NCBI GenBank assembly: GCA_020348985.1
Contig: CP070761.1
Location: 2,781,509-2,845,508 of the forward strand
Reading direction: 5' to 3'
DNA: 64,000 bases
Origin: Candidatus Thorarchaeota archaeon
GTDB lineage: Archaea > Asgardarchaeota > Thorarchaeia > Thorarchaeales > Thorarchaeaceae
Within the stretch, counting starts at the first letter, position 1. Each line of letters starts with the position of its first letter. This document shows positions 1 to 64,000 of this stretch, in pieces. A program made the translations under genes and the position numbers. The notes beneath the pieces were generated by a model, which was not told where the DNA came from, searched no databases, and saw only the letters and a list, made by a program, of their open reading frames with translations.

Positions 1-288
1 AGCGCTTCCCATTCCTGCAAACTGGCGCATGGTCCAAATCTTGCCCCTGAACATATTGGGCTGTACACCGCGCGTGTACGGGAATTGACTGGGAAAGCCC
101 AAGTCTTTCAAGTAATCGAAGTCGGGTATATCCGTAGGAGTGTAAAGCCTGGCAACGGGTCGACTCGAAGTTGTAAGAAACTCGTCTCGAAACTCGGGAT
201 GGGTCTCTTCATGGGGCGCAAGTACATCTTGCTCCCATTTTTCCTTTGCAGCTTCGATTTCCTTGAGCTTGGATTTATCATCGCTCAC
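1..288 (-). CDS. Methylmalonyl-CoA mutase family, large (substrate-binding) subunit; N-terminal part, runs off the window edge
   Basis: Not in the ORF track. Manual translation from GTG at 288 gives ...LGFPSQFPYTRGVQPNMFRGKIWTMRQFAGMGSA, matching the acyl-CoA mutase PYTRG...WTMRQ(Y/F)AG motif. Confidence 0.9.
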   Translation of the reverse strand, partial: MSDDKSKLKEIEAAKEKWEQDVLAPHEETHPEFRDEFLTTSSRPVARLYTPTDIPDFDYLKDLGFPSQFPYTRGVQPNMFRGKIWTMRQFAGMGSA

Positions 289-597
289 TAGAAGACGCTC
301 CTGCTCAGTATAACGTGGCCTTGCCTGCGCGAATGATATAAAGTGTTCTGAGTCTGCAGGATGGTCGTTTAGCAAGGAATAGGACAAGATGGTTTGTCGG
401 TTGCCCGGGCTCGCTTTTGCTCTTCTGCATTAGAACGCAGCTAGGGGCTTTCTAGGTGCGTATTGCAGAGAACCTGTTCTGAGTAGTCTGTCGATAGTAA
501 GAGATTTCACGGCATGTTAGAATCAGCAGATGCGGATATTCATTAAGGGCTAGTTTCCACCAGGCTCAACATCCATCTCTGCAGCAGACTGGATCAC

Positions 598-1992
598 TTA
601 CGGGAGTGTGGCACCAAGTATCACAATGATGGATACGGTTAGCTGATATACGGTTGCATTCGGGAAAGCAGTGTATTGAAGAGCCCAGACGAACATGCCG
701 GAGTCATCGCCGATTGTTGAGTATCCCCCGCCTGCCGTGGGTTTATCTCGGTCGATATTATGAAAAGTCACTCCAATCGCACTGGTGCGTTGAGCATCAT
801 CAAGAGCCCTGAAACTCTCAATATCCATCTGAGTGAAACCTACCGTAGCCTCAAGCACATATGGACATCCGCCCCAGTTGACAATGGTTGATTGTACGCT
901 CAATGAGTTTTGCATCCCGCCTGGCGCTGATGGAACTTCGAACGCGCCAAATAACCATTCGTTAAGATACACCGTCAAACCTCCAGAAGGTGACTCATAG
1001 AGGATTATATCCGCGTCGTCCTCTCCCTGCTCAATGTAGGATTGAGACAGAAGCGGAAGAAGTGCGATAAGAAGTATAACGGCTATCACAACTGCCTGCC
1101 GCTGCTGTTTCAATCCGACACGCGCCTTCTTGAGCTTCCCCGCCATGGCCGCCTGTAATTCATGTGTGGAATGACTTTGCATTTGCTCCCCTGAAAGGTC
1201 TTCAAGATTCCAACGTTCATGATTCCGTCTGTAAGCCAGGACTGACCCTAAGTATGACAACAAAGAAACTACAAGCAAAATGAAAACAGGCATGAGGAGT
1301 GCTGCCATGTCTGTGACTAGACCAACTCTCATAGCCATCTCTTGAGGACTCAAGAAATGATGACCAGATAATATGATTGCGAGGAATCGAAACAGATGAT
1401 ATGGTGTAAACAAGGACGTTTCACCATGTAACACCTGCCATGGAGTGAATCCGAAAACCAGACCGATGACAACAAACACTGTACTACCAATCCCGGTCGC
1501 AAAACGCCAGTCATCCACCATGAGTGCAGCAAACGCAGCAATAGAGCACATGACCCATGACACTGGCAGTACTGCCGTGATGACACTTGGGAGGTACACG
1601 AGAAGGCTGCCACTCCCTGCTTGGGGAAACATGAGGGGAGTTGTGCTAAGAGCAACAACTGTCATGATGATCAAAAAGACTGTTGTCATTAGGAATAAGA
1701 GAAGCAATCTGGAGATAAGTGGGAGAACCCGTGACTCCCCCTCATGGCTAAGTCTTGCATGAGCATGTGGAGTGGTCAACAACAACGCTGCGCACAAAGA
1801 AAACAGAACTCCAGTAAAGAACGTCGTCGCGACAAGATTGATGACGAAATAAGCCGCTCCAAATGCATCTCTTGGTTCCAAGTTTGGCAGCTGCATCGAA
1901 ACAATGGACACAATTATAGAAACTGTCAACCATAGCGCAAACTCATTCCTCGAAAGCGGCCAAGAGCCAGCGGAACGTTGCCATCGTACCAA
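598..1992 (-). CDS. Multi-pass membrane protein (ABC-2 permease-like N-terminal region, soluble C-terminal domain), function unknown
   Basis: 464-aa ORF with about 7 hydrophobic segments followed by a beta-rich domain. Confidence 0.6.
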   Translation of the reverse strand: MVRWQRSAGSWPLSRNEFALWLTVSIIVSIVSMQLPNLEPRDAFGAAYFVINLVATTFFTGVLFSLCAALLLTTPHAHARLSHEGESRVLPLISRLLLLFLMTTVFLIIMTVVALSTTPLMFPQAGSGSLLVYLPSVITAVLPVSWVMCSIAAFAALMVDDWRFATGIGSTVFVVIGLVFGFTPWQVLHGETSLFTPYHLFRFLAIILSGHHFLSPQEMAMRVGLVTDMAALLMPVFILLVVSLLSYLGSVLAYRRNHERWNLEDLSGEQMQSHSTHELQAAMAGKLKKARVGLKQQRQAVVIAVILLIALLPLLSQSYIEQGEDDADIILYESPSGGLTVYLNEWLFGAFEVPSAPGGMQNSLSVQSTIVNWGGCPYVLEATVGFTQMDIESFRALDDAQRTSAIGVTFHNIDRDKPTAGGGYSTIGDDSGMFVWALQYTAFPNATVYQLTVSIIVILGATLP

Positions 1993-2111
1993 CTCCTCAC
2001 CCCATCACTTGAGCATTCCAGACTTTACTTTTAAATGCGCTTCGACATGTGTCCGAATAAAAGATAGGGGGTCTCGAGAAAGCCCCTCTGGCAAGCTTCC
2101 CTCTTTTCAAC

Positions 2112-2738
2112 CTATTCCGGAGAGCTCGATGTCCAGATGATCCCGTTGACATCTAGAAGAGCCGGATCCGAATGGTCCGAACTAGCTGTCACTCTTACGT
2201 CTCTTTGGTTGTAGTTCATGTATACTTTTAGACCGACCGCGAAGTAGTAGGTGTAGCCATTGAGAAGATTGTATGTGAAGGCTTCGACTTCACTATCACT
2301 AAACTCAGCCTCTACATCATCCCACTCCCAACTTGTGAAATCGTCCCACCAAGCTACATGTTCCTCTAGTTTAACGAAGTCAGAAGAATATAGTCGAAAC
2401 ACAACGTAGATTGTTACTTTAGCATTATATGCGGTTTGTAACCTGTAATCTATGTCCCATGATGCTGACATATACCAAGTTGGTGTCCAAGTCTCACTCA
2501 TTTCCATGGACCCCGCTACCCAAGCCGCGGACCAAGTTCCAGCCCAATAATAATAAGGCCAAGGAAGAGCATCTACTTTGATTTCGCATTCTCCGTTACT
2601 TGAAGTCGCATCGACCACAGCAAAGTTGCCGGGTTGGTCTTCGTCAGCTGCTGCATATGGTGCCGAGTCCGAACCTGCCCAAGCAGACACCTCCGCCACA
2701 TCCATACCTATAACAAGAAGAACCAAGAGGGGAATCAA
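2112..2738 (-). CDS. Secreted, Trp/Tyr-rich hypothetical protein
   Basis: Signal-peptide-like N-terminus (LLVLLVIGMDVAEVSA). The frame stays open upstream and encodes a basic n-region (IIYKRRK), so the true start may lie about 27 nt further upstream. Confidence 0.6.
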   Translation of the reverse strand: MIPLLVLLVIGMDVAEVSAWAGSDSAPYAAADEDQPGNFAVVDATSSNGECEIKVDALPWPYYYWAGTWSAAWVAGSMEMSETWTPTWYMSASWDIDYRLQTAYNAKVTIYVVFRLYSSDFVKLEEHVAWWDDFTSWEWDDVEAEFSDSEVEAFTYNLLNGYTYYFAVGLKVYMNYNQRDVRVTASSDHSDPALLDVNGIIWTSSSPE

Positions 2739-3007
2739 AACTAGTTTTCTTCTTTTGTAGATGATGGTTTCCTCAATTCTCGCGGAATCTGAACCATGGA
2801 GTAATTGCTTGTACGGTGTACATAATGTATCACATTCGGCTCGAAAACATGGTTTCCTTATCGATTTCGATGCTTTCCCTCAAACTGAGGCGGCGGTTTT
2901 GGTAATGACATTGAATTATCCGTAGATTGGGCTCACGTATTCATACCACTTGCGTTTCTTCCGCTTCGTCCTTAGATATTCATCAATATACGCGACTCTG
3001 AAATCAT

Positions 3008-3029
3008 AAAGTTCACCCGGGTGAACTTT
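3008..3029. promoter_or_regulatory. Perfect 22-bp palindrome, probable transcription-factor operator
   Basis: AAAGTTCACCC|GGGTGAACTTT in the intergenic region upstream of the 2738 and 1992 minus-strand genes. A TATA-like TATAAA on the minus strand lies about 25 bp upstream of it. Confidence 0.55.
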
Positions 3030-3114
3030 TCGGTCGAAAGCTCAATCAGGCGTTTATACACACCATATCCTACATCTAGAGTGTTCTGAATACTGCCATC
3101 GTTTTTGGACAACA

Positions 3115-3678
3115 CTAGAACTCGAAGCCTTTGCGTGCCATCACATCATCGGTCGAGAAGTAGTGTTTGACTTCCTTCATCTCGGTAACAAGGTCCGCCG
3201 CATCTATGACCTCCTGACTCGCATAACGCCCAGTCATAATCAATTCGACATTTGGGGGACGAATTTCAAGCAAATCCAACTGATCCTCCAGGGAAATGAG
3301 ATTCCACTCAACTGCCACGTTGATTTCATCAAGAATAAGGACATCACAACTCTGATTCTCTAATGCATCCCTTGCCATTTGTAGACCATTCTGGGCCATT
3401 TTTATGTCGACTGGGTCAGGATGCTCTTTGTCCACGAATGTCTCTCGTCCCACAGGCACGATCTCAAAGTTGGAGATGCTTTCAACAGCTCCGAACTCCC
3501 CGTAGTTCACATCTTCAACGCCGTCACGTACTGCAACCTTGGATTTCATGAAGCAAATCATCAGCACTTTGAGACCGTGGCCTGCGGCACGCAATCCCGC
3601 GCCTAGAGCGCAAGTAGTCTTGCCTTTGCCATGTCCCGTGTAGACCTGGATTCTTCCTTGCTTTGGCGTCTCTGGCAT
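3115..3678 (-). CDS. cobO: Cob(I)yrinic acid a,c-diamide adenosyltransferase (CobA/CobO/BtuR)
   Basis: IQVYTGHGKGKTT P-loop, ILDEIN, LIMTGR and ADLVTEMKEVKH motifs. Confidence 0.92.
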   Translation of the reverse strand: MPETPKQGRIQVYTGHGKGKTTCALGAGLRAAGHGLKVLMICFMKSKVAVRDGVEDVNYGEFGAVESISNFEIVPVGRETFVDKEHPDPVDIKMAQNGLQMARDALENQSCDVLILDEINVAVEWNLISLEDQLDLLEIRPPNVELIMTGRYASQEVIDAADLVTEMKEVKHYFSTDDVMARKGFEF

Positions 3679-3687
3679 GTAACATTG

Positions 3688-4332
3688 TCACTCCGACTTG
3701 AGAGAGCTAGCGATCTCAGCAACTCGCTTACCAACTCTTCGACTACTGGCGATTGCCATTTCGTCTTTCTTCGGAGACCGCCACTGCCCATCATCTGTCT
3801 GTAGACTACCTCCACCAAAGAATCCGTCAGTGACGGGATCGCCCACAGCACCCACAACAATCATTCCCTGTGTCAGGGCATACCTGTTGAGCAGGTCTAT
3901 AACCGGTTCTTGACCACCCAAGCGCAGTCCTGCATACGTGATTGCTCCGAATACCTTGTCCTTGAGTTCCTGGTCCTGCATCTTCATGGGTCTTGACCGA
4001 TCAATGAGGTTCTTCAAGATTCCAGGGACAGATGTGAAGTAAGACGGCGCAGCAATAATGATTCCGTCAGCCTTTCGCAGCACTTCCTCAATCTTCCTCA
4101 TGTCATCTTCATCACTCTCTGGGCAAGGGTCTCTTCGTACGCAGGCATCACATCCCGTGCACGGTCGAATTTCGTACTCACTCACATCCAGAAGGAGCGT
4201 CGTATCTGACTCCGAATCTTCAGTTGGCAGAATCTCAGCTGCCGATTCCAATGCTTGCTGTAGGAGAAATCGCGTGCTCGATCTTTCCTTCTTGGGTGAA
4301 CCACATATGCCGACAACCAGCATCCTTTTCAC
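3688..4332 (-). CDS. Iron-sulfur flavoprotein (flavodoxin/FMN reductase fold)
   Basis: GSP motif, compact CTGCDAC...C cluster motif, ADGIIIAAPSYF..VPG.LKN.IDR. Confidence 0.85.
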   Translation of the reverse strand: MKRMLVVGICGSPKKERSSTRFLLQQALESAAEILPTEDSESDTTLLLDVSEYEIRPCTGCDACVRRDPCPESDEDDMRKIEEVLRKADGIIIAAPSYFTSVPGILKNLIDRSRPMKMQDQELKDKVFGAITYAGLRLGGQEPVIDLLNRYALTQGMIVVGAVGDPVTDGFFGGGSLQTDDGQWRSPKKDEMAIASSRRVGKRVAEIASSLKSE

Positions 4333-4374
4333 GCAAACCGGAGCAGGTTGTGGGCGGCATTTAGCAGTTTTGAT

Positions 4375-5115
4375 TCAATTGGAGAGGGCCTCGTTGAGTG
4401 TGTAGGCCATCTCACTTGCCAACTTTATCGCAGTCATATTGCTGCTGTCGCTCTGTGCTGCAACAACTACGGCAAGCGTGTTGATTCGAAAAACCTGAAG
4501 GATGTGGTCCTTCACGTGTATTCTGGTCGGCACGATATCCATGGCAACCCCTACCCCGCCTTCCAAAACAACGCGCTCAACCTGGGGAATATATGCCTCG
4601 GGCAGATTACCGCGTATCATCCGACCACTTACGTCTAGAACCCCTGCATAGGCGACCTCTGGATTCTCCATCACCCAATTGACAAGCCCTTCAATTACCT
4701 CGATCACATCTTCGTTAGGCCTCGTGAGGTCGAGTTCCACGTATCGGGCCACCAAAGCATCAATATCACCTAGTGAAGTCAAATCACCATTCCAGAAATT
4801 AATCACATCACCCATTGATTTGATAATGGCCTTCCCCAATGAGAGCATCCTCGAGCTCAACACGGTCTTGTTTTCGTCCTTGCTGGCCAGGAGAATTACT
4901 GCGAAAGACTCGAAGAACATGTAAGCCCAAAGACCATCCTCGGTCTCCATCGTGTATACTTGCTCAACCGAAGTGCTGTCACGTGAGTGGAAGAGACTGC
5001 CACATGCTCGAATGTGAGAGGGAAGTGGGGGGTACTCAGAGTCCAAGTTTTCTTCAAACGACCTTCCGTAGAGTGTGCTCCATTCATTCCCTGCGAGATA
5101 GGCGCGAAGAATCAT
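4375..5115 (-). CDS. Putative longin + roadblock/LC7 two-domain protein
   Basis: The N-half follows the longin pattern (LRAYLA..W..LYGRSF ... WAYMFF..FAVILLAS ... WNGD). The C-half follows the roadblock pattern (PEVAYAGVLDVSGRMI ... LAVVVAA ... C-terminal helix). Confidence 0.6.
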   Translation of the reverse strand: MILRAYLAGNEWSTLYGRSFEENLDSEYPPLPSHIRACGSLFHSRDSTSVEQVYTMETEDGLWAYMFFESFAVILLASKDENKTVLSSRMLSLGKAIIKSMGDVINFWNGDLTSLGDIDALVARYVELDLTRPNEDVIEVIEGLVNWVMENPEVAYAGVLDVSGRMIRGNLPEAYIPQVERVVLEGGVGVAMDIVPTRIHVKDHILQVFRINTLAVVVAAQSDSSNMTAIKLASEMAYTLNEALSN

Positions 5116-5247
5116 TTTTGCTCCCGGCTAAGATTGACCAGACAAGAAATGGACGACTTAAGAGTTGCTGGTCCAGACATTAGCTTTCGACACGTGCTTC
5201 ACTGGCCTTATATGCCAATGTGTGCGCAGAGCTCGTGGTGCACTAGC

Positions 5248-5559
5248 GTGTCCGAGAAGAAGAAGAAAAGGGAGCATTTGAAACGCACCAGATACGACAT
5301 ATACGCAGAATTAATTCGCGTGATTTACATCTACGGTCATTGCCCATTGACACGCGCAGCCAGATCAACCAACATGCCGGTTGATCGAGCTAAAGAGTCC
5401 ATAACTGAGTTGGTGGAGAGAGGACTCCTAGAGGAAGAAGATGATGACGGCCGGAAAGTGTACATTGTCTCAGTGAGAGGTCATCAGTATCTTGAGCTCT
5501 ACAAGAGGATGGCAGGTCTGGTAGGCATTCCCATTCCAGATCCAATAATTGGCATGTAG
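5248..5559 (+). CDS. Winged helix-turn-helix transcription regulator (archaeal type)
   Basis: Start moved to GTG 5248. KRTRYDIYAELI...LT...TN...ELVERGLL...YIVSVRG..YL is a typical archaeal wHTH. Confidence 0.8.
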   Translation: MSEKKKKREHLKRTRYDIYAELIRVIYIYGHCPLTRAARSTNMPVDRAKESITELVERGLLEEEDDDGRKVYIVSVRGHQYLELYKRMAGLVGIPIPDPIIGM

Positions 5560-5663
5560 AAGACCAGTTGGGATTGCCAAATGACTAGTCACATCTTGTG
5601 ACCCTAAATTGTGGTTCCGCTTTAAATAGCAAATCTCCTCGGTTTTAATCAGAAAGAAATCAG

Positions 5664-6932
5664 TTGATGATAATGGCAGAACATGAGAATCAACAATCTG
5701 ACAGTCCTAAATTCAAGAATCAGGATCGCGTTGAGGTGACAAGTGTCAGCGGCGACCTGGTAATAGAAGACTGTAGGACATTGAATCCGTCGGAAGGAGA
5801 CACCATCACAGTGTCAGGCACTGTGAGAATCCGAGGCGATTTACTCATCAGGGGGTCTCTGAAGGCTCACGGCCTAAAGGCAAGGGGCAGAGAAATCATC
5901 ATCGAAGGAGACCTCGTGGTCGAGAATTCTGTAATAGTTGACAAAGGTAAACTTGAAGTCCATGGAAACCTGAAAGCAACGGAAGTCAGTGCGGACTCGG
6001 CAATCACGGTAATGAAGGATCTTGACTGTGAAGTCGCCAAGGCAGGGGGTTCTCTGAAGGTAGTTGGCAATACAACAGCTCAGAGGCTGTCTGCTGGAGG
6101 TTCAGTCAAAATCGAGGGGGACGCCAAGGTCAATAGGATCAGCTCCGGCGGCTCAATTAGTGTCGGAGGCCGGATTGAATGTGACGAATTCAGTGTCGGT
6201 GGTGCAGGCAAAGTAAGCCACGGAATGATTAGGAAAGTGGACGTGGGTGGCAGTTTCAAGGCCTCTGGAGCGGTCCAGGTGGAAGAGATTGACGTTGGCG
6301 GTGCGGCCAAAGTGGGTCCAGGTTCAAATGTCGAACAAGTAGATGTGGGAGGCTCGTACAAGGCCGAGGGTGATCAGACATTTGGTTCAATCGATGTAGG
6401 GGGTGCCGTGAAGATTGACGGAAACGCAAGTGGAAGATCGATTGATGTTGGTGGTTCCGTGAGTATCAGCGGGGATCTCACGCTAACAGAGGATATCGAC
6501 GTAGGGGGTAAAGTCACTGTTGATGGCAACCTCAAAGTAAGCAAGAAAATCAAGGTTGGTGGCACGGTCGAGGTCGGCGGCAGAATTGACACCTATAGGA
6601 TAGTCGTAGGCGGCAGAGTTGAAGCCAAATACATCTATGCTGAAGATGGCTTCAGAGTTGGTCGCAATTCGGACGTCAGAGGTTTTGTTGAGTCGAAGAA
6701 CATTCTCATTCGAGAGCGTGCCAGGGTCGAGAGTGTTTATGGAGACGATATAAGAATCGAAGAACGTGCCAGGGTCAAGAGCATCTACGGCAGAGCAATC
6801 TACATCGAACGTGATGCTGTAATCGAAGGCGATGTTCTGTATACTGAAAGCCTAGAGGGTGAGAAAGGAGTTACCTTCAGGAGTGAGCCCAGAAAGGTTG
6901 ACTCATTGCCGCCACCAGACCAGTTGAACTGA
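5664..6932 (+). CDS. Bactofilin-like polymer-forming beta-helical protein
   Basis: Numerous ~16-17-aa repeats of the form (I/V)DVGG(S/A)(V/F)x(I/V)xG. The C-terminal region IRERARVESVYG..IRIEERARV..IYG is bactofilin-like. Confidence 0.75.
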   Translation: MMIMAEHENQQSDSPKFKNQDRVEVTSVSGDLVIEDCRTLNPSEGDTITVSGTVRIRGDLLIRGSLKAHGLKARGREIIIEGDLVVENSVIVDKGKLEVHGNLKATEVSADSAITVMKDLDCEVAKAGGSLKVVGNTTAQRLSAGGSVKIEGDAKVNRISSGGSISVGGRIECDEFSVGGAGKVSHGMIRKVDVGGSFKASGAVQVEEIDVGGAAKVGPGSNVEQVDVGGSYKAEGDQTFGSIDVGGAVKIDGNASGRSIDVGGSVSISGDLTLTEDIDVGGKVTVDGNLKVSKKIKVGGTVEVGGRIDTYRIVVGGRVEAKYIYAEDGFRVGRNSDVRGFVESKNILIRERARVESVYGDDIRIEERARVKSIYGRAIYIERDAVIEGDVLYTESLEGEKGVTFRSEPRKVDSLPPPDQLN

Positions 6933-6945
6933 TGCGTTTTGACTA

Positions 6946-6976
6946 GGATGAGCAGCCATACGAAGGCGGCTCATCC
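6946..6976. terminator. Stem-loop between convergent genes
   Basis: GGATGAGC...GCTCATCC inverted repeat between the stop codons at 6932 and 6982. Confidence 0.45.
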
Positions 6977-6981
6977 GGCTT

Positions 6982-7776
6982 CTAGCCGACCTCTCCTTTT
7001 GCTAGTATCAAGATACGACGTGCACATTCGGATGTGTAGGGGCGTTTGTCAAAATCTCCGAATTCTTCCAGTACTTCGAAACCTGCTGTCTTCAGAAGTG
7101 AGTCGGCCTCATGATTGTATAGCACCGATGCTCCTGACAGAAGCTCTATTTTGTCGGTCTCCTTCCCCGATTGCTCTGGATATTCGATTGTGAAACGGAG
7201 TTTGAGTTCTATTATCTGATTGACCGAATCAACTCGCATCTCTCCAAACCGGGTCACAACACGTCCATCAGACATTCTTGCGGGAGGATCTTCGAAAGTG
7301 CCATGATCAACTAGGGCTCCACCTGGAAAGAGGTCCAAAATGAATAGCCCATTATCCTGCAAATGCCTATGAACACAACCAAGTACTGACAATTGCTCAG
7401 CAGTTGTCAGGGCATGTCCGAAAGAAGAGGGGATGAGTATCAACGGGAACTCGATCCCAAGCTCAAAGTTTCTCATATCTCCCTCAATCAGTGAAATCCT
7501 ATCTGCCTCAATCTCTGGAAGTGCTCCAAGGTACTTTCGAGCCACATTGAGCATTGCTTCAGACGACTCTATTCCATACACATCATAGCCGGCCTTTGAG
7601 AGCGCGATTGCTACCCTTCCAGCTCCAGATGCCAAATCAAGAATAGGAGAACCCAGTTTTTCGGCGTATTCCAAATAGAGTGGTATGTCTTCATTGCTGG
7701 CAAAGAGATTGTAGAACTCAGCGGCCTCTTCGTAGCCCTTTCTAAGATGAGCGAATGGGTCTGAGCTTCCTTTCAA
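6982..7776 (-). CDS. Class I SAM-dependent methyltransferase
   Basis: ILDLASGAGR motif I, GIESSEAML, EGDMRNF, HLQDNGLFILD. Confidence 0.88.
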   Translation of the reverse strand: MKGSSDPFAHLRKGYEEAAEFYNLFASNEDIPLYLEYAEKLGSPILDLASGAGRVAIALSKAGYDVYGIESSEAMLNVARKYLGALPEIEADRISLIEGDMRNFELGIEFPLILIPSSFGHALTTAEQLSVLGCVHRHLQDNGLFILDLFPGGALVDHGTFEDPPARMSDGRVVTRFGEMRVDSVNQIIELKLRFTIEYPEQSGKETDKIELLSGASVLYNHEADSLLKTAGFEVLEEFGDFDKRPYTSECARRILILAKGEVG

Positions 7777-7832
7777 GTGTAGTGTCCTCTGCCTTGGTAA
7801 GTGAGACTTTCATTTGAAAGGTTTGGCTTGTT

Positions 7833-9581
7833 CTATGCAGAAACACTTGTCGAATCTATTACAACCTTCTGTTCCAGATGTTCGCGATATCTTTCTGGCA
7901 CGGGATAGTTGTCGAACGAATGGGCATACCAACGATTTATCATCTTCTCCAATTCCTTGTTCGCTCTCTCCCAGAGTTCATCGCTTACTTCAGGGTGAAT
8001 CGTCCAAACCTTCCCCACGGGAGTCCTTCCGATCTTGCCCTTCTTGGCTATTTCTTCGCCACCCTTGATGGTTAGGTAGGACTCTCCGAAGGTCTTGATT
8101 ATCTTCTCAGGATCATCTGCTAGATTCGTCTTTGTGGGATCTAGGTCATAGACTGTCACATCGGCGTCAGCCCCGATTCCAAGATGGCCTTTGACATCGT
8201 GCATTCCTAGGATCTTGGCTGGTGCCGCCCTTGTTGTGATTGCAATCTCGTAGAGGCTCCATTCTCTTTCTATGTCGGCCAGGGTGCTGCGCTCTGTCGC
8301 GAACTTATGCACTTTCTCCAGCCAGATTTCTCTTTGCTTCTTGCTCATCAGCCAAGAGAGAACAAGTGGATACTTTGTAAAGGGACCAGCATTTGGATGG
8401 TCCGTGGTCATAATCACACGCCAGACGTCGTTCACACTGAGAGCGAATTCCAATGGTATTGCCCACTGTACTGCATTTGCAGGCGACTTGGGATCAAAGA
8501 AGTAAGGCACAACTCCTGCTCCGCCGGGCATCTCGACGTCGACACAGATGTTAGCCCACTTGTTCTTCGTCATCTGATACAAAGTGAACTGGAATGGGCC
8601 ATCTCCTGTCATTGTTGTAGCAGGCCCGAATGTTATCTGACCCAGATCTACTGTGAAGTGTTTGTTCTTGTTTGCATACTCGGCTAGCTCAAGCCCACCA
8701 GATGAGACCCACTTCCATTCTGGCTTGGCCTTCTCATCTTCGTGCATTGCCAGGCTCTCAAAGGACATGTGAGTTAGGTGACAGATTTGCTTCCGACCCT
8801 TGTGTCCCTTGATATCCTTGATTGCCTCAAGGTGTTCGATTGTGGTCTTGATGTTCCCAACTCGACCAAGATTCAGTGGGTGAAGATGCATGGTATGAGG
8901 AAGACCAAGTGCTTCAGTAGCTTCAGTCAATCCACGGATGATTTCGCGTGGTGTGATTCCCCAATCAGGCACTTCTGAATCGAGCTCCCGGACATTCCTG
9001 CCATGGGCCCACGCATACGTGCCTCCAGGACAAACGACCTTGACACCAAGGCCTCCAACCTTTCGAAGAATCCAAGCAATGTAACCGGCCAGACCGCTGA
9101 TGTCCTTCTCCTTTACGTAGTTGAAGGTAATCATGCTGTTACAGAAGAGTGGTAGAAGTCCATTGTCTAGGCAAGGCACATCCTCAAGCTCCTCCCAGCT
9201 ACCTAGAGCCTTCAGGGCTGGCAATGCCGGCTCTATGACTGTTGTATAGCCCATCGCTGAGTATCTGTATCCAATGACATATGAGTTGGGCATTGTGTAC
9301 CCTACGCCACCCCTGGTGACCTTGGTCTTAGGAACTGGGTCTTTCCTATGGTCTTCAGGGCACATTGCTCGCCCGAATCCAAGCTTACTACCCACTATAT
9401 GGGAGTGCATGTCAATTCCCCCAGCCATAACCATTCGACCCTTCAGATCAATGGTCTTTGCTTTGCCAGAGACCCTCTCGACAATCTTCCCGTCTGAAAT
9501 TGCGATGTCCTTCTGTTCCCCATCGACCCGGTTCATCGGATCGTAGACTCTGCCATTTGTGAGAAGCATTTCCTTAGTCAT
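7833..9581 (-). CDS. fwdA: Formylmethanofuran dehydrogenase subunit A (amidohydrolase)
   Basis: GGIDMHSH, GYTTVIEP, KVVCPGG, MHLH, TMTGDGP, TTDHPNAGPF and TRAAPAK.LG motifs. Confidence 0.93.
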   Translation of the reverse strand: MTKEMLLTNGRVYDPMNRVDGEQKDIAISDGKIVERVSGKAKTIDLKGRMVMAGGIDMHSHIVGSKLGFGRAMCPEDHRKDPVPKTKVTRGGVGYTMPNSYVIGYRYSAMGYTTVIEPALPALKALGSWEELEDVPCLDNGLLPLFCNSMITFNYVKEKDISGLAGYIAWILRKVGGLGVKVVCPGGTYAWAHGRNVRELDSEVPDWGITPREIIRGLTEATEALGLPHTMHLHPLNLGRVGNIKTTIEHLEAIKDIKGHKGRKQICHLTHMSFESLAMHEDEKAKPEWKWVSSGGLELAEYANKNKHFTVDLGQITFGPATTMTGDGPFQFTLYQMTKNKWANICVDVEMPGGAGVVPYFFDPKSPANAVQWAIPLEFALSVNDVWRVIMTTDHPNAGPFTKYPLVLSWLMSKKQREIWLEKVHKFATERSTLADIEREWSLYEIAITTRAAPAKILGMHDVKGHLGIGADADVTVYDLDPTKTNLADDPEKIIKTFGESYLTIKGGEEIAKKGKIGRTPVGKVWTIHPEVSDELWERANKELEKMINRWYAHSFDNYPVPERYREHLEQKVVIDSTSVSA

Positions 9582-10888
9582 TATCCGACCTCCTTCGCAA
9601 TCTTCTCGTGTAACGTCTTCAGTATGTCCCTGTCTGGAAGAACTCCTTCTGGGGGATCTATCAACTTCTTGAGATACATGGGCAGCCCATCCATTCTCTG
9701 AGCGGCTCCGTCACACTCAATTCCTGCCATTGCCGCAGGAAGGTTGACCTCTGCCATTAGCGACGTCATGTTTCTCTTTGGATCCAAGTTGATGATTGGG
9801 ATTGCTGCCATGTGCCTCAATGCTCTCCTGGGAAAGTGCGCCGCCGGATCTGCGGCAATGTTTAGCAGTGCGTCGGCTTCGCCTCTTGCAAGCATATCAA
9901 CAGCAGTGTATTCCCCGGGTTGGTATCTTGGATACCCTCTGGCATAGTCGACTGCGAAGGGATATCCTGTCTGCCAAGTCGAAGTCTTGTTGGCTCCTGC
10001 AACATTGAAATGCCCTCGCATTGGCATCATGTTCCATTTGGCGAATGTGTTCAAATCCTGAACTAGTCGAACTGCTGCGTCGATATTGCGATGGCGTCCC
10101 TTGGACTGCGTGAGTCCAAGGCCAAAGAAAAGAATGCCATACTTCACCTCTTTCATCTTCTCGACCATCTCAGTGAGGCTCTTCACTGAGATCCCACCGA
10201 TTTCTTCGATGTCTAGGACGTGGCCACGAAGTATTGCCCTCATTGCGCCAAGAATCTCAAGGTCTGTCCCAGGCTCAATCCTGATGAATTCATCAGCAAC
10301 TCCTGCGCTTATTGTCTTCCTGATGTCAAAGACCCAAATCTTGCGGCCGGTCTTTGGGTCTCCGATGTATTCGCCTTCGGCTCTAACGTATCTACTCAGA
10401 TGTCTCGGATGCGCGAACTGCGGATTTGATCCCCAGTAGATCACTAAGTCTGCGCGATTCTTGACTTCAGCAAGGGAGCCTGCTGCCTCACCTGACTCTT
10501 GCACACCTAGGACGGTAGGACCATGACACACTGATGACGTGTTGTCCACAACTCCTCCAAGGGTCTCAGCAATCTTGTAAGCCTCTCTGTGAGCGTCATT
10601 CTCTGTTGAGCTCAATCCATAGACCAGAGGTCGCCTCGCAGCTGTAAGTATCTCTACAGCTCTCTTCATTGCTTCATCAAAGCTGACCTCGACGTGCTCC
10701 CCGTTCCTTTTGATTGTGGGAGTTGACAGCCTATCTTCGTCATGACTGAGAAACTTTGCCTTGCTTATTGCGCAGCCCTCATCATTCTTGACGATCTTTC
10801 CGTCCTTCACTTCAATTCGTAAATCATCACAGAGACAACCGCAGAATGGGCATACAACATTCTGGAATACCTTTTCGCTCTCTGTCAA
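9581..10888 (-). CDS. fwdB: Formylmethanofuran dehydrogenase subunit B (Mo/W-pterin; Cys form)
   Basis: CPFCGCLCDD 4Fe-4S motif, SSVCHGP, KNRADL.IYWG.NP..AHPRH, PMRGHFNVAG. Confidence 0.93.
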   Translation of the reverse strand: MTESEKVFQNVVCPFCGCLCDDLRIEVKDGKIVKNDEGCAISKAKFLSHDEDRLSTPTIKRNGEHVEVSFDEAMKRAVEILTAARRPLVYGLSSTENDAHREAYKIAETLGGVVDNTSSVCHGPTVLGVQESGEAAGSLAEVKNRADLVIYWGSNPQFAHPRHLSRYVRAEGEYIGDPKTGRKIWVFDIRKTISAGVADEFIRIEPGTDLEILGAMRAILRGHVLDIEEIGGISVKSLTEMVEKMKEVKYGILFFGLGLTQSKGRHRNIDAAVRLVQDLNTFAKWNMMPMRGHFNVAGANKTSTWQTGYPFAVDYARGYPRYQPGEYTAVDMLARGEADALLNIAADPAAHFPRRALRHMAAIPIINLDPKRNMTSLMAEVNLPAAMAGIECDGAAQRMDGLPMYLKKLIDPPEGVLPDRDILKTLHEKIAKEVG

Positions 10889-11290
10889 TTAGCCCACCCC
10901 CACCATTTCTGCAAGAATCTCTTCAACCGTGGGCACAGTCTCGCCCTTGGCTGGAAAGACTCTAGCCGGGATGGACTTGTATCCAGGCATTCCACTCTCC
11001 AGAGTGTCCGATCCAGTCACTGCATTCGCGTACGGACCACAAGGAATGAACACAACTCCGGGTTCTGCCCTTCTGTCGTGCTTGCCGAAAACGACTACGC
11101 TCCCAATGTCTGTTTCGACCCTTACGGGGTCCCCATCCTCTATTCCTAGTACCTTTAGTGTGCTCTCGTCCATCTCACAGATAGAGACAGCATCGAAGTA
11201 GTCAGAACTGAGTTTCCCAATCTCCATGCCACGACCCTGCTTGAGGGTGCGGCCTGACGTTAACAGAACGTCAACACCAACTGCGCTCAT
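10889..11290 (-). CDS. fwdD: Formylmethanofuran dehydrogenase subunit D
   Basis: LTSGRTLKQG, VFIPCGPYAN and GMPGYK motifs; directly upstream of fwdB. Start taken at ATG 11290. Confidence 0.88.
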   Translation of the reverse strand: MSAVGVDVLLTSGRTLKQGRGMEIGKLSSDYFDAVSICEMDESTLKVLGIEDGDPVRVETDIGSVVVFGKHDRRAEPGVVFIPCGPYANAVTGSDTLESGMPGYKSIPARVFPAKGETVPTVEEILAEMVGVG

Positions 11291-11447
11291 CTTCAACACT
11301 TCGCCTAGGCCGTTTGCGTTTTCGAGCTGCAAACCTCGTTATGAATATCATGGTCAACTGCAGGGAACGAAGAGGGTGCTTCGAAGCCTTTATCAGACAT
11401 CGTTCTGGGATGCCCGCGAGACTCTCGACCATAGAAGGCGGATCAGC

Positions 11448-12416
11448 ATGGCAGTGTCAAAGAAAGTACTAGTGAATCTCTACACGAGGACTCTCAAAGT
11501 TCGTCTCTTTGAAGAGAAGGTATGGGACCTTTTCGGACAGAATCTGGTTCCAGGAACTCTGCACTTGTACTTAGGTCAAGAAGCGGTCGCAGCCGGTGTG
11601 ACAGCTGCTCTGGATAAGAGCGACTGGATTCAGAGCACACACAGAGGGCACGGACACGTTATTGCAAAAGGAGCGGATATGAATGCCGCCTTGGCAGAGC
11701 TGCTGGGCAAGGCTACAGGCTCATGCAAGGGCAAAGGAGGCTCAATGCACATCACCCAATTTGATGTAGGAGTTCTGGGTGCGACTGGCGTCGTGGCTTC
11801 TGGTATTCCAATAGGTGTTGGCGCTGCGCTTTCCTGTAAGATGAGAGGCACAAAGGAAGTCGTTGCTTGCTTCTTCGGAGACGGAGCTTCGAACAACGGA
11901 ACATTTGGTGAATCATTGAACATGGCAGCGATCTGGTCATTGCCAGTGGTTTTTGTTGTCGAGAACAATCTCTACGCAATGGGCACGCCAATCAAGATGA
12001 TGTGTCCTAGTATAGATATAGCAGAACGTGCAACTGGGTACTGCATACCTAGTATAGTTGTTGATGGCAACAATGCGCTAGAGGTCTATGAAGCGGCCGT
12101 TGAAGCTGTCAAGAGGGCCAGAGAAGGCGGGGGACCCACTCTCATCGAATGCAAGACATACAGGCAACGTGGACACTCACGATTCGATGCCGCGAAATAT
12201 CGCCCGCCCGAAGAAGTTGAGTTCTGGTTGAACAGAGACTCTGTAGAGAAGATCAAGAAGATCGTCATCGAAAAGGGTGCATTGACTGAGAAGGACGCTG
12301 AAAAGATACGGACAAAGCTCCAGAAAGAAGTAGACAAGGCCGGAGAGTTCGCAGTGAATTCTGAATATCCCAAACCAAAAGATGCTCTGGATGATGTCTT
12401 TGCGGAGGTGCTATAG
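11448..12416 (+). CDS. pdhA: Pyruvate/acetoin dehydrogenase E1 alpha subunit
   Basis: HLYLGQEA, THRGHGH, GKGGSMH, TPP motif FFGDGA...ENN and TYR..GHS. Start ATG 11448. Confidence 0.9.
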   Translation: MAVSKKVLVNLYTRTLKVRLFEEKVWDLFGQNLVPGTLHLYLGQEAVAAGVTAALDKSDWIQSTHRGHGHVIAKGADMNAALAELLGKATGSCKGKGGSMHITQFDVGVLGATGVVASGIPIGVGAALSCKMRGTKEVVACFFGDGASNNGTFGESLNMAAIWSLPVVFVVENNLYAMGTPIKMMCPSIDIAERATGYCIPSIVVDGNNALEVYEAAVEAVKRAREGGGPTLIECKTYRQRGHSRFDAAKYRPPEEVEFWLNRDSVEKIKKIVIEKGALTEKDAEKIRTKLQKEVDKAGEFAVNSEYPKPKDALDDVFAEVL

Positions 12417-13391
12417 GTGGCAAAGAAGACATACAGAGATGCTCTGAAGGAGGGTCTTAGAGAGGAAATGCTCAGAGATGAGAGAGTGTTTCTGATGGGA
12501 GAAGACATCGGACTCAATTGGGGCGGAGCTTTCAAGGTAACAAAGGGGCTTGCAGAGGAGTTTGGCGAAGAACGAGTCCGGGACACTCCAATCTCGGAGA
12601 ACACGATAGCAGGTGCCGCACTTGGAGCGGCAATCACTGGTCTCATTCCTGTGGCCGAAATCATGTTTGGTGATTTGATTACACTCGCAATGGATCAGAT
12701 TTGCAATCAGGCAGCAAAGATGCGATACATGTTCGGCGGACAGACTTCTGTTCCGGTAGTATATAGGAGCGTGTTTGGCGGAGGCAAGAACATAGCATCT
12801 CATCATTCGCAGAGTCTGGAAGCATGGTTCATGCACACTCCAGGGCTCAAGATAGCCGTGCCAGCGTTTGCATACGACGTGAAAGGGCTCATCAAAACTG
12901 CTATTCGAGATCCAGACCCAGTGATGTTCTTCGAGCACAAGCTTGTCTATGACAAGAAGGAAGAGGTTCCTGACGAGGAGTATCTCATCCCGTTTGGAGA
13001 AGCCAGAATCAGGAGAGAGGGTGATGATGTTACTGTGTGGGGCACCTTCCAGATGCTTCATAAATCACTTGAAGTGGCCGAAGAGCTTGCCAAGGAGGGT
13101 ATCAGTGTTGAGGTCATCGACCCAAGAACTCTCATGCCACTCGACAAAAAAACATTGATTGAATCAGTGAAGAAGACAGGCAGACTCGTTCTCGTGACTG
13201 AGGAAACGAAGACCGGCGCAACAACCTCCGAAATTGCTGCGATTGTGCAGGAGGAAGCATTTGATTGGTTGGATGCTCCTATCAAGAGAGTCAATGCGCC
13301 CGACACTCCAGTACCGTTCAGCCCGCCGCTCGAACAGTTCTTCATTCCAAGCGGGGAAAGGATAGCAGAAGCCGTAAGAAGTGTGGTGTAG
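12417..13391 (+). CDS. pdhB: Pyruvate/acetoin dehydrogenase E1 beta subunit
   Basis: GEDIG, RVRDTPISE, HSQS.EAWF.H.PGLK, FFEHK, EVIDPRTL.PLD. Confidence 0.92.
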   Translation: MAKKTYRDALKEGLREEMLRDERVFLMGEDIGLNWGGAFKVTKGLAEEFGEERVRDTPISENTIAGAALGAAITGLIPVAEIMFGDLITLAMDQICNQAAKMRYMFGGQTSVPVVYRSVFGGGKNIASHHSQSLEAWFMHTPGLKIAVPAFAYDVKGLIKTAIRDPDPVMFFEHKLVYDKKEEVPDEEYLIPFGEARIRREGDDVTVWGTFQMLHKSLEVAEELAKEGISVEVIDPRTLMPLDKKTLIESVKKTGRLVLVTEETKTGATTSEIAAIVQEEAFDWLDAPIKRVNAPDTPVPFSPPLEQFFIPSGERIAEAVRSVV

Positions 13392-13405
13392 GAGAGTCCT
13401 GTATT

Positions 13406-14644
13406 ATGCCCACAACTATGATAATGCAGCGCATGAGTGTGGCCATGGAATATGGTGTGATACTCAAGTGGCTGAAAAAAGAGGGTGACAAGGTCAAGAA
13501 AGGCGAGCCAATTGTTGAGATTTTCGGAGAGAAGAATGAGTTCGAGCTCGAATCTCCAACCGATGGTGTTCTTCTCAAGATTCTGTGCGAAGTTGATGAT
13601 GAGATTCCAATCAGTGAGCCCATTGCCATTATCGGCAAGAAGGGAGACATGATTCCCGACATCAAGCCCCGGAAGCTGACTGAGGCGCCAGCTCCTTCTG
13701 CAGCCGCTGTTCCAGAGATAGCGTCCAAGCAGGTGGAAGCGACGCAGACTGCTGATTCGACTCCAGCGGCGTCACCAGAAACGTCACAGATGACAAGTGG
13801 TCGAATAAAGGCATCACCAAGGGCAAAGAAGAAGGCAAGGGATTTGGGTATTGATATCTCAACGATAGTCGGAAGTGGTCCTGAAGGCAGAATTGTGGAG
13901 AAGGATGTGGTGGCAGCCCCCTCTACAGTTCAACCATTCTTCGATGATGAACGCATAGTCAAGTCAACAGAGCCTCTTACTCCGCTTAGACGCACAATCG
14001 CTCGTAGAATGACTCAAAGCTACCAACGTCCTCACATTACAATGGTCACCGAGATTGATATGACCGAGGCGGCGGTTCTAAGGTCGGAACTGAATCAGAG
14101 AACTGAGAAAGAGCTAGGTGTCCGAATCTCTTTCAATGACATTATCATAAAGGCCGTAGCAGACACTCTCGAGAAATTCCCGAGGTTCAACTCGACTCTA
14201 ATTGGAAACGATCTTCACATATTCGAGGACATTCACATCGGAGTGGCAATGGCGATGCAGAACGCACTGATAGTGCCTGTCGTTCGCAATGCCAACAAAA
14301 AGTCAATCACAGAGATTGCTCTGGAGACTAAGGAACTCGGTAGGAAAGCAAGAGAGAACGAACTGAAACCAGAAGAACTGACGGGCAGTACGTTCACAGT
14401 TTCAAATCTAGGACCTTTCCGAGTTGACCTCTTCATCCCAGTGATCAATCCGCCCGAATCTGCCATTCTGGCACTGGGCCAAATCAAGAAGAAACCAGTC
14501 ATAGTAGACGACATGATTGCAGTGAGGCACGTGATGATGGCAAGCTGCGCAGTGGACCATCGTGTTCTTGATGGTGCACCTGCAGGATTGTTTCTTCAGG
14601 CTCTTAAGGAGAACCTTGAGAGTCCTTTCTTGATGAAGTACTGA
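13406..14644 (+). CDS. pdhC: Dihydrolipoamide acyltransferase E2 (lipoyl, peripheral-subunit-binding and catalytic domains)
   Basis: Lipoyl domain (KWLKKEGDKV...EIFGEKN), PSBD (ASPRAKK.A...GSGPEGRI) and catalytic DHRVLDG. Start ATG 13406. Confidence 0.9.
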   Translation: MPTTMIMQRMSVAMEYGVILKWLKKEGDKVKKGEPIVEIFGEKNEFELESPTDGVLLKILCEVDDEIPISEPIAIIGKKGDMIPDIKPRKLTEAPAPSAAAVPEIASKQVEATQTADSTPAASPETSQMTSGRIKASPRAKKKARDLGIDISTIVGSGPEGRIVEKDVVAAPSTVQPFFDDERIVKSTEPLTPLRRTIARRMTQSYQRPHITMVTEIDMTEAAVLRSELNQRTEKELGVRISFNDIIIKAVADTLEKFPRFNSTLIGNDLHIFEDIHIGVAMAMQNALIVPVVRNANKKSITEIALETKELGRKARENELKPEELTGSTFTVSNLGPFRVDLFIPVINPPESAILALGQIKKKPVIVDDMIAVRHVMMASCAVDHRVLDGAPAGLFLQALKENLESPFLMKY

Positions 14645-14741
14645 CTCTCCTTTCTCTATGGGCTTAAATTCAGTCAGGATGGTTCATCCTTGACGCGATA
14701 CCTTCTCATCGTGTCATGCCTCGAAATCGACATCTGCTCCA

Positions 14742-14765
14742 GGGAGTGCGCGGACTCGCACTCCC
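14742..14765. terminator. Perfect 9-bp GC-rich hairpin downstream of pdhC
   Basis: GGGAGTGCG-cggact-CGCACTCCC. Confidence 0.4.
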
Positions 14766-14887
14766 ACCAACACTTTCAAGGTCTAATCTTCAAATCATCG
14801 TTGTTGAGTCTGTCTTATTGTCCGTGTGTCAGTGAATCTGGACCAGAATGTAAGCGTTAAAGAGAGGATGTCGTTCTAGCTATCAAT

Positions 14888-15697
14888 ATGGTTTGGCGTC
14901 TACTTGATGATGGCGAGCTCAACATTTACCGTAATTTGTCAATTGAGGAATCTCTTGCCAGAGTAAATGCCGGACTAGAAGAGAAGGTCAATACGCTGCG
15001 TTTTTGGCGAAGCAGGCAGGCGGTAGTGATTGGCAGGTTCCAATGTGTCCACAAGGAAGTGAACCTAGAATACTGCAAAAGATACAGCATACCAGTAGCT
15101 CGTCGATTTACTGGGGGAGGCGCCGTCTATCATGACGAGGGAAACCTGAACGTGACCCTGTGTCTTGATCAGAAGGAGCGAGGCGTCTCACGAACGCTAG
15201 GAGAGTTGTATTGGAACTTCTTTGGCAGAATCGCAAGTGGCCTCCAAGACATAGGAATCCCTGCCAGGTTTGACCCAGATTGGCAATGCCTCAGAATCGA
15301 CAGGAAGAAGATAACTGGAACTGCCGGGTGGCTGAAGAGCGGAGTCTCATTTCTTCATGGAACCCTCCTCATCGATGCAGATCTGGGGGCCTTGGCCGAT
15401 TGCTTGAAAGTTCCTCCAAATCAACCAGTGTATTTGCGTGACAAATCAAAGGTGAGATGCAAGGAAAGCAGAAGGGATGTTGTGACAACCATAGCCTCCG
15501 AGCTTGAATCCAGACCATCTAATGAAGAAATCAAATCCGCGATAAGACGAAGCATGGAGAAGATGGTTGGCAGAGATATCGAGAAGAGTAGCCTTACAGA
15601 TGAAGAAGTCGAGGTTGCAGAGTCTTTATATCAGACACGATACCGCCTGAGCGAGTGGAACCTAGGAATCAAAGTTGAGGATTCGAACAACAACTGA
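14888..15697 (+). CDS. lplA: Lipoate-protein ligase A, catalytic domain only
   Basis: RRFTGGGAVYHDEGNLN, KKITGTA, HGTLL. At 269 aa it lacks the C-terminal accessory domain. Confidence 0.88.
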   Translation: MVWRLLDDGELNIYRNLSIEESLARVNAGLEEKVNTLRFWRSRQAVVIGRFQCVHKEVNLEYCKRYSIPVARRFTGGGAVYHDEGNLNVTLCLDQKERGVSRTLGELYWNFFGRIASGLQDIGIPARFDPDWQCLRIDRKKITGTAGWLKSGVSFLHGTLLIDADLGALADCLKVPPNQPVYLRDKSKVRCKESRRDVVTTIASELESRPSNEEIKSAIRRSMEKMVGRDIEKSSLTDEEVEVAESLYQTRYRLSEWNLGIKVEDSNNN

Positions 15698-15705
15698 GGA
15701 GTCTC

Positions 15706-16059
15706 TTGGAATTGACAGATGATGATGTTGAGCAAACGCTGAAGAGCTTCATGCGTCATTTTGGAGCGCTGAATCGTGACATTCCGGATGTTAGGAATGC
15801 TTTTTCTGATCTTCTGAAAACTGTTCATGTTGACGGGGCACTCTCAGCTAAGTTCAAAGAAATAATCTGCATCGTCATTTCTGTACTGGCACCATGTGAA
15901 TCCTGCATGGTATATCACACGAAACAGGCGTTGTCGGCTGGAGCTACGAGAGAGGAGATTATGGAGGCATGTTCTGTAGCGATTGTCATGGGCGGTGGAC
16001 CTGCAGCCGCGCACATAGCCACAGTACAAGACGCACTCGACAAGTGGGCACCACGGTGA
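15706..16059 (+). CDS. Carboxymuconolactone decarboxylase/AhpD-family protein with CxxC
   Basis: GALSAKFKEII...PCESCMVYH...A..AGATREEI.EA..VA..MGGGPA. Confidence 0.85.
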   Translation: MELTDDDVEQTLKSFMRHFGALNRDIPDVRNAFSDLLKTVHVDGALSAKFKEIICIVISVLAPCESCMVYHTKQALSAGATREEIMEACSVAIVMGGGPAAAHIATVQDALDKWAPR

Positions 16060-16153
16060 GAACTATGATTTCCCGTGGCGCACACATTGGTCTATAGACA
16101 AGATTGTCTGGAGGACTAGATAGAGAATTCAGGACTTACACTATGTGGCTAAA

Positions 16154-17227
16154 TCATGTTCTTGACGAAATGGTGCGATAAGCTCGTTCTGTTCGCCGCT
16201 CCCAATCAAAGCGGTCTGCCACTCGCATCATTAGCAGACTTGCCCAGCGATACAGAGATCTCGCCTTTCTGAAATTGAGAAGAAGCATAACTGGGTTGAA
16301 TCGTGAGGTAATCTGAACGATACAGTTGGCCTGAATCATACCTTCAAGATTAGCATCAAGAAGAGTTGGCTTGCATAGCATGCCATCAAGAAGAACAAGA
16401 TCATGGCCTTCAATGTCTAACCGACGTGCGTGAACCCTTGAATAGAATACGCGATAATGTATGTTCAGTCTTCCATGTTCGTGTTCCTTCCACCTTAGTT
16501 CAAACTGCCCACGTTCACGATCATAGTGAGTGTCATAATCACCAGGACAGTGCAATGCAGTATCTGCAAGATGAAATGCCGGAAGCAGAGGATTGTCATC
16601 GCCGATGATGTCAATCAGGCGCCTTTCAGCAGTGTGTGTTCCGTGGACGCCAATCCATAGACCGAGATTCTGAAAGAAAGCAATCTCAAATAGGAACTTC
16701 CCAAGCTGACTGTTAGAAGCTCGAATCGCTTCTAAATCAGTCATCAGAAGCTCCCTAACTGGCTCAACAACGGGATCCATGATAGGTTTAGAGAGCAAAC
16801 TCAACAATCTAGTCTGAGGAGGATAGCTGATGAGATACGGAATGTGGATTACTCCGCCGCTTCTACCATCCCATATCATGACGAGCTTCAATCGGATTGT
16901 GCTTTCTCTCATATCCGAGTATTGTGAATATCCTATCACAGAAACAAGTATGATTATCAACGAGACTGCCAAGAGCGCCACAAATGAAGAGAGGAGGATG
17001 TTGTCCGTAGCACTAACCAGTGCCCAGATAGCATTGGCCAAAAGATTCAGAGCAACACCCAGCAAAACTGCGGAGATTACAGTCTCCCGAAAAATCCTTG
17101 CTCGTTTCTCAAGCTCTTCCGTCGAATGCCCAAACATGATTCTGCCTTGAGATTCTGATTGACTGCGTAGACTCTCAACGTCTCCGATGTCGTTCTTCAT
17201 CATCGTCTTCTCCCAATCAGTCTGCAT
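16154..17227 (-). CDS. Hypothetical protein with two N-terminal TM helices
   Basis: 357-aa ORF with two hydrophobic segments at about aa 50-100. Confidence 0.55.
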   Translation of the reverse strand: MQTDWEKTMMKNDIGDVESLRSQSESQGRIMFGHSTEELEKRARIFRETVISAVLLGVALNLLANAIWALVSATDNILLSSFVALLAVSLIIILVSVIGYSQYSDMRESTIRLKLVMIWDGRSGGVIHIPYLISYPPQTRLLSLLSKPIMDPVVEPVRELLMTDLEAIRASNSQLGKFLFEIAFFQNLGLWIGVHGTHTAERRLIDIIGDDNPLLPAFHLADTALHCPGDYDTHYDRERGQFELRWKEHEHGRLNIHYRVFYSRVHARRLDIEGHDLVLLDGMLCKPTLLDANLEGMIQANCIVQITSRFNPVMLLLNFRKARSLYRWASLLMMRVADRFDWERRTERAYRTISSRT

Positions 17228-17373
17228 CCTCCATCTAAATTGGCAGGGTATCTTTCTTTCGGACCGTTATTCATTTCTTTGTAGGAGGGCCATGGAAGGT
17301 TCATCACAATCTGTCGACTATCTTGGCTCTGTGAAGAATCCAAGCTTTGCGAAGTCTGAAGTATTCGACGGTC

Positions 17374-17718
17374 CTAAACAGAATAGTTTCGGACACAGAG
17401 AAATTTCGCATTTGAGGAGCTGTTGTTTCGGAACTGATGTGGCTCATATGAGCTTATGTGGACAACATCTCCTGGCTCGAGCTCAATCTCCTTCTTTGAC
17501 AAGTTCAGAGTCGCAGTGCCTTCCATCATGTAAACACCGTGCTCATGTGGATGTACGTCCTCTGCGGTATGACCTCCCGGTCTGATTACATAGCAGCGCA
17601 TTGCAAATCTTTTTGACGAGTTCTCGGAGTCTAGGAGTCTTCTTTGGAGAACATCCTTGAATCCGTCCTCTTCGTACTCCTCATACTCTGATACGTCAAC
17701 ATCATGTGCAAGATACAA
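17374..17718 (-). CDS. Cupin domain protein
   Basis: PGG....VHPHEH...G ... PGDVVHI...EPH.F.N cupin motifs. Confidence 0.85.
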   Translation of the reverse strand: MYLAHDVDVSEYEEYEEDGFKDVLQRRLLDSENSSKRFAMRCYVIRPGGHTAEDVHPHEHGVYMMEGTATLNLSKKEIELEPGDVVHISSYEPHQFRNNSSSNAKFLCVRNYSV

Positions 17719-17749
17719 ACAGAACCACCTTTTTCGCTATGATTTGGTT

Positions 17750-18790
17750 CTAAGCCAGATTGGTGAATAGAACCTTGATTGCCTTCTGAGATTCCATCAA
17801 CTCGAACCCTCTCTCCCAGTCAATCAATGGAATCTTGTGTGTGATCAGCGGTTTGACGTCGATCTGTCCCGATGCCATCATTCGCAGAGTCGTAACCCAG
17901 GATGAGGGGAGTGTGCCCCACGTGCCGACCATCGTTAGCTCCTTCTCGATCATGTAGTCCAGATTGATTTCTGTTGGCTTGCCTTGCACTCCCAGAAGTG
18001 AGATGTGGCCTGTTGACTTGACGAACTCGAGCGCTTGACTACGAGCAGGTCCTGCTCCGGACGCCTCGATCACAACGTCTGCACCCAATCCATCTGAATG
18101 TGACTTGACAACCTCATCAGCTTCTTCTTTCTGCACATCTATCGTAAGATCAGCACCAATCATCTCAGCGATGTCGAGCCGCCATCGGTCTGATGTTATA
18201 CCAGTGACAATTACGCTGCCGGCGCCCATTGTCTTGGCCACCTGTGTCGCAAGGAGTCCCATGGTCCCTGGACCCTGAACCACCACAACATCTCCAGGAG
18301 TAATCGGAGTTGATTCTGCAAGCGAGTGAACAACGCAAGCAGTTGGCTCAGCCAGAGCGGCCTCTTCAAATGATAGACTCTCGGGAACTTTGTGAATGAT
18401 GAACTCTGGAACTGTCATGAACTTTGCAAACGCTCCGTCTGCGAGAGAGACACCAAGGATTCTCTTGTCAGGACAAGTACAGCGGTTCACACAGCCAGTT
18501 TTGCAGTGATAGCATTGGCCGCAGTAGGCCGTTGCTGGAGAGACAATTCTGTCCCCCACGGCAACACTCTGAACATCTTGACCAATTTCGACAACAACAC
18601 CTGAGTACTCATGACCTAGAACAACTGGAGGTGTATAGAATGACTGATCATGTTTGATGTGAATGTCGCTGCCGCAGATGCCAGCGGCTTTGACCTCGAT
18701 TAGAACCTCATTGGGCTTGGGTCTCGGTTCTTCCAAATCCTGAAGTTCGAGATTACCTTCACCTCGTGCTGTCTTGACAAGTCCTCTCAT
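17750..18790 (-). CDS. Zinc-dependent medium-chain alcohol dehydrogenase (sorbitol/threonine dehydrogenase-like)
   Basis: GICGSDIH, GHEYSG, structural Zn site CGQCYHC......C, GPGTMG. Confidence 0.9.
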   Translation of the reverse strand: MRGLVKTARGEGNLELQDLEEPRPKPNEVLIEVKAAGICGSDIHIKHDQSFYTPPVVLGHEYSGVVVEIGQDVQSVAVGDRIVSPATAYCGQCYHCKTGCVNRCTCPDKRILGVSLADGAFAKFMTVPEFIIHKVPESLSFEEAALAEPTACVVHSLAESTPITPGDVVVVQGPGTMGLLATQVAKTMGAGSVIVTGITSDRWRLDIAEMIGADLTIDVQKEEADEVVKSHSDGLGADVVIEASGAGPARSQALEFVKSTGHISLLGVQGKPTEINLDYMIEKELTMVGTWGTLPSSWVTTLRMMASGQIDVKPLITHKIPLIDWERGFELMESQKAIKVLFTNLA

Positions 18791-18845
18791 CAACCCATTC
18801 CTCAACAGGGTCATTGCCATGGAACTATAGAATCTTGCGGATTGA

Positions 18846-19115
18846 TTAGCCTAGAATCCTCAGAAAATTAGATGGTTCCTCACCCTCGTCCAACGACCAG
18901 ACTCTGTAACCATTCCCATACTCGGTCTTCAGGTTCTGTGCTGCATGAGCACTAATGAATCTCATTCGAACACCTGCGGTGCGACCAAGCCAAATGTAGA
19001 TCTTAGCGCCCTCTTTGTCAACTATCAGGTATGCCTTCTCTGAGGCCAGCTTCGCTCTGTTCACCTCAATCTCAAGTGATGTTCCATCATCTTGGATTTC
19101 ATACCCGATGGCCAT
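18846..19115 (-). CDS. Single-domain gelsolin-like protein
   Basis: L.SEKAYLIVD....IYIWLG..A...R..SA..A ... DEGEEPSNF, matching the gelsolin repeat consensus. Confidence 0.8.
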   Translation of the reverse strand: MAIGYEIQDDGTSLEIEVNRAKLASEKAYLIVDKEGAKIYIWLGRTAGVRMRFISAHAAQNLKTEYGNGYRVWSLDEGEEPSNFLRILG

Positions 19116-19299
19116 AGTCAGTCGCCATTCAAACCCCGTTTAATGCTTTCCTTGTAGGAGAGAAGGACCACGCTAGGCCTTCAATTGATGTCAGTCAAGA
19201 ACCCAAGTATTACCTACTTCGGTCATGCCGCGGTCAGTCGAGGAATGATATACAATCGTTCCGATGTAATATATTCGTATGTAGGACGGACGACACTGT

Positions 19300-19659
19300 T
19301 CATATACGCTCAAACTGGGCCTTGACAGTCCCACCACAGTAACCACATTTCGCTTCTAGGGGCCCAGTCCATTCCACTGACTCATGGCTTATATCTGCTC
19401 CACAAGATGAGCAGAAATTCGGAAGCCTTACTGCCCGAACATCCGGACTCTGTGGAGTATGCGGGGTTCTCGTATCTCCAGATCTCTGAGGATGTAAATA
19501 TGACGGCATCTCCAATCTAAAGCCGCGACGCGGTGTGTTTGCCCCTTTGCAGATCCGGACAAAGACGATTATGATGACGACAAACATGAATAGCGGGACT
19601 ATCATGAAAAGAATCCCGAAAGCACTAAAGAAGTCAAAGAAGTCGAAGGGTATCTGCAA
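19300..19659 (-). CDS. Membrane-anchored zinc-ribbon protein
   Basis: N-terminal TM helix; C-terminal CSSCG...CGYCG. Confidence 0.65.
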   Translation of the reverse strand: MQIPFDFFDFFSAFGILFMIVPLFMFVVIIIVFVRICKGANTPRRGFRLEMPSYLHPQRSGDTRTPHTPQSPDVRAVRLPNFCSSCGADISHESVEWTGPLEAKCGYCGGTVKAQFERI

Positions 19660-19820
19660 GTGAAAATCCTCTTTTATCTCTGTTTTCGAGCGTTGCGGAC
19701 CCTCATGCCTTATTACCTTTTGGTGGGAAGTGTTGTTTTAGGGATTCAGTGCAGTACTGCCTCTACGGAAGGTATAAAGGGCAGCCGCAGAGCTAGCGGA
19801 ATCAGGAGGCTACACAAAAG

Positions 19821-20180
19821 ATGCAGATTCCAGCATTCCTACTTAGAAAGCTCTACGTGAAAGGGAGCCTCGAGAACGTTGATGGTGGATTCCAGTTTAG
19901 AATCAAGAATTCACTCGCACCTGCAACCTCGATTGCTATGGACCCGCTCAAAGTGAACGACGAGGAGTATCCTCATGATGCAGTGATTGTCAAGTCAGAC
20001 GAAGGCGAGGTCAAGGCGAGTGAGATCTCTGAGAGCAATTCATTCGCTATCAAGGTCGGGGTTGAGATTACAGTCTTTGTGGCGGGAGACTCCTTGCCCG
20101 AAGGTGAGTACAAGCTCGACATTGGCTTCACTACCAAGGAAGCCGGCAAACTTGCTTTCGATGTAACAGACGCCCTTTGA
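19821..20180 (+). CDS. Hypothetical beta-sandwich protein
   Basis: 119-aa ORF with AGGAGG upstream and an alternating beta-strand pattern. Confidence 0.6.
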   Translation: MQIPAFLLRKLYVKGSLENVDGGFQFRIKNSLAPATSIAMDPLKVNDEEYPHDAVIVKSDEGEVKASEISESNSFAIKVGVEITVFVAGDSLPEGEYKLDIGFTTKEAGKLAFDVTDAL

Positions 20181-20196
20181 TCCAGGATATACGGAT

Positions 20197-20222
20197 ATGC
20201 AGAGGGTTGCGTTCCTCTGCAT
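20197..20222. terminator. Stem-loop between convergent genes
   Basis: ATGCAGAGG-8 nt-CCTCTGCAT. Confidence 0.45.
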
Positions 20223-20246
20223 TCCAGGATTCTTGCGTATCTTCTG

Positions 20247-21782
20247 CTAGGATTTCCTTTTGAGCGCTATAACGACAACTACTACCACGATTCCCACTGC
20301 ACCAATTATCAGAAGAGGAAGAGTGGGATCTAATGGCGGGGGCGGTGATATGGTTGTGGTGCCAGGAGCTCTGAACATATACTGCTCGTGAGCCCACACG
20401 CCGTCAGAACCCTGAGCGTACACGTCAAGCGTGTGGTACCCAGGCCCTTCCGGAAGACCGGTTAGAGTTGTGCTATTTGAAGCAGAGTCCCAAGAGTAGT
20501 AGGTCTGTAGTGGTGGTTCGCTGTAAAGGATTTCAGGCATCGAACCAGGCTGCTTGACGCTGGCATTGGGAAATGCCCTCAGTGTAATCTCGATATGACC
20601 CGTGTAGGGCAGGTCGTATCGCTCTTCGACCTCGCTATTCACTTTGATTGCTTCGAAGCTCACATGATTCGGGCTCACATGGACTCGAGTGTAGTGGTGG
20701 TAGGCTTCTTTCCACCATGTGCTATAGAGTGGAGCTCCTGCACCTCCAGTTGTGATATGAACAACCCCGTTCACTGTTATCCTGATGAAAACATGATCAT
20801 GCGCATTGAATACAGCAGTGACATTCTGCTCTTCAAAGAACTGCTGCAATGCATCTCGTTCACTTTTTACGGTGTCAACTCCATTGTCAATATGGAAGAC
20901 CGGATAGAAGGGGCGATGAAGCATTACAAACTTCAGGGGGCTATCATCGTTTGTTAGGTCGTCTATGAGCCAATCATATTGCTCACCAACGAATCTACCC
21001 CAGTAGTCAGTCTCCTCTGTATCAAGGGAGACAAAGTGAACTCCGGCATAATCGAATGAGTAGTAAGTTCTTGGTTCAGCAGGTAATTCGAACGCATCCA
21101 AGTAGTACTCTAGAATTCGTGGACCTTCCTGTCCTTCATCATGATTACCTAGCACGGTATAGACCGGTGCATAATGTCCCAGCATGTCAGTAATGTTAGT
21201 CACTTCCGCCCATTTCTCAAGCGCCAACTCATGGTCTGTCGGAACCTCATATAGGAAATCACCTGGCATAAGAATCAAATGCGGCTCTTCTGCAGCAACC
21301 AATTCAGCTAGTTGATGCGTAATCTCAGGTATGGGTTCATCCCTAGTGCCAGGTCTTGTATCTCCGTAAACAATCATCTTGAAAGGAGCGCCGTCGGCCG
21401 GCGCAGTCAAGAAGTGGTATATCTCACTCTCGGTGCCATTGGACACTACTTGATACCAGTACTTCGTGTCAATCTCGAGACTCTCCAAAGTGATACGATG
21501 GTCAGTGTCAAGAGTGGAGTTTGTTTCGGATTCCATGACGCTCTCATTTAAGCCGTATCTAACAGTTGCATCTGTCGTTTCGTTCGTCCGCCAGAATATC
21601 ATGGCCGAGTGATTTGTGACGAAATTCACAGTTGGCCCCCTTATGAAGAATTGATCCTCAGCTGGAATAACCTTCGATGCGACGGCCACTTCACTTGCTA
21701 GTGTAGTCGGACCTGCAACCCAGGCAAACAAGGGCATCACAATCAAAGAGATGATGACGGCATAGCCTAACAGCTTTCGCAT
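20247..21782 (-). CDS. Surface-anchored purple acid phosphatase-like metallophosphoesterase (FN3 + calcineurin-like domain)
   Basis: Signal peptide, FN3-like domain, YGD / PGD / GNHD / LH / AHDH metal motifs, C-terminal TM helix with basic tail. Confidence 0.85.
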   Translation of the reverse strand: MRKLLGYAVIISLIVMPLFAWVAGPTTLASEVAVASKVIPAEDQFFIRGPTVNFVTNHSAMIFWRTNETTDATVRYGLNESVMESETNSTLDTDHRITLESLEIDTKYWYQVVSNGTESEIYHFLTAPADGAPFKMIVYGDTRPGTRDEPIPEITHQLAELVAAEEPHLILMPGDFLYEVPTDHELALEKWAEVTNITDMLGHYAPVYTVLGNHDEGQEGPRILEYYLDAFELPAEPRTYYSFDYAGVHFVSLDTEETDYWGRFVGEQYDWLIDDLTNDDSPLKFVMLHRPFYPVFHIDNGVDTVKSERDALQQFFEEQNVTAVFNAHDHVFIRITVNGVVHITTGGAGAPLYSTWWKEAYHHYTRVHVSPNHVSFEAIKVNSEVEERYDLPYTGHIEITLRAFPNASVKQPGSMPEILYSEPPLQTYYSWDSASNSTTLTGLPEGPGYHTLDVYAQGSDGVWAHEQYMFRAPGTTTISPPPPLDPTLPLLIIGAVGIVVVVVVIALKRKS

Positions 21783-21881
21783 TACGAGCACCAACTAGTC
21801 AATACTACTGTCCTGTACTTAAGGAATCGGATTCCTCGACGAGACCCAATAGAGTTTTGAGGTTTCAACACACGAGGCTAT

Positions 21882-22805
21882 TTGGTGGGCAATTTGTACG
21901 TAAAGATAAGGACGGATGGAGCCCTAGGAATAGGACGAGGAACCGAAGGCAAGGCTGAGATTGCAATTGGGTACGGCGAGGCACACATGATAGCGGCCGC
22001 CCTTGAGAAACTCGCTCAGACTGCACGCAGTTACAGGCAGACTTACAGAAAGACAACAGATGTTGGCGCTGGAAACAAAATCGATTTCGAACGTGCAGAT
22101 GACGGCAGGATTTCTCTAATCGGCGATGGTCAGCAGTACTACTGTACGGAAGAGGAGATTCGAGAGCTTGCTGAGAAGCTCAAACACTTGCCACCGGTGG
22201 AAGTGGCTCCTGCTTCTGACTACGTAGAGAAGGCAGCTCCTAAAGATGGATTCTGTGTCCTCGTCAAGAATGGCGGCAAGCAGATTAAACTAAAACTGCC
22301 TGATGCAGCACTCGTCAAGGCTGCTGTCAAATCAAGTCTTGATAGCAGGTTCTTTGAGGAGAATATCAAGATTGGTGACAGAACTCTGGCGATCAACAGG
22401 AGCAGCGATCTGAAATGGTCACTCAGTTCTGACAATGAGTCGGTCAGGTTCACTGCGTATGAGGTGGAGGCACTTCTGGCCGGACTTCACAACACAATCC
22501 TGGATGTGCTGATGGATGCTGTGAAGTCGAAGGGGTCTGACAAAATCGCAGACATCAGAGTAAAGAGCCAGATTCAACGAATCGAGCAAGAAGCGACAAA
22601 GGTACTTGCCGAACATAGTAAAGGTAAGGGGATCATCAAGCAGCTGACAAAGGTGGCCAATCAGATTCTCGGCACCGGCACAGACGCTGATGCAAGAGCA
22701 CATGATTTTATCCGGCTGTGCAACTACATCCATTCCAAGCTTGAGCCGGAGTTCCTTGAGCCACTATTTGAGATTCTCTCATTTACGCTGGTCACTGACA
22801 CCTAG
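21882..22805 (+). CDS. Hypothetical protein with four internal beta-beta-beta-alpha repeats and a helical C-terminus
   Basis: 307-aa ORF; repeats described in the findings. Confidence 0.65.
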   Translation: MVGNLYVKIRTDGALGIGRGTEGKAEIAIGYGEAHMIAAALEKLAQTARSYRQTYRKTTDVGAGNKIDFERADDGRISLIGDGQQYYCTEEEIRELAEKLKHLPPVEVAPASDYVEKAAPKDGFCVLVKNGGKQIKLKLPDAALVKAAVKSSLDSRFFEENIKIGDRTLAINRSSDLKWSLSSDNESVRFTAYEVEALLAGLHNTILDVLMDAVKSKGSDKIADIRVKSQIQRIEQEATKVLAEHSKGKGIIKQLTKVANQILGTGTDADARAHDFIRLCNYIHSKLEPEFLEPLFEILSFTLVTDT

Positions 22806-22833
22806 TGCTTGTTCAATAATCTCCGCAAGTCTT

Positions 22834-23736
22834 ATGAAACGGGCCAAGTCTAGATTCGTCGAAGAGGAGGCCGCTAGAACGAGCTACTTGGAGCAACTAA
22901 GACGCCGTTGGGGACTTAGAGCACCTCGACAGCTTCTCAAAATGTTCAGAAGACACCGAACTTCATTCGAGACCATTCTTGCGAATATCTTCGAGGTACT
23001 GGATTCGAATGGAGGGAAGTTTGCCTTTCCCACGGTGGCTGCCGTAGCGAAGATGCGTCCGGAACTTGTGCAAGAGATTGTGAAGGAGGGGTGTGAAGTC
23101 GCAAGCCATGGATACAATCACTTGAGATATCCCACGCTGACTCCAGAAGGCCGCCTTGAAGATCTCACTAGAAGTCTCAAGACCTTCAAACAGATGGGAA
23201 TAAAGATAGACGGATTCAGGGCGCCATATGACAACTACACCGATGACATGCCAGCAATGTTAGAGAAACAGTCTCTGGTTTGGGACGGCGGTTTTGGCTA
23301 CCGAAGCGAACATCGCGAGAAGGACTACTTCTTCAATCTGGAAATAGAGGGACGCACCTCAGGTGTGACCTATATTCCTCTCAGCATCTGGAGCGATGAC
23401 AAGATGATTGATGAGATGGGAATGAATCCCGAGGCGGTTTCAAAACGACTCAAACTCGAAGTTGAAAGGACCTCGAAGAATGAGGCGATGGTAATGTTTG
23501 ACCTTCATCCCATTAGGATTGGACAGCCGGAGTTTGTACACTGTTTGGATGATGTCCTACAACATGCCAATTCACTTGGAGGATGGAGTTCTACACCTGT
23601 AGAAGCTGTTAGATACTGGAACAAACACAGAACCTGGAAGTCTGATGCAACATTCTGTCTTCTTCTCACTGGTGACATTGATAACTGGGTTTTCTCAGAC
23701 TATCTAAGAAGAGTGCTTTGGAAAAGAATGAGCTGA
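22834..23736 (+). CDS. Polysaccharide deacetylase (NodB/CE4) family protein
   Basis: GCEVASHGYNH, GFRAPY, DLHP motifs. Start ATG 22834. Confidence 0.8.
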   Translation: MKRAKSRFVEEEAARTSYLEQLRRRWGLRAPRQLLKMFRRHRTSFETILANIFEVLDSNGGKFAFPTVAAVAKMRPELVQEIVKEGCEVASHGYNHLRYPTLTPEGRLEDLTRSLKTFKQMGIKIDGFRAPYDNYTDDMPAMLEKQSLVWDGGFGYRSEHREKDYFFNLEIEGRTSGVTYIPLSIWSDDKMIDEMGMNPEAVSKRLKLEVERTSKNEAMVMFDLHPIRIGQPEFVHCLDDVLQHANSLGGWSSTPVEAVRYWNKHRTWKSDATFCLLLTGDIDNWVFSDYLRRVLWKRMS

Positions 23737-24198
23737 ATGGAGACGAGAAAGATGGGGAAAATCATTGGGAGGTTTCTTAGGATACTAGCTTGGCTTGCTC
23801 CGTTCTATCAATTCCGTGTGTCTGTACACAGGAAGTGCGGAATCAAGATTGGTAAAGGCGTTTTCATTGGACCCAATGTGATGTTTGATAGTGAACACCC
23901 AGAGTACATCGAAATCCAAGACTGGGTGGCAATTGGACCTGGTGCGATAATCATGGCACACGGAGGTGCCAGTGCACTTCACCAGAAACTGAAACTCTAC
24001 GACCAGCCTCCAAAGAAGATCACAATTGAGAAAGGAGCGTGGATTGCAGCGGGGGCGATAATCCTCCCTGGCGTCACCGTGGGCCAGGGGGCCGTAGTAG
24101 CTGCAGGGGCCGTAGTCAGCAGAGATGTACAACCAATGACACTCGTTGTGGGCAACCCAGCGAGGGCTGTGCAAAAGCTAAGCCGGTCAGGCGACTAG
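23737..24198 (+). CDS. Left-handed beta-helix (hexapeptide) O-acyltransferase
   Basis: KIGKGVFIG, IMAH, WIAAGAIILPGVTVG.GAVVAAGAVVSRDV...VGNPAR. Confidence 0.88.
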   Translation: METRKMGKIIGRFLRILAWLAPFYQFRVSVHRKCGIKIGKGVFIGPNVMFDSEHPEYIEIQDWVAIGPGAIIMAHGGASALHQKLKLYDQPPKKITIEKGAWIAAGAIILPGVTVGQGAVVAAGAVVSRDVQPMTLVVGNPARAVQKLSRSGD

Positions 24199-24199
24199 G

Positions 24200-24433
24200 T
24201 CAGAGCTTGCTTGCAAGGACCTTCTTGAGATCACCGATAGTCCAGATATCAACGACCTCGTCATCGTCGAAGAAGATATTGAATCTGCTCTCGACCTCAC
24301 TGATGAGTAGCAGATGCGCCATAGAATCCCACGGTTCGTAGTCCTTCCTCTTCAGGTCATCCGATATCTCGTCTTTGTCAAGCAGAAGGACAAGTGAGAC
24401 AATCTCAGCAATACGATCGTCTATTTCGGTCAT
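24200..24433 (-). CDS. Acyl carrier protein
   Basis: 77-aa acidic protein with the WDSM phosphopantetheine site, E.RFNI.F and TIGD. Confidence 0.9.
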   Translation of the reverse strand: MTEIDDRIAEIVSLVLLLDKDEISDDLKRKDYEPWDSMAHLLLISEVESRFNIFFDDDEVVDIWTIGDLKKVLASKL

Positions 24434-24436
24434 TAT

Positions 24437-26272
24437 CTATTCCTCTCTAACCTCGATCCACTCGGGTATCTCGACTGTCTGCTCATCGAGATTGAGAATC
24501 CAAGATGTTACACCAGCCTCATCCGTTGTAGGCATTCCAAATCCATGACGTTCGTACAGATCCGAAGCAGGGGGGTTCTTCTTTGTGGGTATGTATTCAC
24601 CAATCACGCGAGAGGCTCCAGCGGCTCGCGCATCGGCGATTATTCTCGCCAAGAAAGCGGTCTCGACCGACCGTCCTATTACTCTGCAGCTCATCAAGAA
24701 CGAATCAATAATCCTGTCACCATTATTTGCTTTCACAATGGCGACGCCTACGACACCCTCGTCTCCGAATTTGTCGGTGACAGCCATGCTGTATACGGTT
24801 GAATCCTCCGAATCTCGGAACTGCTGTACTTGAGCGTCTGTATATCTTCTAGTCGTCAAATTGAACTGATTCGTCTTGCCTATCAATTGGACTACCCTAG
24901 GTGTGTCAAAGTCGCTGACTGGTTGTATCAGAACCTTGAGATCCAGAGTCTTCAAGAAATCATCAAGTGATCCTGCATCCCTCTCTAATTCAGCACGCTT
25001 TCGCTTCCCAACGTACATCTCTCCGCGCGCCATGTCTTCCTTAGTGAGAGACAATACATCAAACACGTCTAGGTTCTCTAAAGTCTGGCGATAGAGTCGG
25101 GGATTCTCAGGAAGGTCAACGACCAGAACCTCAGGTAATGTCTGTCTTACCTGCTCCCTTTCCACGGGACTGTCGTCAATGAAGACAATGCTGTCTAGAC
25201 CAATGTTTATCTCTTCAGCGAGTTCGATCAGATTCGTAGGTTTGTTCTGCCAGTTGATTCTTAGCGCAGCAAAATGCTCCTCACGGAGAACTTGGTAAGG
25301 ATGTTCTCTGAGCACCTTAATTGCGTCCTCGAAATTGTTCTTGCTGTTGACTGCGAGAATGATTCCGCGGTTGTAGAGACTGAGTAGCACTCTTTGGAAG
25401 TCCACATATTCAATACCAGGAGATGTGTTGCCTAGCTTGATACCTTCCATACCATCTTCGCCGATGATTCCTCCCCAGAGTGTGTTGTCAAGGTCAAGTA
25501 CGATGCACTTCTTGGCCAGACCTCGAATGGCCCGGATGTAGCGCAAGTATCCCTCAGCTACGACGGGTGTGAATTCCTCGCTGAATGGAATCGACCCTCT
25601 GTACATTGTATTCCAATTTACGACTCGGTCTTTGCCAAAGGCTGCAGCCGTAGAGTCCAGATCAACAACATGAACCCTATTTGAGGTACGAAACTCTTCA
25701 GCAAGAGCTCTGTTTGCGTCCGCGAAGAAGTCTCTGATTCCCAATTGCTGTTTGGAGTCGGCAACTCCTAGAGGAGAGAATACCGGGACGATGAAGTTGT
25801 TGACAAGTACCAAGGCAGACGTGCTCTTCTCCAGCTCTTTCGCTACTGCAGAAACAGCTTTGACGATCTCCTTTTGGGAAGACTTCCTTTCCTTGTCATT
25901 CATCCTTGGAAAAGATGATAGAAAGAGTTGATCAAGCAGAGACCATGCGTCAACAGCAAGCACGACAACATCCGGGTCCAGCTGACGAAAAGGTGACATT
26001 GGATCGAGAGCTTCCTGACGAAATGTGTTGAAGCCCCCAATGAATGTCTGAGGATGCAGGCCCTCCAGTCTAATCATAACATCAAGACAGGCTGCTACTG
26101 GTTCCAGTGTTGATGAGCCGATCACAGCCACACGTATCAACTGCGTTTCGTCTTCAGGAGGGGGAATCTCGAGGCGCTCGATCTTCTTGAAGACGCTCCA
26201 GTATCCAAGATAGGACGGGTTCTCACGAACGGTTTCGAGAAGGTCTGAGATAGCTTTATCGTTGTCACCCAT
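24437..26272 (-). CDS. fkbH: FkbH-like glyceryl-S-ACP synthase (HAD-IIIC + acyltransferase domain, SGNH-like N-domain)
   Basis: KCIVLDLDNTLWGG.IGEDG, SKN, INW..K, FIDDSP.ER, KTNQFNLTT.RY, DKFGD.G and LMSCRVIGR (thioester Cys). Confidence 0.93.
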   Translation of the reverse strand: MGDNDKAISDLLETVRENPSYLGYWSVFKKIERLEIPPPEDETQLIRVAVIGSSTLEPVAACLDVMIRLEGLHPQTFIGGFNTFRQEALDPMSPFRQLDPDVVVLAVDAWSLLDQLFLSSFPRMNDKERKSSQKEIVKAVSAVAKELEKSTSALVLVNNFIVPVFSPLGVADSKQQLGIRDFFADANRALAEEFRTSNRVHVVDLDSTAAAFGKDRVVNWNTMYRGSIPFSEEFTPVVAEGYLRYIRAIRGLAKKCIVLDLDNTLWGGIIGEDGMEGIKLGNTSPGIEYVDFQRVLLSLYNRGIILAVNSKNNFEDAIKVLREHPYQVLREEHFAALRINWQNKPTNLIELAEEINIGLDSIVFIDDSPVEREQVRQTLPEVLVVDLPENPRLYRQTLENLDVFDVLSLTKEDMARGEMYVGKRKRAELERDAGSLDDFLKTLDLKVLIQPVSDFDTPRVVQLIGKTNQFNLTTRRYTDAQVQQFRDSEDSTVYSMAVTDKFGDEGVVGVAIVKANNGDRIIDSFLMSCRVIGRSVETAFLARIIADARAAGASRVIGEYIPTKKNPPASDLYERHGFGMPTTDEAGVTSWILNLDEQTVEIPEWIEVREE

Positions 26273-26277
26273 ATGCC

Positions 26278-26730
26278 TCACTCTCTCTGCAAAAGCTCTA
26301 GGACAGCTCTGTCTATCTTCGCCTGAATATCACCCAGTTCTAGTGATCGAGCACGTGGATACGAAACCGCAACTGCAACTGCGTGGGTCGAAGAGAACGA
26401 TAAACTCACTCTAATCTGATTCCCGTCCGGACCGTCTAACAGCCTCACATTTGGGACTCCTTCAGTGCTCCTGATTATCTCGATACTCGCAATTCTGCCA
26501 ATGTTATTCAGTTCTAGTGCCTTTGCAACGGCTTCCTTTCCCGCAAACGTAACAGCTAGATGCGGTGCGGGATCCTGAAAGCTGAAACAGTACGAACTCT
26601 CAATTCTCGTGAAAACCCTCTGGACAAACGGGGAATCTTCGGTAAGACCTCTGAATCGCTCTATTTCAACGATGTCTGTTCCTATTTGTGCTTCTTCAAG
26701 CTCTGAGGTCTCGACCTCGTCACTACACAA
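26278..26730 (-). CDS. acpS: Holo-ACP synthase (4'-phosphopantetheinyl transferase, AcpS type)
   Basis: IGTDIVEIERF, RVFT..E, FAGKEAVAKAL; adjacent to fkbH and ACP. Confidence 0.88.
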   Translation of the reverse strand: MCSDEVETSELEEAQIGTDIVEIERFRGLTEDSPFVQRVFTRIESSYCFSFQDPAPHLAVTFAGKEAVAKALELNNIGRIASIEIIRSTEGVPNVRLLDGPDGNQIRVSLSFSSTHAVAVAVSYPRARSLELGDIQAKIDRAVLELLQRE

Positions 26731-26790
26731 CTTGACTCGACCGCCCTATCTTCTGGAGTCTCTTATAATGATATGGAAGAACCAATAGGA

Positions 26791-28230
26791 TCAAAGCTTA
26801 GAATCCTGCACAAGTTGAGCCGAGGACCACGGATAACGTTCTAGGATTGAGTCCAGAAGAGCCTGAACCTTCCTAACCTCTGAGGTGCCCTGATACGCCA
26901 GCAGGAGAACCAACCCGCCCCTCGTACGCTTGAATTTCTGGTACATTGTCTTGCTCGTACTTATCGTGTCACAGACCACCATCACATCAGCCTGCGGGAT
27001 GTCTAGGTCTCGCTCTCCAACTGGAGACATTACGAGGACTTCGACATCCTCGTTCTCCCGGAACTCCCTCAGAATCTCACCCTTGTCACGAGTCTGGCCT
27101 GTGATTGTGATTGTGGATAACCCAGCCCTCGTCAGTGTTTCCTCAATTTGAGCAACCATTTCGAGATACGAGGATAGCACGACCGTCTTTCGATATTGCT
27201 TGGCGATCTCAAGGACTCGAAGTGTCTTCAAAGATATCTCGGACAGACTCTTGTGTAGATGAGCTACGTTGAAATATCGTTTCAAATAGTCAGTATGGAA
27301 CATCCGAAGGAATCTATTGGCGGGCATGGCGTAGACGTACTTCCGGATGAGCAGCAGGCCCGAATAACGGCTCTTCAGTTCATCACTTATTGGTAGTCTT
27401 TCAATCATCAAATGTATTCGTCTAACATCTCCTTCCACTAGGTCAAGATTTCCGGATTCATCCAGTTCCTGCAAAATCTCTTGGCGTGTGTTTCGGATTA
27501 GCTCGTCCAAGACGACAAGAATCGACCGAATCTTCACATCAGTGACAAGGTTGATTGTGAGGAACGTAGGCTCAATGTGTTCTTCTACATCGGTGCCATA
27601 GAGATCTTCCATGGAGATTACTTCAGATTCCGGTATCTGTTCCCTCAATGTGCGAAGCTCGTTTCGTATTTCCAGCTGTTCTTCCGTAAACACCGCATGG
27701 TCGTCGCGTAGTGTTCCGCTCATACCGATAATCCACTTCCCTGCAAAGAAACCCAGAATGGTTCGCCATGGAAAGACGACCGTGGTTCTGCCTCCAGTTC
27801 TTTTGATTATAGTATCAACTTCGTTGATTAGTATCATATCGTAAGCTTCCAGAAGTGAGGGTTCTTTCTCCACCATCCTAGCCAATATCTGAGGAGTTGC
27901 TACAACAACCCTCTTCTCCCGTAATACAATGGGTCGGAGGGGAGACCTTACTCTGGATGATAGCTCTCCAAGGTCATCCTCGAGACCACCATACTCGCTC
28001 CTCAGATAGTCCATGGTTTCTGCGAGAGATGATGACGAGTGAACAACTATGATGATTCTCGTCTCAGGAAACCGCTCAGCAACAATCTGATGAGTGATGA
28101 ATCGTTTCCCCAGTCCGCAATCTAGCTCAAGCAATAGATTAGTGCCAGCCATCGAACTAATCCTGTCAAGGATGTAATTCTGGTATCCCCTTGGGGTGTA
28201 CTTTGTCTGGGCACTTGGCATTGCATTCAC
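26791..28230 (-). CDS. SF2 (Hef/ERCC4-like) helicase homologue with degenerate motifs
   Basis: PRGYQ Q-motif, CGLGKR, VATPQ, INEVD, MSGT, GERDLDIP.AD and QKFKRTRG. Confidence 0.7.
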   Translation of the reverse strand: MNAMPSAQTKYTPRGYQNYILDRISSMAGTNLLLELDCGLGKRFITHQIVAERFPETRIIIVVHSSSSLAETMDYLRSEYGGLEDDLGELSSRVRSPLRPIVLREKRVVVATPQILARMVEKEPSLLEAYDMILINEVDTIIKRTGGRTTVVFPWRTILGFFAGKWIIGMSGTLRDDHAVFTEEQLEIRNELRTLREQIPESEVISMEDLYGTDVEEHIEPTFLTINLVTDVKIRSILVVLDELIRNTRQEILQELDESGNLDLVEGDVRRIHLMIERLPISDELKSRYSGLLLIRKYVYAMPANRFLRMFHTDYLKRYFNVAHLHKSLSEISLKTLRVLEIAKQYRKTVVLSSYLEMVAQIEETLTRAGLSTITITGQTRDKGEILREFRENEDVEVLVMSPVGERDLDIPQADVMVVCDTISTSKTMYQKFKRTRGGLVLLLAYQGTSEVRKVQALLDSILERYPWSSAQLVQDSKL

Positions 28231-28321
28231 TTGAGATTCTTGGACTCAACCAACCGTGCACTTCATTCGGTCTTAAGAACCTAGAGTATAGGTGGTTCCA
28301 TAAGGAATCTGACAATCACTT

Positions 28322-29194
28322 CTAGTCGTCCTCATTGAGGGCGTCTACATGGTCCTCGACATTTCTGATTTGCACTGGGTCCGCCATTCCATGGAAGGTG
28401 ACCTCGGAAGTCGATTCGACGTCACCCCTTCTCAATGGAGTCGCCCTTCCGCTTACCCATATAGTGCCAGCCTGAATCTTGCGATTCTTTGGAACAACCG
28501 AGTTGGCCCCAATGACCGCGTTGTCTCCAATCTCTGCACCAGGCATGATAATCGCGTAACCCCCAACAGTGACATTGTCACCAATCTTGACCTTCTTGAG
28601 GTACAGCGAATTGCCTTCAAAGACATGAGCAGATATAATCGCGCCGTAGCCTGTATAGCAATTCCTTCCGATTTCGACTCGCTCTGGTGTGAACACGAGA
28701 CTATTGCCCAGTACTGTGTCCTTTCCAATCTTGGCCCCAAATTGAACCTGCCTTACCCTACCATCGATATACGGTGCAAAGAGCCAGATGAAGTGTCTTA
28801 ATAGAGCATAGTAGGTTTCGCGGAACTCGTAGATCAACCATTCATCAGAGTCCCGAGTATAGTAGCCTTCATCGACCATGGGTATCGCCAAACGGGACAA
28901 CTTGAACATTGCCACCAGGACAGTGAGAAACACAGTGTAGCAGACCAAGCCGATAGGTACGACTAGAATGAGGAACCAGAACTTCTCGTACACAAACTGC
29001 GGAAAAGCACCTGCAAATTGGATTTCGACGAAGGCCTGAATGTCTTGGAATGGCCATCCGAAACCATTAATCACGGGGTCGAGATTCTGAAGAGCATAGA
29101 AGAACATGAAGACCGGAATGATTGATGCTATCGCCATACTGATTAGAATCGATAGGGCCATGTAGATTCCGTATACTCTGGTCTTGACTTTCAG
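28322..29194 (-). CDS. Membrane-anchored left-handed beta-helix acyltransferase (paralogue 1)
   Basis: Two TM helices, then FGAKIGKD, ISAHVFEG, VKIGDNVTVG. Probable CTG start at 29194; first ATG at 29161. Confidence 0.8.
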   Translation of the reverse strand: MKVKTRVYGIYMALSILISMAIASIIPVFMFFYALQNLDPVINGFGWPFQDIQAFVEIQFAGAFPQFVYEKFWFLILVVPIGLVCYTVFLTVLVAMFKLSRLAIPMVDEGYYTRDSDEWLIYEFRETYYALLRHFIWLFAPYIDGRVRQVQFGAKIGKDTVLGNSLVFTPERVEIGRNCYTGYGAIISAHVFEGNSLYLKKVKIGDNVTVGGYAIIMPGAEIGDNAVIGANSVVPKNRKIQAGTIWVSGRATPLRRGDVESTSEVTFHGMADPVQIRNVEDHVDALNEDD

Positions 29195-29294
29195 TTTCCG
29201 GCCTCCTATGCCAATGATTTTCCGTCACCGGAATCAGTCGGAATAAGAACCTTCCCGTGCAGTGCTTCCGACGTTTTCTGAAGAATTCTTTGCT

Positions 29295-30149
29295 TTACGC
29301 TTCAGATGGTTCGGACGGACCATCTTCATCTTCAACTGATTTGGCCGGATTGGTAATCGCCTGAATGCTAACCGGGTCCATGTCTTTCCGGGGTATCGCG
29401 TTCCCGTTGATCCAAATGGAGTTGGGAGGAATAATGCGGTCCTTGCCAACCACTGTGTTGGCGGCAACAATTGAGTTGTCGCCTATTTCAGTCCCCGCGA
29501 AAACCATAGCGTGACCTCCCACGGTCACATTGTTGCCAATCTTCACGGTCTTGATATACAACCTGTCTCCATCATACATGTGCGGACATAGAAGTGAGCC
29601 ATACCCAACGATGCAATTCTTACCGATTTCCAACCTGTCAGGAGTCAAGACGTGCCCTCCGCCAATGATCGTTCCTCTTCCAATCTTGGCTCCGAAGTAG
29701 ATGTGTAGAAGTCGTGCATTCAGGAAGGCCGAAAAGAACCAGGTGAAGTGTGAGAAGATGGTATAGTACGATTGGTACATCTCGTAGAAGAGCCATTCAC
29801 CATTTGCTTTGTAATAGACTCCTTCGTCAAGATGGGGAATCGCCCGCCTGGAAAGGACAAACATGGCGCACAACACTGCAAGAAACATTCCATAGCAGAA
29901 CAGACCGAGGGGTACAATCAAGACAAAGAACCAGAACCTCTCAAGTGCAATCGCAGGAAGAACGCCTGCGAAAGCACCAGCAAAGAAACTCTGGATATTT
30001 GCGAATGGCCAACCGAAGCCTGTTAGAACTGAGTCTAGATTCTCAAATGCTGCCAGGAATACGAAAACCGCTGGCATCGCTGCGATGAAGATACTGAGGA
30101 GCATTGACAATGCCATGTAAAGGGCATATGCAATGTACTTAGGCTTCAG
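29295..30149 (-). CDS. Membrane-anchored left-handed beta-helix acyltransferase (paralogue 2)
   Basis: Clear tandem paralogue (GFGWPF..IQ.F, FWFF.LIVP.GL, FGAKIG, CPHMYDG). Probable CTG start at 30149; first ATG at 30116. Confidence 0.8.
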   Translation of the reverse strand: MKPKYIAYALYMALSMLLSIFIAAMPAVFVFLAAFENLDSVLTGFGWPFANIQSFFAGAFAGVLPAIALERFWFFVLIVPLGLFCYGMFLAVLCAMFVLSRRAIPHLDEGVYYKANGEWLFYEMYQSYYTIFSHFTWFFSAFLNARLLHIYFGAKIGRGTIIGGGHVLTPDRLEIGKNCIVGYGSLLCPHMYDGDRLYIKTVKIGNNVTVGGHAMVFAGTEIGDNSIVAANTVVGKDRIIPPNSIWINGNAIPRKDMDPVSIQAITNPAKSVEDEDGPSEPSEA

Positions 30150-30307
30150 CTTCAGACGCTCCTCTAGGGCTCTTAATCGTGGTCAATCGCCAGACTCCAT
30201 TTTTCAAGGTTTCCGGTACGGGCGGATACGATTTTGTCCTCGCAGAAACAGATATAGAGCCCACCAAATCGAGTCCGTAAGCCGCACTTACCCCTTTGGT
30301 GAAAGAT

Positions 30308-31543
30308 ATGACCTACGATCTCGCGATTGCCGGAACTGGCCCAGCAGGTTTGATGACCGCTGACCGAGCTTCAGAGAAGGGACTAAGGACAATCGTTCTC
30401 GAGAAACGGAACCACGTTACTGATTCCCTAATGGGCGAGCTAGTTACCGACAACGCTCTAAGACTGCTTCGCGTCAAACCTGATTCTGAATTTATCGGCA
30501 ACAAGTATAGTGAGATCGTGGGAGAGAGCCTAGACACTGGCGCAAACGTAGTAGTCGGTAAGGAGTTGCTAGGTAATGCATACCTTTTCGATGAAGACAA
30601 GTGTCAGGAGCTCATGAGAGACCGTGCCGAGGCAAATGGAGCAGAGTTCAAGTATGGAGCACGTGTCAGGTCGGTGATCAAAGAGAATGGCTCAGTTGTA
30701 GGGATGAAGTACAAAACCGACGATGAAGTTAGGGCCAAGCTCACTGTCGGTGCTGACGGTGCGTTTAGCAGGGTCTCAGAGACCGCAGGTTTTAGGTCAT
30801 TTGTCAAGAAATGGCTGCTGAGTTATGGATATCGATGGAAGCTGGAAAACTGCAAGGGCGTTGATCCTAACGTGGCTTACTTTTACGTTGGCAAAGATGT
30901 CGGATTGGGCTACCTATGGTTGTACCCGAGGAGTGAGTCCGAGGTCAATCTTGGAATAGGCCGTGTTCCATCTTCAAAGACAAATTGGGATGCGCTTCCG
31001 CCCATGCAGGAAGTCTTGAGGAAATACAAGAACAGCCATTCTGAGACAAAGGATGCGACGATTGCTTCGGTAAATGGTGGCGTCGTACCTTGCGCGGGAA
31101 TAATCCCCCGTTTTACTGATGCTGGCGTGGCTCTTTGCGGAAACAGTGCAGGCCAGGTCTCGTCGATCGTCGGCGGTGGCGTGACAACTTGCTTTCACGC
31201 AGGCACTCTTCTGGCCAAGCATGCCGCCAGAGCTATCGAAGAAGATGATGTTTCAAAGAAGAGCATTGAGAAGTATGAGAAGGAGTACAGAAAGACCAAG
31301 CTCGCCTACAACATAACCCAGACAGGCAAGGGGATGTGGGCAGTGTCCAAGTTTGCAATGTTCAACGATCCAATTGATGCAGCCGAGGTAGTGCTAGAGT
31401 CACTTGATGCAAGGACACTGAATGCTGCGATTCAGGGAAACATGAAAGTGAGTGACATCATGACTCTGCTGACCGACTTCTTGCCCATGGTGATGACAAT
31501 AGGAAAGGGTTACCTTCGGAGCATAGCAGTGAGTGGGCTCTGA
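30308..31543 (+). CDS. Geranylgeranyl reductase-family FAD oxidoreductase
   Basis: GTGPAG FAD motif, VGADG..SRV, GYLWLYP and GNSAGQV....GGG. Confidence 0.8.
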   Translation: MTYDLAIAGTGPAGLMTADRASEKGLRTIVLEKRNHVTDSLMGELVTDNALRLLRVKPDSEFIGNKYSEIVGESLDTGANVVVGKELLGNAYLFDEDKCQELMRDRAEANGAEFKYGARVRSVIKENGSVVGMKYKTDDEVRAKLTVGADGAFSRVSETAGFRSFVKKWLLSYGYRWKLENCKGVDPNVAYFYVGKDVGLGYLWLYPRSESEVNLGIGRVPSSKTNWDALPPMQEVLRKYKNSHSETKDATIASVNGGVVPCAGIIPRFTDAGVALCGNSAGQVSSIVGGGVTTCFHAGTLLAKHAARAIEEDDVSKKSIEKYEKEYRKTKLAYNITQTGKGMWAVSKFAMFNDPIDAAEVVLESLDARTLNAAIQGNMKVSDIMTLLTDFLPMVMTIGKGYLRSIAVSGL

Positions 31544-31779
31544 ATAGAGAGAATAAGGGGTAACACAGCGGCCCACTCGATTCCCAACTCTCTTGTTCGA
31601 ACAGTGGTGTACATTGTTCGTGCCCTCATGCTGGAAGAAGACTCGCCCAGCGCGAATGGGCCCATGTGTTACAACGACATCATCGTTGATGTCACTAATA
31701 AATCTGTTACCTGCGTTAACATTTATCGAGTTATTGTTTTGTGAATTTTCAATTCTGATTTCAAAATAGATGCAATTCA

Positions 31780-31940
31780 GAAAAGGAGAGAGTAGGTGAG
31801 GGGGGCCGTCACACGCCAGCTAATGCGGGGACCACCCCCTCGCCACCTGTTTTCGCCTAAGCAGAATGCCTGCCCATGCCCAGCACGAGGCTGAGTCAGC
31901 ACTTCTGTGCGAGAAGCACTTGATACCCGCTCTAATGCAG
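31780..31940 (-). ncRNA. Candidate structured non-coding RNA or strong terminator in a 500-bp intergenic region
   Basis: Long GC-rich stem (AGGTG.GAGGGGG...CCCCCTCACCT, 31794-31848) followed on the minus strand by a pyrimidine tract; TATA-like CTTATAT at 31961-31967 on the minus strand. Confidence 0.3.
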
Positions 31941-32040
31941 GAGTGTGTTCAGCACGACAGATATAAGAGTATTGTCGGGCGTTAACAGCACTTAAGTTAC
32001 TAAATAGCGACAACTAGAGCTCCATTTGGGTTAATTCGGA

Positions 32041-33132
32041 GTGGATGGCATGGCTAGAGCAAAATCGGTCAACAAGCAGAGAGTATACGGCGCCTTGGCA
32101 AAGCTAGGGTTGAAGATGGAAGATGAACAGGAGTCAAGATCAATCAGTCTTCTTCGGACAATACTAAGACTCCAGCAAAATGCAAGAAAGCCACTGATGT
32201 TCTCGGAAATCTATGGAGACTTCACAAGAGAGGGAGCTGGGGAAGGTCTCACAAAGGCATGGGTGCACCGCGTACTGAAGAAGCTTGTAGACGCCGGATT
32301 CGTTAGAGTCGAGAGCCCCACTGCTCACAGAAAGAGATACACCTCTGATGTCAATTCTATTATGAACGCTCTGGAGAAGCTTCGAAGTGAGAGAATTGAA
32401 GGGATTTCGAATCTCATGAAGGATCTTGAAGACGACTTGAGTGAAGTTGAGAAGATCGACCCAGGCGCTCTTGCTCAAGAACTTTTCCGGCAGGTCGCTG
32501 GAAGAGAACAACCAATTGGCTCTAGGTCCATCAAGGGCCTAGATGAATGGCACCGCGTGACGGATAGCACAATATTCCAGAAAGCGGAACCAGGAGACAT
32601 CATACGGACTTCTGTCATGAACATCGGCCCGTTCCTCCAAGGTGTGGAGAAAAGAATAGGAAGAGTCATTGCGGCGGGATCTCGAGGAGTGGATATTCGC
32701 TACATGATTCCACCGGCAATCTTCCGCCAGGACGATGAGATTAGAGAGAGGGTCCAACGTGAGTGGCTGGTGAACGCTCTAGGGCAATTTGCGGAGTTGG
32801 TGAACAAGGGAATGAGATTCGACGCCAGATTGAATGTAGGGATGGGCAGGTCTTTTGCATTTATCAGCCTGAATGATGAGTGTATAGCGTTGATGATCTC
32901 GGAGAACCCGATAATGGGAGCATGGATGACAAGAGACTTCAACCCCCATTTGATTGACAATGCATTAGCGGCATTTGACGAGACTTGGGAGAAATCGAGG
33001 TCTATTATTGGGTTGACACCATCTGACCTTGCGAAAATAGGTGCAAGTTCTGAAAGTTATCTTCATTCAATGATAGAGAAAGGTCAAGAGAGGGCAAAGA
33101 AGCGGCAAGGGGAAGACGAGGGTGAGAAGTAG
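32041..33132 (+). CDS. TrmB-like regulator (wHTH + coiled coil + PLD-like effector domain), paralogue 1
   Basis: WVHRVLKKLVDAGFV wHTH; C-terminal NPHLIDNA...FDETW. Confidence 0.6.
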   Translation: MDGMARAKSVNKQRVYGALAKLGLKMEDEQESRSISLLRTILRLQQNARKPLMFSEIYGDFTREGAGEGLTKAWVHRVLKKLVDAGFVRVESPTAHRKRYTSDVNSIMNALEKLRSERIEGISNLMKDLEDDLSEVEKIDPGALAQELFRQVAGREQPIGSRSIKGLDEWHRVTDSTIFQKAEPGDIIRTSVMNIGPFLQGVEKRIGRVIAAGSRGVDIRYMIPPAIFRQDDEIRERVQREWLVNALGQFAELVNKGMRFDARLNVGMGRSFAFISLNDECIALMISENPIMGAWMTRDFNPHLIDNALAAFDETWEKSRSIIGLTPSDLAKIGASSESYLHSMIEKGQERAKKRQGEDEGEK

Positions 33133-33134
33133 AT

Positions 33135-34073
33135 TTGAACAAGGAGGACTTCTCAAGAGCACTTGAGCTAGTAGGCATAAATCTACATGATGGACGTTCT
33201 CGCATTCTCCGAGCAATGCTCAGAGCTCAGCCGTCTCTGGGAACTCAAATCAGTTTCAAAGAGATGTATCAACAGCTCGGAAGGGAAGAAGGGGGAAGAG
33301 GGATGGCGAGACCCTTGGTGTATCGCTATCTCAAATCACTTGAAAAGGATGGACTAGTCGCCGTTGATAGAAGCGCGTATCGGCACACTTACTCTGTAGG
33401 TCTTGAAACTCTCACAAGTGCAATCGAGAACCTTCGCCTGCGCGCTTTGGAGAAATTAAGATTAGAGTTTGAAGCTGAGACGCAGAGACAAGAGGCAGTC
33501 GTTATGCCCTCAGCGGCCAGCATCGCTGCGGAGTTTATGATCTTCTTGGTCGGAAAACCAGAGAAACCTATACCAAAAACGGTGACTGGTCTTGAAGACA
33601 TCCAGAGACTAATCGATACCGAGATTTACGCGACTGCCAAGGAAGGCGATGTTATTCGTGCAACCATGGACTGGATAACACACGACAGAGACGTGGAGAA
33701 AGCCAGATACCAAGAAGCCCAAAGGCTGTTGGACATGGGTGTAGAGTACAGGACACTCATTAGACGACCATGGGCCCTTGATACGTCAATTGGCAAAATG
33801 CGTCGAAGATTCTATCAGGAGGCAAAGGACAGATACAAAGTCACCTATAGGTTCATGGACAAGAGAGAATGGGCCTACCAGCTTGTCGGAAAGAACCGTG
33901 ATGGCATTGTATTGGTGGTTTCAGAAGATCCTATTACAGCCATCTGGATACCGAGAAGCACAAACCCGATGATTGTTGATGATGCTTTGGACAGCTTTGA
34001 CCAGGAGTTTGAGGAGGCACAAGATATGTTGGATGGGAGTCTTGGAGAGGGAGAAACCGAGTATGGAGATTGA
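33135..34073 (+). CDS. TrmB-like regulator, paralogue 2
   Basis: LVYRYLKSLEKDGLV; C-terminal NPMIVDDA...FDQEF. Confidence 0.6.
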   Translation: MNKEDFSRALELVGINLHDGRSRILRAMLRAQPSLGTQISFKEMYQQLGREEGGRGMARPLVYRYLKSLEKDGLVAVDRSAYRHTYSVGLETLTSAIENLRLRALEKLRLEFEAETQRQEAVVMPSAASIAAEFMIFLVGKPEKPIPKTVTGLEDIQRLIDTEIYATAKEGDVIRATMDWITHDRDVEKARYQEAQRLLDMGVEYRTLIRRPWALDTSIGKMRRRFYQEAKDRYKVTYRFMDKREWAYQLVGKNRDGIVLVVSEDPITAIWIPRSTNPMIVDDALDSFDQEFEEAQDMLDGSLGEGETEYGD

Positions 34074-35028
34074 TAGAGAAGAATTGTGGCGTCATTTTGT
34101 CCCTGGATTGAGAACAAGAGAAACACAGGTCCTCCAGGCCATTCTTGAGATTCATCAAAAGCATGCAAGAGCAGCCACCTTTGAGGAGATTCGGGACGCC
34201 CTGACGGTTCTACTGGGCCGGAAACCAAGCAGAGTATGGGTGTATAAATGCATCAATGGAATCAGAGATGCCGGATTCCTTGAAGTGATACCTCATCCCA
34301 CATCGAATCGCTATCTGGCGAACGAAGAGATCATCTCACGAGCAATTCGACAGAAGAGGGAAGCAGTGGTCTCAGATTTCGAGGCGAGGAAGGCTGAGCT
34401 GCAGGAACAAATAGGATTCTTAGAGAATCTTGACTCGTACGCTCTCGCCGTCAGAACACTTAGAGCATTGACTGAAGGACGGGGAGACACTTCGGCCAAG
34501 ATTGTTGAGGGTATCAATAATGTGAGGCAGACCATTATTGATGAGATACTCGAAGTTGCCAAGCCAGGTGATGTGGTCAGAATACACCAAGACATCGAGC
34601 CACTGTCAACACTCAGAGGCCCAATGGGACCTGTTGAGATGAAACTTATTGAGATTGCCACAGAGGGAGTAGACGTTAGAGGGTTCATGACGGGAGGGCA
34701 ACTCAAGGAGAATGAATTCGGAGCACTAGCCAGCTTCTTCAGTAAGGCTGCGAGCAACTTGATAGAAGCTGCTGTAGGTGGGAATCTTCACTTTAGAATG
34801 AAACCGGACCTCAGTGCGACTTACAGGATTGTGGCACTTAACAGGGAAAGAATGATTCTAATCATGTCCGAGGGGGCACATCCCGATACGGTCATCTTCA
34901 TGACTCGAGAGTCAAACCCAAGACTAATAGATGATGCAGTGAATGTGTTCGACTCATTATGGGGAGAGAGTATAGACCTTCTAGCAAGACTTGGTGATAT
35001 GGTAGCCGACCTGAAAACGTCTCATTAG
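34063..35028 (+). CDS. TrmB-like regulator, paralogue 3
   Basis: GLRTRETQVL, WVYKCI..I.DAGFL; C-terminal NPRLIDDA...FDSLW. Start ATG 34063 overlaps the previous stop. Confidence 0.6.
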   Translation: MEIDREELWRHFVPGLRTRETQVLQAILEIHQKHARAATFEEIRDALTVLLGRKPSRVWVYKCINGIRDAGFLEVIPHPTSNRYLANEEIISRAIRQKREAVVSDFEARKAELQEQIGFLENLDSYALAVRTLRALTEGRGDTSAKIVEGINNVRQTIIDEILEVAKPGDVVRIHQDIEPLSTLRGPMGPVEMKLIEIATEGVDVRGFMTGGQLKENEFGALASFFSKAASNLIEAAVGGNLHFRMKPDLSATYRIVALNRERMILIMSEGAHPDTVIFMTRESNPRLIDDAVNVFDSLWGESIDLLARLGDMVADLKTSH

Positions 35029-35050
35029 CTCAAAATATCAACTGAAGCGA

Positions 35051-36127
35051 TTATGACTCTTGGGCATCATTCAGCCAAGTCCTATTTTCTGTCAGTGTCA
35101 GGAAGATATCGTCACAGACAGCCTGAAAGATCTCCCATGGACCGTACTCGCCACCTGCAGCATAGGGATGTCCGCCCCCTTTGAATAGCTTCGCAGCCAT
35201 ATCACATAGTACGGATTCGCTACCTCTGCGAAATCCGAGCATACCACCCTGTGTCAGGGTAATCATAAGATCAGCACGAGCTAGTTGCCGCCCTTCTACA
35301 GCCAGGTTGGTTTCTTCAGCCATGAACGTACCAATGTCAGTAGTGGTGATGCCCAGCGGTATTTGCACAATCCTGATGAGTCGTTCATGGACCTTCTGGT
35401 CGCAATGGTCTTTGAGAGCTCGCTTCATTTTCTTGAGCCGCTCTTTCCTGTAATTCCTTACCTGTTTTTCAAGCAGGTCATCTTTCAGTCGTTTTGCATC
35501 ATCGTCCCAGACTTCTTCGAGCCCCCCGTTAGCGATAGATGTGAGTAGTGGGCGGAGCGCTTCCGTCATATCGTCTTTTGATGCTATGGCCGCGAATCTT
35601 AGAACAGCTAGGGCATCAGCAAGCGCAGTAGCGGCTTCGACCTCACGGAGATTAAAGTCTGTGTCGTGAGCGATACGAGCAAGCTCTGCGCACACCTCAT
35701 CTCTCGGCATCAGCGTCTTGAACGCGATTTCAGCTGCGCAGAAGTCAGGATTCACTCTGAGAATCGGCTTGTTAGGAAGGGAGACAATCGCTTTCATAGA
35801 CCGCGTAGCCCAATTATGATGGTCCAGCCATACAATCTTGCAGCCCTGGGAGATGGCTCTTTTCAAACCTGAAGTGACCTGAGGAAGGATATTCTCATCC
35901 AGTCCCAAGTCAGTGATGACTATGATCGAATTCTTTCGGCTACCGATCTTCTTGAAGACCACGTCCATTGTGCCATAGTCGGTTAGGATCACATCGAAGT
36001 CCATACCTTTGCTCTCTGCGTACCTAGCAACTATCGCTGAGGCACAGAGACCATCGACGTCCTTTTCATGAGATACGGAAAGAATCGAACTGATCTTGGC
36101 GGTCTTGGGTTGGCCGCTTTCTGTCAT
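35051..36127 (-). CDS. DHH/DHHA1 family phosphoesterase
   Basis: H..DVDG, ITDLG, WLDHH and GGGHPYAAG motifs. Confidence 0.88.
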   Translation of the reverse strand: MTESGQPKTAKISSILSVSHEKDVDGLCASAIVARYAESKGMDFDVILTDYGTMDVVFKKIGSRKNSIIVITDLGLDENILPQVTSGLKRAISQGCKIVWLDHHNWATRSMKAIVSLPNKPILRVNPDFCAAEIAFKTLMPRDEVCAELARIAHDTDFNLREVEAATALADALAVLRFAAIASKDDMTEALRPLLTSIANGGLEEVWDDDAKRLKDDLLEKQVRNYRKERLKKMKRALKDHCDQKVHERLIRIVQIPLGITTTDIGTFMAEETNLAVEGRQLARADLMITLTQGGMLGFRRGSESVLCDMAAKLFKGGGHPYAAGGEYGPWEIFQAVCDDIFLTLTENRTWLNDAQES

Positions 36128-36276
36128 TATGCGGTTGTCTCCAGAATGAGAATAGCCCTTTTAGGCTTCAAATAACGGTATTGGTAAAGCACTATCTAGT
36201 CGGCTATAGGCTACAAGCACACTTGTGGTTTGAATATCCACAATACAAATTAATGCTAGGCAGTCTAGGACAATGC

Positions 36277-36849
36277 ATGGTGAGTGTGTTTAGGGGGCCA
36301 CCAGAGCCATACGAATTGACCTTCAAGCTAGCAGCTCTCGGCGACGCAGCCGTAGGCAAGACGAGCTGCCTGAGACGATACCGAGAGGGAACGTTCGATG
36401 CAGACTACACACCCACGTTGGGCGCTCTCTTCTCAAAGATGATGGTAGAGCTTGCTTCGACTTCTGGTCGGAAGATAATGACGCAGCTTGTTTTGTGGGA
36501 TCTTGCAGGTCAGGAATTGAAAGCAAGCTTGGTAAAGAAATACGTTGCAGGTGCTCGATTGGCGATTATTGTATATGACGTGACCAGACCTCAGACCTTC
36601 AAAGATGTCGATTTATGGTATAACATTCTGAAAGAGGCCGAACCTGACGCTACTGTCGCAATCGTTGGTAACAAGGTGGACTTGGTCAAACATGTTCCTA
36701 CAGAAGAGGCTAAGGCATATGCTGACTCAATTGATGCCTTGTTCTATGAGACCAGCGCCAAGACAGGACATAACATCGAGTGGATGTTTACAGATTTGAT
36801 TTATCATTTCTTCAAGAAACACGAAGAAATCAAGCTACTCAAACACTAA
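36277..36849 (+). CDS. Rab-like small GTPase
   Basis: GDAAVGKTS (G1), YTPTLG (G2), WDLAGQE (G3), GNKVD (G4), ETSAK (G5). No C-terminal Cys. Confidence 0.92.
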   Translation: MVSVFRGPPEPYELTFKLAALGDAAVGKTSCLRRYREGTFDADYTPTLGALFSKMMVELASTSGRKIMTQLVLWDLAGQELKASLVKKYVAGARLAIIVYDVTRPQTFKDVDLWYNILKEAEPDATVAIVGNKVDLVKHVPTEEAKAYADSIDALFYETSAKTGHNIEWMFTDLIYHFFKKHEEIKLLKH

Positions 36850-36941
36850 TGCTTGGCTCGTTGACACGTCGATTTGACCGGCCTTTAGTTCTTACAGTAA
36901 TCCTTTTGCTGTCCCGATGTTTCAGATTCTTCGGATCTACA

Positions 36942-38120
36942 ATGACAGATGACGAAAGAGCAATCTCCACAAGATGCGTTCACGGCAAGGATGTGCGGAC
37001 AGCAGGACCCGTGGCTACACCGATAGCTCAAACATCTACGTTCGTCTTCGAGGATCAGCAGCAGATCATCGATTCGGTTTCTGGCGTGTCTGGCCGCCAC
37101 TTGTATACGAGGTGGGGCAACCCTACTACTCATCAGGTCGAACAGAAGATAAGCGCCTTGGAGGGGACCGAAGAGAGCATTGTGTTTGCATCAGGGATGG
37201 CAGCAATTACGAGTACGATTCTGGGTCTCGTGAAGAGTGGAGAGATGATTCTTTCCACGGATTCGATCTATGGTGGATCGTTCAATCTCTTTCAGAAGTT
37301 GAGCAATGAAATGAGATTCGGGATAGACTTTGTGGACTGTGATGATTTTGTGGATAGAATCAAAGACTCAAATGGGTCCTACAAGCTATGCTACTTCGAG
37401 AGCCCCACCAATCCGACTCTGAAAGTAGTTGACATCAAGGCAGTCGCTGAGGCGTCTCGTTCGACTGGCACAATCAGTGTGATAGATAGCACGTTTGGGA
37501 CGCCCATAAATCAGCAACCACATCGCATGGGTATTGATGTCGTAATGCACAGTGCAACAAAGTATCTTGGTGGCCATTCAGATCTCATTGCGGGAACAAT
37601 CTCCGCGAGCTCAGAACTCATCAAGAGCATCAGAAAGTCATCAAAGCTCTTTGGCGGCACGCCAGATCCATTTGCAGCATTCTTGCTAGATAGAGGTATC
37701 AAGACACTTGCAGTTAGAGTCGAGCGGCACAATGAAAATGCAATGTTTCTCGCTTCAAAACTGTCAACAGACAAGAGAGTCAGACAAGTGCACTATCCAG
37801 GGCTTCCTAATCATCCCAATCATGATATAGCCAAGTCTCAGATGTCAGGTTTTGGGGGAATGCTGTCAATTGACCTCGATTGCGGCCGTGAGGAAGCGAT
37901 GACATTCGTTGACTCGCTAAACCTATTTCTCAATGCGGTGTCGCTAGGTGGAGTCGAGAGCCTAGTCAGTATTCCGACACTGACAAGCCACCATGACATC
38001 AGTCAGGAGACTCTATCTGAGATGGGTATCTCTGAGTCTACAATCCGGCTATCAGTAGGTATCGAAGATGCCAACGATTTGTACGCGGACATTATGCAGG
38101 CACTCGAGAAGATCTTTTGA
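36942..38120 (+). CDS. Cys/Met metabolism PLP enzyme (methionine gamma-lyase/cystathionine gamma-synthase family)
   Basis: YTRWGNPT, FASGMAAI, ESPTNP, HSATKYLGGHSD, SLGGVESL, RLSVGIE. Confidence 0.92.
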   Translation: MTDDERAISTRCVHGKDVRTAGPVATPIAQTSTFVFEDQQQIIDSVSGVSGRHLYTRWGNPTTHQVEQKISALEGTEESIVFASGMAAITSTILGLVKSGEMILSTDSIYGGSFNLFQKLSNEMRFGIDFVDCDDFVDRIKDSNGSYKLCYFESPTNPTLKVVDIKAVAEASRSTGTISVIDSTFGTPINQQPHRMGIDVVMHSATKYLGGHSDLIAGTISASSELIKSIRKSSKLFGGTPDPFAAFLLDRGIKTLAVRVERHNENAMFLASKLSTDKRVRQVHYPGLPNHPNHDIAKSQMSGFGGMLSIDLDCGREEAMTFVDSLNLFLNAVSLGGVESLVSIPTLTSHHDISQETLSEMGISESTIRLSVGIEDANDLYADIMQALEKIF

Positions 38121-38190
38121 TGATTGGGGTTGACAGTCTGGTCGAAACTGTTTTGAGCCGGCCCAAGATGTTGTTCGACGGCGGACTATC

Positions 38191-40065
38191 ATGATCGAAA
38201 GGGGTACCTCCGAAGTTCTAATGAGTGGAAATGAGGCATTTGCCAGAGGTGCCTTGGAGGCAGGGATTGGTTTCTGCGCGTCCTACCCCGGCACACCTTC
38301 AACAGAAATCACTACAACTCTTATGAGCTTGGCCAAGATACATGGAGTCTACGTCGAATGGAGTACAAACGAGAAGGTCGCTCTTGAAGCATGTGCGGGG
38401 GCATCTTGGGGAGGAATCGCGGCCATCTGCCCAATGAAGTCGCTAGGCCTCAATGTTGCTTCCGACTTCCTCCTTAACCTCAATCTGTCGGGTTCTGGAC
38501 CTGGCGGACTTGTCATCATTGTATGCGACGACCCCAGAGGACACAGCTCAAGCAATGAGCAGGATTCGAGGTTCTATTCAAAGGCATCGTATCTTCCTCA
38601 ATTTGAGCCGTCAACATGCCAACAAGCCAAAGACGTTGTTCCCGTCGCCCTGGACATCTCAAGGGAATATCAAATACCGGTCATTGTCAGAAGCACAACT
38701 CGGTTAAGCCACTCGAGGGGTATTGTGAAGCTGGAGAAGGTGCCAAAAAGGAAGCATTCCGCCGCGAAAGACATCCCGGATGACCTTTACAACGTCCCCA
38801 GTCCTCATCTCAGACATCGGATGCTGTTGGATAAGCTGGGTGACATAGCCATCGAGTTTAGCTCATCACCACTGAACTCAACTACCAAGACCGCAGGGGC
38901 GGACACGCTGATCATAGCAACTGGTGTTGCACATAGATACGCCTTGGAGGCCGCATCCCTATTCGACTCAATGTCATTGGAAGTAGCGAACTTGGTGACT
39001 TCGAATCCACTTCCTGGCACTCTCCTGAAAGAATGGCTTAGAGGAAAGAAGAGTGTACTCTTCGTTGAAGAGGTGGATCCTTTTGTTGAAGAGCAAGTGC
39101 TTACACTCTGCGCCAAGGATGACCTCTCAGCAATTCAGTTCTTTGGCAAGCACGATGGAACAGTCCCGTCACATGGGGAACTCAACACAGATATTGTTGT
39201 AGACGCGGTTGCGAGATCTGTCGGTCTGGATGTTGAGCTTCTCGGCGATACGACTCCGAAAACAATCGAAAAAGCGAAGGCGCTTCTCGTACCACGTCCT
39301 CCAACGTTCTGCACCGGATGCACGCACAGGAATGTATACTGGGCAATTCGCAAAATCAAGCAGCGACTTAAAGACAAACTAGTTGTTGCGGGAGACATTG
39401 GCTGCTATTCACTTGGAGTGTTCTATGAACACGCCATGGACACCATGCAATCGATGGGGTCGGGAATAGGAACAGCCTGCGGTCTCGGACAGCTCCATCG
39501 CTTTGGCTTCGAGAGCAAGGTCATCGCTGTTGCAGGGGACTCTACGTTCTACCATGCCTGTATTCCAGCACTGATCAATGCCAAACACAAAGGTGCAGAC
39601 GTGACATTCATCGTCATGGATAACGCAACTACGGCAATGACTGGATTCCAGCCCCATCCGGGCTCAAGCATTCAAGAGGATGGCATGGTACAGATGTCAC
39701 TTGACCGGATAGTAGATGCAATCGAACCAGATTTCTTTGCCCGGGGGAATGCTGCAGACATTCCGGATGCGATTGACCTCATCTGGGATGCAGTCCAAAA
39801 GGACGGACTCAAAGCCCTCGTTTTTGACAGCATATGTCGGCTGGAAGAACAGCGTCTTGGGGTGGCCTATGAGGACCAAGCCAAGGTGACCGTTGACATT
39901 GACAATTGTTGGGGCGAGAAATGCAAGATCTGTGTGGCTCAGTTCTCGTGCCCAGCTCTAGAATGGAATGAGAAAACTGACCATCCGGTAATACTCGAGC
40001 ATGAATGTATTCGGTGTGGGGCCTGTATTGCAGTCTGCCCACATGATGCCTTGAAGGAGGAGTGA
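38191..40065 (+). CDS. iorA: Indolepyruvate:ferredoxin oxidoreductase alpha subunit
   Basis: GNEAFARG, YPGTPSTE, NEKVALE, SSSNEQD, FCTGCTH, GDIGCY, GDSTF.H and a C-terminal ferredoxin. Confidence 0.92.
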   Translation: MIERGTSEVLMSGNEAFARGALEAGIGFCASYPGTPSTEITTTLMSLAKIHGVYVEWSTNEKVALEACAGASWGGIAAICPMKSLGLNVASDFLLNLNLSGSGPGGLVIIVCDDPRGHSSSNEQDSRFYSKASYLPQFEPSTCQQAKDVVPVALDISREYQIPVIVRSTTRLSHSRGIVKLEKVPKRKHSAAKDIPDDLYNVPSPHLRHRMLLDKLGDIAIEFSSSPLNSTTKTAGADTLIIATGVAHRYALEAASLFDSMSLEVANLVTSNPLPGTLLKEWLRGKKSVLFVEEVDPFVEEQVLTLCAKDDLSAIQFFGKHDGTVPSHGELNTDIVVDAVARSVGLDVELLGDTTPKTIEKAKALLVPRPPTFCTGCTHRNVYWAIRKIKQRLKDKLVVAGDIGCYSLGVFYEHAMDTMQSMGSGIGTACGLGQLHRFGFESKVIAVAGDSTFYHACIPALINAKHKGADVTFIVMDNATTAMTGFQPHPGSSIQEDGMVQMSLDRIVDAIEPDFFARGNAADIPDAIDLIWDAVQKDGLKALVFDSICRLEEQRLGVAYEDQAKVTVDIDNCWGEKCKICVAQFSCPALEWNEKTDHPVILEHECIRCGACIAVCPHDALKEE

Positions 40066-40688
40066 CAATGGTGGATAGACCGCTCAACATTCTGATTGCA
40101 GGAGTAGGCGGACAAGGAAGCCTGCTTGCCGGAGATGTTCTTGCCACTGCAGCCGTTTCCCATGGCTACAGGCCAGTAGTGGGTCAGACATTTGGTGCTC
40201 CGCGAAGAGGGGGCAGTGTACTCACTCACCTTCGGTTCTCGGATATCGATCTGGGACCGTTGATTCCATACGGAAAGGTGGACGTCCTCATTGGACTTGA
40301 GCTGATGGAATCACTGAGGGCCGCAATCTCACATTGCGGACTAAAGACTAGAGCAGTCGTCAGTCCAATTCGAGTACATACTGCAGCAACCCTCTCAGGT
40401 GAAGAGAAGTATCCTGAAGAGGGAGCTGTCCTTGATTCGCTCGCCAGCATCTGTGGTGAGGTTTATGACCTTGATAGATTGTCGGAGCTGGACAAGGCCC
40501 TAGCTTCCCGCTCCCTGAATATGTATTTGGTAGGATTTGCGGCAGGCCTGGCTGAGGAACAGCTACCGAGTAAGAAAGTCAGAAAGGCCATCTCGGATAT
40601 CGTGTCTCCTCCTGAGCCCAGCCTGGAGTCATTTGACAATGGACTTGCTGCTCTGAAAACGACACGTTCGTACAGGTCGGAAATCTAG
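40062..40688 (+). CDS. iorB: Indolepyruvate:ferredoxin oxidoreductase beta subunit
   Basis: NILIAGVGGQG, G..RRGGSV..HLR, GPLIP.G..D; overlaps iorA. Confidence 0.88.
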   Translation: MTMVDRPLNILIAGVGGQGSLLAGDVLATAAVSHGYRPVVGQTFGAPRRGGSVLTHLRFSDIDLGPLIPYGKVDVLIGLELMESLRAAISHCGLKTRAVVSPIRVHTAATLSGEEKYPEEGAVLDSLASICGEVYDLDRLSELDKALASRSLNMYLVGFAAGLAEEQLPSKKVRKAISDIVSPPEPSLESFDNGLAALKTTRSYRSEI

Positions 40689-42958
40689 ATGCCCTTCTTC
40701 TTCTCTTCGAGCGTTCTTCGGGCCTCACGCCACATTAGTTCCGCCAGAACAGTGAACATGTCGGCTACTCCCTGACCTGTAAGAGCCGAGCTTTCCATGT
40801 ACAAGAAGCCCTCGTCTTCAGCCCACTTCTTTGCCTCATCTGACGGTACTGCTCTGTCTGGCAGGTCGACCTTATTTCCAACACAGATACCTGCCACTCG
40901 CATGCCAATGGATTCGTCAGCCTCCGAGACCCACTTTATGAGCTCAGCAAAGGAACGTCGCCTCGTCACGTCAAAGACTAGTATAATCCCTGCCGCTCCG
41001 CTGTAGTACATCTTACGGACCGCCTTGAATCGGGCTTGGCCTGCTACGTCCCAAGCTTGCAGTTTGATCCCTACTCCATATTCTGATTCAGGAGGCGAAA
41101 CGTGAGTGAGTTTGACGGCGAATTGAGACCCAATTGTGGTCTTGTAGTCTTTCTCGAAAGCACCCGTGGTGTATCGGTTAACAAGCGCAGTCTTTCCGAC
41201 GGCACCCTCCCCTATGACCATGACCTTGAACAAGTATGCGTATGTATCTGGAGCGATTCCTGGACGTTGGGGCTTCGCAGGGCGGGCTCTAATCTCTGAA
41301 ATCATAGTGCTCTCAGGAGATACAACAGTTGGCGCAGCAGGTGTTACAGCCGGCTCTGCAGCAGGCTCTTGAATGTCAAGGATCTCTGCTCCTCCGATTT
41401 GCTCTCCAAACAGCTTGTCTAGCAGCGCCTCGGCTTCGCGCAGCTTCGAATCCTCAACTGCAGGAGCCGCGGAGGAGACGGTTGTCTCAACATCTATCGG
41501 CTTCGCAGCAGCCTCTGAGGTCTCAGAGGCCGCAGTAAACAGTGCAGAAGACTCCATCTCGGCCGCCTGAAAACCTGGCTGAATGTCCGCAGCTGCAGCT
41601 ATGGCAGCTCCTTCCTCCACAAGGACGGCAGTTTCAGGTGTAGTAACCTGCCTGACTTCCCCATCTGCCTCTGTCCACATCAACACAATCGGTCTGACGA
41701 TCACTGAGCCCTGAGCCTTGGGAACCAGTTCGAGCTCCATGGATTTTGTTTCGTGAGGTTCCAAGTCAAACCTAATCTGTTGTGGAGAAATGTCCATGTT
41801 GTCCTTCGGGAACCAATACAGCTTGCCAGATACTCCCCTTAATGGTTTGTCAGTCACGTTGACGACCGTCAGTTTTCCTCTCAGATTGGCTCCTGCCGCG
41901 GCCTCCCCGAGGACTTCAAACTTGGGGATAATCTGATAGAGACCCTCGATGACTTTGAGGGGGCCATTGGAGACCCCAACCAATACCTCTCTTCTCTCGT
42001 CGCCGCCCGCATCACCAACTGCGATTGAAAGGATCTTGTATCCCAAATCCACTTCGGCAATCTGTCTCAATTCTGCCATGTACAGGCTATAGAAGAGAAT
42101 CTTGTAATCAGAGGTGGCTACGACTATCTCATCCATATGGTCTGAGTTCATCTCGGCCATTCGGACAGATTGTGCATTGACGCCCTCGAGTTTAGCGAAC
42201 AGGTCGAGCTTGCTTTCTTCATTTCGATATACTCTGATGGAACCGTCGTGAGTTACAACACCAAGTTCCATCTTGCGGTCTCCCAGAATGTCTCCTGCTG
42301 CAACCGAAATGACGGGGCTTGGAAGCTCGAGTGCCTCAATTTGCTCTACTGAGTGATCCTTGACTTTGAGCACTCTGAGCGTCCTGTCCCTGTTTCCAGT
42401 GACAATCTCTTCGATTTCATCGCCAATTACATCGCAGGTACCAATAGCAAGCGGCATATCGTCCAGTTGATACCGAATGATTTCAGTGCAGTTGTTTTCC
42501 GAGTCCATTGAGAGTATTCTCAGTGTTGAATCGCTTCCTCCAGCAATTATCTCGTTTTTGCCATCACCAGTTACATCCGTTACATAGACGGATGTCACGA
42601 AGCGATCTATAGCATGTTCTGCAAGAAGCTCGAACGCACCACTCGGTGCAAATCGATAAACTTGGACCGTTCCAGCAGATCCTGCGGTCTCTCCACCCCC
42701 AATGCTTCTGCCTACAACGATCTCCATGAGACCATCATTATTGGCATCAGAGATCTTTATCGATAGGATGCTACCATTCACATCTCGTGATGCCAGAAGG
42801 CGAATGACCTCCTGGTTGGCGTCATATAGTCTGAGGACTCCATCACGGCCACCCGTGCAGAGTTCTGCGAGTGCGGAGTTCGTGACGTTACCTACATCTA
42901 TAGCACTCGTACTCAGCTCATCGTCAATCTCGAATAGTATACGAGGAGTTGTCAACAT
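40685..42958 (-). CDS. FG-GAP beta-propeller + Ig-like domain + linker + Rab-like GTPase fusion
   Basis: Seven D.xGD.x.EI..G-type repeats, a beta-sandwich, an Ala/Glu/Pro linker, then GEGAVGKT, WDVAGQ, GNKVD, ESSAL. Confidence 0.85.
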   Translation of the reverse strand: MLTTPRILFEIDDELSTSAIDVGNVTNSALAELCTGGRDGVLRLYDANQEVIRLLASRDVNGSILSIKISDANNDGLMEIVVGRSIGGGETAGSAGTVQVYRFAPSGAFELLAEHAIDRFVTSVYVTDVTGDGKNEIIAGGSDSTLRILSMDSENNCTEIIRYQLDDMPLAIGTCDVIGDEIEEIVTGNRDRTLRVLKVKDHSVEQIEALELPSPVISVAAGDILGDRKMELGVVTHDGSIRVYRNEESKLDLFAKLEGVNAQSVRMAEMNSDHMDEIVVATSDYKILFYSLYMAELRQIAEVDLGYKILSIAVGDAGGDERREVLVGVSNGPLKVIEGLYQIIPKFEVLGEAAAGANLRGKLTVVNVTDKPLRGVSGKLYWFPKDNMDISPQQIRFDLEPHETKSMELELVPKAQGSVIVRPIVLMWTEADGEVRQVTTPETAVLVEEGAAIAAAADIQPGFQAAEMESSALFTAASETSEAAAKPIDVETTVSSAAPAVEDSKLREAEALLDKLFGEQIGGAEILDIQEPAAEPAVTPAAPTVVSPESTMISEIRARPAKPQRPGIAPDTYAYLFKVMVIGEGAVGKTALVNRYTTGAFEKDYKTTIGSQFAVKLTHVSPPESEYGVGIKLQAWDVAGQARFKAVRKMYYSGAAGIILVFDVTRRRSFAELIKWVSEADESIGMRVAGICVGNKVDLPDRAVPSDEAKKWAEDEGFLYMESSALTGQGVADMFTVLAELMWREARRTLEEKKKGI

Positions 42959-43147
42959 TCAGACCTCTGGACAATGTGGATTCCAATACTGTTTGTTGTC
43001 ACTAGCGTTATGACTATGGACTCTCACAACTTGGTTATGATTGTTTCACTAGTGCCCTTTTAGTACTTTGTTGGGTTCATCACAATAGTGTCTTCTTAGG
43101 GATTACCTTTTATCTGGATGCTTCACGTGCCTCATTGGGTGACATGG

Positions 43148-43927
43148 ATGTCGAAGCTCTCAGTTCGCAATCTGAGAAAATCGTACTCGAATGACGATAA
43201 TGATGTCACCAGCGTATTGGATGGGCTCTCCTTCGATGTTGGAAAAGGCGAATTCCTGAGCATCGTTGGGCCATCAGGATGTGGCAAAACAACCCTTCTC
43301 AAGATTATTGCTGGACTCATGAGTCAAGATAGCGGTGAGGTTCTAATTGATGACATTCCTGTGGGGCTAGACCACCATCAGGTTGGGTTCATATTTCAGG
43401 AGGAGAGCCTCTTTCCCTGGCGAACTGTAAGACAGAACATTGAATTTGGTCTAGAATTAGCGAAGTTCAATCTGGATGAGAGGAAGGCCCGATGTGATGA
43501 GATGATATCTCTGGTCGGACTCAAGGGACTCGAGGACAACCTTCCGCACGAGATTTCTGGAGGGCAGGCGAGGAGGGTAGAGATGGCACGCAGCCTAGTC
43601 ACAAAACCCGCAATCCTTGTTTCGGACGAGGGGTTATCCAACCTGGATGCACAGACGAGAAACTTCGTACAGGAAGAGTTCTTGCGGGTCTGGCAGAGTA
43701 CCGGCTCCACGATCCTCTTCGTATCTCACAATGTTGATGAAGCCGTGTTCATGTCAGACAGAATCTTGGTCATGAGCAATATTCCTTCGAAGATTATAGC
43801 CGAGTATGATGTTGAAGTGGATAGGCCCAGAGACCGTGCCAGTCCAGAATGCAGGGCATATCGTTCACAGATTCTAGAAGTTCTACGAGTCGAACAGGAG
43901 AAAGCCATGAGTAGACTCGCGGCCTAG
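43148..43927 (+). CDS. NitT/TauT-family ABC transporter ATP-binding protein
   Basis: GPSGCGKTT, FQE..LFPWRTV, ISGGQ, SDE..SNLD, SHNVDEA. Confidence 0.9.
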   Translation: MSKLSVRNLRKSYSNDDNDVTSVLDGLSFDVGKGEFLSIVGPSGCGKTTLLKIIAGLMSQDSGEVLIDDIPVGLDHHQVGFIFQEESLFPWRTVRQNIEFGLELAKFNLDERKARCDEMISLVGLKGLEDNLPHEISGGQARRVEMARSLVTKPAILVSDEGLSNLDAQTRNFVQEEFLRVWQSTGSTILFVSHNVDEAVFMSDRILVMSNIPSKIIAEYDVEVDRPRDRASPECRAYRSQILEVLRVEQEKAMSRLAA

Positions 43928-44787
43928 ATTGATACTTCTTTGCGCCATCTAAGAAGTTGCTTCTCTATATACAGGAACATGTAGCTAATCAGGAAACCAA
44001 TCAGGCCAATGACAAGCATAGCTGATATCGTCTCTGCAGTTCTGCCTAACTGTTCGGTGACAATGACAAGGTGGCCAAGTCCGATTCCCCCACCAATCAT
44101 CTCTGCTGCAACAAGACACATCCAACCAATCCCAAAGCCAATACGGAGTCCTGCAAAGACTTCAGGTGCTGCGGAAGGAACCACGATTTTCTGAAGAACC
44201 TGAATCTCGCTCGCACCGAAGGTCCTTGCTACATCAAGATGAACAGTGTCGGTTCTTTTGACGCCGGCGGTTGTATTCAGAAGTATCGGGAAGAATGCCC
44301 CAATCCAAATTATGAAGACTTGTGATCCCAGGAAGTTTCCTTGGTACATTAGAATCGAAATGGGGATCCAGGCGATGGGTGGAATGGGACGAATTGCCTC
44401 AACAACCGGACCCAGGATAGAGTTCACAATCCTGTAGCGACCTATCGCGATTCCGAGGGGCACACCTGTGAGAATAGCTGCAAGGAATCCTAGCGCAACC
44501 CGAAACATACTCAGTCCTGTATGTTCCACCATTGTGCGACCCTCTGTGTCTCCTTCAGATACTAGTTTGGCGAAGGCCTCCACAATGTCTAACAGACCTA
44601 TTGGTGACTGCAGATGGCGACTTGCTACATATGCGACCAGCTGCCATATGACCAAGAGTATGGCGATTGGGGTCAGGACTCTTAGAAGAAACCGTGTGGA
44701 TCGACGTTCATCATTTCGAAGCCTCTGGAGAAATGATTCGGTTTCGGCTTCTGTTTGTCTTACGGTGGAATCCACATCTTGCGTCAT
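43924..44787 (-). CDS. NitT/TauT-family ABC transporter permease
   Basis: RPIPPIAWIP, A.TFGAS (EAA loop), LVAAEM....GLG. Confidence 0.9.
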   Translation of the reverse strand: MTQDVDSTVRQTEAETESFLQRLRNDERRSTRFLLRVLTPIAILLVIWQLVAYVASRHLQSPIGLLDIVEAFAKLVSEGDTEGRTMVEHTGLSMFRVALGFLAAILTGVPLGIAIGRYRIVNSILGPVVEAIRPIPPIAWIPISILMYQGNFLGSQVFIIWIGAFFPILLNTTAGVKRTDTVHLDVARTFGASEIQVLQKIVVPSAAPEVFAGLRIGFGIGWMCLVAAEMIGGGIGLGHLVIVTEQLGRTAETISAMLVIGLIGFLISYMFLYIEKQLLRWRKEVSI

Positions 44788-44839
44788 AGCGTCCGCGTGA
44801 GCTCGAATGGCATACCTTTTGTCTTTGTCGCTTCTAGTG

Positions 44840-45865
44840 CTAGCAGCTACATGTAGCAAGAGCATAAGTATCGTCGATGAACATGTCCAGGAAATCATCT
44901 ACTTCAGACAAGTCCATCTCTACTATATCCTGCTCAATCAGGAACACTAGATACCGTTCAATGCCAGACTTGTTCACGTTGTAGTCGTAGATAATCCGAT
45001 TGAACGCAGTCTCAACGGTGGTCTCTGCCATACCAAGCCAGTTGATTGCTATATCGAGGGCCAACGAGGGGTTGTTCGCAATCCACTCTGTGGCCTGTCT
45101 GTGAATATCGACTACCTTCTGTACGGTCACGGGATCTCCTTCAATGAAATCGTTGGAAGCTGCAAGAACGCAACAAGGATGTCGTGCCCAAATGTCGCCC
45201 GACAAGACTAATGGTTCGGCCAGCCCGTCCGCCTGCGCTCTAGCAGGGAATGGTTCCCAGGCGATGAAAGCTGGGGAATCGACGGTAAGGGAGATTGCCA
45301 TGTCTTGAGGCCTTGACTGCTCCAAGAAGACGTCGTTGACTGTCATGCCTGATTGATTCAGGGCCAATCTAAGCAAGAAGTTCTGCACCGTCGAGGGTCC
45401 CGGATGATAGATTGTCTTACCTGCCAGATCTGTTATGTCTGAAATCACCCCTGCGTCATAGAGATCCTTCTTGACCATCAGAGCTGAGCCTTCATAGTTG
45501 GCCGCAGCAAGAATAGTGACTTGTATCTGGGAGTTGATACCAAGTGTCAGGGCCGGCGCGGCGCCTAGGTAACCCATGTCAATCTGTCCTGCTTGGAATC
45601 CTCGCATCTCCTCAGCACCATTTCCATAGACAACCGTTTCGACTGTGAGGTTGGCTTCCTCAAACATGCCGTTATCCTGTGCTACTTTCAGAGCCAACTG
45701 ATGGAGATCCTGGGACAGAAAGCCGATTCTGACATCGGGAGCAGCCGGTCGTGGCCAGAAAGCAATTACCGCTACTCCGGAAAAGACAACAATAATGGCG
45801 ACTACCGCAGCTAATTCCCGATTTTCAAGACTTCGAACCAAGTGAACCGCCAATTCCAATTCCAA
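44840..45865 (-). CDS. NitT/TauT-family ABC substrate-binding protein
   Basis: N-terminal TM anchor, G.IDMGYLGAAPA, GPSTVQ.FLL, AWEPF, HPCC. Confidence 0.85.
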   Translation of the reverse strand: MELELAVHLVRSLENRELAAVVAIIVVFSGVAVIAFWPRPAAPDVRIGFLSQDLHQLALKVAQDNGMFEEANLTVETVVYGNGAEEMRGFQAGQIDMGYLGAAPALTLGINSQIQVTILAAANYEGSALMVKKDLYDAGVISDITDLAGKTIYHPGPSTVQNFLLRLALNQSGMTVNDVFLEQSRPQDMAISLTVDSPAFIAWEPFPARAQADGLAEPLVLSGDIWARHPCCVLAASNDFIEGDPVTVQKVVDIHRQATEWIANNPSLALDIAINWLGMAETTVETAFNRIIYDYNVNKSGIERYLVFLIEQDIVEMDLSEVDDFLDMFIDDTYALATCSC

Positions 45866-46034
45866 GAAACTAGTCTTATAGAGATTGAGATACAGGATTG
45901 AGGCGCGATTGCTCAGGACAGAAGTAATATCTAGTATTCTGTTAGGGTCTCAATGTGCGGTTTAGGAGATCATTCACTATCCTAGATACGCAAGAGAAGG
46001 AGTGCGATTAGGTTCACGGGTGGTGAGACCTAGG

Positions 46035-46322
46035 ATGTCTTACAATCTTCCTGAAAGTGCAGTCATTGTTCTCGGAAGACTGCTGGATGGACCAAAATCG
46101 CCCAGGGAACTAAGTAGAAGTTCTAGGTTGCCTTTGCGAACGGTCTCGTTCGCGCTTCGCAAGCTCATGGAGCTTCGACTCTGCAAGAAAGTTCCCGATT
46201 TGCTTGATATGCGCAAAGCCGTATACTGTGTCAACACTAAAAGAATCGCAGAGCTGGAGATACGTTTGGATCAGATCCGTGCGATGGCCCGTCTGTATAT
46301 GCGGTCTCTGGGACAAGGATAA
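46035..46322 (+). CDS. Small winged-helix DNA-binding protein
   Basis: LP.SA..VL..L..GP.SP.EL......RTV.FALRKL ... PDL.DMR...Y. Confidence 0.75.
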   Translation: MSYNLPESAVIVLGRLLDGPKSPRELSRSSRLPLRTVSFALRKLMELRLCKKVPDLLDMRKAVYCVNTKRIAELEIRLDQIRAMARLYMRSLGQG

Positions 46323-46471
46323 CCGTTTAGGATGCAGGTCGACAACATGGCTCACTTCAGTCCCTACTGTCTACTCTTAATGTCGATGACGTCATGAATG
46401 GCGCCTGGTCATCCACTCTTCCCCCACGTGAAAGGCTACTTTGTCCAGCAGATTGATTAGCGAGTCAGCGT

Positions 46472-46858
46472 ATGAACGAGAGTATGACCTTGCGTGACCG
46501 AATCCCAGAGCAACTCAGGCTTAGAGATGAGGTAACGTCTGTTCAGATGGATGAGGACGTCGCGGTCTTTCCAACCAGCGAGTATGTCCTATTGGAGATA
46601 TCACACAAGGTTGGCAAAATCAACGTTTTCAAGATTGCAGGTACTGTAGGAGATCTCGTCAAGAATGACAGACGAATGGTAGCGATTAGAGGCTATGGTT
46701 TCAAGGGAATCGGACTCTCTGTCAGAATTGCTCATGAGCTAAAGAAGCGAGAGAAGAGATTCCAATACGTGATGACTTTCGACACCTTCGATGCTGCAGA
46801 GGCAGACAGCGACAGTGAGCTGACGAGCGTACAGATAATCGTCATGCCGCCCGAATAG
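46472..46858 (+). CDS. Divergent Alba-fold nucleic-acid-binding protein
   Basis: VAIRGYG.KGIGLSVRIAHELK resembles Alba V.IKARG.AI..AV.VA; the terminal TSVQIIV resembles S.IEI.L. Confidence 0.55.
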   Translation: MNESMTLRDRIPEQLRLRDEVTSVQMDEDVAVFPTSEYVLLEISHKVGKINVFKIAGTVGDLVKNDRRMVAIRGYGFKGIGLSVRIAHELKKREKRFQYVMTFDTFDAAEADSDSELTSVQIIVMPPE

Positions 46859-46888
46859 CGGAGAAAACTGGAACAAGGAAAAGATCCC

Positions 46889-47500
46889 ATGTCAAACGAG
46901 AGCCCGGAGCAAGAGGATTTTGACGTCGAGTCTGTAGAGGGAGTAATCAGAGTCAAGGTCTCAGAGATTCAATTCCCTGAAGTCTGCCCGGTCTGTCTTG
47001 AGGATCCCGAGGATTTGGTGGCCATAACAATTACTCAGACACCCCGAACTGGGAAGAAGGATTCCAACATAAGCAGTGCTTGGACTTCAGGAAGGAAGGA
47101 GGTCGATGTAGCTATAGCTGCACTTGAGGCGGCTGCTACATTCTGGGTGCCAGCTTGCATGTCTCATGGCTCTAAATCGGTGAGGACTCAAAGAAAGAGA
47201 GCAGTCGCATGGGTGTCCTTCTTTGTCTTCTTCTATCCCATCTTGATATCCATTCTTCTCACTGCAACGGCAATTCATTACAACATGTCGCTTCTTGAGC
47301 CGCTCGTGGGACTAGCTCTCAGCTCGGGGCTATTCCTCCTGTTTGTAGGCTATGGGTATTATCCACGTGCTTTGGAAAAGGCAGTCCGCTTCATCGAATT
47401 AGACAGGCCCAGCAATAGTATATTCCTTCAGATAAGAGGCACGGAGTATAGGGAGATGTTTCTTGAACTCAACGGTATGAACGCGGATCTTCTCCAATAA
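46889..47500 (+). CDS. Membrane protein with putative Zn site
   Basis: FPEVCPVC ... VPAC..H, then two TM helices. Confidence 0.6.
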   Translation: MSNESPEQEDFDVESVEGVIRVKVSEIQFPEVCPVCLEDPEDLVAITITQTPRTGKKDSNISSAWTSGRKEVDVAIAALEAAATFWVPACMSHGSKSVRTQRKRAVAWVSFFVFFYPILISILLTATAIHYNMSLLEPLVGLALSSGLFLLFVGYGYYPRALEKAVRFIELDRPSNSIFLQIRGTEYREMFLELNGMNADLLQ

Positions 47501-47550
47501 CACAGGAAGACTTTGAACGTTACATTGAAATGAATAGTATCTCCAGGTAG

Positions 47551-48798
47551 TTGGGAAAGACCTCAGGAGAAAGAGCAGTGGGCCGGGTGACGAAAACAAC
47601 TGCATCACTTGCAATCGTTTTGATTCTCATCTTCATGACAGCTCCAGTTAGCCTGCAATACACGAGGTCTCCGGTTCTAGAAGTGCTCACAGGCACCAAT
47701 CCTACTCTTGCTCAGGAGTACACAGAGAGTCTACCAATAAGGATAGAAGGCAACCTGTTCTTTGCCAACGGGCCTTGGAATGGCTCTGGCACCTCCGTGG
47801 ATCCATATCTAATCGAAGGACTAATGATTGAGGCGACAGAATCAGCCATTGAAATCTCTGGGACAGATGCTCACTTCGTAATCTCAGACTGTGTGCTGGT
47901 TGGCGATTACACAGGCGACTCAGTAGGGATTCTTCTCTCCGATGTGACAAACGGACATATTCGGAACGTGATAGTCGAACACACGAGATACGGCATTCGC
48001 ATCGCGAGTTCGGTGAACAACACAGTCAGCAACGTTTCAGTGAGTGGAAATTTCATTGGGCTTCAAATCGATCAGAGCAATCGAACATCGGCAGATTGGA
48101 ACAGACTTTTTGGCAACACTTACGGAATTCATCTAGTCGGCGCTCGCGAATGCAATCTTACTGAGAACGTAATCTACGGCAACGAAGTTGTGGGTATCCT
48201 GATGGATGGGGAATCGCAGAATTGCACGGCACTTCGAAACACCATCGGGTGGAATGGGCCGTCAGCGACAACCCCAAGCAACGCCATGGACAATGGTGCA
48301 TTCAACCTCTGGTACGACGTAAATGAAAGCGCTGGAAACATGTGGTCCGACTACATTGGGGCTGGGCGGTACGAAATTAACGGAACATCAAACTCATTCG
48401 ATCTCTACCCTGGCTTCTTGACTGATTTCATACAGCCAACTGTAGACTCACCTGAAGACCTGCGTCTCGAAGAGGGAGGGAATCCGGAGTCAATCTTGTG
48501 GAATGCGTCCGATGAATATGCTAGAATGTATGAAGTCCTTCTAGACGGAGTTCGTATCATCTCCGACATATGGCGTGGTGGAACAGTGAACGTCACAGCC
48601 TTTCCAGAGCGCGTCGGGGCATACAACTACACATTGATTATCCAGGACGCAGTCGGCAATACCGCCATGGATACCGTGTATGTTGTAGTCATTCTACCGA
48701 TGTTTGGAGGGCTAGGTACGACACAGATTCTCGTGTCTTCTGCCATGAGCGTCCTGGCAGTCATTCTTGTGGTTGTAATAATCAAGAAGATGCGCTAA
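47551..48798 (+). CDS. Surface-anchored right-handed parallel beta-helix (NosD/CASH-like) protein
   Basis: Signal/TM, GSGT..DPY.IE, Asn-ladder repeats, GNMWSDY, Ig-like domain, C-terminal TM + KKMR. Confidence 0.8.
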   Translation: MGKTSGERAVGRVTKTTASLAIVLILIFMTAPVSLQYTRSPVLEVLTGTNPTLAQEYTESLPIRIEGNLFFANGPWNGSGTSVDPYLIEGLMIEATESAIEISGTDAHFVISDCVLVGDYTGDSVGILLSDVTNGHIRNVIVEHTRYGIRIASSVNNTVSNVSVSGNFIGLQIDQSNRTSADWNRLFGNTYGIHLVGARECNLTENVIYGNEVVGILMDGESQNCTALRNTIGWNGPSATTPSNAMDNGAFNLWYDVNESAGNMWSDYIGAGRYEINGTSNSFDLYPGFLTDFIQPTVDSPEDLRLEEGGNPESILWNASDEYARMYEVLLDGVRIISDIWRGGTVNVTAFPERVGAYNYTLIIQDAVGNTAMDTVYVVVILPMFGGLGTTQILVSSAMSVLAVILVVVIIKKMR

Positions 48799-48848
48799 GG
48801 GGAACTCAAATAGCCACCTCCTTGACCCTCGATTTCGAGGAGATAGGC

Positions 48849-50150
48849 ATGATCGTTAAGTGCAGAGTTGCTGTCTTGATTGCCGTTGCTCTGCTGGTGG
48901 CTCTTGTTGTTCCTATTTTTGCACTACAGCATGGAACGATCTTCAGCTTTGTACACGATGAGAGCACACGAATCTCTGAAACCCACGTTGACCACGACCC
49001 AATCTCGATCGTAGGAAATGTCGACTTCCTGAATCAGGCATTTGCTGAAGGTTGGCCAGGAACAGGGACAGAGAGTGACCCAATCATAATCTCCGGTTTG
49101 AGAATCCAGTATTCCGGACACATGTTCCGGGTTATAGACTCAGACCTCCATTTTGAGTTCACGGACAACATTCTGAATGGAATTGACCAAACATGGTGTG
49201 GACTATACATTGCAAACTCTTCGAACGGGAAAGTAATCAACAACACAATCTACAATGCGGCTGCAGGAATTCATGTTCTGTGGATCAATGATACAGTCAT
49301 TACATCAAACAAAGTCTTTGAAAACTCCAATGCCGGAATCGCATTTGAGCGGGCCTGTCATAGGAACAACATTTCATGGAACTCGGTCCATTCGAATTTC
49401 TATTTCGGGATTGGTCTTGATTACAACTCCACCGCCAACGTTGTACACAACAATCTGATCACAAACACTCTTGGTAATGGCGTAATGCTCTGGGACGATT
49501 CCTATTTGAATCAAATCTACAACAACACAATCTTCGAGAACAATGGCAGTGGCGTGACAATCAGAGGGCATCACCAAAGAGTATACGACAATGTCATTGC
49601 GAACAATACACAGGATGGCATTCTAGTCTCTGCATCTTTCTGCCAAATCGAGAACAACACTCTATTGGGAAACTCTCGATCTGGGGTTCACATGTACACA
49701 TTTTGGGATGACGAAGTAGGGAATGAGATATCCGGCAACTCGATACTCAGCAATGGCAGATATGCAGTGGACATCGGCGCACGCTGTGACAACAACACTG
49801 TCGAGTACAACAATATCATCGACAACTGTGAAGGTTCTCAGGTTTGCGACAACGGCCTACACAACGTGATTCGGCACAATTACTGGAACCCCTGGAATGC
49901 AACAGACACTGATTTTAATGGAATTGTAGATTACCCATATCTGGCCTTGGGCTCGTCAGAGAACGTTGACTCCTCTCCAGCACTTGAGCCTTTTGATGGA
50001 CTTCCTACTGACTATGTATTCAGTCCGAATGCTGCTTCAGAAGTCCAGGATTCGGACTCGCAGCCTTACGAAGCGATTTTCGTGGCTTCTGTGGGCATCC
50101 TCATTGTTGCCTTAGCAGTCTGGCGTCTTAGGAAAAGAGATTTCTCTTGA
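48849..50150 (+). CDS. Surface-anchored right-handed parallel beta-helix protein (tandem paralogue)
   Basis: HDPI.I.GN.DF...GWPG.GT..DP.II, N.I..N...G repeats, NYW, C-terminal TM. Confidence 0.8.
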   Translation: MIVKCRVAVLIAVALLVALVVPIFALQHGTIFSFVHDESTRISETHVDHDPISIVGNVDFLNQAFAEGWPGTGTESDPIIISGLRIQYSGHMFRVIDSDLHFEFTDNILNGIDQTWCGLYIANSSNGKVINNTIYNAAAGIHVLWINDTVITSNKVFENSNAGIAFERACHRNNISWNSVHSNFYFGIGLDYNSTANVVHNNLITNTLGNGVMLWDDSYLNQIYNNTIFENNGSGVTIRGHHQRVYDNVIANNTQDGILVSASFCQIENNTLLGNSRSGVHMYTFWDDEVGNEISGNSILSNGRYAVDIGARCDNNTVEYNNIIDNCEGSQVCDNGLHNVIRHNYWNPWNATDTDFNGIVDYPYLALGSSENVDSSPALEPFDGLPTDYVFSPNAASEVQDSDSQPYEAIFVASVGILIVALAVWRLRKRDFS

Positions 50151-50218
50151 GTACGCCACTAAATAAATAAGTCCCGCACTTCGAGCCTCCCTCGTTGCAT
50201 CTCCGCTGTAGGTGAGAT

Positions 50219-50797
50219 ATGATGGCGCTTGATTTCGCGAAAGGTATCACTGAGTTCAGATGGCACGGTCGCGGCGGGCAAGGTGTTGTAACATCCAATC
50301 AGATGCTTGGCAAGGCTGCACTTGCCGAGGGAAATTACATTCAGGCTTTTCCAGAGTTTGGACCGGAACGAACCGGAGCCCCCGTTCGAGCCTTCCTGAG
50401 AATGAGCAAGAATCCTATCCAGATATACGCCCAGGTCTATTCACCAGACGTTGTAATCTGTATAGACCCGACGTTGCTGGACGTGGTCGACCCAACAAGC
50501 GGCCTCAAGGAAGACGGCACTCTTGTTGTCAACACCACGATGAGTCCACAGGAGGTTAGGGACAAGTATGGCTTCAAGACTGGTACTGCTGTCACAGTTG
50601 ACGCAACCAGAATTGCATTGGAGGTTATGGGACGACCATTCTACAACATGCCAACGATGGCGGCGGCCATAGAGGCCACGAAGGTCGTCAAGATAGAGAC
50701 CGTCATCGACGCAGTCATGGAGCGATATCCTGGGAAAGTTGGAGAATTGAACAAGACGGCTATTCTGAGAGCCTGTGAGGAGGAGCAAATAGGATGA
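50219..50797 (+). CDS. porC: Pyruvate/2-oxoacid:ferredoxin oxidoreductase gamma subunit
   Basis: EFRWHGRGGQG, FPEFGPERTGAPV. Confidence 0.92.
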   Translation: MMALDFAKGITEFRWHGRGGQGVVTSNQMLGKAALAEGNYIQAFPEFGPERTGAPVRAFLRMSKNPIQIYAQVYSPDVVICIDPTLLDVVDPTSGLKEDGTLVVNTTMSPQEVRDKYGFKTGTAVTVDATRIALEVMGRPFYNMPTMAAAIEATKVVKIETVIDAVMERYPGKVGELNKTAILRACEEEQIG

Positions 50798-51090
50798 GCG
50801 AGAAGTTTGACGAGATTCCCATGGCAGGGAACATAATCAAGCCAGGAAACGCGGAGGAATACAAGACAGGCGGTTGGCGTGCTGAGAGACCACTCCACAC
50901 ACCAGAGACCTGTCTGTGGGTGAAGAACGGTAGCTGCGGAAGATGCTGGATCTATTGCCCTGACATGTCTGTGGTTCTTACCGAGAAGGACGGCAAGCAC
51001 TCCCATCAGTTCAACTATGACTACTGCAAGGGTTGCGGCATCTGTGCAAATGAATGCCCGACTGACAGTATCAGAATGGAGGGCGAATAG
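50794..51090 (+). CDS. porD: Pyruvate/2-oxoacid:ferredoxin oxidoreductase delta subunit
   Basis: TGGWR..RP, C..CWIYCPD, YDYCKGCGICANECP. Confidence 0.92.
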   Translation: MSEKFDEIPMAGNIIKPGNAEEYKTGGWRAERPLHTPETCLWVKNGSCGRCWIYCPDMSVVLTEKDGKHSHQFNYDYCKGCGICANECPTDSIRMEGE

Positions 51091-51091
51091 A

Positions 51092-52267
51092 GTGACAGAG
51101 ATTGAAGGACTAACTGGCGACGCTGCTATTGCACACGCTCTGAAGCAGTGTGATGTAGATGTTCTTGCGATGTATCCAATCACACCTCAGACCATCATTG
51201 TTGAGGACTACGCACGGTTTGTGGCAAACGGCGAAGTAAACACCAAGCTGATTGCAACGGAATCAGAGCATAGCGCCATGTCTGCATGTGTAGGGGCATC
51301 AGCGGCAGGTGCACGAGTTGCCACAGCGACTGCATCAGCGGGTCTTGCTCTGATGTGGGAGATTCTGTACTGTGCAGCCTCCATGCGAATGCCCATCGTA
51401 CTGACTATTGCGAATCGAGCATTGTCGGCACCAATCAACATTCACAATGACTGGAGCGACACCTACGGAGCCAGAGACAGCGGCTTCATCCAGCTGTACT
51501 GTCAGAGCTCTCAGGAGGCATATGACACCACAATCATGGCCTTTCGGATAGGAGAGGACAGCGATGTGCTCCTTCCTGTTATGGTCTGTATTGATGGCTT
51601 CATTCTGAGTCACAACGTGGAGAGAGTTGAGATGCTTCCGGACGAGAAGGTACAGAAGTTTGTCGGAGTTAGGAAGCACTACCAGAATCTAGATCCTGCC
51701 AACCCAATCACGATGGGCCCCTTGGCATTAACAGACTACTACTTCGAGTTCAAGGAACAGCAGGACAGAGCCATCAAGCGAGTCCCGGAGGTCTACAAGA
51801 AAGTGGAGGCCGAGTTCAAGAAGATGACCGGCCGCTCCTATGGTATGTTCGAGGAGTACAAGACTGACGATGCAGACATCATCATCTTCACACACAGCAC
51901 TCCCGGTGGTACAGCAAAGGTTGTTGCTGACGCCCTGAGAGAGAAGGGTGAGAAAGTAGGAGTTCTGCGGCTCAAGATGTTCAGACCGTTTCCTGCGAAA
52001 GAGGTGGCGGAGGCGGTGAAGCATGCAAAGGCTGTGGCAGTCTTCGAGAAGTGCATGTCGTTCGGAGCGGCGGGAAATCCTCTTGCCCTCGAACTTCGGA
52101 CTGCATTGTATGACCAAGACACGAAGCCTATGGTGACCAATTTTGTGATAGGTCTGGGAGGAAGAGATGTCCCGCCGAGTACGCTGGTTGAAGGTCTTGA
52201 GAAGACGAAGGAGTACTTGACAAAAGGAGAGGCTCCTCTCTATGAGACACTGGGGGTGCGGAAATAA
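51092..52267 (+). CDS. porA: Pyruvate/2-oxoacid:ferredoxin oxidoreductase alpha subunit
   Basis: YPITPQT, ESEHSAMS, NRALSAPINIH.D, DGFILSH, GLGGRD. Start GTG 51092. Confidence 0.93.
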   Translation: MTEIEGLTGDAAIAHALKQCDVDVLAMYPITPQTIIVEDYARFVANGEVNTKLIATESEHSAMSACVGASAAGARVATATASAGLALMWEILYCAASMRMPIVLTIANRALSAPINIHNDWSDTYGARDSGFIQLYCQSSQEAYDTTIMAFRIGEDSDVLLPVMVCIDGFILSHNVERVEMLPDEKVQKFVGVRKHYQNLDPANPITMGPLALTDYYFEFKEQQDRAIKRVPEVYKKVEAEFKKMTGRSYGMFEEYKTDDADIIIFTHSTPGGTAKVVADALREKGEKVGVLRLKMFRPFPAKEVAEAVKHAKAVAVFEKCMSFGAAGNPLALELRTALYDQDTKPMVTNFVIGLGGRDVPPSTLVEGLEKTKEYLTKGEAPLYETLGVRK

Positions 52268-53208
52268 TGGCAATGAAGCTCAAAGACATGATTGCAAAGG
52301 ATGAGATTCTCAGCTCCGGTCACAGGATGTGCGCAGGATGCGCCGCGCCGACCGTGGTTAAGCTCATGGGTATGGCTCTGAGAGGACCCACAATAGTCTG
52401 CGAAGCGACTGGATGCCTTGAGGTTGCAACCACCATCTATCCGTATACAGCGTGGAAGATTCCATGGATACACGTGGCATTCGAGAATGCAGCAGCCGTA
52501 GCATCAGGCATAGTCGAGGGAATAGACGCCATGAGGGAGAAAGGCCGCTGGGAACACGAAACGACCGATGTCATCGCAATCGGAGGAGATGGGGGTACCT
52601 TCGACATTGGTTTTGGTGCCATCAGCGGAGCCTTGGAACGAGGTCACAAGTTCGTATATCTCTGCTACGACAATGGCGCCTATCAGAACACAGGCATCCA
52701 GAGATCCGGTGCGACATTTCCAGGCCAAGAGACTACAACGTCCTGGGCAGGCAAGGTTGAGCCGGGCAAAAGACAACGCAAGAAACCGCTGGCAGAGATT
52801 GTTGCGGCCCACAAGATTCCCTACGTTGCCACTACAACCCCATACCATCATAGGGACTTCATCCAGAAGTTCCAGAAGGCATTGGAGGCAGATGGCCCGG
52901 CTTTCATCCATGCATACTCTCCCTGCCCGAGAGGTTGGAGAGTTGAATCATCCAAGAGCATGGAGCTGGCCAAGCTTGCTGTCGAAGTAGGTCTACACCC
53001 ATTGTTTGAGGTCATTGACGGTGAAGAGTTCATCATGTCAGGCCCAAGTAAACGTCTGAAGGAACTCAAGCCTCTTGATGAATACCTGAAACCTCAGGGA
53101 CAGTTCAAGCACCTCTTCACACCTCAATGGGAGTACTTCCGAAAGGAGATTCAGGAGCAAGTCAATAGAGACTGGGAACTTCTGAAAAAGAAGTGTGGAA
53201 TTGAGTAG
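52267..53208 (+). CDS. porB: Pyruvate/2-oxoacid:ferredoxin oxidoreductase beta subunit
   Basis: GHRMCAGC, TGCLEV, GGDGGTFDIG, YDN.AY.NTGIQRS, PCP.GW. Confidence 0.93.
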   Translation: MAMKLKDMIAKDEILSSGHRMCAGCAAPTVVKLMGMALRGPTIVCEATGCLEVATTIYPYTAWKIPWIHVAFENAAAVASGIVEGIDAMREKGRWEHETTDVIAIGGDGGTFDIGFGAISGALERGHKFVYLCYDNGAYQNTGIQRSGATFPGQETTTSWAGKVEPGKRQRKKPLAEIVAAHKIPYVATTTPYHHRDFIQKFQKALEADGPAFIHAYSPCPRGWRVESSKSMELAKLAVEVGLHPLFEVIDGEEFIMSGPSKRLKELKPLDEYLKPQGQFKHLFTPQWEYFRKEIQEQVNRDWELLKKKCGIE

Positions 53209-53276
53209 TACAGCAGTTCAGACTCAGATTCCTGGCTTAAGTAGGACTTAAGGACAATGCCGCCCTTGGCGAGTCG

Positions 53277-54092
53277 ATGACAGAATACTTTCCGTTTGAC
53301 AAAGACCGACCATTGATCATGGCACACTGGAGCAATCCGTTGGCAGCACCGCAGAATACGCTGGAGGCTTTGAGGAGCGGCGTAGAGGCTGGAGCAGACG
53401 TATTGGAAACGGACTTGAGGTTGACTAAGGACAACGAACTAGTTCTCTTTCATGATGATAACATGCTTCAAACATCCGGAATAGATACCACAGTCCGAGA
53501 CCTTACGCTGGACGAATTCTTGGATACCGACATCTGCAGTGCCACTTCCTATGACGGTGGAGATACCTTCCCTTTCAGTGGATGGGGAGCAAAGGGAGTC
53601 TCCCTTAGAGATGCGCTGAGTGAATTCCCGGAGATGGTCTTCAATCTCGACATGAAGGACAGCTTCAAGGAGGTTCCGGACATTCTTACTGATCTAATCA
53701 GGGAACTGGGCCGAGAGCAATCCGTGATTGTTGCTAGCTATAACGACGCACAGATTGATCGATTTCGTCATCTGATGCCTTCTGTTCCAACGTCTGCGTG
53801 TCCCTCTGAAGTCTCGCGATTTGTCTTTGCTGTCAATATGAGGCTCACGAGAGCGGTTGCCAGAAACCCACAGTATCGAGTCTTCCAAGTTCCACTTGAC
53901 TACGGAAGGATCAAGGTGCTAGACACCAGATTCGTTGAAGCGGCGCACAAACGAAACATAGCTGTACATGCCTGGACCATCAATGATAGAGAGACAATGG
54001 AGCACTTGTTAGATGTAGGTGTTGACGGGATTTTCACCGATGACCCCAAGATGCTAAGAGAGTTGCTCGCGGACAGAGGCTTGTTGACCTAG
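53277..54092 (+). CDS. Glycerophosphodiester phosphodiesterase family protein
   Basis: AH...PQNT, ETDL.LTKD..LV.FHD, WTIND, GVDGIFTD.P. Confidence 0.88.
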   Translation: MTEYFPFDKDRPLIMAHWSNPLAAPQNTLEALRSGVEAGADVLETDLRLTKDNELVLFHDDNMLQTSGIDTTVRDLTLDEFLDTDICSATSYDGGDTFPFSGWGAKGVSLRDALSEFPEMVFNLDMKDSFKEVPDILTDLIRELGREQSVIVASYNDAQIDRFRHLMPSVPTSACPSEVSRFVFAVNMRLTRAVARNPQYRVFQVPLDYGRIKVLDTRFVEAAHKRNIAVHAWTINDRETMEHLLDVGVDGIFTDDPKMLRELLADRGLLT

Positions 54093-54209
54093 TGTGGATT
54101 AATGCCCCCCAATTATCTTAATATGTATGGAGAAGTGCATTGGTTTAGTTCCCATCTCTGCAAACTGTGAGATGTGGGGCAGCCTACGACCAATGCTGAG
54201 GAAATAACG

Positions 54210-54344
54210 ATGGCCTGTCCTGAATTTGACGCAGCGGAGAACAAGTGTGGAGTTGACGGTTTCAAATTCTACACGGGCATGCAGAAACCTTGTGAGACCC
54301 CTGGAATTAACAAGGAAAAGTGTCCGCGGTTTGCCATGCAATGA
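54210..54344 (+). CDS. 44-aa four-cysteine small protein (below the ORF-track cutoff)
   Basis: MACPEFDAAENKCGVDGFKFYTGMQKPCETPGINKEKCPRFAMQ, with GAGG 8 nt upstream of the ATG. Confidence 0.55.
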   Translation: MACPEFDAAENKCGVDGFKFYTGMQKPCETPGINKEKCPRFAMQ

Positions 54345-54510
54345 GAATCTGAACATCTGTTGATCAAGCTTGCTTTTCCAACGAAACACTTCGGGCTGAG
54401 TGGGGTGCGCGATAATCGCATCCCTCAGTCCATGCTATTACCCTTCTGACATAGTCGAGAGGAATATAGGTCTCCGAGACGCCATCTTGTGTGTTACTAT
54501 ATTCATCAGA

Positions 54511-54530
54511 TTTATATAAACTAGGTTTAT
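54511..54530 (+). promoter_or_regulatory. TATA box with overlapping inverted repeat (probable ArsR operator); likely leaderless transcript
   Basis: TTTATATA at 54511-54518, about 25 bp before ATG 54540; ATAAAC-tag-GTTTAT at 54516-54530. Confidence 0.55.
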
Positions 54531-54539
54531 CCAAAGACC

Positions 54540-54932
54540 ATGTCTCAGGAGCATGAGGTTCGCCTGGAGAACTTGGAAAAGGTCCACAAAGAGGCCCCTG
54601 AAAAAGCGCCGTCTTGCGCCCCATACACAGCGAGGCGGCAGGTTATCGATGACTTTCTTGATCATTTCCAGGCAGCCGGACCAGACGTGTTCACAGCATC
54701 CATCAGGACTGGTGTTGTTCTCCTTCTTCTAAAACTCGATGCGGCATGCGTCTGCGAGATACAGTGTGCACTGGATGAGCCTCGTCAACCACTGCTTTCA
54801 CATCATTTGCGAGAGATGAAGAAAGCAGGATGGTTGAATAGCGAGAGGCGCGGGAGATGGACCTACTACTCTCTGGAAGATAAGAAACGAGAGTCTATGA
54901 TTCGGCTCATAAAGTTCCTTGGAGCAGAATAA
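54540..54932 (+). CDS. ArsR/SmtB family metalloregulator
   Basis: CVCEI.C.L...QP.LSHHL..MK.AG...SERRGRW.YY. Confidence 0.88.
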   Translation: MSQEHEVRLENLEKVHKEAPEKAPSCAPYTARRQVIDDFLDHFQAAGPDVFTASIRTGVVLLLLKLDAACVCEIQCALDEPRQPLLSHHLREMKKAGWLNSERRGRWTYYSLEDKKRESMIRLIKFLGAE

Positions 54933-54934
54933 CA

Positions 54935-56671
54935 ATGGCAGTAGCATACATGGAACGTTTGGAGCGGTTTCCTGAGACATATGACGAGGCCTTTGACGAA
55001 GTCCTTGAAGGAAGAGGAAACCAAATCAGAGAACGCATTCTTGATATGATCAGGCCAGGAATGCGTGTTCTTGATTTGGGCTGTGGTCCCGGCCTCTTGG
55101 CAATGGAAGCAGCTAAGAAAGGAGCAACAGTATTCGGAGTCGACGCGAATCCGAGGATGATTGGTCTCGCGAAGATTAGATCTGCGTCCATGGAAAAACC
55201 TCCGAACTTCCTTCAAGGTGACATTCTGACCTTAGGAGAAGAAATCGATAGGATTGACATCAATACCGTCGATGCTAGCGACCTTCACCAACAGAAGTTT
55301 GACCTGGTTGTCAGCACATTTCTCTTATCAGAGCTCAAGCCAGCTCATCGCAGTGTCTTCATGCACATTGTCAAGACGATGCTCCGTGATGATGGCTTCT
55401 TTGCAGTCGCCTCTGAGACCCTTCCCGCGTCCAGATCTGATAGGAAGGAATTCTGGAGGAATCGAAAGGAAGTAGAGGTCGAATCCGGAAAGCGCCTTCT
55501 TCCTCCCGTTACTGACTTGGAGAGTCTTGCCACTTCAGTCGGGCTGGTTGTTGATAGCAGTGATAAGTTTGGATCCGAGATCACTTTCATTGTTGGCCGA
55601 AAGAACGACTCTGAAGTTTCCAGTGTGTTTCGAACTAGGTCCAGAGCCTATCTTGGGGCGCGGGCAAGAGCGAGAATATGGATAGACCATACGACAGGAG
55701 GATGGCGGGGCATTCCAATCGAGCCCGGCCTCTACAAGATTGGTGAACCCACACCAGAAAGTCCGGTAATCGTGACTGCAAACTACGAGTTGACCTACTA
55801 CACAGTAATGAGAGCTCTAGACAAAGATCAGATAGATGCGTGGGTGATGGTCTGTGACACCAACGGTATCAACGTTTGGTGTGCGGCCAGAGGAGTCCAC
55901 TTTGATAGCGAAGATGTCATCCACATGATCCGTCTAACAGGTTTGTCAGAGATTGTGAGTCACAGAGAGCTGATCCTGCCACAGCTGGCCGCTGCAGGAA
56001 TGGACCCTACGATGATTCACAGAAGAAGCGGATTCAGAGTACGATATGGCCCCGTTAGAATCCAAGACCTATCGAGATGGTTCGAGCTAGAAAAGCCAAG
56101 GCCCAAGCCAAGAGATATGGCCACAATCACATTTAACTTCAGAGAGAGAATGGAACAGACAGTTGCACATATACCATTCCTTTTTGCGGTCCTTCTGTGG
56201 AAACCAATGTTCGCGATACTTGGGATCCTAACATTGGTCAACGTTGGTCTGTTCGTTGGACTGCCATCAGCTTTTGCCACCCTTTATCCTACTACTATGG
56301 CTATTCTTCTGCTAATTGGAGAATTCCTTCTAGCACTATTCGGGAATGCAATTGTTCTAGGCGTGGTTTTTCCGGTCTTGCCTTCGAAGGGTAATTCATT
56401 CTGGAGAAGAGGAATCGGGTTGGCGGCTATTACAATGCCACTTGCGGCGGCCATCATGCTACTTATCGGTGTTCACTGGACCGAGTTTGTGGTATGGGAG
56501 GCAGCTCAGTTTGTAATGGTCACATCTTTGACAATGGACTGGTCAGGAATGACAACAGTGAGCGACCCGAAGGTAATAAGAAGGGAGTATCCGTATATGA
56601 TATTGACACTCAAGATTGGTGCTGCCTTCATCATCGGATTCAATATACTTGTAGCACTTATGGGATGGTGA
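54935..56671 (+). CDS. Class I SAM methyltransferase fused to an HgcA-like corrinoid domain and TM region
   Basis: VLDLGCGPG in the N-domain; PGLY.IG.P...SPVIVTANY.LT ... DTNGINVWCAARG ... LILPQL ... YGPVR..DL; then 4-5 TM helices. Confidence 0.85.
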   Translation: MAVAYMERLERFPETYDEAFDEVLEGRGNQIRERILDMIRPGMRVLDLGCGPGLLAMEAAKKGATVFGVDANPRMIGLAKIRSASMEKPPNFLQGDILTLGEEIDRIDINTVDASDLHQQKFDLVVSTFLLSELKPAHRSVFMHIVKTMLRDDGFFAVASETLPASRSDRKEFWRNRKEVEVESGKRLLPPVTDLESLATSVGLVVDSSDKFGSEITFIVGRKNDSEVSSVFRTRSRAYLGARARARIWIDHTTGGWRGIPIEPGLYKIGEPTPESPVIVTANYELTYYTVMRALDKDQIDAWVMVCDTNGINVWCAARGVHFDSEDVIHMIRLTGLSEIVSHRELILPQLAAAGMDPTMIHRRSGFRVRYGPVRIQDLSRWFELEKPRPKPRDMATITFNFRERMEQTVAHIPFLFAVLLWKPMFAILGILTLVNVGLFVGLPSAFATLYPTTMAILLLIGEFLLALFGNAIVLGVVFPVLPSKGNSFWRRGIGLAAITMPLAAAIMLLIGVHWTEFVVWEAAQFVMVTSLTMDWSGMTTVSDPKVIRREYPYMILTLKIGAAFIIGFNILVALMGW

Positions 56672-56677
56672 TGTGAA

Positions 56678-57007
56678 GTGACAATCGCGGTAGCAGAAAC
56701 CAAAGAGGGGTTACAGTACAATCCCACGCTGTGCAATCGTTGCGGCATTTGCGTTGAAGTGTGTCCGTTTAATGTCTGGGAAATACCAGAGGAAGGCCCA
56801 GCAATTCCTGCAAGATCAGAGGACTGCACGAATTGCACCGCTTGCGCAAAGAATTGTTTGGGTGGCGCCCTATCTGTAACAAACATGGGCTGTGGCTGCG
56901 TTTGGAACCAGGGGGCACAACTTCAGGGCAAATGTTCGGACACAGTCGTAGGAAATTTCTCGCCACAGTCAGATAGTGAAACCGACAGCACTTCTTGTTG
57001 TGGATAG
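56678..57007 (+). CDS. HgcB-like 2x[4Fe-4S] ferredoxin
   Basis: CNRCGICVEVCP, CTNCTACAKNC, GCGC and C-terminal CCG; directly after the HgcA-like gene. Confidence 0.82.
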   Translation: MTIAVAETKEGLQYNPTLCNRCGICVEVCPFNVWEIPEEGPAIPARSEDCTNCTACAKNCLGGALSVTNMGCGCVWNQGAQLQGKCSDTVVGNFSPQSDSETDSTSCCG

Positions 57008-57152
57008 CACTCTTTGTTCCATCGAAACTGACGTCCACACTGGTCGGAGTCCGTCAACACATCTGTTAAAAGAGAGAACACATAGAGTGCAGTAGGACGT
57101 CTATTAGGAGGCGACAGGGATTACTCCGAAAGTTCTATCGAGAAAGCCGTTT

Positions 57153-57905
57153 GTGTTGATGCTTCAAGATGACTCAGGTGAATTGACCCCGGTCAAGCTT
57201 GATCCAGCCCTTGTTTCAAGTGACAACGCAATCATCGTACTTGATGAAATCAATGACACTTGTTGGGTCTTCATTGGGAGGCATGTGAATATGCCGACCC
57301 GAATGCATGCTCTCAGAATGGGCAAGTCAGTGGCGAAGTCTGGATACAAGATTGGCGTCACGACAATAGGAATGGGATCAAGTCGTATCGTCGAGATGCT
57401 AGAAAAGGACGACAGTGACGCGGATGTTGTAGCAGCCATAGCGGAATTTAGGGATACCCTCTCGGGAAGATGGGCCTTTGACGACAAGGTTCTAGCCTTC
57501 CGAGGAGAGGTCGTGGAAGAACCGATCGCAGGCGCTCCTGAGCCAACACCAGCACCAGAACCCGTGGAAGCATATGAGGAACCAACTCTTGTTGCTGAGA
57601 CAATCGAAGAGGAACCAGAGGTTCCAGCTGAGGTGCCTGCTCCGTCCCCAGAGCCAACAGTTACGCTAGGCGAAAAGAAGCTTGCCTACCTACTCTATTC
57701 TGCGGTGAAACACTCTGACCTGATCTATACGGAGAAATTCGAAAGAGATGGGAAGATGGGCGTGAAAGTAGAAGCACCGGGTACAATGGTAATTGAGGTT
57801 ATCATGGACGGGGACGATCTCAAGGTTGATCCAGCAACCTTCGGTGACAGCGAAATGGCTCAGAGTGTAAAATCTGAGTACGAGACTTGGCTAGGAAAGG
57901 TTTGA
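57153..57905 (+). CDS. Gelsolin-like domain + acidic Pro-rich linker + C-terminal domain
   Basis: LVSSDNAIIVLDE....WVFIG..V....R..A.R resembles a gelsolin repeat; PEPTPAPEP linker. Possible ATT start at 57120. Confidence 0.6.
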   Translation: MLMLQDDSGELTPVKLDPALVSSDNAIIVLDEINDTCWVFIGRHVNMPTRMHALRMGKSVAKSGYKIGVTTIGMGSSRIVEMLEKDDSDADVVAAIAEFRDTLSGRWAFDDKVLAFRGEVVEEPIAGAPEPTPAPEPVEAYEEPTLVAETIEEEPEVPAEVPAPSPEPTVTLGEKKLAYLLYSAVKHSDLIYTEKFERDGKMGVKVEAPGTMVIEVIMDGDDLKVDPATFGDSEMAQSVKSEYETWLGKV

Positions 57906-57965
57906 AGGGACAAGAGATTGGGGCAAGATGTGTATTGTCTTGCCTCACTTTGTTTCTAGCTAGGG

Positions 57966-58721
57966 TCAGTTTCTTCTGACTCGGTACCAGTATCGATAGA
58001 CTTCCTCGAATCCTAACTTATTATACAGCCGTAGGGCGGGCTTGTTCTCTGTTTCTACCTGTAGATAGCACTTCGCCGCCCCTCTTCGCCGACCCCATTC
58101 AGCTATAGCAGAGTTGATTGACAATGCCACTCCCTGTCTCCTGTAGTTGTCCAATGTAACTAATGAAAAGAGACCAACCCACTCATTCTCGCGAACTCCG
58201 AACCCTACACCGACAATCCCGCCGTCCATTGACACACTAGCGAAAACCTTCTCAGGTAGCGTTCTATCCATGATACCCTTCCGCGTCGCAAGACTATGAC
58301 GATCGAAATTCCCGCCCTTTGCGTAAGCATTCAACCAAGACGGGGTCGGCGCATCTATCAAATCAACTTCATGTTTTCCGCCGTTACTTGCGACCGAGTC
58401 GATTGGCGCAGTCTGGATCGAAACGGTCAACCCCAATTCAAATCCAAATGCTTGAACGGTATCATCGAGATTCGATGGCTCGCAAGCCGGGCTCATCTGA
58501 AAACGAGGAGGAAGTCCTCGGCTTTCGTAGAATCCTATCACATGTTCTATGGCTTTCGAGGTCTCCATCTTGGGTGATCCGATAGGGAGTGCGCTGTTTG
58601 CTCTTCGAGTTATTCCATCGTTTGCTCTCAGAATCCATTCACCAAGGTACTCCAAGTCACGTGCCCGCCAAGCGTTGAATGCGATTCTTTCGAGTTTGGC
58701 AATCTCTTTGAGGGGCAACAA
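57966..58721 (-). CDS. GNAT family N-acetyltransferase
   Basis: TRRANS N-domain; YRRQGVA, YLQVETEN.PA..LY.KLGF. Confidence 0.88.
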   Translation of the reverse strand: MLPLKEIAKLERIAFNAWRARDLEYLGEWILRANDGITRRANSALPIGSPKMETSKAIEHVIGFYESRGLPPRFQMSPACEPSNLDDTVQAFGFELGLTVSIQTAPIDSVASNGGKHEVDLIDAPTPSWLNAYAKGGNFDRHSLATRKGIMDRTLPEKVFASVSMDGGIVGVGFGVRENEWVGLFSLVTLDNYRRQGVALSINSAIAEWGRRRGAAKCYLQVETENKPALRLYNKLGFEEVYRYWYRVRRN

Positions 58722-58821
58722 TTGGCATATACCTCCGTGTCATATCGTCTGAGAGATGCCATGTCACGCTGTAGTCACATTAATGAACCTGACTCCTGCA
58801 CATTTCTAATGTGACAGGACC

Positions 58822-59760
58822 ATGAGCAGGCTTCGCTGGAACATGATTCTAGGAGAATGGGTTATAGTCACGCCTCATAGAGCTGATAGACCGTTTCAAG
58901 ACCCAAGCAGGGACTGCCCTTTCTGTCCAGGAAAGGAAGAAACCTCTGGAGATTGGACCGTGCTGACTTTGGATAACAAGTTCCCATCATTGCATCCGGA
59001 GCCAGGCATTGTGCCTTTGGACGCTAATGTAGTTTTAGAGGCCCCAGCATATGGTGAATGCAAGGTGATAGTCTATTCTCCCAACCATGAAGCACAAATT
59101 GAGAATCTGGATGATGATGAAGTAGGCCGGATTCTTGGTGAATACATACGGGTGTTCAATAGCCTCGATTCGAAGCAGGGGGTAGAATATGTTTACCAAT
59201 TCGAGAACAGAGGCGAAGCAATTGGAGTGAGTCTGAGTCATCCCCACGCTCAAGTGTACGCACTTCCCTTCGTACCACCTCGAATCAAGAGAGAGCTCGG
59301 ACAGGTTGAGAAGTGGCTGAAGGAGGACGGGAGCTGCTTATTCTGTCACATGCTCCAGAAAGAGGTCGAAGCGGGACAAAGAGTCGTCGCTGAAACAGAC
59401 AACTTCGTCACAATCGTTCCGTTTGGTGCAAGACTACCATTTGAGGTGCATATCTATCCAAGAGATCATGTATCCAGTTTGACGGAGCTAGAAGGGGTGC
59501 TGCACGAACTTGCATCTGTGATTAGGGATGTCGTTCAGAGATTCTCGAAACTCTTTGACGAAAACTCGTACGTTATGGCGTTTCATACAAGACCCTCTAA
59601 AGGTGACTTCTCTCACTGGCACTTCCACATAGAGTTCTACCCGCCTTGGCGAGACCGTTCAAGAATCAAGTACCTGGCAGGTCTAGAGACTGGCACCTGG
59701 GTATATACTAATGACACAATCCCCGAGAATGTGGCTCAAGAACTTAGAGAGGCGCTCTAG
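58822..59760 (+). CDS. galT: Galactose-1-phosphate uridylyltransferase
   Basis: CPFCPG, NKFP, FENRG..IGVSL.HPHAQ, KYLAG.E.G. Confidence 0.9.
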   Translation: MSRLRWNMILGEWVIVTPHRADRPFQDPSRDCPFCPGKEETSGDWTVLTLDNKFPSLHPEPGIVPLDANVVLEAPAYGECKVIVYSPNHEAQIENLDDDEVGRILGEYIRVFNSLDSKQGVEYVYQFENRGEAIGVSLSHPHAQVYALPFVPPRIKRELGQVEKWLKEDGSCLFCHMLQKEVEAGQRVVAETDNFVTIVPFGARLPFEVHIYPRDHVSSLTELEGVLHELASVIRDVVQRFSKLFDENSYVMAFHTRPSKGDFSHWHFHIEFYPPWRDRSRIKYLAGLETGTWVYTNDTIPENVAQELREAL

Positions 59761-59762
59761 CT

Positions 59763-60929
59763 ATGCAAGTTCCAGATGGAATGTTGGATGAACTGGAAAG
59801 ACTACTGGAACAGACGACACCTACGTACTTGGTGTCCAGAGCCCCCGGAAGGATTGAAGTCCTGGGGAATCACGTTGACTATAATGGCGGCATTGTTCTT
59901 GCAGCTACAATAAATCGATTTGTATGGTCAGTAGGTGTTCAGACAGAAGAACTCGTTGTGCATTCGATGAACATGAATGAAACCCGCAGAATCCAGAGAG
60001 AAAACATCAGCCCGGTGACAGGTCCGGAGTGGCACAGCTATGCGGAAGGGATCTACTGGGCGTTTAAAAGAAGGAACCATGATGTTCTGAATACGACATC
60101 CGTCATCTCGGGGGACGTTCCAATTGGATCAGGTCTGAGTTCTTCTGCGGCATTTGAGGTCTCCCTTGCGAATCTTGTCGCCAGATTAAGTGGAATCAAT
60201 CTCAATCCCAGAGCAATGGCAATGATTGCCTTTGAAGCTGAGCGATTGTACTGCCAGGTTTCTTGTGGGGTAATGGATCAATTTACGTCACAGGTAGGTA
60301 AACCCGATTCTCTCCTCGGCATCTTCTGTGCGAATCTGCAAGTCAGACACATTCCATGGCCAAATGACGTTGGACTCGTTATCAGCGATTCAGGAGTCTC
60401 GCGTTCTGCGGTAGAATCACTCAATGAGCGAAGGAATGAATGTCAAGCCGCACTACGCCAATTGACAGAAGGAGGATTCGAAATCAATAATCTCTCAGAG
60501 ATAGGACAACAAGAGCTCAGCGATGTTAATGATCTTCTCTCAGAGAGGCTGTTTAAGCGTGTACGTCATGTGGTAGACGAAAACATGAGAGTTGTGCAGG
60601 GGATGACGGCTCTGAGAGAAGGAAACTCGAAGGAATTTGGAAGACTCATGTTCGAGTCCCACGAAAGCTCAAAGAACTTGTACGAGGTGTCTCATGAGAA
60701 TCTTGACTTGCTGGTCAATATGGCACGAGGTCTACCAGGTGTCCTTGGAAGCAGACTTACTGGTGCAGGATTGGGCGGGAGTACGATTACTATGGTGAAG
60801 GCAAGACATCTTGCTGAATTCGTGAAGGAGATCGGGAGTGAATATGAACGAGAGTCTGGTAACCAGCCTTCAGTTTATGCGACTCAAATCCCAGGCGGAA
60901 TCGTCGTCGAGGAGTGTGGCAAGAAATGA
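59763..60929 (+). CDS. galK: Galactokinase-family GHMP kinase
   Basis: APGR....GNHVDY, PIGSGLSSSAA, CGVMDQ, GSRLTGAG.GG. Confidence 0.85.
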   Translation: MQVPDGMLDELERLLEQTTPTYLVSRAPGRIEVLGNHVDYNGGIVLAATINRFVWSVGVQTEELVVHSMNMNETRRIQRENISPVTGPEWHSYAEGIYWAFKRRNHDVLNTTSVISGDVPIGSGLSSSAAFEVSLANLVARLSGINLNPRAMAMIAFEAERLYCQVSCGVMDQFTSQVGKPDSLLGIFCANLQVRHIPWPNDVGLVISDSGVSRSAVESLNERRNECQAALRQLTEGGFEINNLSEIGQQELSDVNDLLSERLFKRVRHVVDENMRVVQGMTALREGNSKEFGRLMFESHESSKNLYEVSHENLDLLVNMARGLPGVLGSRLTGAGLGGSTITMVKARHLAEFVKEIGSEYERESGNQPSVYATQIPGGIVVEECGKK

Positions 60930-63856
60930 ATGATATTGATGGTTTAGTCATAAGTGAGACCCATTGGGATCGCGCATGGTATCGAACGTTTCAGCAATTC
61001 AGACTTCGCTTAGTCAGGATGGTGGACAACCTCCTCGACATTCTTGATGAGAATCCGGATTTCAAGCATTTCACATTTGATGGACAGACAATTGTGCTTG
61101 AGGACTATCTAGAGGTCAAGCCGCACAATAGAAGAAGGCTGGAGAATCTAATCCAGAGGCAGCGCATACTGGTTGGACCGTGGTACGTGTTACCAGATCT
61201 CTTCTTGGTTTCTGGGGAGGCTCTAATTCGGAACCTGTTGATCGGTCACTCTATTGCGTCAGAGTTTGGTCACGTGATGAAAGTTGGTTATGTGCCCGAC
61301 CCGTTTGGACATGTTGGCCAGATGCCTCAGATAATGTCGCAGTTTGGAATTGATTCATACGTTTTCGCGAGAGGTACAGGAGACGAGGTAGACGATCTTG
61401 GCTGCGAGTTTATCTGGCAAGCTTCTGACGGCACGGAGGTACTTGCCCACTGGCTGCCTGAGTCATACGGAAATTCAGCGAACCTGCCCGACGATGTTGA
61501 TGAAGCTGTCTCAACTCTCGAGTACAATATGTCAATTCTCAGACCTTGGTCAAGAGTAGGCACCTGTCTTCTGATGAATGGGTCGGACCATCTAGAGGCC
61601 CAAGCACATCTGCCAGAAGTGATACGAGCTTACAATAAGAAGAACGACAAGAAGATCGCCTTTGGCACTCTGCCCATGTTTGTCGATCGCATGCGAGACA
61701 ATCGTGAGAAACTGAAGTGCTACAGGGGCGAATTCAGGAAATCCAAGCATCAGAATCTCCTGTCCGGTGTGTACTCTACCCGAATCTACTTGAAACAGAC
61801 AAATGAGTATAGTCAGCGGCTTCTAGAGAGATTAGTTGAGCCTATTAGCACAATGGCTCACGTAGTTGGAGGACAATATCCTAAACACGAGATACGACAG
61901 GCGTGGAAGTACTTGATTCGAAACCACCCCCACGATGACATTTGTGGATGCAGCATCGATCAGGTTCACGATGATATGATGCAAAGATATCGCTGGATCG
62001 AAGAGATTGGACAGTATGTCCTCGAACAAGCATTGATGAGTCTTAGTAGTAATCTGTGTGACCCTGGACGGTACATCGTAGCATTCAACCCTGTTCCTAG
62101 GCAAAGGTCTGGAGTCGCGATTGCCCAATTCCCCATGTCAGCTGTTAGATTCAGTAGGCTGCCAGCTGTCCAATTGGTAGACCCGTCACTTGTTCCATCG
62201 ACTCCGCTCGAAGCCGCGAAGAATGAGGTGCACATTGGGTTCCTGCGGGACTATGGACTAGACCTGTCGCCTGATCATACCAGGACAATCACTGTTGGCA
62301 ACCAGAGTCTCACCGAGTTCGAGTTTGATATCTCAGGTGGTGTTCAGATGTTGCCTATCTTGGAAGAAATCCTCTGTCAGCTATCCACAGCCTATCGAGT
62401 CCGCGTCAATGATAACAACGAGGTCGTGGAGATATGGGCAAGAAAACATGATGCTGAGTCCACAACAGAAGGAGAACCCGTCCTGACCGACCTTGATGGA
62501 AACGAAATACCTGTTCAAGTAATTCAGAAGGTCGTCTGGTCTGACCCGCGGTCAACAATAACCACGGACAAGGAGGAGTATGTCCAAGTGGCCTTCTGGA
62601 ATTCAGATACAGAGGGACTTGGACTCAAGAACTACGGTCTGTCCGTTTCGGACAATATGACCCCAATTCAACCACCAGACGTAGTCAAAGCAACGAAGAA
62701 TAGCATAGAGAATTCACTGGTCAGGATTACAGTAGACAAGAGGGGATTGGTGAATATCGTTGACAAAACCACTGGTGAGGCCTATACAAATCTATTGATG
62801 TTCGAAGATTCGGGGGACACTGGTGATGAATACGACTACTGTCCTACCAAGGAGAATCAAGTCATTCGGAGTGCCGGTGACATCCATTCCATCGAGATAC
62901 TACACACGGGACCTCTTGTCGGAGCAATAAGAATCACAGGAGTGCTTGAGATCCCTGAGGCAATCACGCCTGATGGTGTAAGGAGAACAGCGGAGTTGAC
63001 TGCGTGTGAATTCTCAAACGAGCTTTGGCTAAATGCAGGCAGTCCCACTGTAGCTGTTTCCACCGAGTTCGCAAATCTCGCCTTTGACCATAGGCTCCGG
63101 GTTCTTATACCGACAAACACCAGTGCACAGACGTGTCATGCAGACAGTACCTTTGACATTGTCGAAAGACCCTACGCGTCCAAGCCTGAGAATGACTGGA
63201 AACAGCCCACCCAGCCAACTTACCCGATGAGGAGTTACGTATGCATGAGCAACGACAGAAGGGGCCTCACTGTTACTACTAGAGGGTTGATTGAATTCGA
63301 AATGTTGGAGGATTCAGGAGGTACAATAGCTCTAACCCTTCTCAGATCAGTGGGATGGTTGGCAAAACCGACATTGGACACAAGACCTTCAGGAGCGGGT
63401 CCGAAACTTGAAACGCCGGACGCCCAATGTATCGGCGACCATGTCTTCGAATATGCAATCACCCCTCACATTGGGGGCTGTCTCGATAGCGGGGCAACTT
63501 CGGAAAGCGAGGAATATCTGCTCCCCATTATGACTGACCACGTTTGCGTGTCGGATTGCCGTGAGAAGCAAATCGGAAGCCCATCTCTAACTCTTGAGCC
63601 AGACACCTTGAGACTCTCAGCACTCAAGATGGCGGAGGACAGCTCTGACTACATTCTGAGAGTCTGGAACATGTCGGACAAAGCTGAGACTGCAACTGTA
63701 AGTCTGGGATTCGAAATTGTAGAGGCAATCGGAGCCAAGTTGGATGAGGATATCGATTCCAATGTTGCTGTTACCTTGAAGGATTCTCGGACAATAGAAA
63801 TGCAAGTCCCATCCAAAAGAGCAGTGACTCTCAGACTAAGAACCGACAAAGCTTGA
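60926..63856 (+). CDS. Glycoside hydrolase family 38 (alpha-mannosidase/MngB-like)
   Basis: THWDRAWY, FDGQ, VGPWY..PD, PDPFGH, NGSDH, HDDICGCSID, LTLLRSVG. Confidence 0.92.
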   Translation: MNDIDGLVISETHWDRAWYRTFQQFRLRLVRMVDNLLDILDENPDFKHFTFDGQTIVLEDYLEVKPHNRRRLENLIQRQRILVGPWYVLPDLFLVSGEALIRNLLIGHSIASEFGHVMKVGYVPDPFGHVGQMPQIMSQFGIDSYVFARGTGDEVDDLGCEFIWQASDGTEVLAHWLPESYGNSANLPDDVDEAVSTLEYNMSILRPWSRVGTCLLMNGSDHLEAQAHLPEVIRAYNKKNDKKIAFGTLPMFVDRMRDNREKLKCYRGEFRKSKHQNLLSGVYSTRIYLKQTNEYSQRLLERLVEPISTMAHVVGGQYPKHEIRQAWKYLIRNHPHDDICGCSIDQVHDDMMQRYRWIEEIGQYVLEQALMSLSSNLCDPGRYIVAFNPVPRQRSGVAIAQFPMSAVRFSRLPAVQLVDPSLVPSTPLEAAKNEVHIGFLRDYGLDLSPDHTRTITVGNQSLTEFEFDISGGVQMLPILEEILCQLSTAYRVRVNDNNEVVEIWARKHDAESTTEGEPVLTDLDGNEIPVQVIQKVVWSDPRSTITTDKEEYVQVAFWNSDTEGLGLKNYGLSVSDNMTPIQPPDVVKATKNSIENSLVRITVDKRGLVNIVDKTTGEAYTNLLMFEDSGDTGDEYDYCPTKENQVIRSAGDIHSIEILHTGPLVGAIRITGVLEIPEAITPDGVRRTAELTACEFSNELWLNAGSPTVAVSTEFANLAFDHRLRVLIPTNTSAQTCHADSTFDIVERPYASKPENDWKQPTQPTYPMRSYVCMSNDRRGLTVTTRGLIEFEMLEDSGGTIALTLLRSVGWLAKPTLDTRPSGAGPKLETPDAQCIGDHVFEYAITPHIGGCLDSGATSESEEYLLPIMTDHVCVSDCREKQIGSPSLTLEPDTLRLSALKMAEDSSDYILRVWNMSDKAETATVSLGFEIVEAIGAKLDEDIDSNVAVTLKDSRTIEMQVPSKRAVTLRLRTDKA

Positions 63857-63867
63857 GGAATTCGACC

Positions 63868-64000
63868 TTGATAAGTGATGAAGACGCCCTGATGGAAGTT
63901 GTCCGCGACTACGCGCCCATTCTCCATTTTCATCCTAATGAGGGATCTCACTGCTGCTATCCTTCAGATGCAGAAGAAATCTATGAGAGATATTCAATGG
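63868..64000 (+). CDS. Partial ORF with a Vps62-like N-terminal motif, runs off the window
   Basis: Manual translation: MISDEDALMEVVRDYAPILHFHPNEGSHCCYPSDAEEIYERYSM. Confidence 0.45.
   Translation, partial: MISDEDALMEVVRDYAPILHFHPNEGSHCCYPSDAEEIYERYSM

Follow-up and report, generated by a model that had tools for sequence, protein, structure and literature searches.

Glyceryl units are loaded onto carrier proteins by enzymes of the FkbH/OzmB type in the FK520 and oxazolomycin pathways, and the NodB/NodA/NodF and LpxC/LpxD systems first de-N-acetylate GlcNAc and then N-acylate it in an ACP-dependent step; of their enzymes, NodB is a CE4 enzyme and LpxD an LbH protein. To our knowledge, no known deacetylase/acyltransferase pair joins a CE4 with an LbH enzyme. 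Further points of comparison are ArnD (8t0j), which we take to be a cytoplasmic CE4-fold deacylase acting on a polyprenyl-phosphate amino sugar, and 3vbl, presumably an AntD-type LbH N-hydroxybutyryltransferase that places a hydroxy-acyl group onto a sugar amine. In FkbH-type loading, 1,3-bisphosphoglycerate is dephosphorylated and the glyceryl group is loaded onto the carrier (PMC8949500). N-glyceroyl glycans have already been published, in Methanoculleus and in Campylobacter. The S-layer N-glycan of Methanoculleus marisnigri contains N-glyceroyl 2,3-diaminoglucuronamide (Kelly 2022, reviewed in PMC11407970), and the review names no biosynthetic genes. The flagellin of Campylobacter jejuni carries di-O-methylglyceroyl-pseudaminic acid, linked to Cj1295, for which cleavage of the acetamido group and subsequent glyceroyl substitution were hypothesised; the paper mentions neither FkbH nor ACP (PMC3068675).

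The 64,000-nucleotide stretch of DNA analysed here (the window) contains a functional unit of five genes, encoding a CE4, a soluble LbH protein, ACP, FkbH and AcpS (22834–26730, the cassette), embedded in backbone genes:

21882–22805, plus strand: conserved hypothetical protein, 307 aa, without a Pfam or NCBIfam match; backbone, left cassette boundary
22834–23736, plus strand: CE4/NodB deacetylase (PF01522); cassette gene 1
23737–24198, plus strand: small soluble LbH acyltransferase (PF00132); cassette gene 2
24200–24433, minus strand: stand-alone ACP (PF00550, 18.8 bits; NCBIfam ACP matches); cassette gene 3
24437–26272, minus strand: long-form FkbH, 611 aa (TIGR01686 and PF21211); cassette gene 4
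26278–26730, minus strand: AcpS-type phosphopantetheinyl transferase (PF01648, TIGR00556); cassette gene 5
26791–28230, minus strand: SF2 helicase-like protein, 479 aa (PF00271/PF04851); backbone, right cassette boundary
28322–29161, minus strand: membrane-anchored LbH acyltransferase, copy 1; backbone, orthologue in 52/60 family genomes
29295–30116, minus strand: membrane-anchored LbH acyltransferase, copy 2; backbone, tandem duplicate, 47% identical
30296–31543, plus strand: GGR-family (geranylgeranyl-reductase-family) flavoprotein (TIGR02032, 133 bits, below cut-off); backbone

The original prediction had described acpS, fkbH and acp with key residues in place, two membrane-anchored LbH genes, a converging LbH and CE4 pair and a GGR-family gene; all of these are present at the positions and in the orientations given, and the residues of the first three look catalytically intact, but the helicase-like gene (28230–26791) had been left out of the layout. 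The CE4 and soluble LbH genes run towards acp, and 1 bp separates the pair from it. The Asgard archaeal host proposed earlier is borne out by FkbH orthologues, 66–71% identical, on contigs titled Ca. Thorarchaeota, and the window is free of N and does not cross a contig boundary of the scaffolded assembly, with GC per gene (47–52%) the same as in the flanks. The cassette genes are intact and native to this Thorarchaeota genome, whose assembly is 86% complete.

The fkbH product scores 314.5 bits against TIGR01686 (cut-off 146.65) and also matches PF21211; it comprises FkbH_N, HAD-IIIC and GNAT-like parts, with DLDNT at 260 and an SCR motif containing Cys529, and the DLD, DD, TNQFN and SCRVIGR motifs are kept across 74 homologues. 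FkbH is a predicted glyceryl loader/phosphatase; BF1531 (3slr) is a solved relative. The PF00550 score of the ACP (18.8 bits) is slightly below the cut-off of 20.8, its top NCBIfam matches are ACP models, and its orthologues in genomes G144 and G152 exceed the PF00550 cut-off; the protein is acidic (~80 aa, mean net charge about −8), and the serine of its WDS motif, Ser37, is retained in 30 of the 31 aligned homologues. AcpS (PF01648, 50.6 bits vs 25; TIGR00556, 54.6 vs 45.35) has GxD at residues 17–19 and KEA at 65–67, and it is the single PPTase match in the source genome. Neither PGK nor aglH was found in the 86%-complete source assembly; PGK is present in four of five cassette genomes and aglH in the relatives searched. 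The cassette shares with FkbH/OzmB-type PKS/NRPS loading (PMC8949500) the HAD-IIIC and GNAT-like loader that carries the DxD and SCR motifs, the dedicated carrier and the PPTase. Unlike those systems, it has no PKS/NRPS partner, uses the long form with FkbH_N, comes together with a deacetylase and an LbH protein, and is archaeal and vertically inherited.

Motif 1 of the CE4 protein lies at the C-terminus and not on the first N-terminal strand, as in canonical CE4/NodB proteins, which indicates a circular permutation; judging from the model and the sequence, the protein is a circularly permuted member of the PuuE/HP0310 subfamily. The predicted structure (pLDDT 93.7) shows helices at the N-terminus and a strand near the C-terminus (274–279) in addition to a NodB barrel, for which the best fold is 3rxz (Z 23.8, rmsd 3.2 Å, 232 aligned residues), followed by 3qbu (Z 22.7) and ArnD (Z 19.2, rmsd 2.8 Å over 207 residues, 13% identity), with all three alignments confined to residues ~28–267. 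A permuted CE4 profile aligned end-to-end (3–271) with a canonical CE4 of the same genome, whereas the native-order profile aligned only over 52–273, the permutation gaining only ~1 bit. H92, H96, R129, Y132, D188, D189, H225, D281 and D283 are invariant in 71 homologues, and they include the putative Asp-His-His metal triad and catalytic Asp/His (D281/D283, H92, H96, H225). Neither a signal peptide nor a TM segment was found in the CE4, and its N-terminal helices are amphipathic and basic.

Among 48 Thorarchaeia loci, 22 contain all five cassette genes, 25 contain none and one keeps a CE4 stub, and AcpS is lost together with the cassette. The permuted CE4 occurs in 61 of 400 genomes, and cassette-type FkbH in nearly the same Asgard genomes, the mismatches being mostly contig breaks. 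Heimdall-group Asgard archaea, Bathyarchaeia and Nitrososphaerota-like archaea have the same five genes clustered in reshuffled order. The co-conservation expected from the original prediction thus holds for these five genes; it does not extend to the membrane LbH and GGR genes, which are in place at all 25 cassette-free loci.

The recurring neighbour of the cassette is aglB, the oligosaccharyltransferase gene. Clustering at 75% identity gives 38 CE4 clusters from outside Thorarchaeia, which are related to one another; 17 of them have aglB within 5 kb, as do 17 of the 20 with adequate flanks, a class that favours positives. At 65% identity, the count is 6 of 13. The adjacency recurs in unrelated gene contexts, including a locus found via FkbH and not via CE4, and aglB also adjoins one lone CE4; in another lineage, the cassette has genes for an AglH-like GT4 and for a UDP-sugar dehydrogenase at its flanks. 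No aglB was found near three Heimdall-group clusters or beside the cassette in Thorarchaeia, where it is on a separate contig in the source assembly and, in genome G021, 1.09 Mb from the cassette in the same assembled record; therefore, the N-glycan link is transferred to Thorarchaeia by orthology, and Thorarchaeia FkbH falls in a single clade with the aglB-linked copies (SH 0.998).

At the aglB-topA site, four loci contain the CE4 with a 3-hydroxyacyl-CoA dehydrogenase and an LbH gene, a trio repeated at a fifth, short locus, and two loci have a GNAT in the donor position; these are metagenome contigs, and the absence of FkbH, ACP and AcpS from the four holds at the locus only. The CE4s of the donor-swap loci nest within FkbH-type CE4 clades and their LbH subfamilies differ. 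Since the LbH subfamily changes with the donor while the CE4 stays, the LbH appears to track the donor and the CE4 target to be constant. The AntD-type enzyme can serve as a model for the dehydrogenase variant, although it is only 19% identical to the cassette LbH, its donor is CoA-bound and its amine comes from an aminotransferase.

The soluble LbH protein, which co-travels with the cassette (probable start ATG 23752), is the likeliest candidate for an acyl-ACP-dependent transferase. On balance, we consider it probable, by a modest degree, that an N-glycan amino sugar is de-N-acetylated and then N-glyceroylated from glyceryl-ACP, the cassette acting as a self-contained acyl-swap module whose predicted target is most likely the AglB-transferred N-glycan. 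On family knowledge and the residues present, AcpS would convert apo-ACP to holo-ACP with CoA, and FkbH would dephosphorylate its presumed substrate, 1,3-bisphosphoglycerate, and transfer the glyceryl group to ACP. The permuted, metal-dependent CE4, as its fold and residues suggest, would act in the cytoplasm and de-N-acetylate a HexNAc-type residue, either of a nucleotide sugar or of a dolichol-linked precursor; the amphipathic helices at the N-termini of both CE4 and LbH hint at the latter option. The soluble LbH, as a trimer, would then use glyceryl-ACP to acylate this amine; the resulting N-glyceroyl sugar would differ from its N-acetyl counterpart by +46.005 Da, and AglB, given the gene neighbourhood outside Thorarchaeia, would transfer the glycan to protein. 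Optional VOC, MaoC and methyltransferase genes of relatives may edit the acyl group.

This logic resembles that of NodB/NodA or LpxC/LpxD, which differ in using FAS II fatty acyl-ACP, whereas the cassette CE4 is permuted and its LbH is GAT/MAT-sized; ArnD, unlike the proposed CE4, removes a formyl group, leaves the amine free and has the canonical strand order. No paper on a route of deacetylation and glyceryl-ACP N-glyceroylation was found in the literature. The description of the modification as undescribed was nevertheless too strong, since the glycan of M. marisnigri, as given in the review, is an archaeal AglB glycan that already bears the predicted type of product. The C. jejuni system likewise shares a glyceroyl amide on a protein-linked glycan, but its deacylase is aminopeptidase-like and not CE4, and its sugar is an O-linked nonulosonic acid in a bacterium. 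Of the lipid, glycan and polyester products offered in the original prediction, glycan is favoured because the soluble LbH and CE4 travel with ACP, FkbH and AcpS and the recurring neighbour is aglB; GGR as a pointer to lipid or polyester is not supported. A more speculative reading, possible but tentative, is an ancient membrane-level, ACP-dependent remodelling of a dolichol-linked GlcNAc core or a GlcNAc-inositol lipid (Thorarchaeia, Heimdall-group including Hodarchaeales, Bathyarchaeia), with an exchangeable donor arm (glyceryl-ACP, hydroxyacyl-CoA or GNAT-derived) on a constant core of permuted CE4 and LbH. N-glycosylation would then have a carrier-protein branch in those archaea that are most closely related to eukaryotes. 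The cassette brings its own ACP, a cofactor system absent from most archaea.

The main rival of N-acylation is O-acylation, in which the LbH would O-glyceroylate a sugar hydroxyl of the glycan and the CE4 would separately free an amine or remove an ester. The nearest solved relatives of the soluble LbH are GAT/MAT O-acetyltransferases (83 bits; best matches 3ftt, 3nz2 and 3srt), ahead of the sugar N-acyltransferases WxcM-like/QdtC/WlbB (61–67 bits), and this order, seen by sequence and fold, speaks against N-acylation; all NCBIfam equivalogs are far below cut-off. The protein has the GAT/MAT-type pattern of a short LbH with a loop His and Trp (His70 and Trp97, both unchanged across 31 homologues), presumably the pair used by galactoside/maltose O-acetyltransferases, and the CE4 family includes O-deacetylases such as acetylxylan esterases. 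However, the strict coupling of deacetylase and transferase is simplest if one makes the acceptor of the other, the LbH N-acyltransferases WlbB, FdtD and AntD have the same fold, and the published glyceroyl groups (PMC11407970, PMC3068675) are amides, so that O-acylation seems unlikely.

Somewhat less probable still is another amino-sugar conjugate as the acceptor: a small solute, a free surface polysaccharide or a GPI-like glucosaminyl-inositol ether lipid. This would apply to Thorarchaeia at the least, the lineage in which linkage to aglB would have been lost. The unlinked aglB there and in the three Heimdall-group clusters, the amphipathic N-termini and the place of ArnD among the top CE4 folds are consistent with it; against it stand the repeated aglB adjacency, the shared FkbH clade and the lack, at the Thorarchaeia locus, of a co-inherited glycosyltransferase or exporter.

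The membrane-anchored LbH proteins had been proposed to unload glyceryl-ACP onto an envelope molecule; an LbH remains the likeliest unloader, but the soluble one. That the membrane pair unloads glyceryl-ACP onto an ether lipid on which GGR also acts, or polymerises it into a Pls-like polyester, is very improbable. The genes do share the strand and sit 1.6 kb upstream, their top NCBIfam matches are the models for the Pls C-terminal domain and for heptaprenylglyceryl-phosphate O-acetyltransferase, far below cut-off (56–60 vs 300–423 bits), and three cassette-bearing Heimdall-group genomes have distant, unlinked homologues. Nevertheless, orthologues persist in cassette-free genomes with similar conservation (57% mean identity, vs 59% where the cassette is present), none was found at the locus or genome-wide in cassette-bearing G007, G016 and G017 (93–95% complete), neither membrane LbH nor GGR adjoins the cassette outside Thorarchaeia, and the helicase-like gene stands between them and acpS. 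A Pls/PosA membrane polymerase was also rejected (TIGR02353, 56–59 vs 423 bits; membrane LbH decoupled from the cassette). Equally doubtful is the FkbH N-terminal SGNH-like domain as the transferase, with the LbH as an ordinary acetyl-CoA enzyme: a Ser-x-Thr motif is conserved at the domain start, but no conserved His was found in this domain among the 74 homologues, Thr replaces Ser in the solved homologue, and the LbH subfamily changes along with the donor genes. A fatty-acid or polyketide role of the ACP is scarcely credible, although ACP and AcpS are the canonical pair of such pathways and type I megasynthases occur in other Asgard families, since the PF00109 matches in five cassette genomes are partial and thiolase-type, with no full-length ketosynthase found, and the single-copy AcpS disappears with the cassette.

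The absence of MBOAT and ketosynthase genes noted earlier for the window extends to the 86%-complete genome, where only short thiolase-type PF00109 matches were found. Dlt/AlgI-type MBOAT decoration was rejected, as PF03062 was unmatched in five cassette genomes (86–99% complete), and so was a methoxymalonyl-/hydroxymalonyl-ACP or tetronate cassette, for which linked partner genes and, in five genomes, a full ketosynthase were missing; no linked dehydrogenases, methyltransferase, FabH-like enzyme or PKS were found at the 22 complete Thorarchaeia loci.

The membrane LbH, GGR and helicase-like genes are backbone, mere neighbours of the cassette. The helicase-like protein has degenerate Walker motifs; of the 60 further genomes of the family, 56 have a match to it at orthologue level (E < 1e-100), cassette or not, and at cassette-free loci its gene is directly abutted by that for the 307-aa hypothetical protein. 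The GGR-family gene is one of nine paralogues. Each membrane LbH protein has two N-terminal hydrophobic segments; most relatives have one copy, and a second tandem pair occurs only in G028.

The cassette is real: its genes lie where the original prediction placed them, and profile scores support the families. AcpS lies above its profile cut-offs, FkbH scores 314.5 bits against TIGR01686, and the ACP falls slightly below the Pfam cut-off, with the WDS serine kept in 30 of 31 homologues. The acpS, fkbH and acp genes are spaced by 5 and 3 bases, and a single base lies between the end of acp and the stop of a convergent gene, which encodes a soluble left-handed beta-helix (LbH) acyltransferase. 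A helicase-like gene, missed earlier, separates acpS from the membrane LbH genes. The features of this region are as follows (window positions):

21882-22805, a 307-aa protein, conserved and present in all Thorarchaeia loci read; no match in Pfam and NCBIfam
22834-26730, the cassette: CE4 deacetylase, soluble LbH, ACP, FkbH and AcpS
26791-28230, SF2 helicase-like protein, possibly ATPase-impaired, whose Walker motifs are degenerate (A, GLGKR; B, INEVD); identity is 59-74% across nearly all Thorarchaeia
28322-30116, membrane LbH, two tandem copies, both deviating from the family motif SGHVYEG
30296-31543, divergent geranylgeranyl-reductase family (GGR) gene, which forms with the membrane LbH a conserved, cassette-independent Thorarchaeia pair
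32041-36127, three paralogous TrmB-like regulators with winged helices, in tandem (363, 312 and 351 aa), which come after GGR in most Thorarchaeia and are followed by a DHH-type protein

The host is a member of Thorarchaeota, in line with the Asgard origin proposed earlier. The scaffolded assembly (86% complete) contains 131 artificial joins, but the window lies inside one contig. The GC content of the genes matches that of the flanks; a chimeric contig was rejected on the grounds of the single contig, uniform GC and synteny in 22 loci.

FkbH orthologues (61-75% identity) were found in 16 of 36 genomes of the family, with an invariant gene order: hypothetical protein, CE4, LbH, ACP, FkbH, AcpS, helicase-like protein, membrane LbH, GGR. 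The helicase-like gene served as an anchor for reading the equivalent site in FkbH-less genomes. Among 48 Thorarchaeia loci spanning both boundaries, all five cassette genes are present in 22 and none in 25, while one retains a CE4 stub. The membrane LbH is present at all 25 cassette-free loci; in three cassette-bearing genomes (93-95% complete), it is absent at the locus and was not found genome-wide. Since the loci are all-or-none and the membrane LbH is decoupled, the unit comprises CE4, soluble LbH, ACP, FkbH and AcpS. In the backbone tree, genera with and without the cassette are intermingled, and most backbone genus groups reappear in the FkbH tree. This pattern is consistent with inheritance of the cassette within Thorarchaeia and several losses, whose number is approximate (FastTree, midpoint root). 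A recent transfer into the window's genome was rejected, because the FkbH tree recovers these groups.

In G022 (L057:6309-7254), the boundary genes enclose only a VOC family gene and a 134-aa CE4 stub, and this locus is a deletion caught in progress. In the ACP of G017 (L031:8425-8658), a genome without membrane LbH, Ala replaces the phosphopantetheine Ser (WDAM), which points either to decay of the cassette or to an error in the assembly. The best, weak matches of the membrane LbH are to the Pls C-domain and heptaprenylglyceryl-phosphate acetyltransferase models, which makes acetylation of ether lipids from acetyl-CoA a possible function.

The cassette CE4 is circularly permuted. It lacks the N-terminal strand that bears motif 1, and its C-terminus carries an invariant TGDxD with a Trp eleven residues before it; the metal and catalytic residues are all invariant. 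The predicted structure (pLDDT 93.7) has helices alone ahead of residue 60, with a strand at residues 274-279, and structure matches to PuuE/HP0310-type CE4s and ArnD end near residue 267. When the profile is permuted, it matches a canonical CE4 from this genome over its whole length. A profile of the C-terminal 38 residues had no PDB match and alone did not retrieve the canonical CE4, so the evidence for the permutation consists of the full permuted alignment together with the invariant motif and the model. CE4 and the small LbH are both free of membrane segments, and the N-terminal helices of each are strongly amphipathic.

CE4 homologues at 44-50% bore the names Hodarchaeales, Kariarchaeaceae and Bathyarchaeota, and in the first five such loci read, the cassette genes adjoin aglB, the oligosaccharyltransferase gene, or lie within 2 kb of it (5/5). 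The same distance holds for the second-best 50%-cluster representative of FkbH, found without the CE4. Of 400 Asgard genomes surveyed, 66 encode FkbH and 61 the permuted CE4, and the two sets mostly coincide; the largest family, with 135 genomes, yielded neither. The five genes occur together, in differing orders and often with a VOC/epimerase-like gene, in 13 Heimdall-group loci, eight of which have aglB one gene away, and 80 metagenome loci show the same pattern. Outside Thorarchaeia, aglB lies within 5 kb in 17 of 38 CE4 clusters (75% identity), a count that is no statistical test, the clusters being kin; many others are short contigs. The aglB contexts differ among clusters (eIF2-alpha, Cdc6-PolD, a ribosomal operon, SHMT). 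In Thorarchaeia, the link to aglB is broken; the apparent distance of 63 kb in the window's genome is meaningless, as 100-N scaffold joins lie between. The cassette FkbH proteins from loci of Thorarchaeia, the Heimdall group and Bathyarchaeia-like archaea group in a single clade (SH 0.998), and Nitrososphaerota-like loci combine the same CE4 and LbH with FkbH from another branch. The range beyond Asgard was read from metagenome contigs and source names; a GTDB-wide scan with one protein returned close relatives only, and a plasmid search yielded only distant canonical CE4s.

Natural exchanges of the donor genes were found on metagenome contigs. Four loci read aglB, CE4, 3-hydroxyacyl-CoA dehydrogenase, LbH, topA, where relatives have aglB, VOC, CE4, LbH, ACP, FkbH, AcpS, topA at the same site; a fifth, short locus shares the central trio, and two other swap loci contain a GNAT family gene. 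One genome has aglB beside CE4 only. The CE4s of the swap loci nest among FkbH-type CE4s while their LbH proteins fall in different subfamilies, from which we infer a constant CE4 substrate, an exchangeable donor arm and a small LbH that meets the donor. The permuted CE4 and these swaps point to a modular acyl-exchange system.

Family knowledge predicts that AcpS would prime the ACP and FkbH would load it with glyceryl from 1,3-bisphosphoglycerate (PMC8949500). CE4 would then free the amine of an amino sugar of the N-glycan pathway, either a nucleotide sugar or lipid-linked, the small LbH would transfer glyceryl from ACP to this amine, and AglB would deliver the glycan; we hold this sequence of steps to be true with slightly better than even confidence. 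Intact residues, co-inheritance, neighbours and swaps are its directly seen basis; two alignments with a spurious row were kept out of the conclusions. A predicted complex of the small LbH trimer with ACP scored 0.75 and a control 0.60, and this prediction was given no weight for or against the pairing. The small LbH retains His70 and Trp97; its nearest relatives are GAT/MAT O-acetyltransferases, ahead of sugar N-acyltransferases, so it may acylate O or N, with O-acylation of the glycan considered an unlikely alternative to N-glyceroylation. An amino-sugar acceptor other than the N-glycan appears somewhat less likely again. The original prediction, in which the membrane LbH enzymes unload glyceryl-ACP into a lipid or polyester, is not borne out and seems very improbable, given that they are retained at cassette-free loci and were not found in three cassette-bearing genomes. 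Transfer by the FkbH N-terminal domain is just as improbable, since homologue alignment revealed no conserved His there.

The N-glyceroyl product type is already known: such a sugar occurs in the N-glycan of Methanoculleus marisnigri (PMC11407970), and Bacteroidota glycans bear glyceroyl groups whose installation stage was given as unknown (PMC12871550). For C. jejuni, removal of an acetyl group and its replacement by glyceroyl has been proposed, with a different enzyme family (PMC3068675). A literature search, with subscription journals mostly outside its coverage, found no description of this cassette. The five small soluble proteins are a candidate source of N-glyceroyl sugars. With N-glyceroylation, a specific mass signature would be expected in the glycoproteomes of Asgard archaea and Bathyarchaeia, in which sugar masses often lack an explanation (PMC11284389, PMC12153357). 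Optional genes in relatives (L089:6866-7300; L092:4674-5399; L209:5254-7471; L071:3812-4273) encode a MaoC family dehydratase, SAM methyltransferases and a VOC/methylmalonyl-CoA-epimerase-like protein, which suggests dehydrated, O-methylated or epimerised glyceroyl variants.

Nearly all archaea have been described as lacking ACP and ACP synthase (bioRxiv 10.1101/2024.07.05.601840). A complete AcpS-ACP pair is present in about half of Thorarchaeia genomes and in many Heimdall-group and Bathyarchaeia genomes. The pair apparently serves glycan tailoring, not fatty acids, and therefore says nothing direct on the lipid divide; stand-alone ACP matches in these genomes should not be taken as FAS. Many other Asgard families possess type I synthases of 3,200-3,800 aa (KS, AT, ACP repeats, KR, DH, C-terminal PPTase), whose genes immediately follow that of an acyl-CoA carboxylase subunit (L232:3088-14475, L236:2709-12554, also L233-L235); none was found in the window's genome (86% complete).

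Other FkbH-like genes occur in Asgard archaea. In a 6.0-Mb genome, an unrelated one forms part of a gene cluster for nonulosonic-acid biosynthesis (L142, G211:C1:5079000-5098999), with the CE4/LbH cassette absent. A second, divergent FkbH type (28-31% identity) is present in several families (L039, L040, L143-L145); ACP was not detected at these loci, and the gene lies behind that of a membrane protein whose RHDVD motif resembles that of deacetylases.

Follow-up and report, generated by a model that had tools for sequence, protein, structure and literature searches.

What is a SAM-dependent methyltransferase doing in one chain with a relative of the mercury-methylation protein HgcA, and does such a chain methylate mercury? 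These questions are raised by a locus in the window, a stretch of 64,000 nucleotides from a Candidatus Thorarchaeota genome. The evolved purpose of HgcAB and the source of its cobalt-bound methyl group were open questions for a decade; not until 2024 was SAM shown to be the donor. The locus is a three-gene operon of an Asgard archaeon, in which the main protein is a SAM methyltransferase joined to an HgcA relative. Our preferred reading, to which we give a probability of roughly 55%, is that it codes for a corrinoid methyl-transfer machine in three parts, of the CpaM/HgcAB-like type, consisting of a [CpaM-HgcA-like] fusion and an HgcB-like ferredoxin under ArsR control, and working by the cycle proposed below. 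Its features are as follows:

54511..54535, plus strand: candidate archaeal promoter/operator, with a TTTATATA box and an imperfect inverted repeat (TTTATATAAAC / GTTTATCCAAA)
54540-54932, plus strand: arsR open reading frame, 130 aa
54935-56671, plus strand: fusion open reading frame (CpaM-type plus HgcA-like), 578 aa
54935..55639, plus strand: putative CpaM-type class I SAM methyltransferase domain, fusion residues 1-235 (profiles, conservation, Foldseek)
55718..56086, plus strand: CFeSP/HgcA-type corrinoid-binding domain, fusion residues ~262-384 (CdhD and HgcA profiles, CFeSP, Foldseek)
55871-55894, plus strand: cap helix N313-V-W-C316-A-A-R-G320 (NVWCAARG), residues 313-320 (translation)
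56138..56662, plus strand: HgcA-type membrane domain, five long predicted helices, residues 402-576 (AlphaFold2/DSSP)
56678-57007, plus strand: ferredoxin open reading frame, 109 aa, GTG start; HgcB-like 2x[4Fe-4S] ferredoxin (Fer4 families, HgcB profile, motifs)

The genes are separated by 2 nt (arsR/fusion) and 6 nt (fusion/ferredoxin), and the anatomy given in the original prediction was recovered in full, including the open reading frames, both gaps and every listed motif. The assignment to an Asgard lineage also held, as the closest homologues of the fusion carry Thorarchaeota names. The fusion is no rarity: it is widespread in Asgard archaea, and its architecture is common to more than 100 clusters (90% identity), which rules out an assembly artefact. 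The candidate promoter/operator, whose 3′ end lies 5 nt ahead of the arsR start codon, may control transcription of the operon; a scan with sigma-70 promoter and terminator models, which are ill suited to archaea, gave chance-level matches only.

Residues 4-177 of the fusion match class I SAM methyltransferases (Methyltransf_25 at 51 bits in Pfam; Methyltransf_25/23/31 at 50-51 bits against a cut-off of 27) and contain GxGxG and an acidic motif II. The top NCBIfam family is CpaM (NF043040), named by NCBI as the methyltransferase partner of "HgcAB-like" proteins. A score against this family, suggested in the original prediction, made it the best match by more than 70 bits (116.7 bits; next family 45), although below its cut-off of 180; the unfused CpaM copy of the same genome scores 154.5 bits. 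The signature M-x-x-L-E-x-x-P-x-x-Y-D and motif I are common to fused and stand-alone CpaMs and are absent from an unrelated methyltransferase. Judged by this signature, its profile and its fusion to an HgcA-type corrinoid protein, the domain is a divergent CpaM. Across 73 aligned fusions (~30% identity), residues G49, G51, G53, D123, M6, L9, E10, P13 and Y16 are invariant, and D70 is conserved in at least 90%. Foldseek matched the domain to small SAM methyltransferases, and no acceptor-binding extension was recognisable with Pfam or Foldseek. An ArsM-like reading of the domain was rejected, since its only cysteine lies within GCGPG, As-binding cysteines are absent and a bona fide ArsM (318 bits) is encoded elsewhere in the genome, as are two ACR3 genes.

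For the rest of the chain (residues 253-564), the best families are HgcAB_like (NF043039, 207 bits) and HgcA (NF040863, 193.8 bits), and Pfam CdhD spans residues 262-354. In a sequence search of solved structures, the corrinoid domain matched the large subunit of CFeSP (2h9a, E 3e-14); the search returned CFeSP and generic methyltransferases alone, and no HgcA-family structure was among them. The top fold match in Foldseek is 9a0b_A, the integrative HgcAB model of 2020. In the cap helix, N313, W315, C316, A318 and G320 are invariant, so that the putative cobalt-ligating cysteine is kept in all 73 homologues. AlphaFold2 predicts the entire three-domain chain with a pLDDT of 90.9 and a pTM of 0.84, including five membrane helices (402-442, 444-481, 489-511, 515-539 and 545-576 by DSSP; pLDDT mostly >88) in a domain that can be aligned to the transmembrane part of canonical HgcA. 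When the methyltransferase (1-235) and the HgcA-like part (250-578) were predicted as a complex with SAM, the score was 0.54, against 0.00 for the best of three controls, with contact agreement of at least 87% and partner pLDDT of at least 80. Of 80 solved complexes, 58 attain this mark, as do 2 of 110 mismatched pairs; scores of 0.60 or less hold only 7 of the 80 solved complexes, yet both passing mismatches. The prediction thus points weakly to contact between the domains.

The ferredoxin matches Fer4 families and has its predicted cluster cysteines at C19/22/25/29 and C50/53/56/60, followed by a tail with GCGC(V)WN (GCGC at 71-74, thus C72 and C74), C86 and a terminal C107-C108-G. It adjoins an hgcA-like gene and ends in CC as HgcB does. 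Nevertheless, it scores 46.6 bits against the 99-bit cut-off of HgcB (NF040864), and it has CTNCTA where HgcB requires C(M/I)ECGA (PMC10087281). A Cys-tailed ferredoxin lies directly downstream of the fusion in all 22 related fused loci, with GCGC in 21 and a CC end in most.

Is the system, then, a functional HgcAB orthologue that brings its own SAM-loading domain and converts Hg(II) to methylmercury? It keeps the putative cobalt-ligating cysteine in an N-x-W-C core, it has a five-helix membrane domain like that of HgcA, its HgcB-like ferredoxin is a separate protein with a C-terminal Cys-Cys, and the donor of HgcAB is itself SAM (PMC11588087). In a careful tree with one long CdhE outgroup, moreover, canonical HgcA and the Asgard fused clade come out as sister groups (93/89). 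This placement is not robust, as an alternative topology that unites all non-GK forms is worse by only 1.8 lnL and is not rejected (AU p 0.435); consequently, no rooting is claimed either way. The profile and tree checks proposed in the original prediction both went against membership in HgcA proper. The fusion falls outside the canonical GK clade (SH-aLRT 100, then 100/100) and misses the HgcA cut-off of 275 bits, and the ferredoxin misses that of HgcB; the canonical controls P0128, P0245 and P0159 reach 374-446 bits for HgcA, and with anchor proteins for each architecture the NCBIfam cut-offs were passed where expected. Hg-MATE lists six cap-helix motifs, and NVWCAARG is not one of them; where organisms with a related fused HgcAB have been tested, none produced methylmercury (PMC4646819, PMC10087281). 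By cut-off, motif and clade, the corrinoid part is distinct from canonical HgcA, and we consider a true mercury methylase improbable. The fusion lies in the widespread HgcAB-like sister family and so is not a proven mercury methylase.

Against the preferred reading, all three NCBIfam equivalog cut-offs are missed (CpaM 116.7/180, HgcAB_like 207/285, HgcA 194/275). The HgcAB_like score rises to 247 on reading through the stop into the ferredoxin, which is here a gene of its own and not the fused C-terminal ferredoxin of NF043039; the non-GK cap helix and the CpaM partner, here fused, agree with the family. The change from GK to RG, proposed earlier as a possible sign of a different acceptor, turned out to be shared across the clade (R319 in at least 90%, with G320 invariant), and every non-canonical form lacks GK. 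The statement that canonical HgcA has no methyltransferase domain was borne out: none of 82 cap-helix 'GK' representatives matches the methyltransferase domain of the fusion, and two canonical hgcAB loci have no adjacent methyltransferase or CpaM-type gene. N-terminal extensions of five canonical representatives gave no methyltransferase match in Pfam, one being GNAT and the others having no assignment.

The coupling of methyltransferase and corrinoid protein extends far beyond this locus. Among 80 HgcAB-like loci in named genomes of more than 20 phyla (three of them not assessable), a CpaM-type gene is directly upstream in 65, fused in 8, within 2 kb in 2 and missing in 2, with hits of 160-248 bits against 33 bits for an unrelated control methyltransferase. 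CpaM is thus adjacent or fused in 75 of 77 loci and is a near-universal partner of the entire non-GK family. Within one archaeal family, the modules occur as three separate genes, MT, A and B (in this genome), as MT-A plus B (the locus described here) and as an MT-A-B triple fusion (in sister genera). The "Rosetta-stone" link drawn in the original prediction is therefore real as a fusion of a SAM methyltransferase with a corrinoid protein, but it concerns the HgcAB-like/CpaM sister family and not canonical HgcAB. In 24 fused-type loci (22 MT-A and 2 MT-A-B), the only recurrent neighbours are the ferredoxin, ArsR and an ACR3-like gene, the last in one genus.

These neighbourhoods also bear on whether CpaM serves only in cofactor repair. 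In that case, the methyltransferase domain would reductively remethylate oxidised cob(II)alamin with SAM, while the catalytic methyls would come from elsewhere, for instance from Wood-Ljungdahl methyl-pterin. SAM-dependent reactivation of a corrinoid enzyme is established in MetH, and the ferredoxin at every fused locus examined (22/22) could act as a low-potential reductant. Corrinoid C1 chemistry is also present, since this genome has a gene for an ACDS gamma/CFeSP homologue. However, the 24 fused-type loci have no recurrent gene for a pterin-binding methyltransferase or any other donor, and the one-to-one coupling of CpaM in more than 20 phyla, with repeated fusion, better fits a stoichiometric subunit. 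Canonical HgcAB, moreover, uses SAM catalytically (PMC11588087). A pure repair role thus seems improbable to us.

A further reading separates the two chemistries, so that the corrinoid module would be a reductase, for example in halomethane dehalogenation, or a (halo)methyl acceptor, and the methyltransferase would act on a separate small molecule or product. A 2026 preprint reports that HgcAB-carrying organisms dehalogenate halomethanes (bioRxiv 10.64898/2026.04.26.720869), one triple-fusion locus adjoins a URO-D-family gene, and the lack of a recognisable acceptor-binding extension fits this reading as well. It is set against repeated independent fusions and 4-nt gene overlaps, which point to tight physical coupling, and against an N-terminal lid that is invariant and conserved together with the cap helix; genes of dehalogenase type or for any other acceptor do not recur. 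We hold this separation to be quite unlikely.

The preferred reading, a three-part methyl-transfer machine, would work as follows. The cobalt of a bound corrinoid, with cap-helix residue C316 as its 'Cys-on' ligand, would be reduced by the ferredoxin, and the resulting Co(I) would be methylated from SAM held by the fused class I domain, so that methyl-Co(III) and SAH are formed. The methyl group would then pass at the membrane to an acceptor, probably thiophilic; our leading guess is a thiophilic metal(loid) delivered by the Cys-rich ferredoxin tail. We know of no class I methyltransferase that methylates a protein-bound corrinoid. SAM methylates the cobalt of canonical HgcAB, which has a Co-S(Cys) bond and no methyltransferase domain (PMC11588087); chemically, then, the reaction can do without a dedicated loader.

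In the last step of this scheme, ArsR would leave the operon when such a metal(loid) species, or SAH, is present, and ArsR upstream of hgcAB has been described as responding to arsenic and SAH (bioRxiv 10.1101/2022.10.17.512643). The regulator matches HTH_5 (Pfam) and barely passes NF033788 (55.2 bits against a cut-off of 55); it has a winged helix-turn-helix and a putative alpha-3 site, C70-V-C72-E-I-Q-C76 (residues 70-76), as well as Cys26 in the N-terminal arm, in keeping with ArsR/SmtB membership. The CVCE motif is common to ArsRs adjoining other Asgard fusions. The "ArsR-controlled" label of the original prediction does not carry over to the related loci as a whole, as ArsR is near only about half of the 22 Asgard fused loci examined. 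Three loci of one genus carry an ACR3-like gene (257 bits; the cut-off is 283), placed 11 nt upstream of the fusion and accompanied by a divergent arsR; this probably reflects a single event among kin. The patchy presence of ArsR and the limitation of ACR3 to one genus count against the preferred reading, and an arsenic role would be redundant in a genome that already has ArsM and two ACR3 genes.

These ArsR and ACR3 links suggest a soft metal(loid) as native acceptor, and a bolder extension can be built on them: the Asgard MT-HgcA clade would be the closest living relative of true HgcA and would keep an ancestral, dedicated SAM-loading subunit, later lost in canonical HgcA, and its native job would be the corrinoid-dependent methylation of soft metal(loid)s such as As(III) or Sb(III). 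We regard this as speculative and rather unlikely. If true, it would amount to a second, ArsM-independent archaeal route to organo-metal(loid)s and a clue to the function of HgcAB before mercury.

Together with its relatives, the locus offers independent genomic evidence for SAM loading as a trait of the whole family, in whose sister branch a SAM methyltransferase is a near-obligate third subunit. No mention of this was found in papers on mercury: no searchable paper contains the phrase 'corrinoid protein-associated methyltransferase', CpaM as a word returns only unrelated acronyms, and neither the papers on fused HgcAB nor the preprint of Haft and Gwadz mentions the methyltransferase or CpaM, respectively. 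The fusion form is new, and its family is known from a database but unpublished. A warning also follows for surveys, as HgcA-family matches occur in 138 of 301 Asgard genomes and, of the 301, just 1 reaches the HgcA cut-off; nearly every "hgcA-positive" Asgard genome is of the paralogous type. The single-chain form is a handy biochemical target, and Pyrococcus furiosus and Promethearchaeum syntrophicum are cultured carriers of the related form.

Among known systems, HgcA/HgcB of Pseudodesulfovibrio mercurii ND132 (NF040863/NF040864) shares the CFeSP-type domain, the Cys cap helix, the five-helix membrane domain, the adjoining 2x[4Fe-4S] ferredoxin with a Cys-rich C-terminus and, in some lineages, an ArsR-type gene upstream. 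SAM as methyl source, shown for HgcAB, would be a further likeness. By contrast, the fusion has an N-terminal methyltransferase domain, RG in place of GK, a ferredoxin lacking C(M/I)ECGA, and a score (194 against 275 bits) and position outside the canonical clade (100/100). The HgcAB-like fusion protein with CpaM (NF043039, NF043040), exemplified by a fused HgcAB from Pyrococcus furiosus and by Promethearchaeum syntrophicum WP_147663822.1, has the same three modules, a non-GK cap helix and obligate CpaM-type coupling. The fusion partner, however, is swapped: in the Thorarchaeota locus the corrinoid protein is joined to the methyltransferase instead, the ferredoxin stands alone and keeps a long Cys tail, both family cut-offs are missed, and the membrane domain aligns better with that of canonical HgcA.

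CFeSP (AcsC/CdhE) of the Wood-Ljungdahl pathway has a homologous corrinoid domain and resembles the proposed machine in that its cobalt is loaded by a separate methyltransferase and reductively activated by Fe-S clusters. Its donor is a methyl-pterin on a TIM-barrel methyltransferase, and CFeSP is soluble and has no Cys axial ligand, whereas the fusion has a Rossmann-fold SAM enzyme as putative donor domain and is predicted to be membrane-anchored. The activation domain of MetH methylates protein-bound cob(I)/(II)alamin with SAM within one polypeptide, in a repair role only; the fusion would share this in-chain methylation of a corrinoid, although the folds are unrelated. Finally, ArsM and ars operons also combine an ArsR-type regulator with CVC, SAM-dependent methylation and, as in one genus of the fused type, an adjacent ACR3-like pump, but the methyltransferase domain of the fusion differs from ArsM in lacking the As(III)-binding cysteines.

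The fused Asgard form is a new variant of the database-known family of corrinoid protein-associated methyltransferases (CpaM) and HgcAB-like proteins, one that falls below the family cut-offs. In the window, the operon at 54540-57007 consists of three ORFs in the same orientation with intergenic gaps of 2 and 6 nt, and every detail of the anatomy originally predicted for it (ORFs, gaps, domains and motifs) was borne out.

54511-54535: TTTATATA box with an imperfect inverted repeat, directly before arsR
54540-54932, + strand: ArsR/SmtB regulator, 130 aa (ORF)
54935-56671, + strand: fusion protein, 578 aa (ORF, Pfam and NCBIfam)
56678-57007, + strand: ferredoxin, 109 aa, GTG start (ORF)

The ferredoxin carries two CxxCxxCxxxC motifs, GCGC at residues 71-74 and CCG at its C-terminus. 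Upstream of arsR lies a 44-aa ORF with four cysteines (54210-54344, +); none was seen at that place in locus L024, which has a related operon. The genes flanking the operon look unrelated to it: read by eye, four upstream ORFs (50219-53208) are a 2-oxoacid:ferredoxin oxidoreductase set, and downstream ORFs (58822-60929) are a galactose-1-phosphate uridylyltransferase and a galactokinase. A glycerophosphodiester phosphodiesterase gene (53277-54092; Pfam GDPD) lies between the oxidoreductase-like ORFs and the operon.

Residues 4-177 of the fusion are a class I SAM methyltransferase (Pfam, NCBIfam), whose best NCBIfam family is CpaM (NF043040, 116.7 bits; second-best family, 45 bits). Residues 253-564 form an HgcA-type corrinoid and membrane module (HgcAB_like NF043039, 207 bits; HgcA NF040863, 194 bits), with a Pfam CdhD match spanning residues 262-354 and the cap helix NVWCAARG at residues 313-320. 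The AlphaFold2 model (73 homologues; pLDDT 90.9, pTM 0.84) is confident and has five long helices at residues 402-576; among PDB folds it matches the integrative HgcAB model 9a0b_A best and small SAM methyltransferases next. Across 73 fusions sharing only ~30% identity, the SAM-binding G49, G51 and G53, D123, the N-terminal lid (M6, L9, E10, P13, Y16) and cap-helix N313, W315, C316, A318 and G320 are invariant, and D70 and R319 are conserved in at least 90%. Within the methyltransferase domain, residues ~101-120 (window 55235-55294) form an insertion specific to the clade; it is modelled at low pLDDT (56-69) and is missing from stand-alone CpaMs in the methyltransferase alignment.

Throughout the non-GK family, that is, the HgcAB-like sister family in which the cap helix does not end in the GK of canonical HgcA, a CpaM-type methyltransferase is the standard companion. 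ORFs at 80 HgcAB-like loci, taken from named genomes that each represent a species and together span more than 20 bacterial and archaeal phyla, were scored with a CpaM profile. A CpaM-type gene lies directly upstream at 65 loci, is fused at 8, lies within 2 kb on the same strand at 2 and was not found at 2, with a contig end precluding scoring at 3; matches reached 160-248 bits, against 33 bits for an unrelated methyltransferase used as control. Among the representatives in the tree, methyltransferase fusions arise in several separate lineages, and they are found in Bacteria too, for instance in an Anaerolineae protein. At two canonical hgcAB loci, hgcB is the only neighbour, with no methyltransferase alongside. 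None of 82 GK representatives matches the fusion's methyltransferase domain, in keeping with the expectation that canonical HgcA lacks one, and five GK representatives with N-terminal extensions gave no methyltransferase match in Pfam. The Rosetta-stone logic of the original prediction is sound, but the link concerns the CpaM/HgcAB-like family and not canonical HgcA. This family has been named by NCBI curators and is uncharacterised; a literature search found no paper on it.

The fused architecture is common to more than 100 clusters (90% identity), the named ones being Thor-, Loki-, Hod-, Hermod-, Odin- or Sif-archaeal and annotated as "methyltransferase domain-containing protein" or CpaM. 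The fusion is matched in 139 of 301 sampled genomes of the phylum (E 1e-20) and in 46 of the 90 high-quality ones. Since the fusion is widespread and differs from canonical HgcA, the finding stands out less than first supposed. The HgcA model gives a family match in 138 of the 301 genomes, with its cut-off passed in only one (locus L134, G025:C110; 436 bits), whose contamination is ~9%. Published 'Asgard methylators' may largely be of the paralogous type, and caution is warranted in hgcA surveys of these archaea.

Twenty-four related loci were examined, 22 with a fused methyltransferase and separate ferredoxin and two with triple fusions of methyltransferase, HgcA-like part and ferredoxin (MT-A-B). 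The ferredoxin is directly downstream in all 22, with GCGC in 21 and a CC terminus in most. About 10 of the 22 have an ArsR gene alongside or divergent, so it is frequent yet optional; CVCE in alpha-3 is common to Asgard ArsRs. In three loci of a single genus (L035, L039, L040), the fusion gene is preceded at 11 nt by an ACR3-family arsenite-pump homologue and accompanied by a divergent arsR. At other sites, the window's genome encodes a true ArsM as well as two ACR3 proteins.

L035 4147-5241, - strand: ACR3-family homologue, 257 bits against a cut-off of 283
G000:C1:1074380-1076165, - strand (L002 1244-3098): second, unfused copy of the system in the window's genome
L138 888-2819, - strand: triple fusion (MT-A-B), sister genus, same family
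L139 1452-3419, + strand: triple fusion (MT-A-B), sister genus, same family

In the unfused copy, the genes for a CpaM-like methyltransferase (220 aa, 154.5 bits) and an HgcA-like protein (320 aa, with NVWCGSRG as its cap helix) share 4 nt; they are followed by a 75-aa ferredoxin without the Cys tail and a 271-aa helix-turn-helix-like protein. The MT-A-B chains, ending in a 2x[4Fe-4S] ferredoxin, have 643-655 aa in sister genera of the window's family and 601-655 aa when L046 and L047 are included; with these four loci, every fusion state of the three modules therefore exists within the phylum. On a Ranarchaeia contig, in a single case, a divergent URO-D-family gene (L027 384-1382, -) lies beside a triple fusion. 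The Pfam URO-D family takes in methylcobamide:CoM methyltransferases too.

For HgcAB, a Co-S bond and SAM methylation of Co(I) have been demonstrated (PMC11588087), and C316 should, by homology with HgcA, be the axial cobalt ligand. In the most economical reading, the ferredoxin would generate Co(I), the fused methyltransferase domain would present SAM to give methyl-Co(III), and the methyl group would be handed over at the membrane to an acceptor that the ferredoxin's thiol-rich tail may bring. Split-chain docking of the methyltransferase and the HgcA-like part, SAM included, gave 0.54 (best of three controls, 0.00; contacts agreeing at ≥87% between runs; partner pLDDT ≥80) and hints at contact between them; in calibration, 58 of 80 solved complexes reached the docking mark, as did 2 of 110 mismatched pairs, but only 7 of the 80 and both passing mismatches did so at ≤0.60. 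The links to ArsR and ACR3, and the response of the ArsR upstream of hgcAB in ND132 to arsenic and SAH (bioRxiv 10.1101/2022.10.17.512643), suggest that the methyl acceptor is probably a thiophilic metal(loid). Mercury is possible but disfavoured, since tested carriers of related fused HgcAB gave no methylmercury (PMC4646819, PMC10087281). The fused Asgard form lends genomic support to SAM loading throughout the HgcA superfamily, and the single-chain fusion is a tractable target for study.

Profile scoring and a tree, the checks proposed with the original prediction, upheld it in part: CpaM is the top family for residues 4-177, but the fusion misses all equivalog cut-offs (HgcA, 194 vs 275; HgcAB_like, 207 vs 285; CpaM, 116.7 vs 180) and lies outside the canonical clade. 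With the HgcA-like part as query, a search of 1.8 billion representatives yielded 1107 matches as tree input. Proteins with a cap helix ending in GK form one clade in a 136-row quick tree (SH-aLRT 100) and in a 78-row careful tree (100/100, stem 0.77). In the latter, the window protein lies in a 9-row Thorarchaeota clade (100/100) nested in a wider Asgard clade of 24 rows (95/92) whose members share its fused architecture. The anchors gave the expected results: three GK proteins clear the HgcA cut-off, four with a fused ferredoxin clear that of HgcAB_like, and two triple fusions clear both HgcAB_like and CpaM. When one CdhE sequence serves as the only outgroup, canonical HgcA and the Asgard fused clade come out as sisters (93/89); the topology of Lin et al. 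2023, with all non-GK forms together (PMC10083202), was not rejected (ΔlnL 1.8, AU p 0.435). In that study the first 327 alignment columns were trimmed, so an N-terminal methyltransferase domain would go unseen. The corrinoid part of the fusion is not canonical HgcA. Hg-MATE accepts six cap-helix motifs for HgcA and requires C(M/I)ECGA in the ferredoxin (PMC10087281); in contrast, the window's NVWCAARG is not among the six, and its ferredoxin has CTNCTA in place of the HgcB motif.
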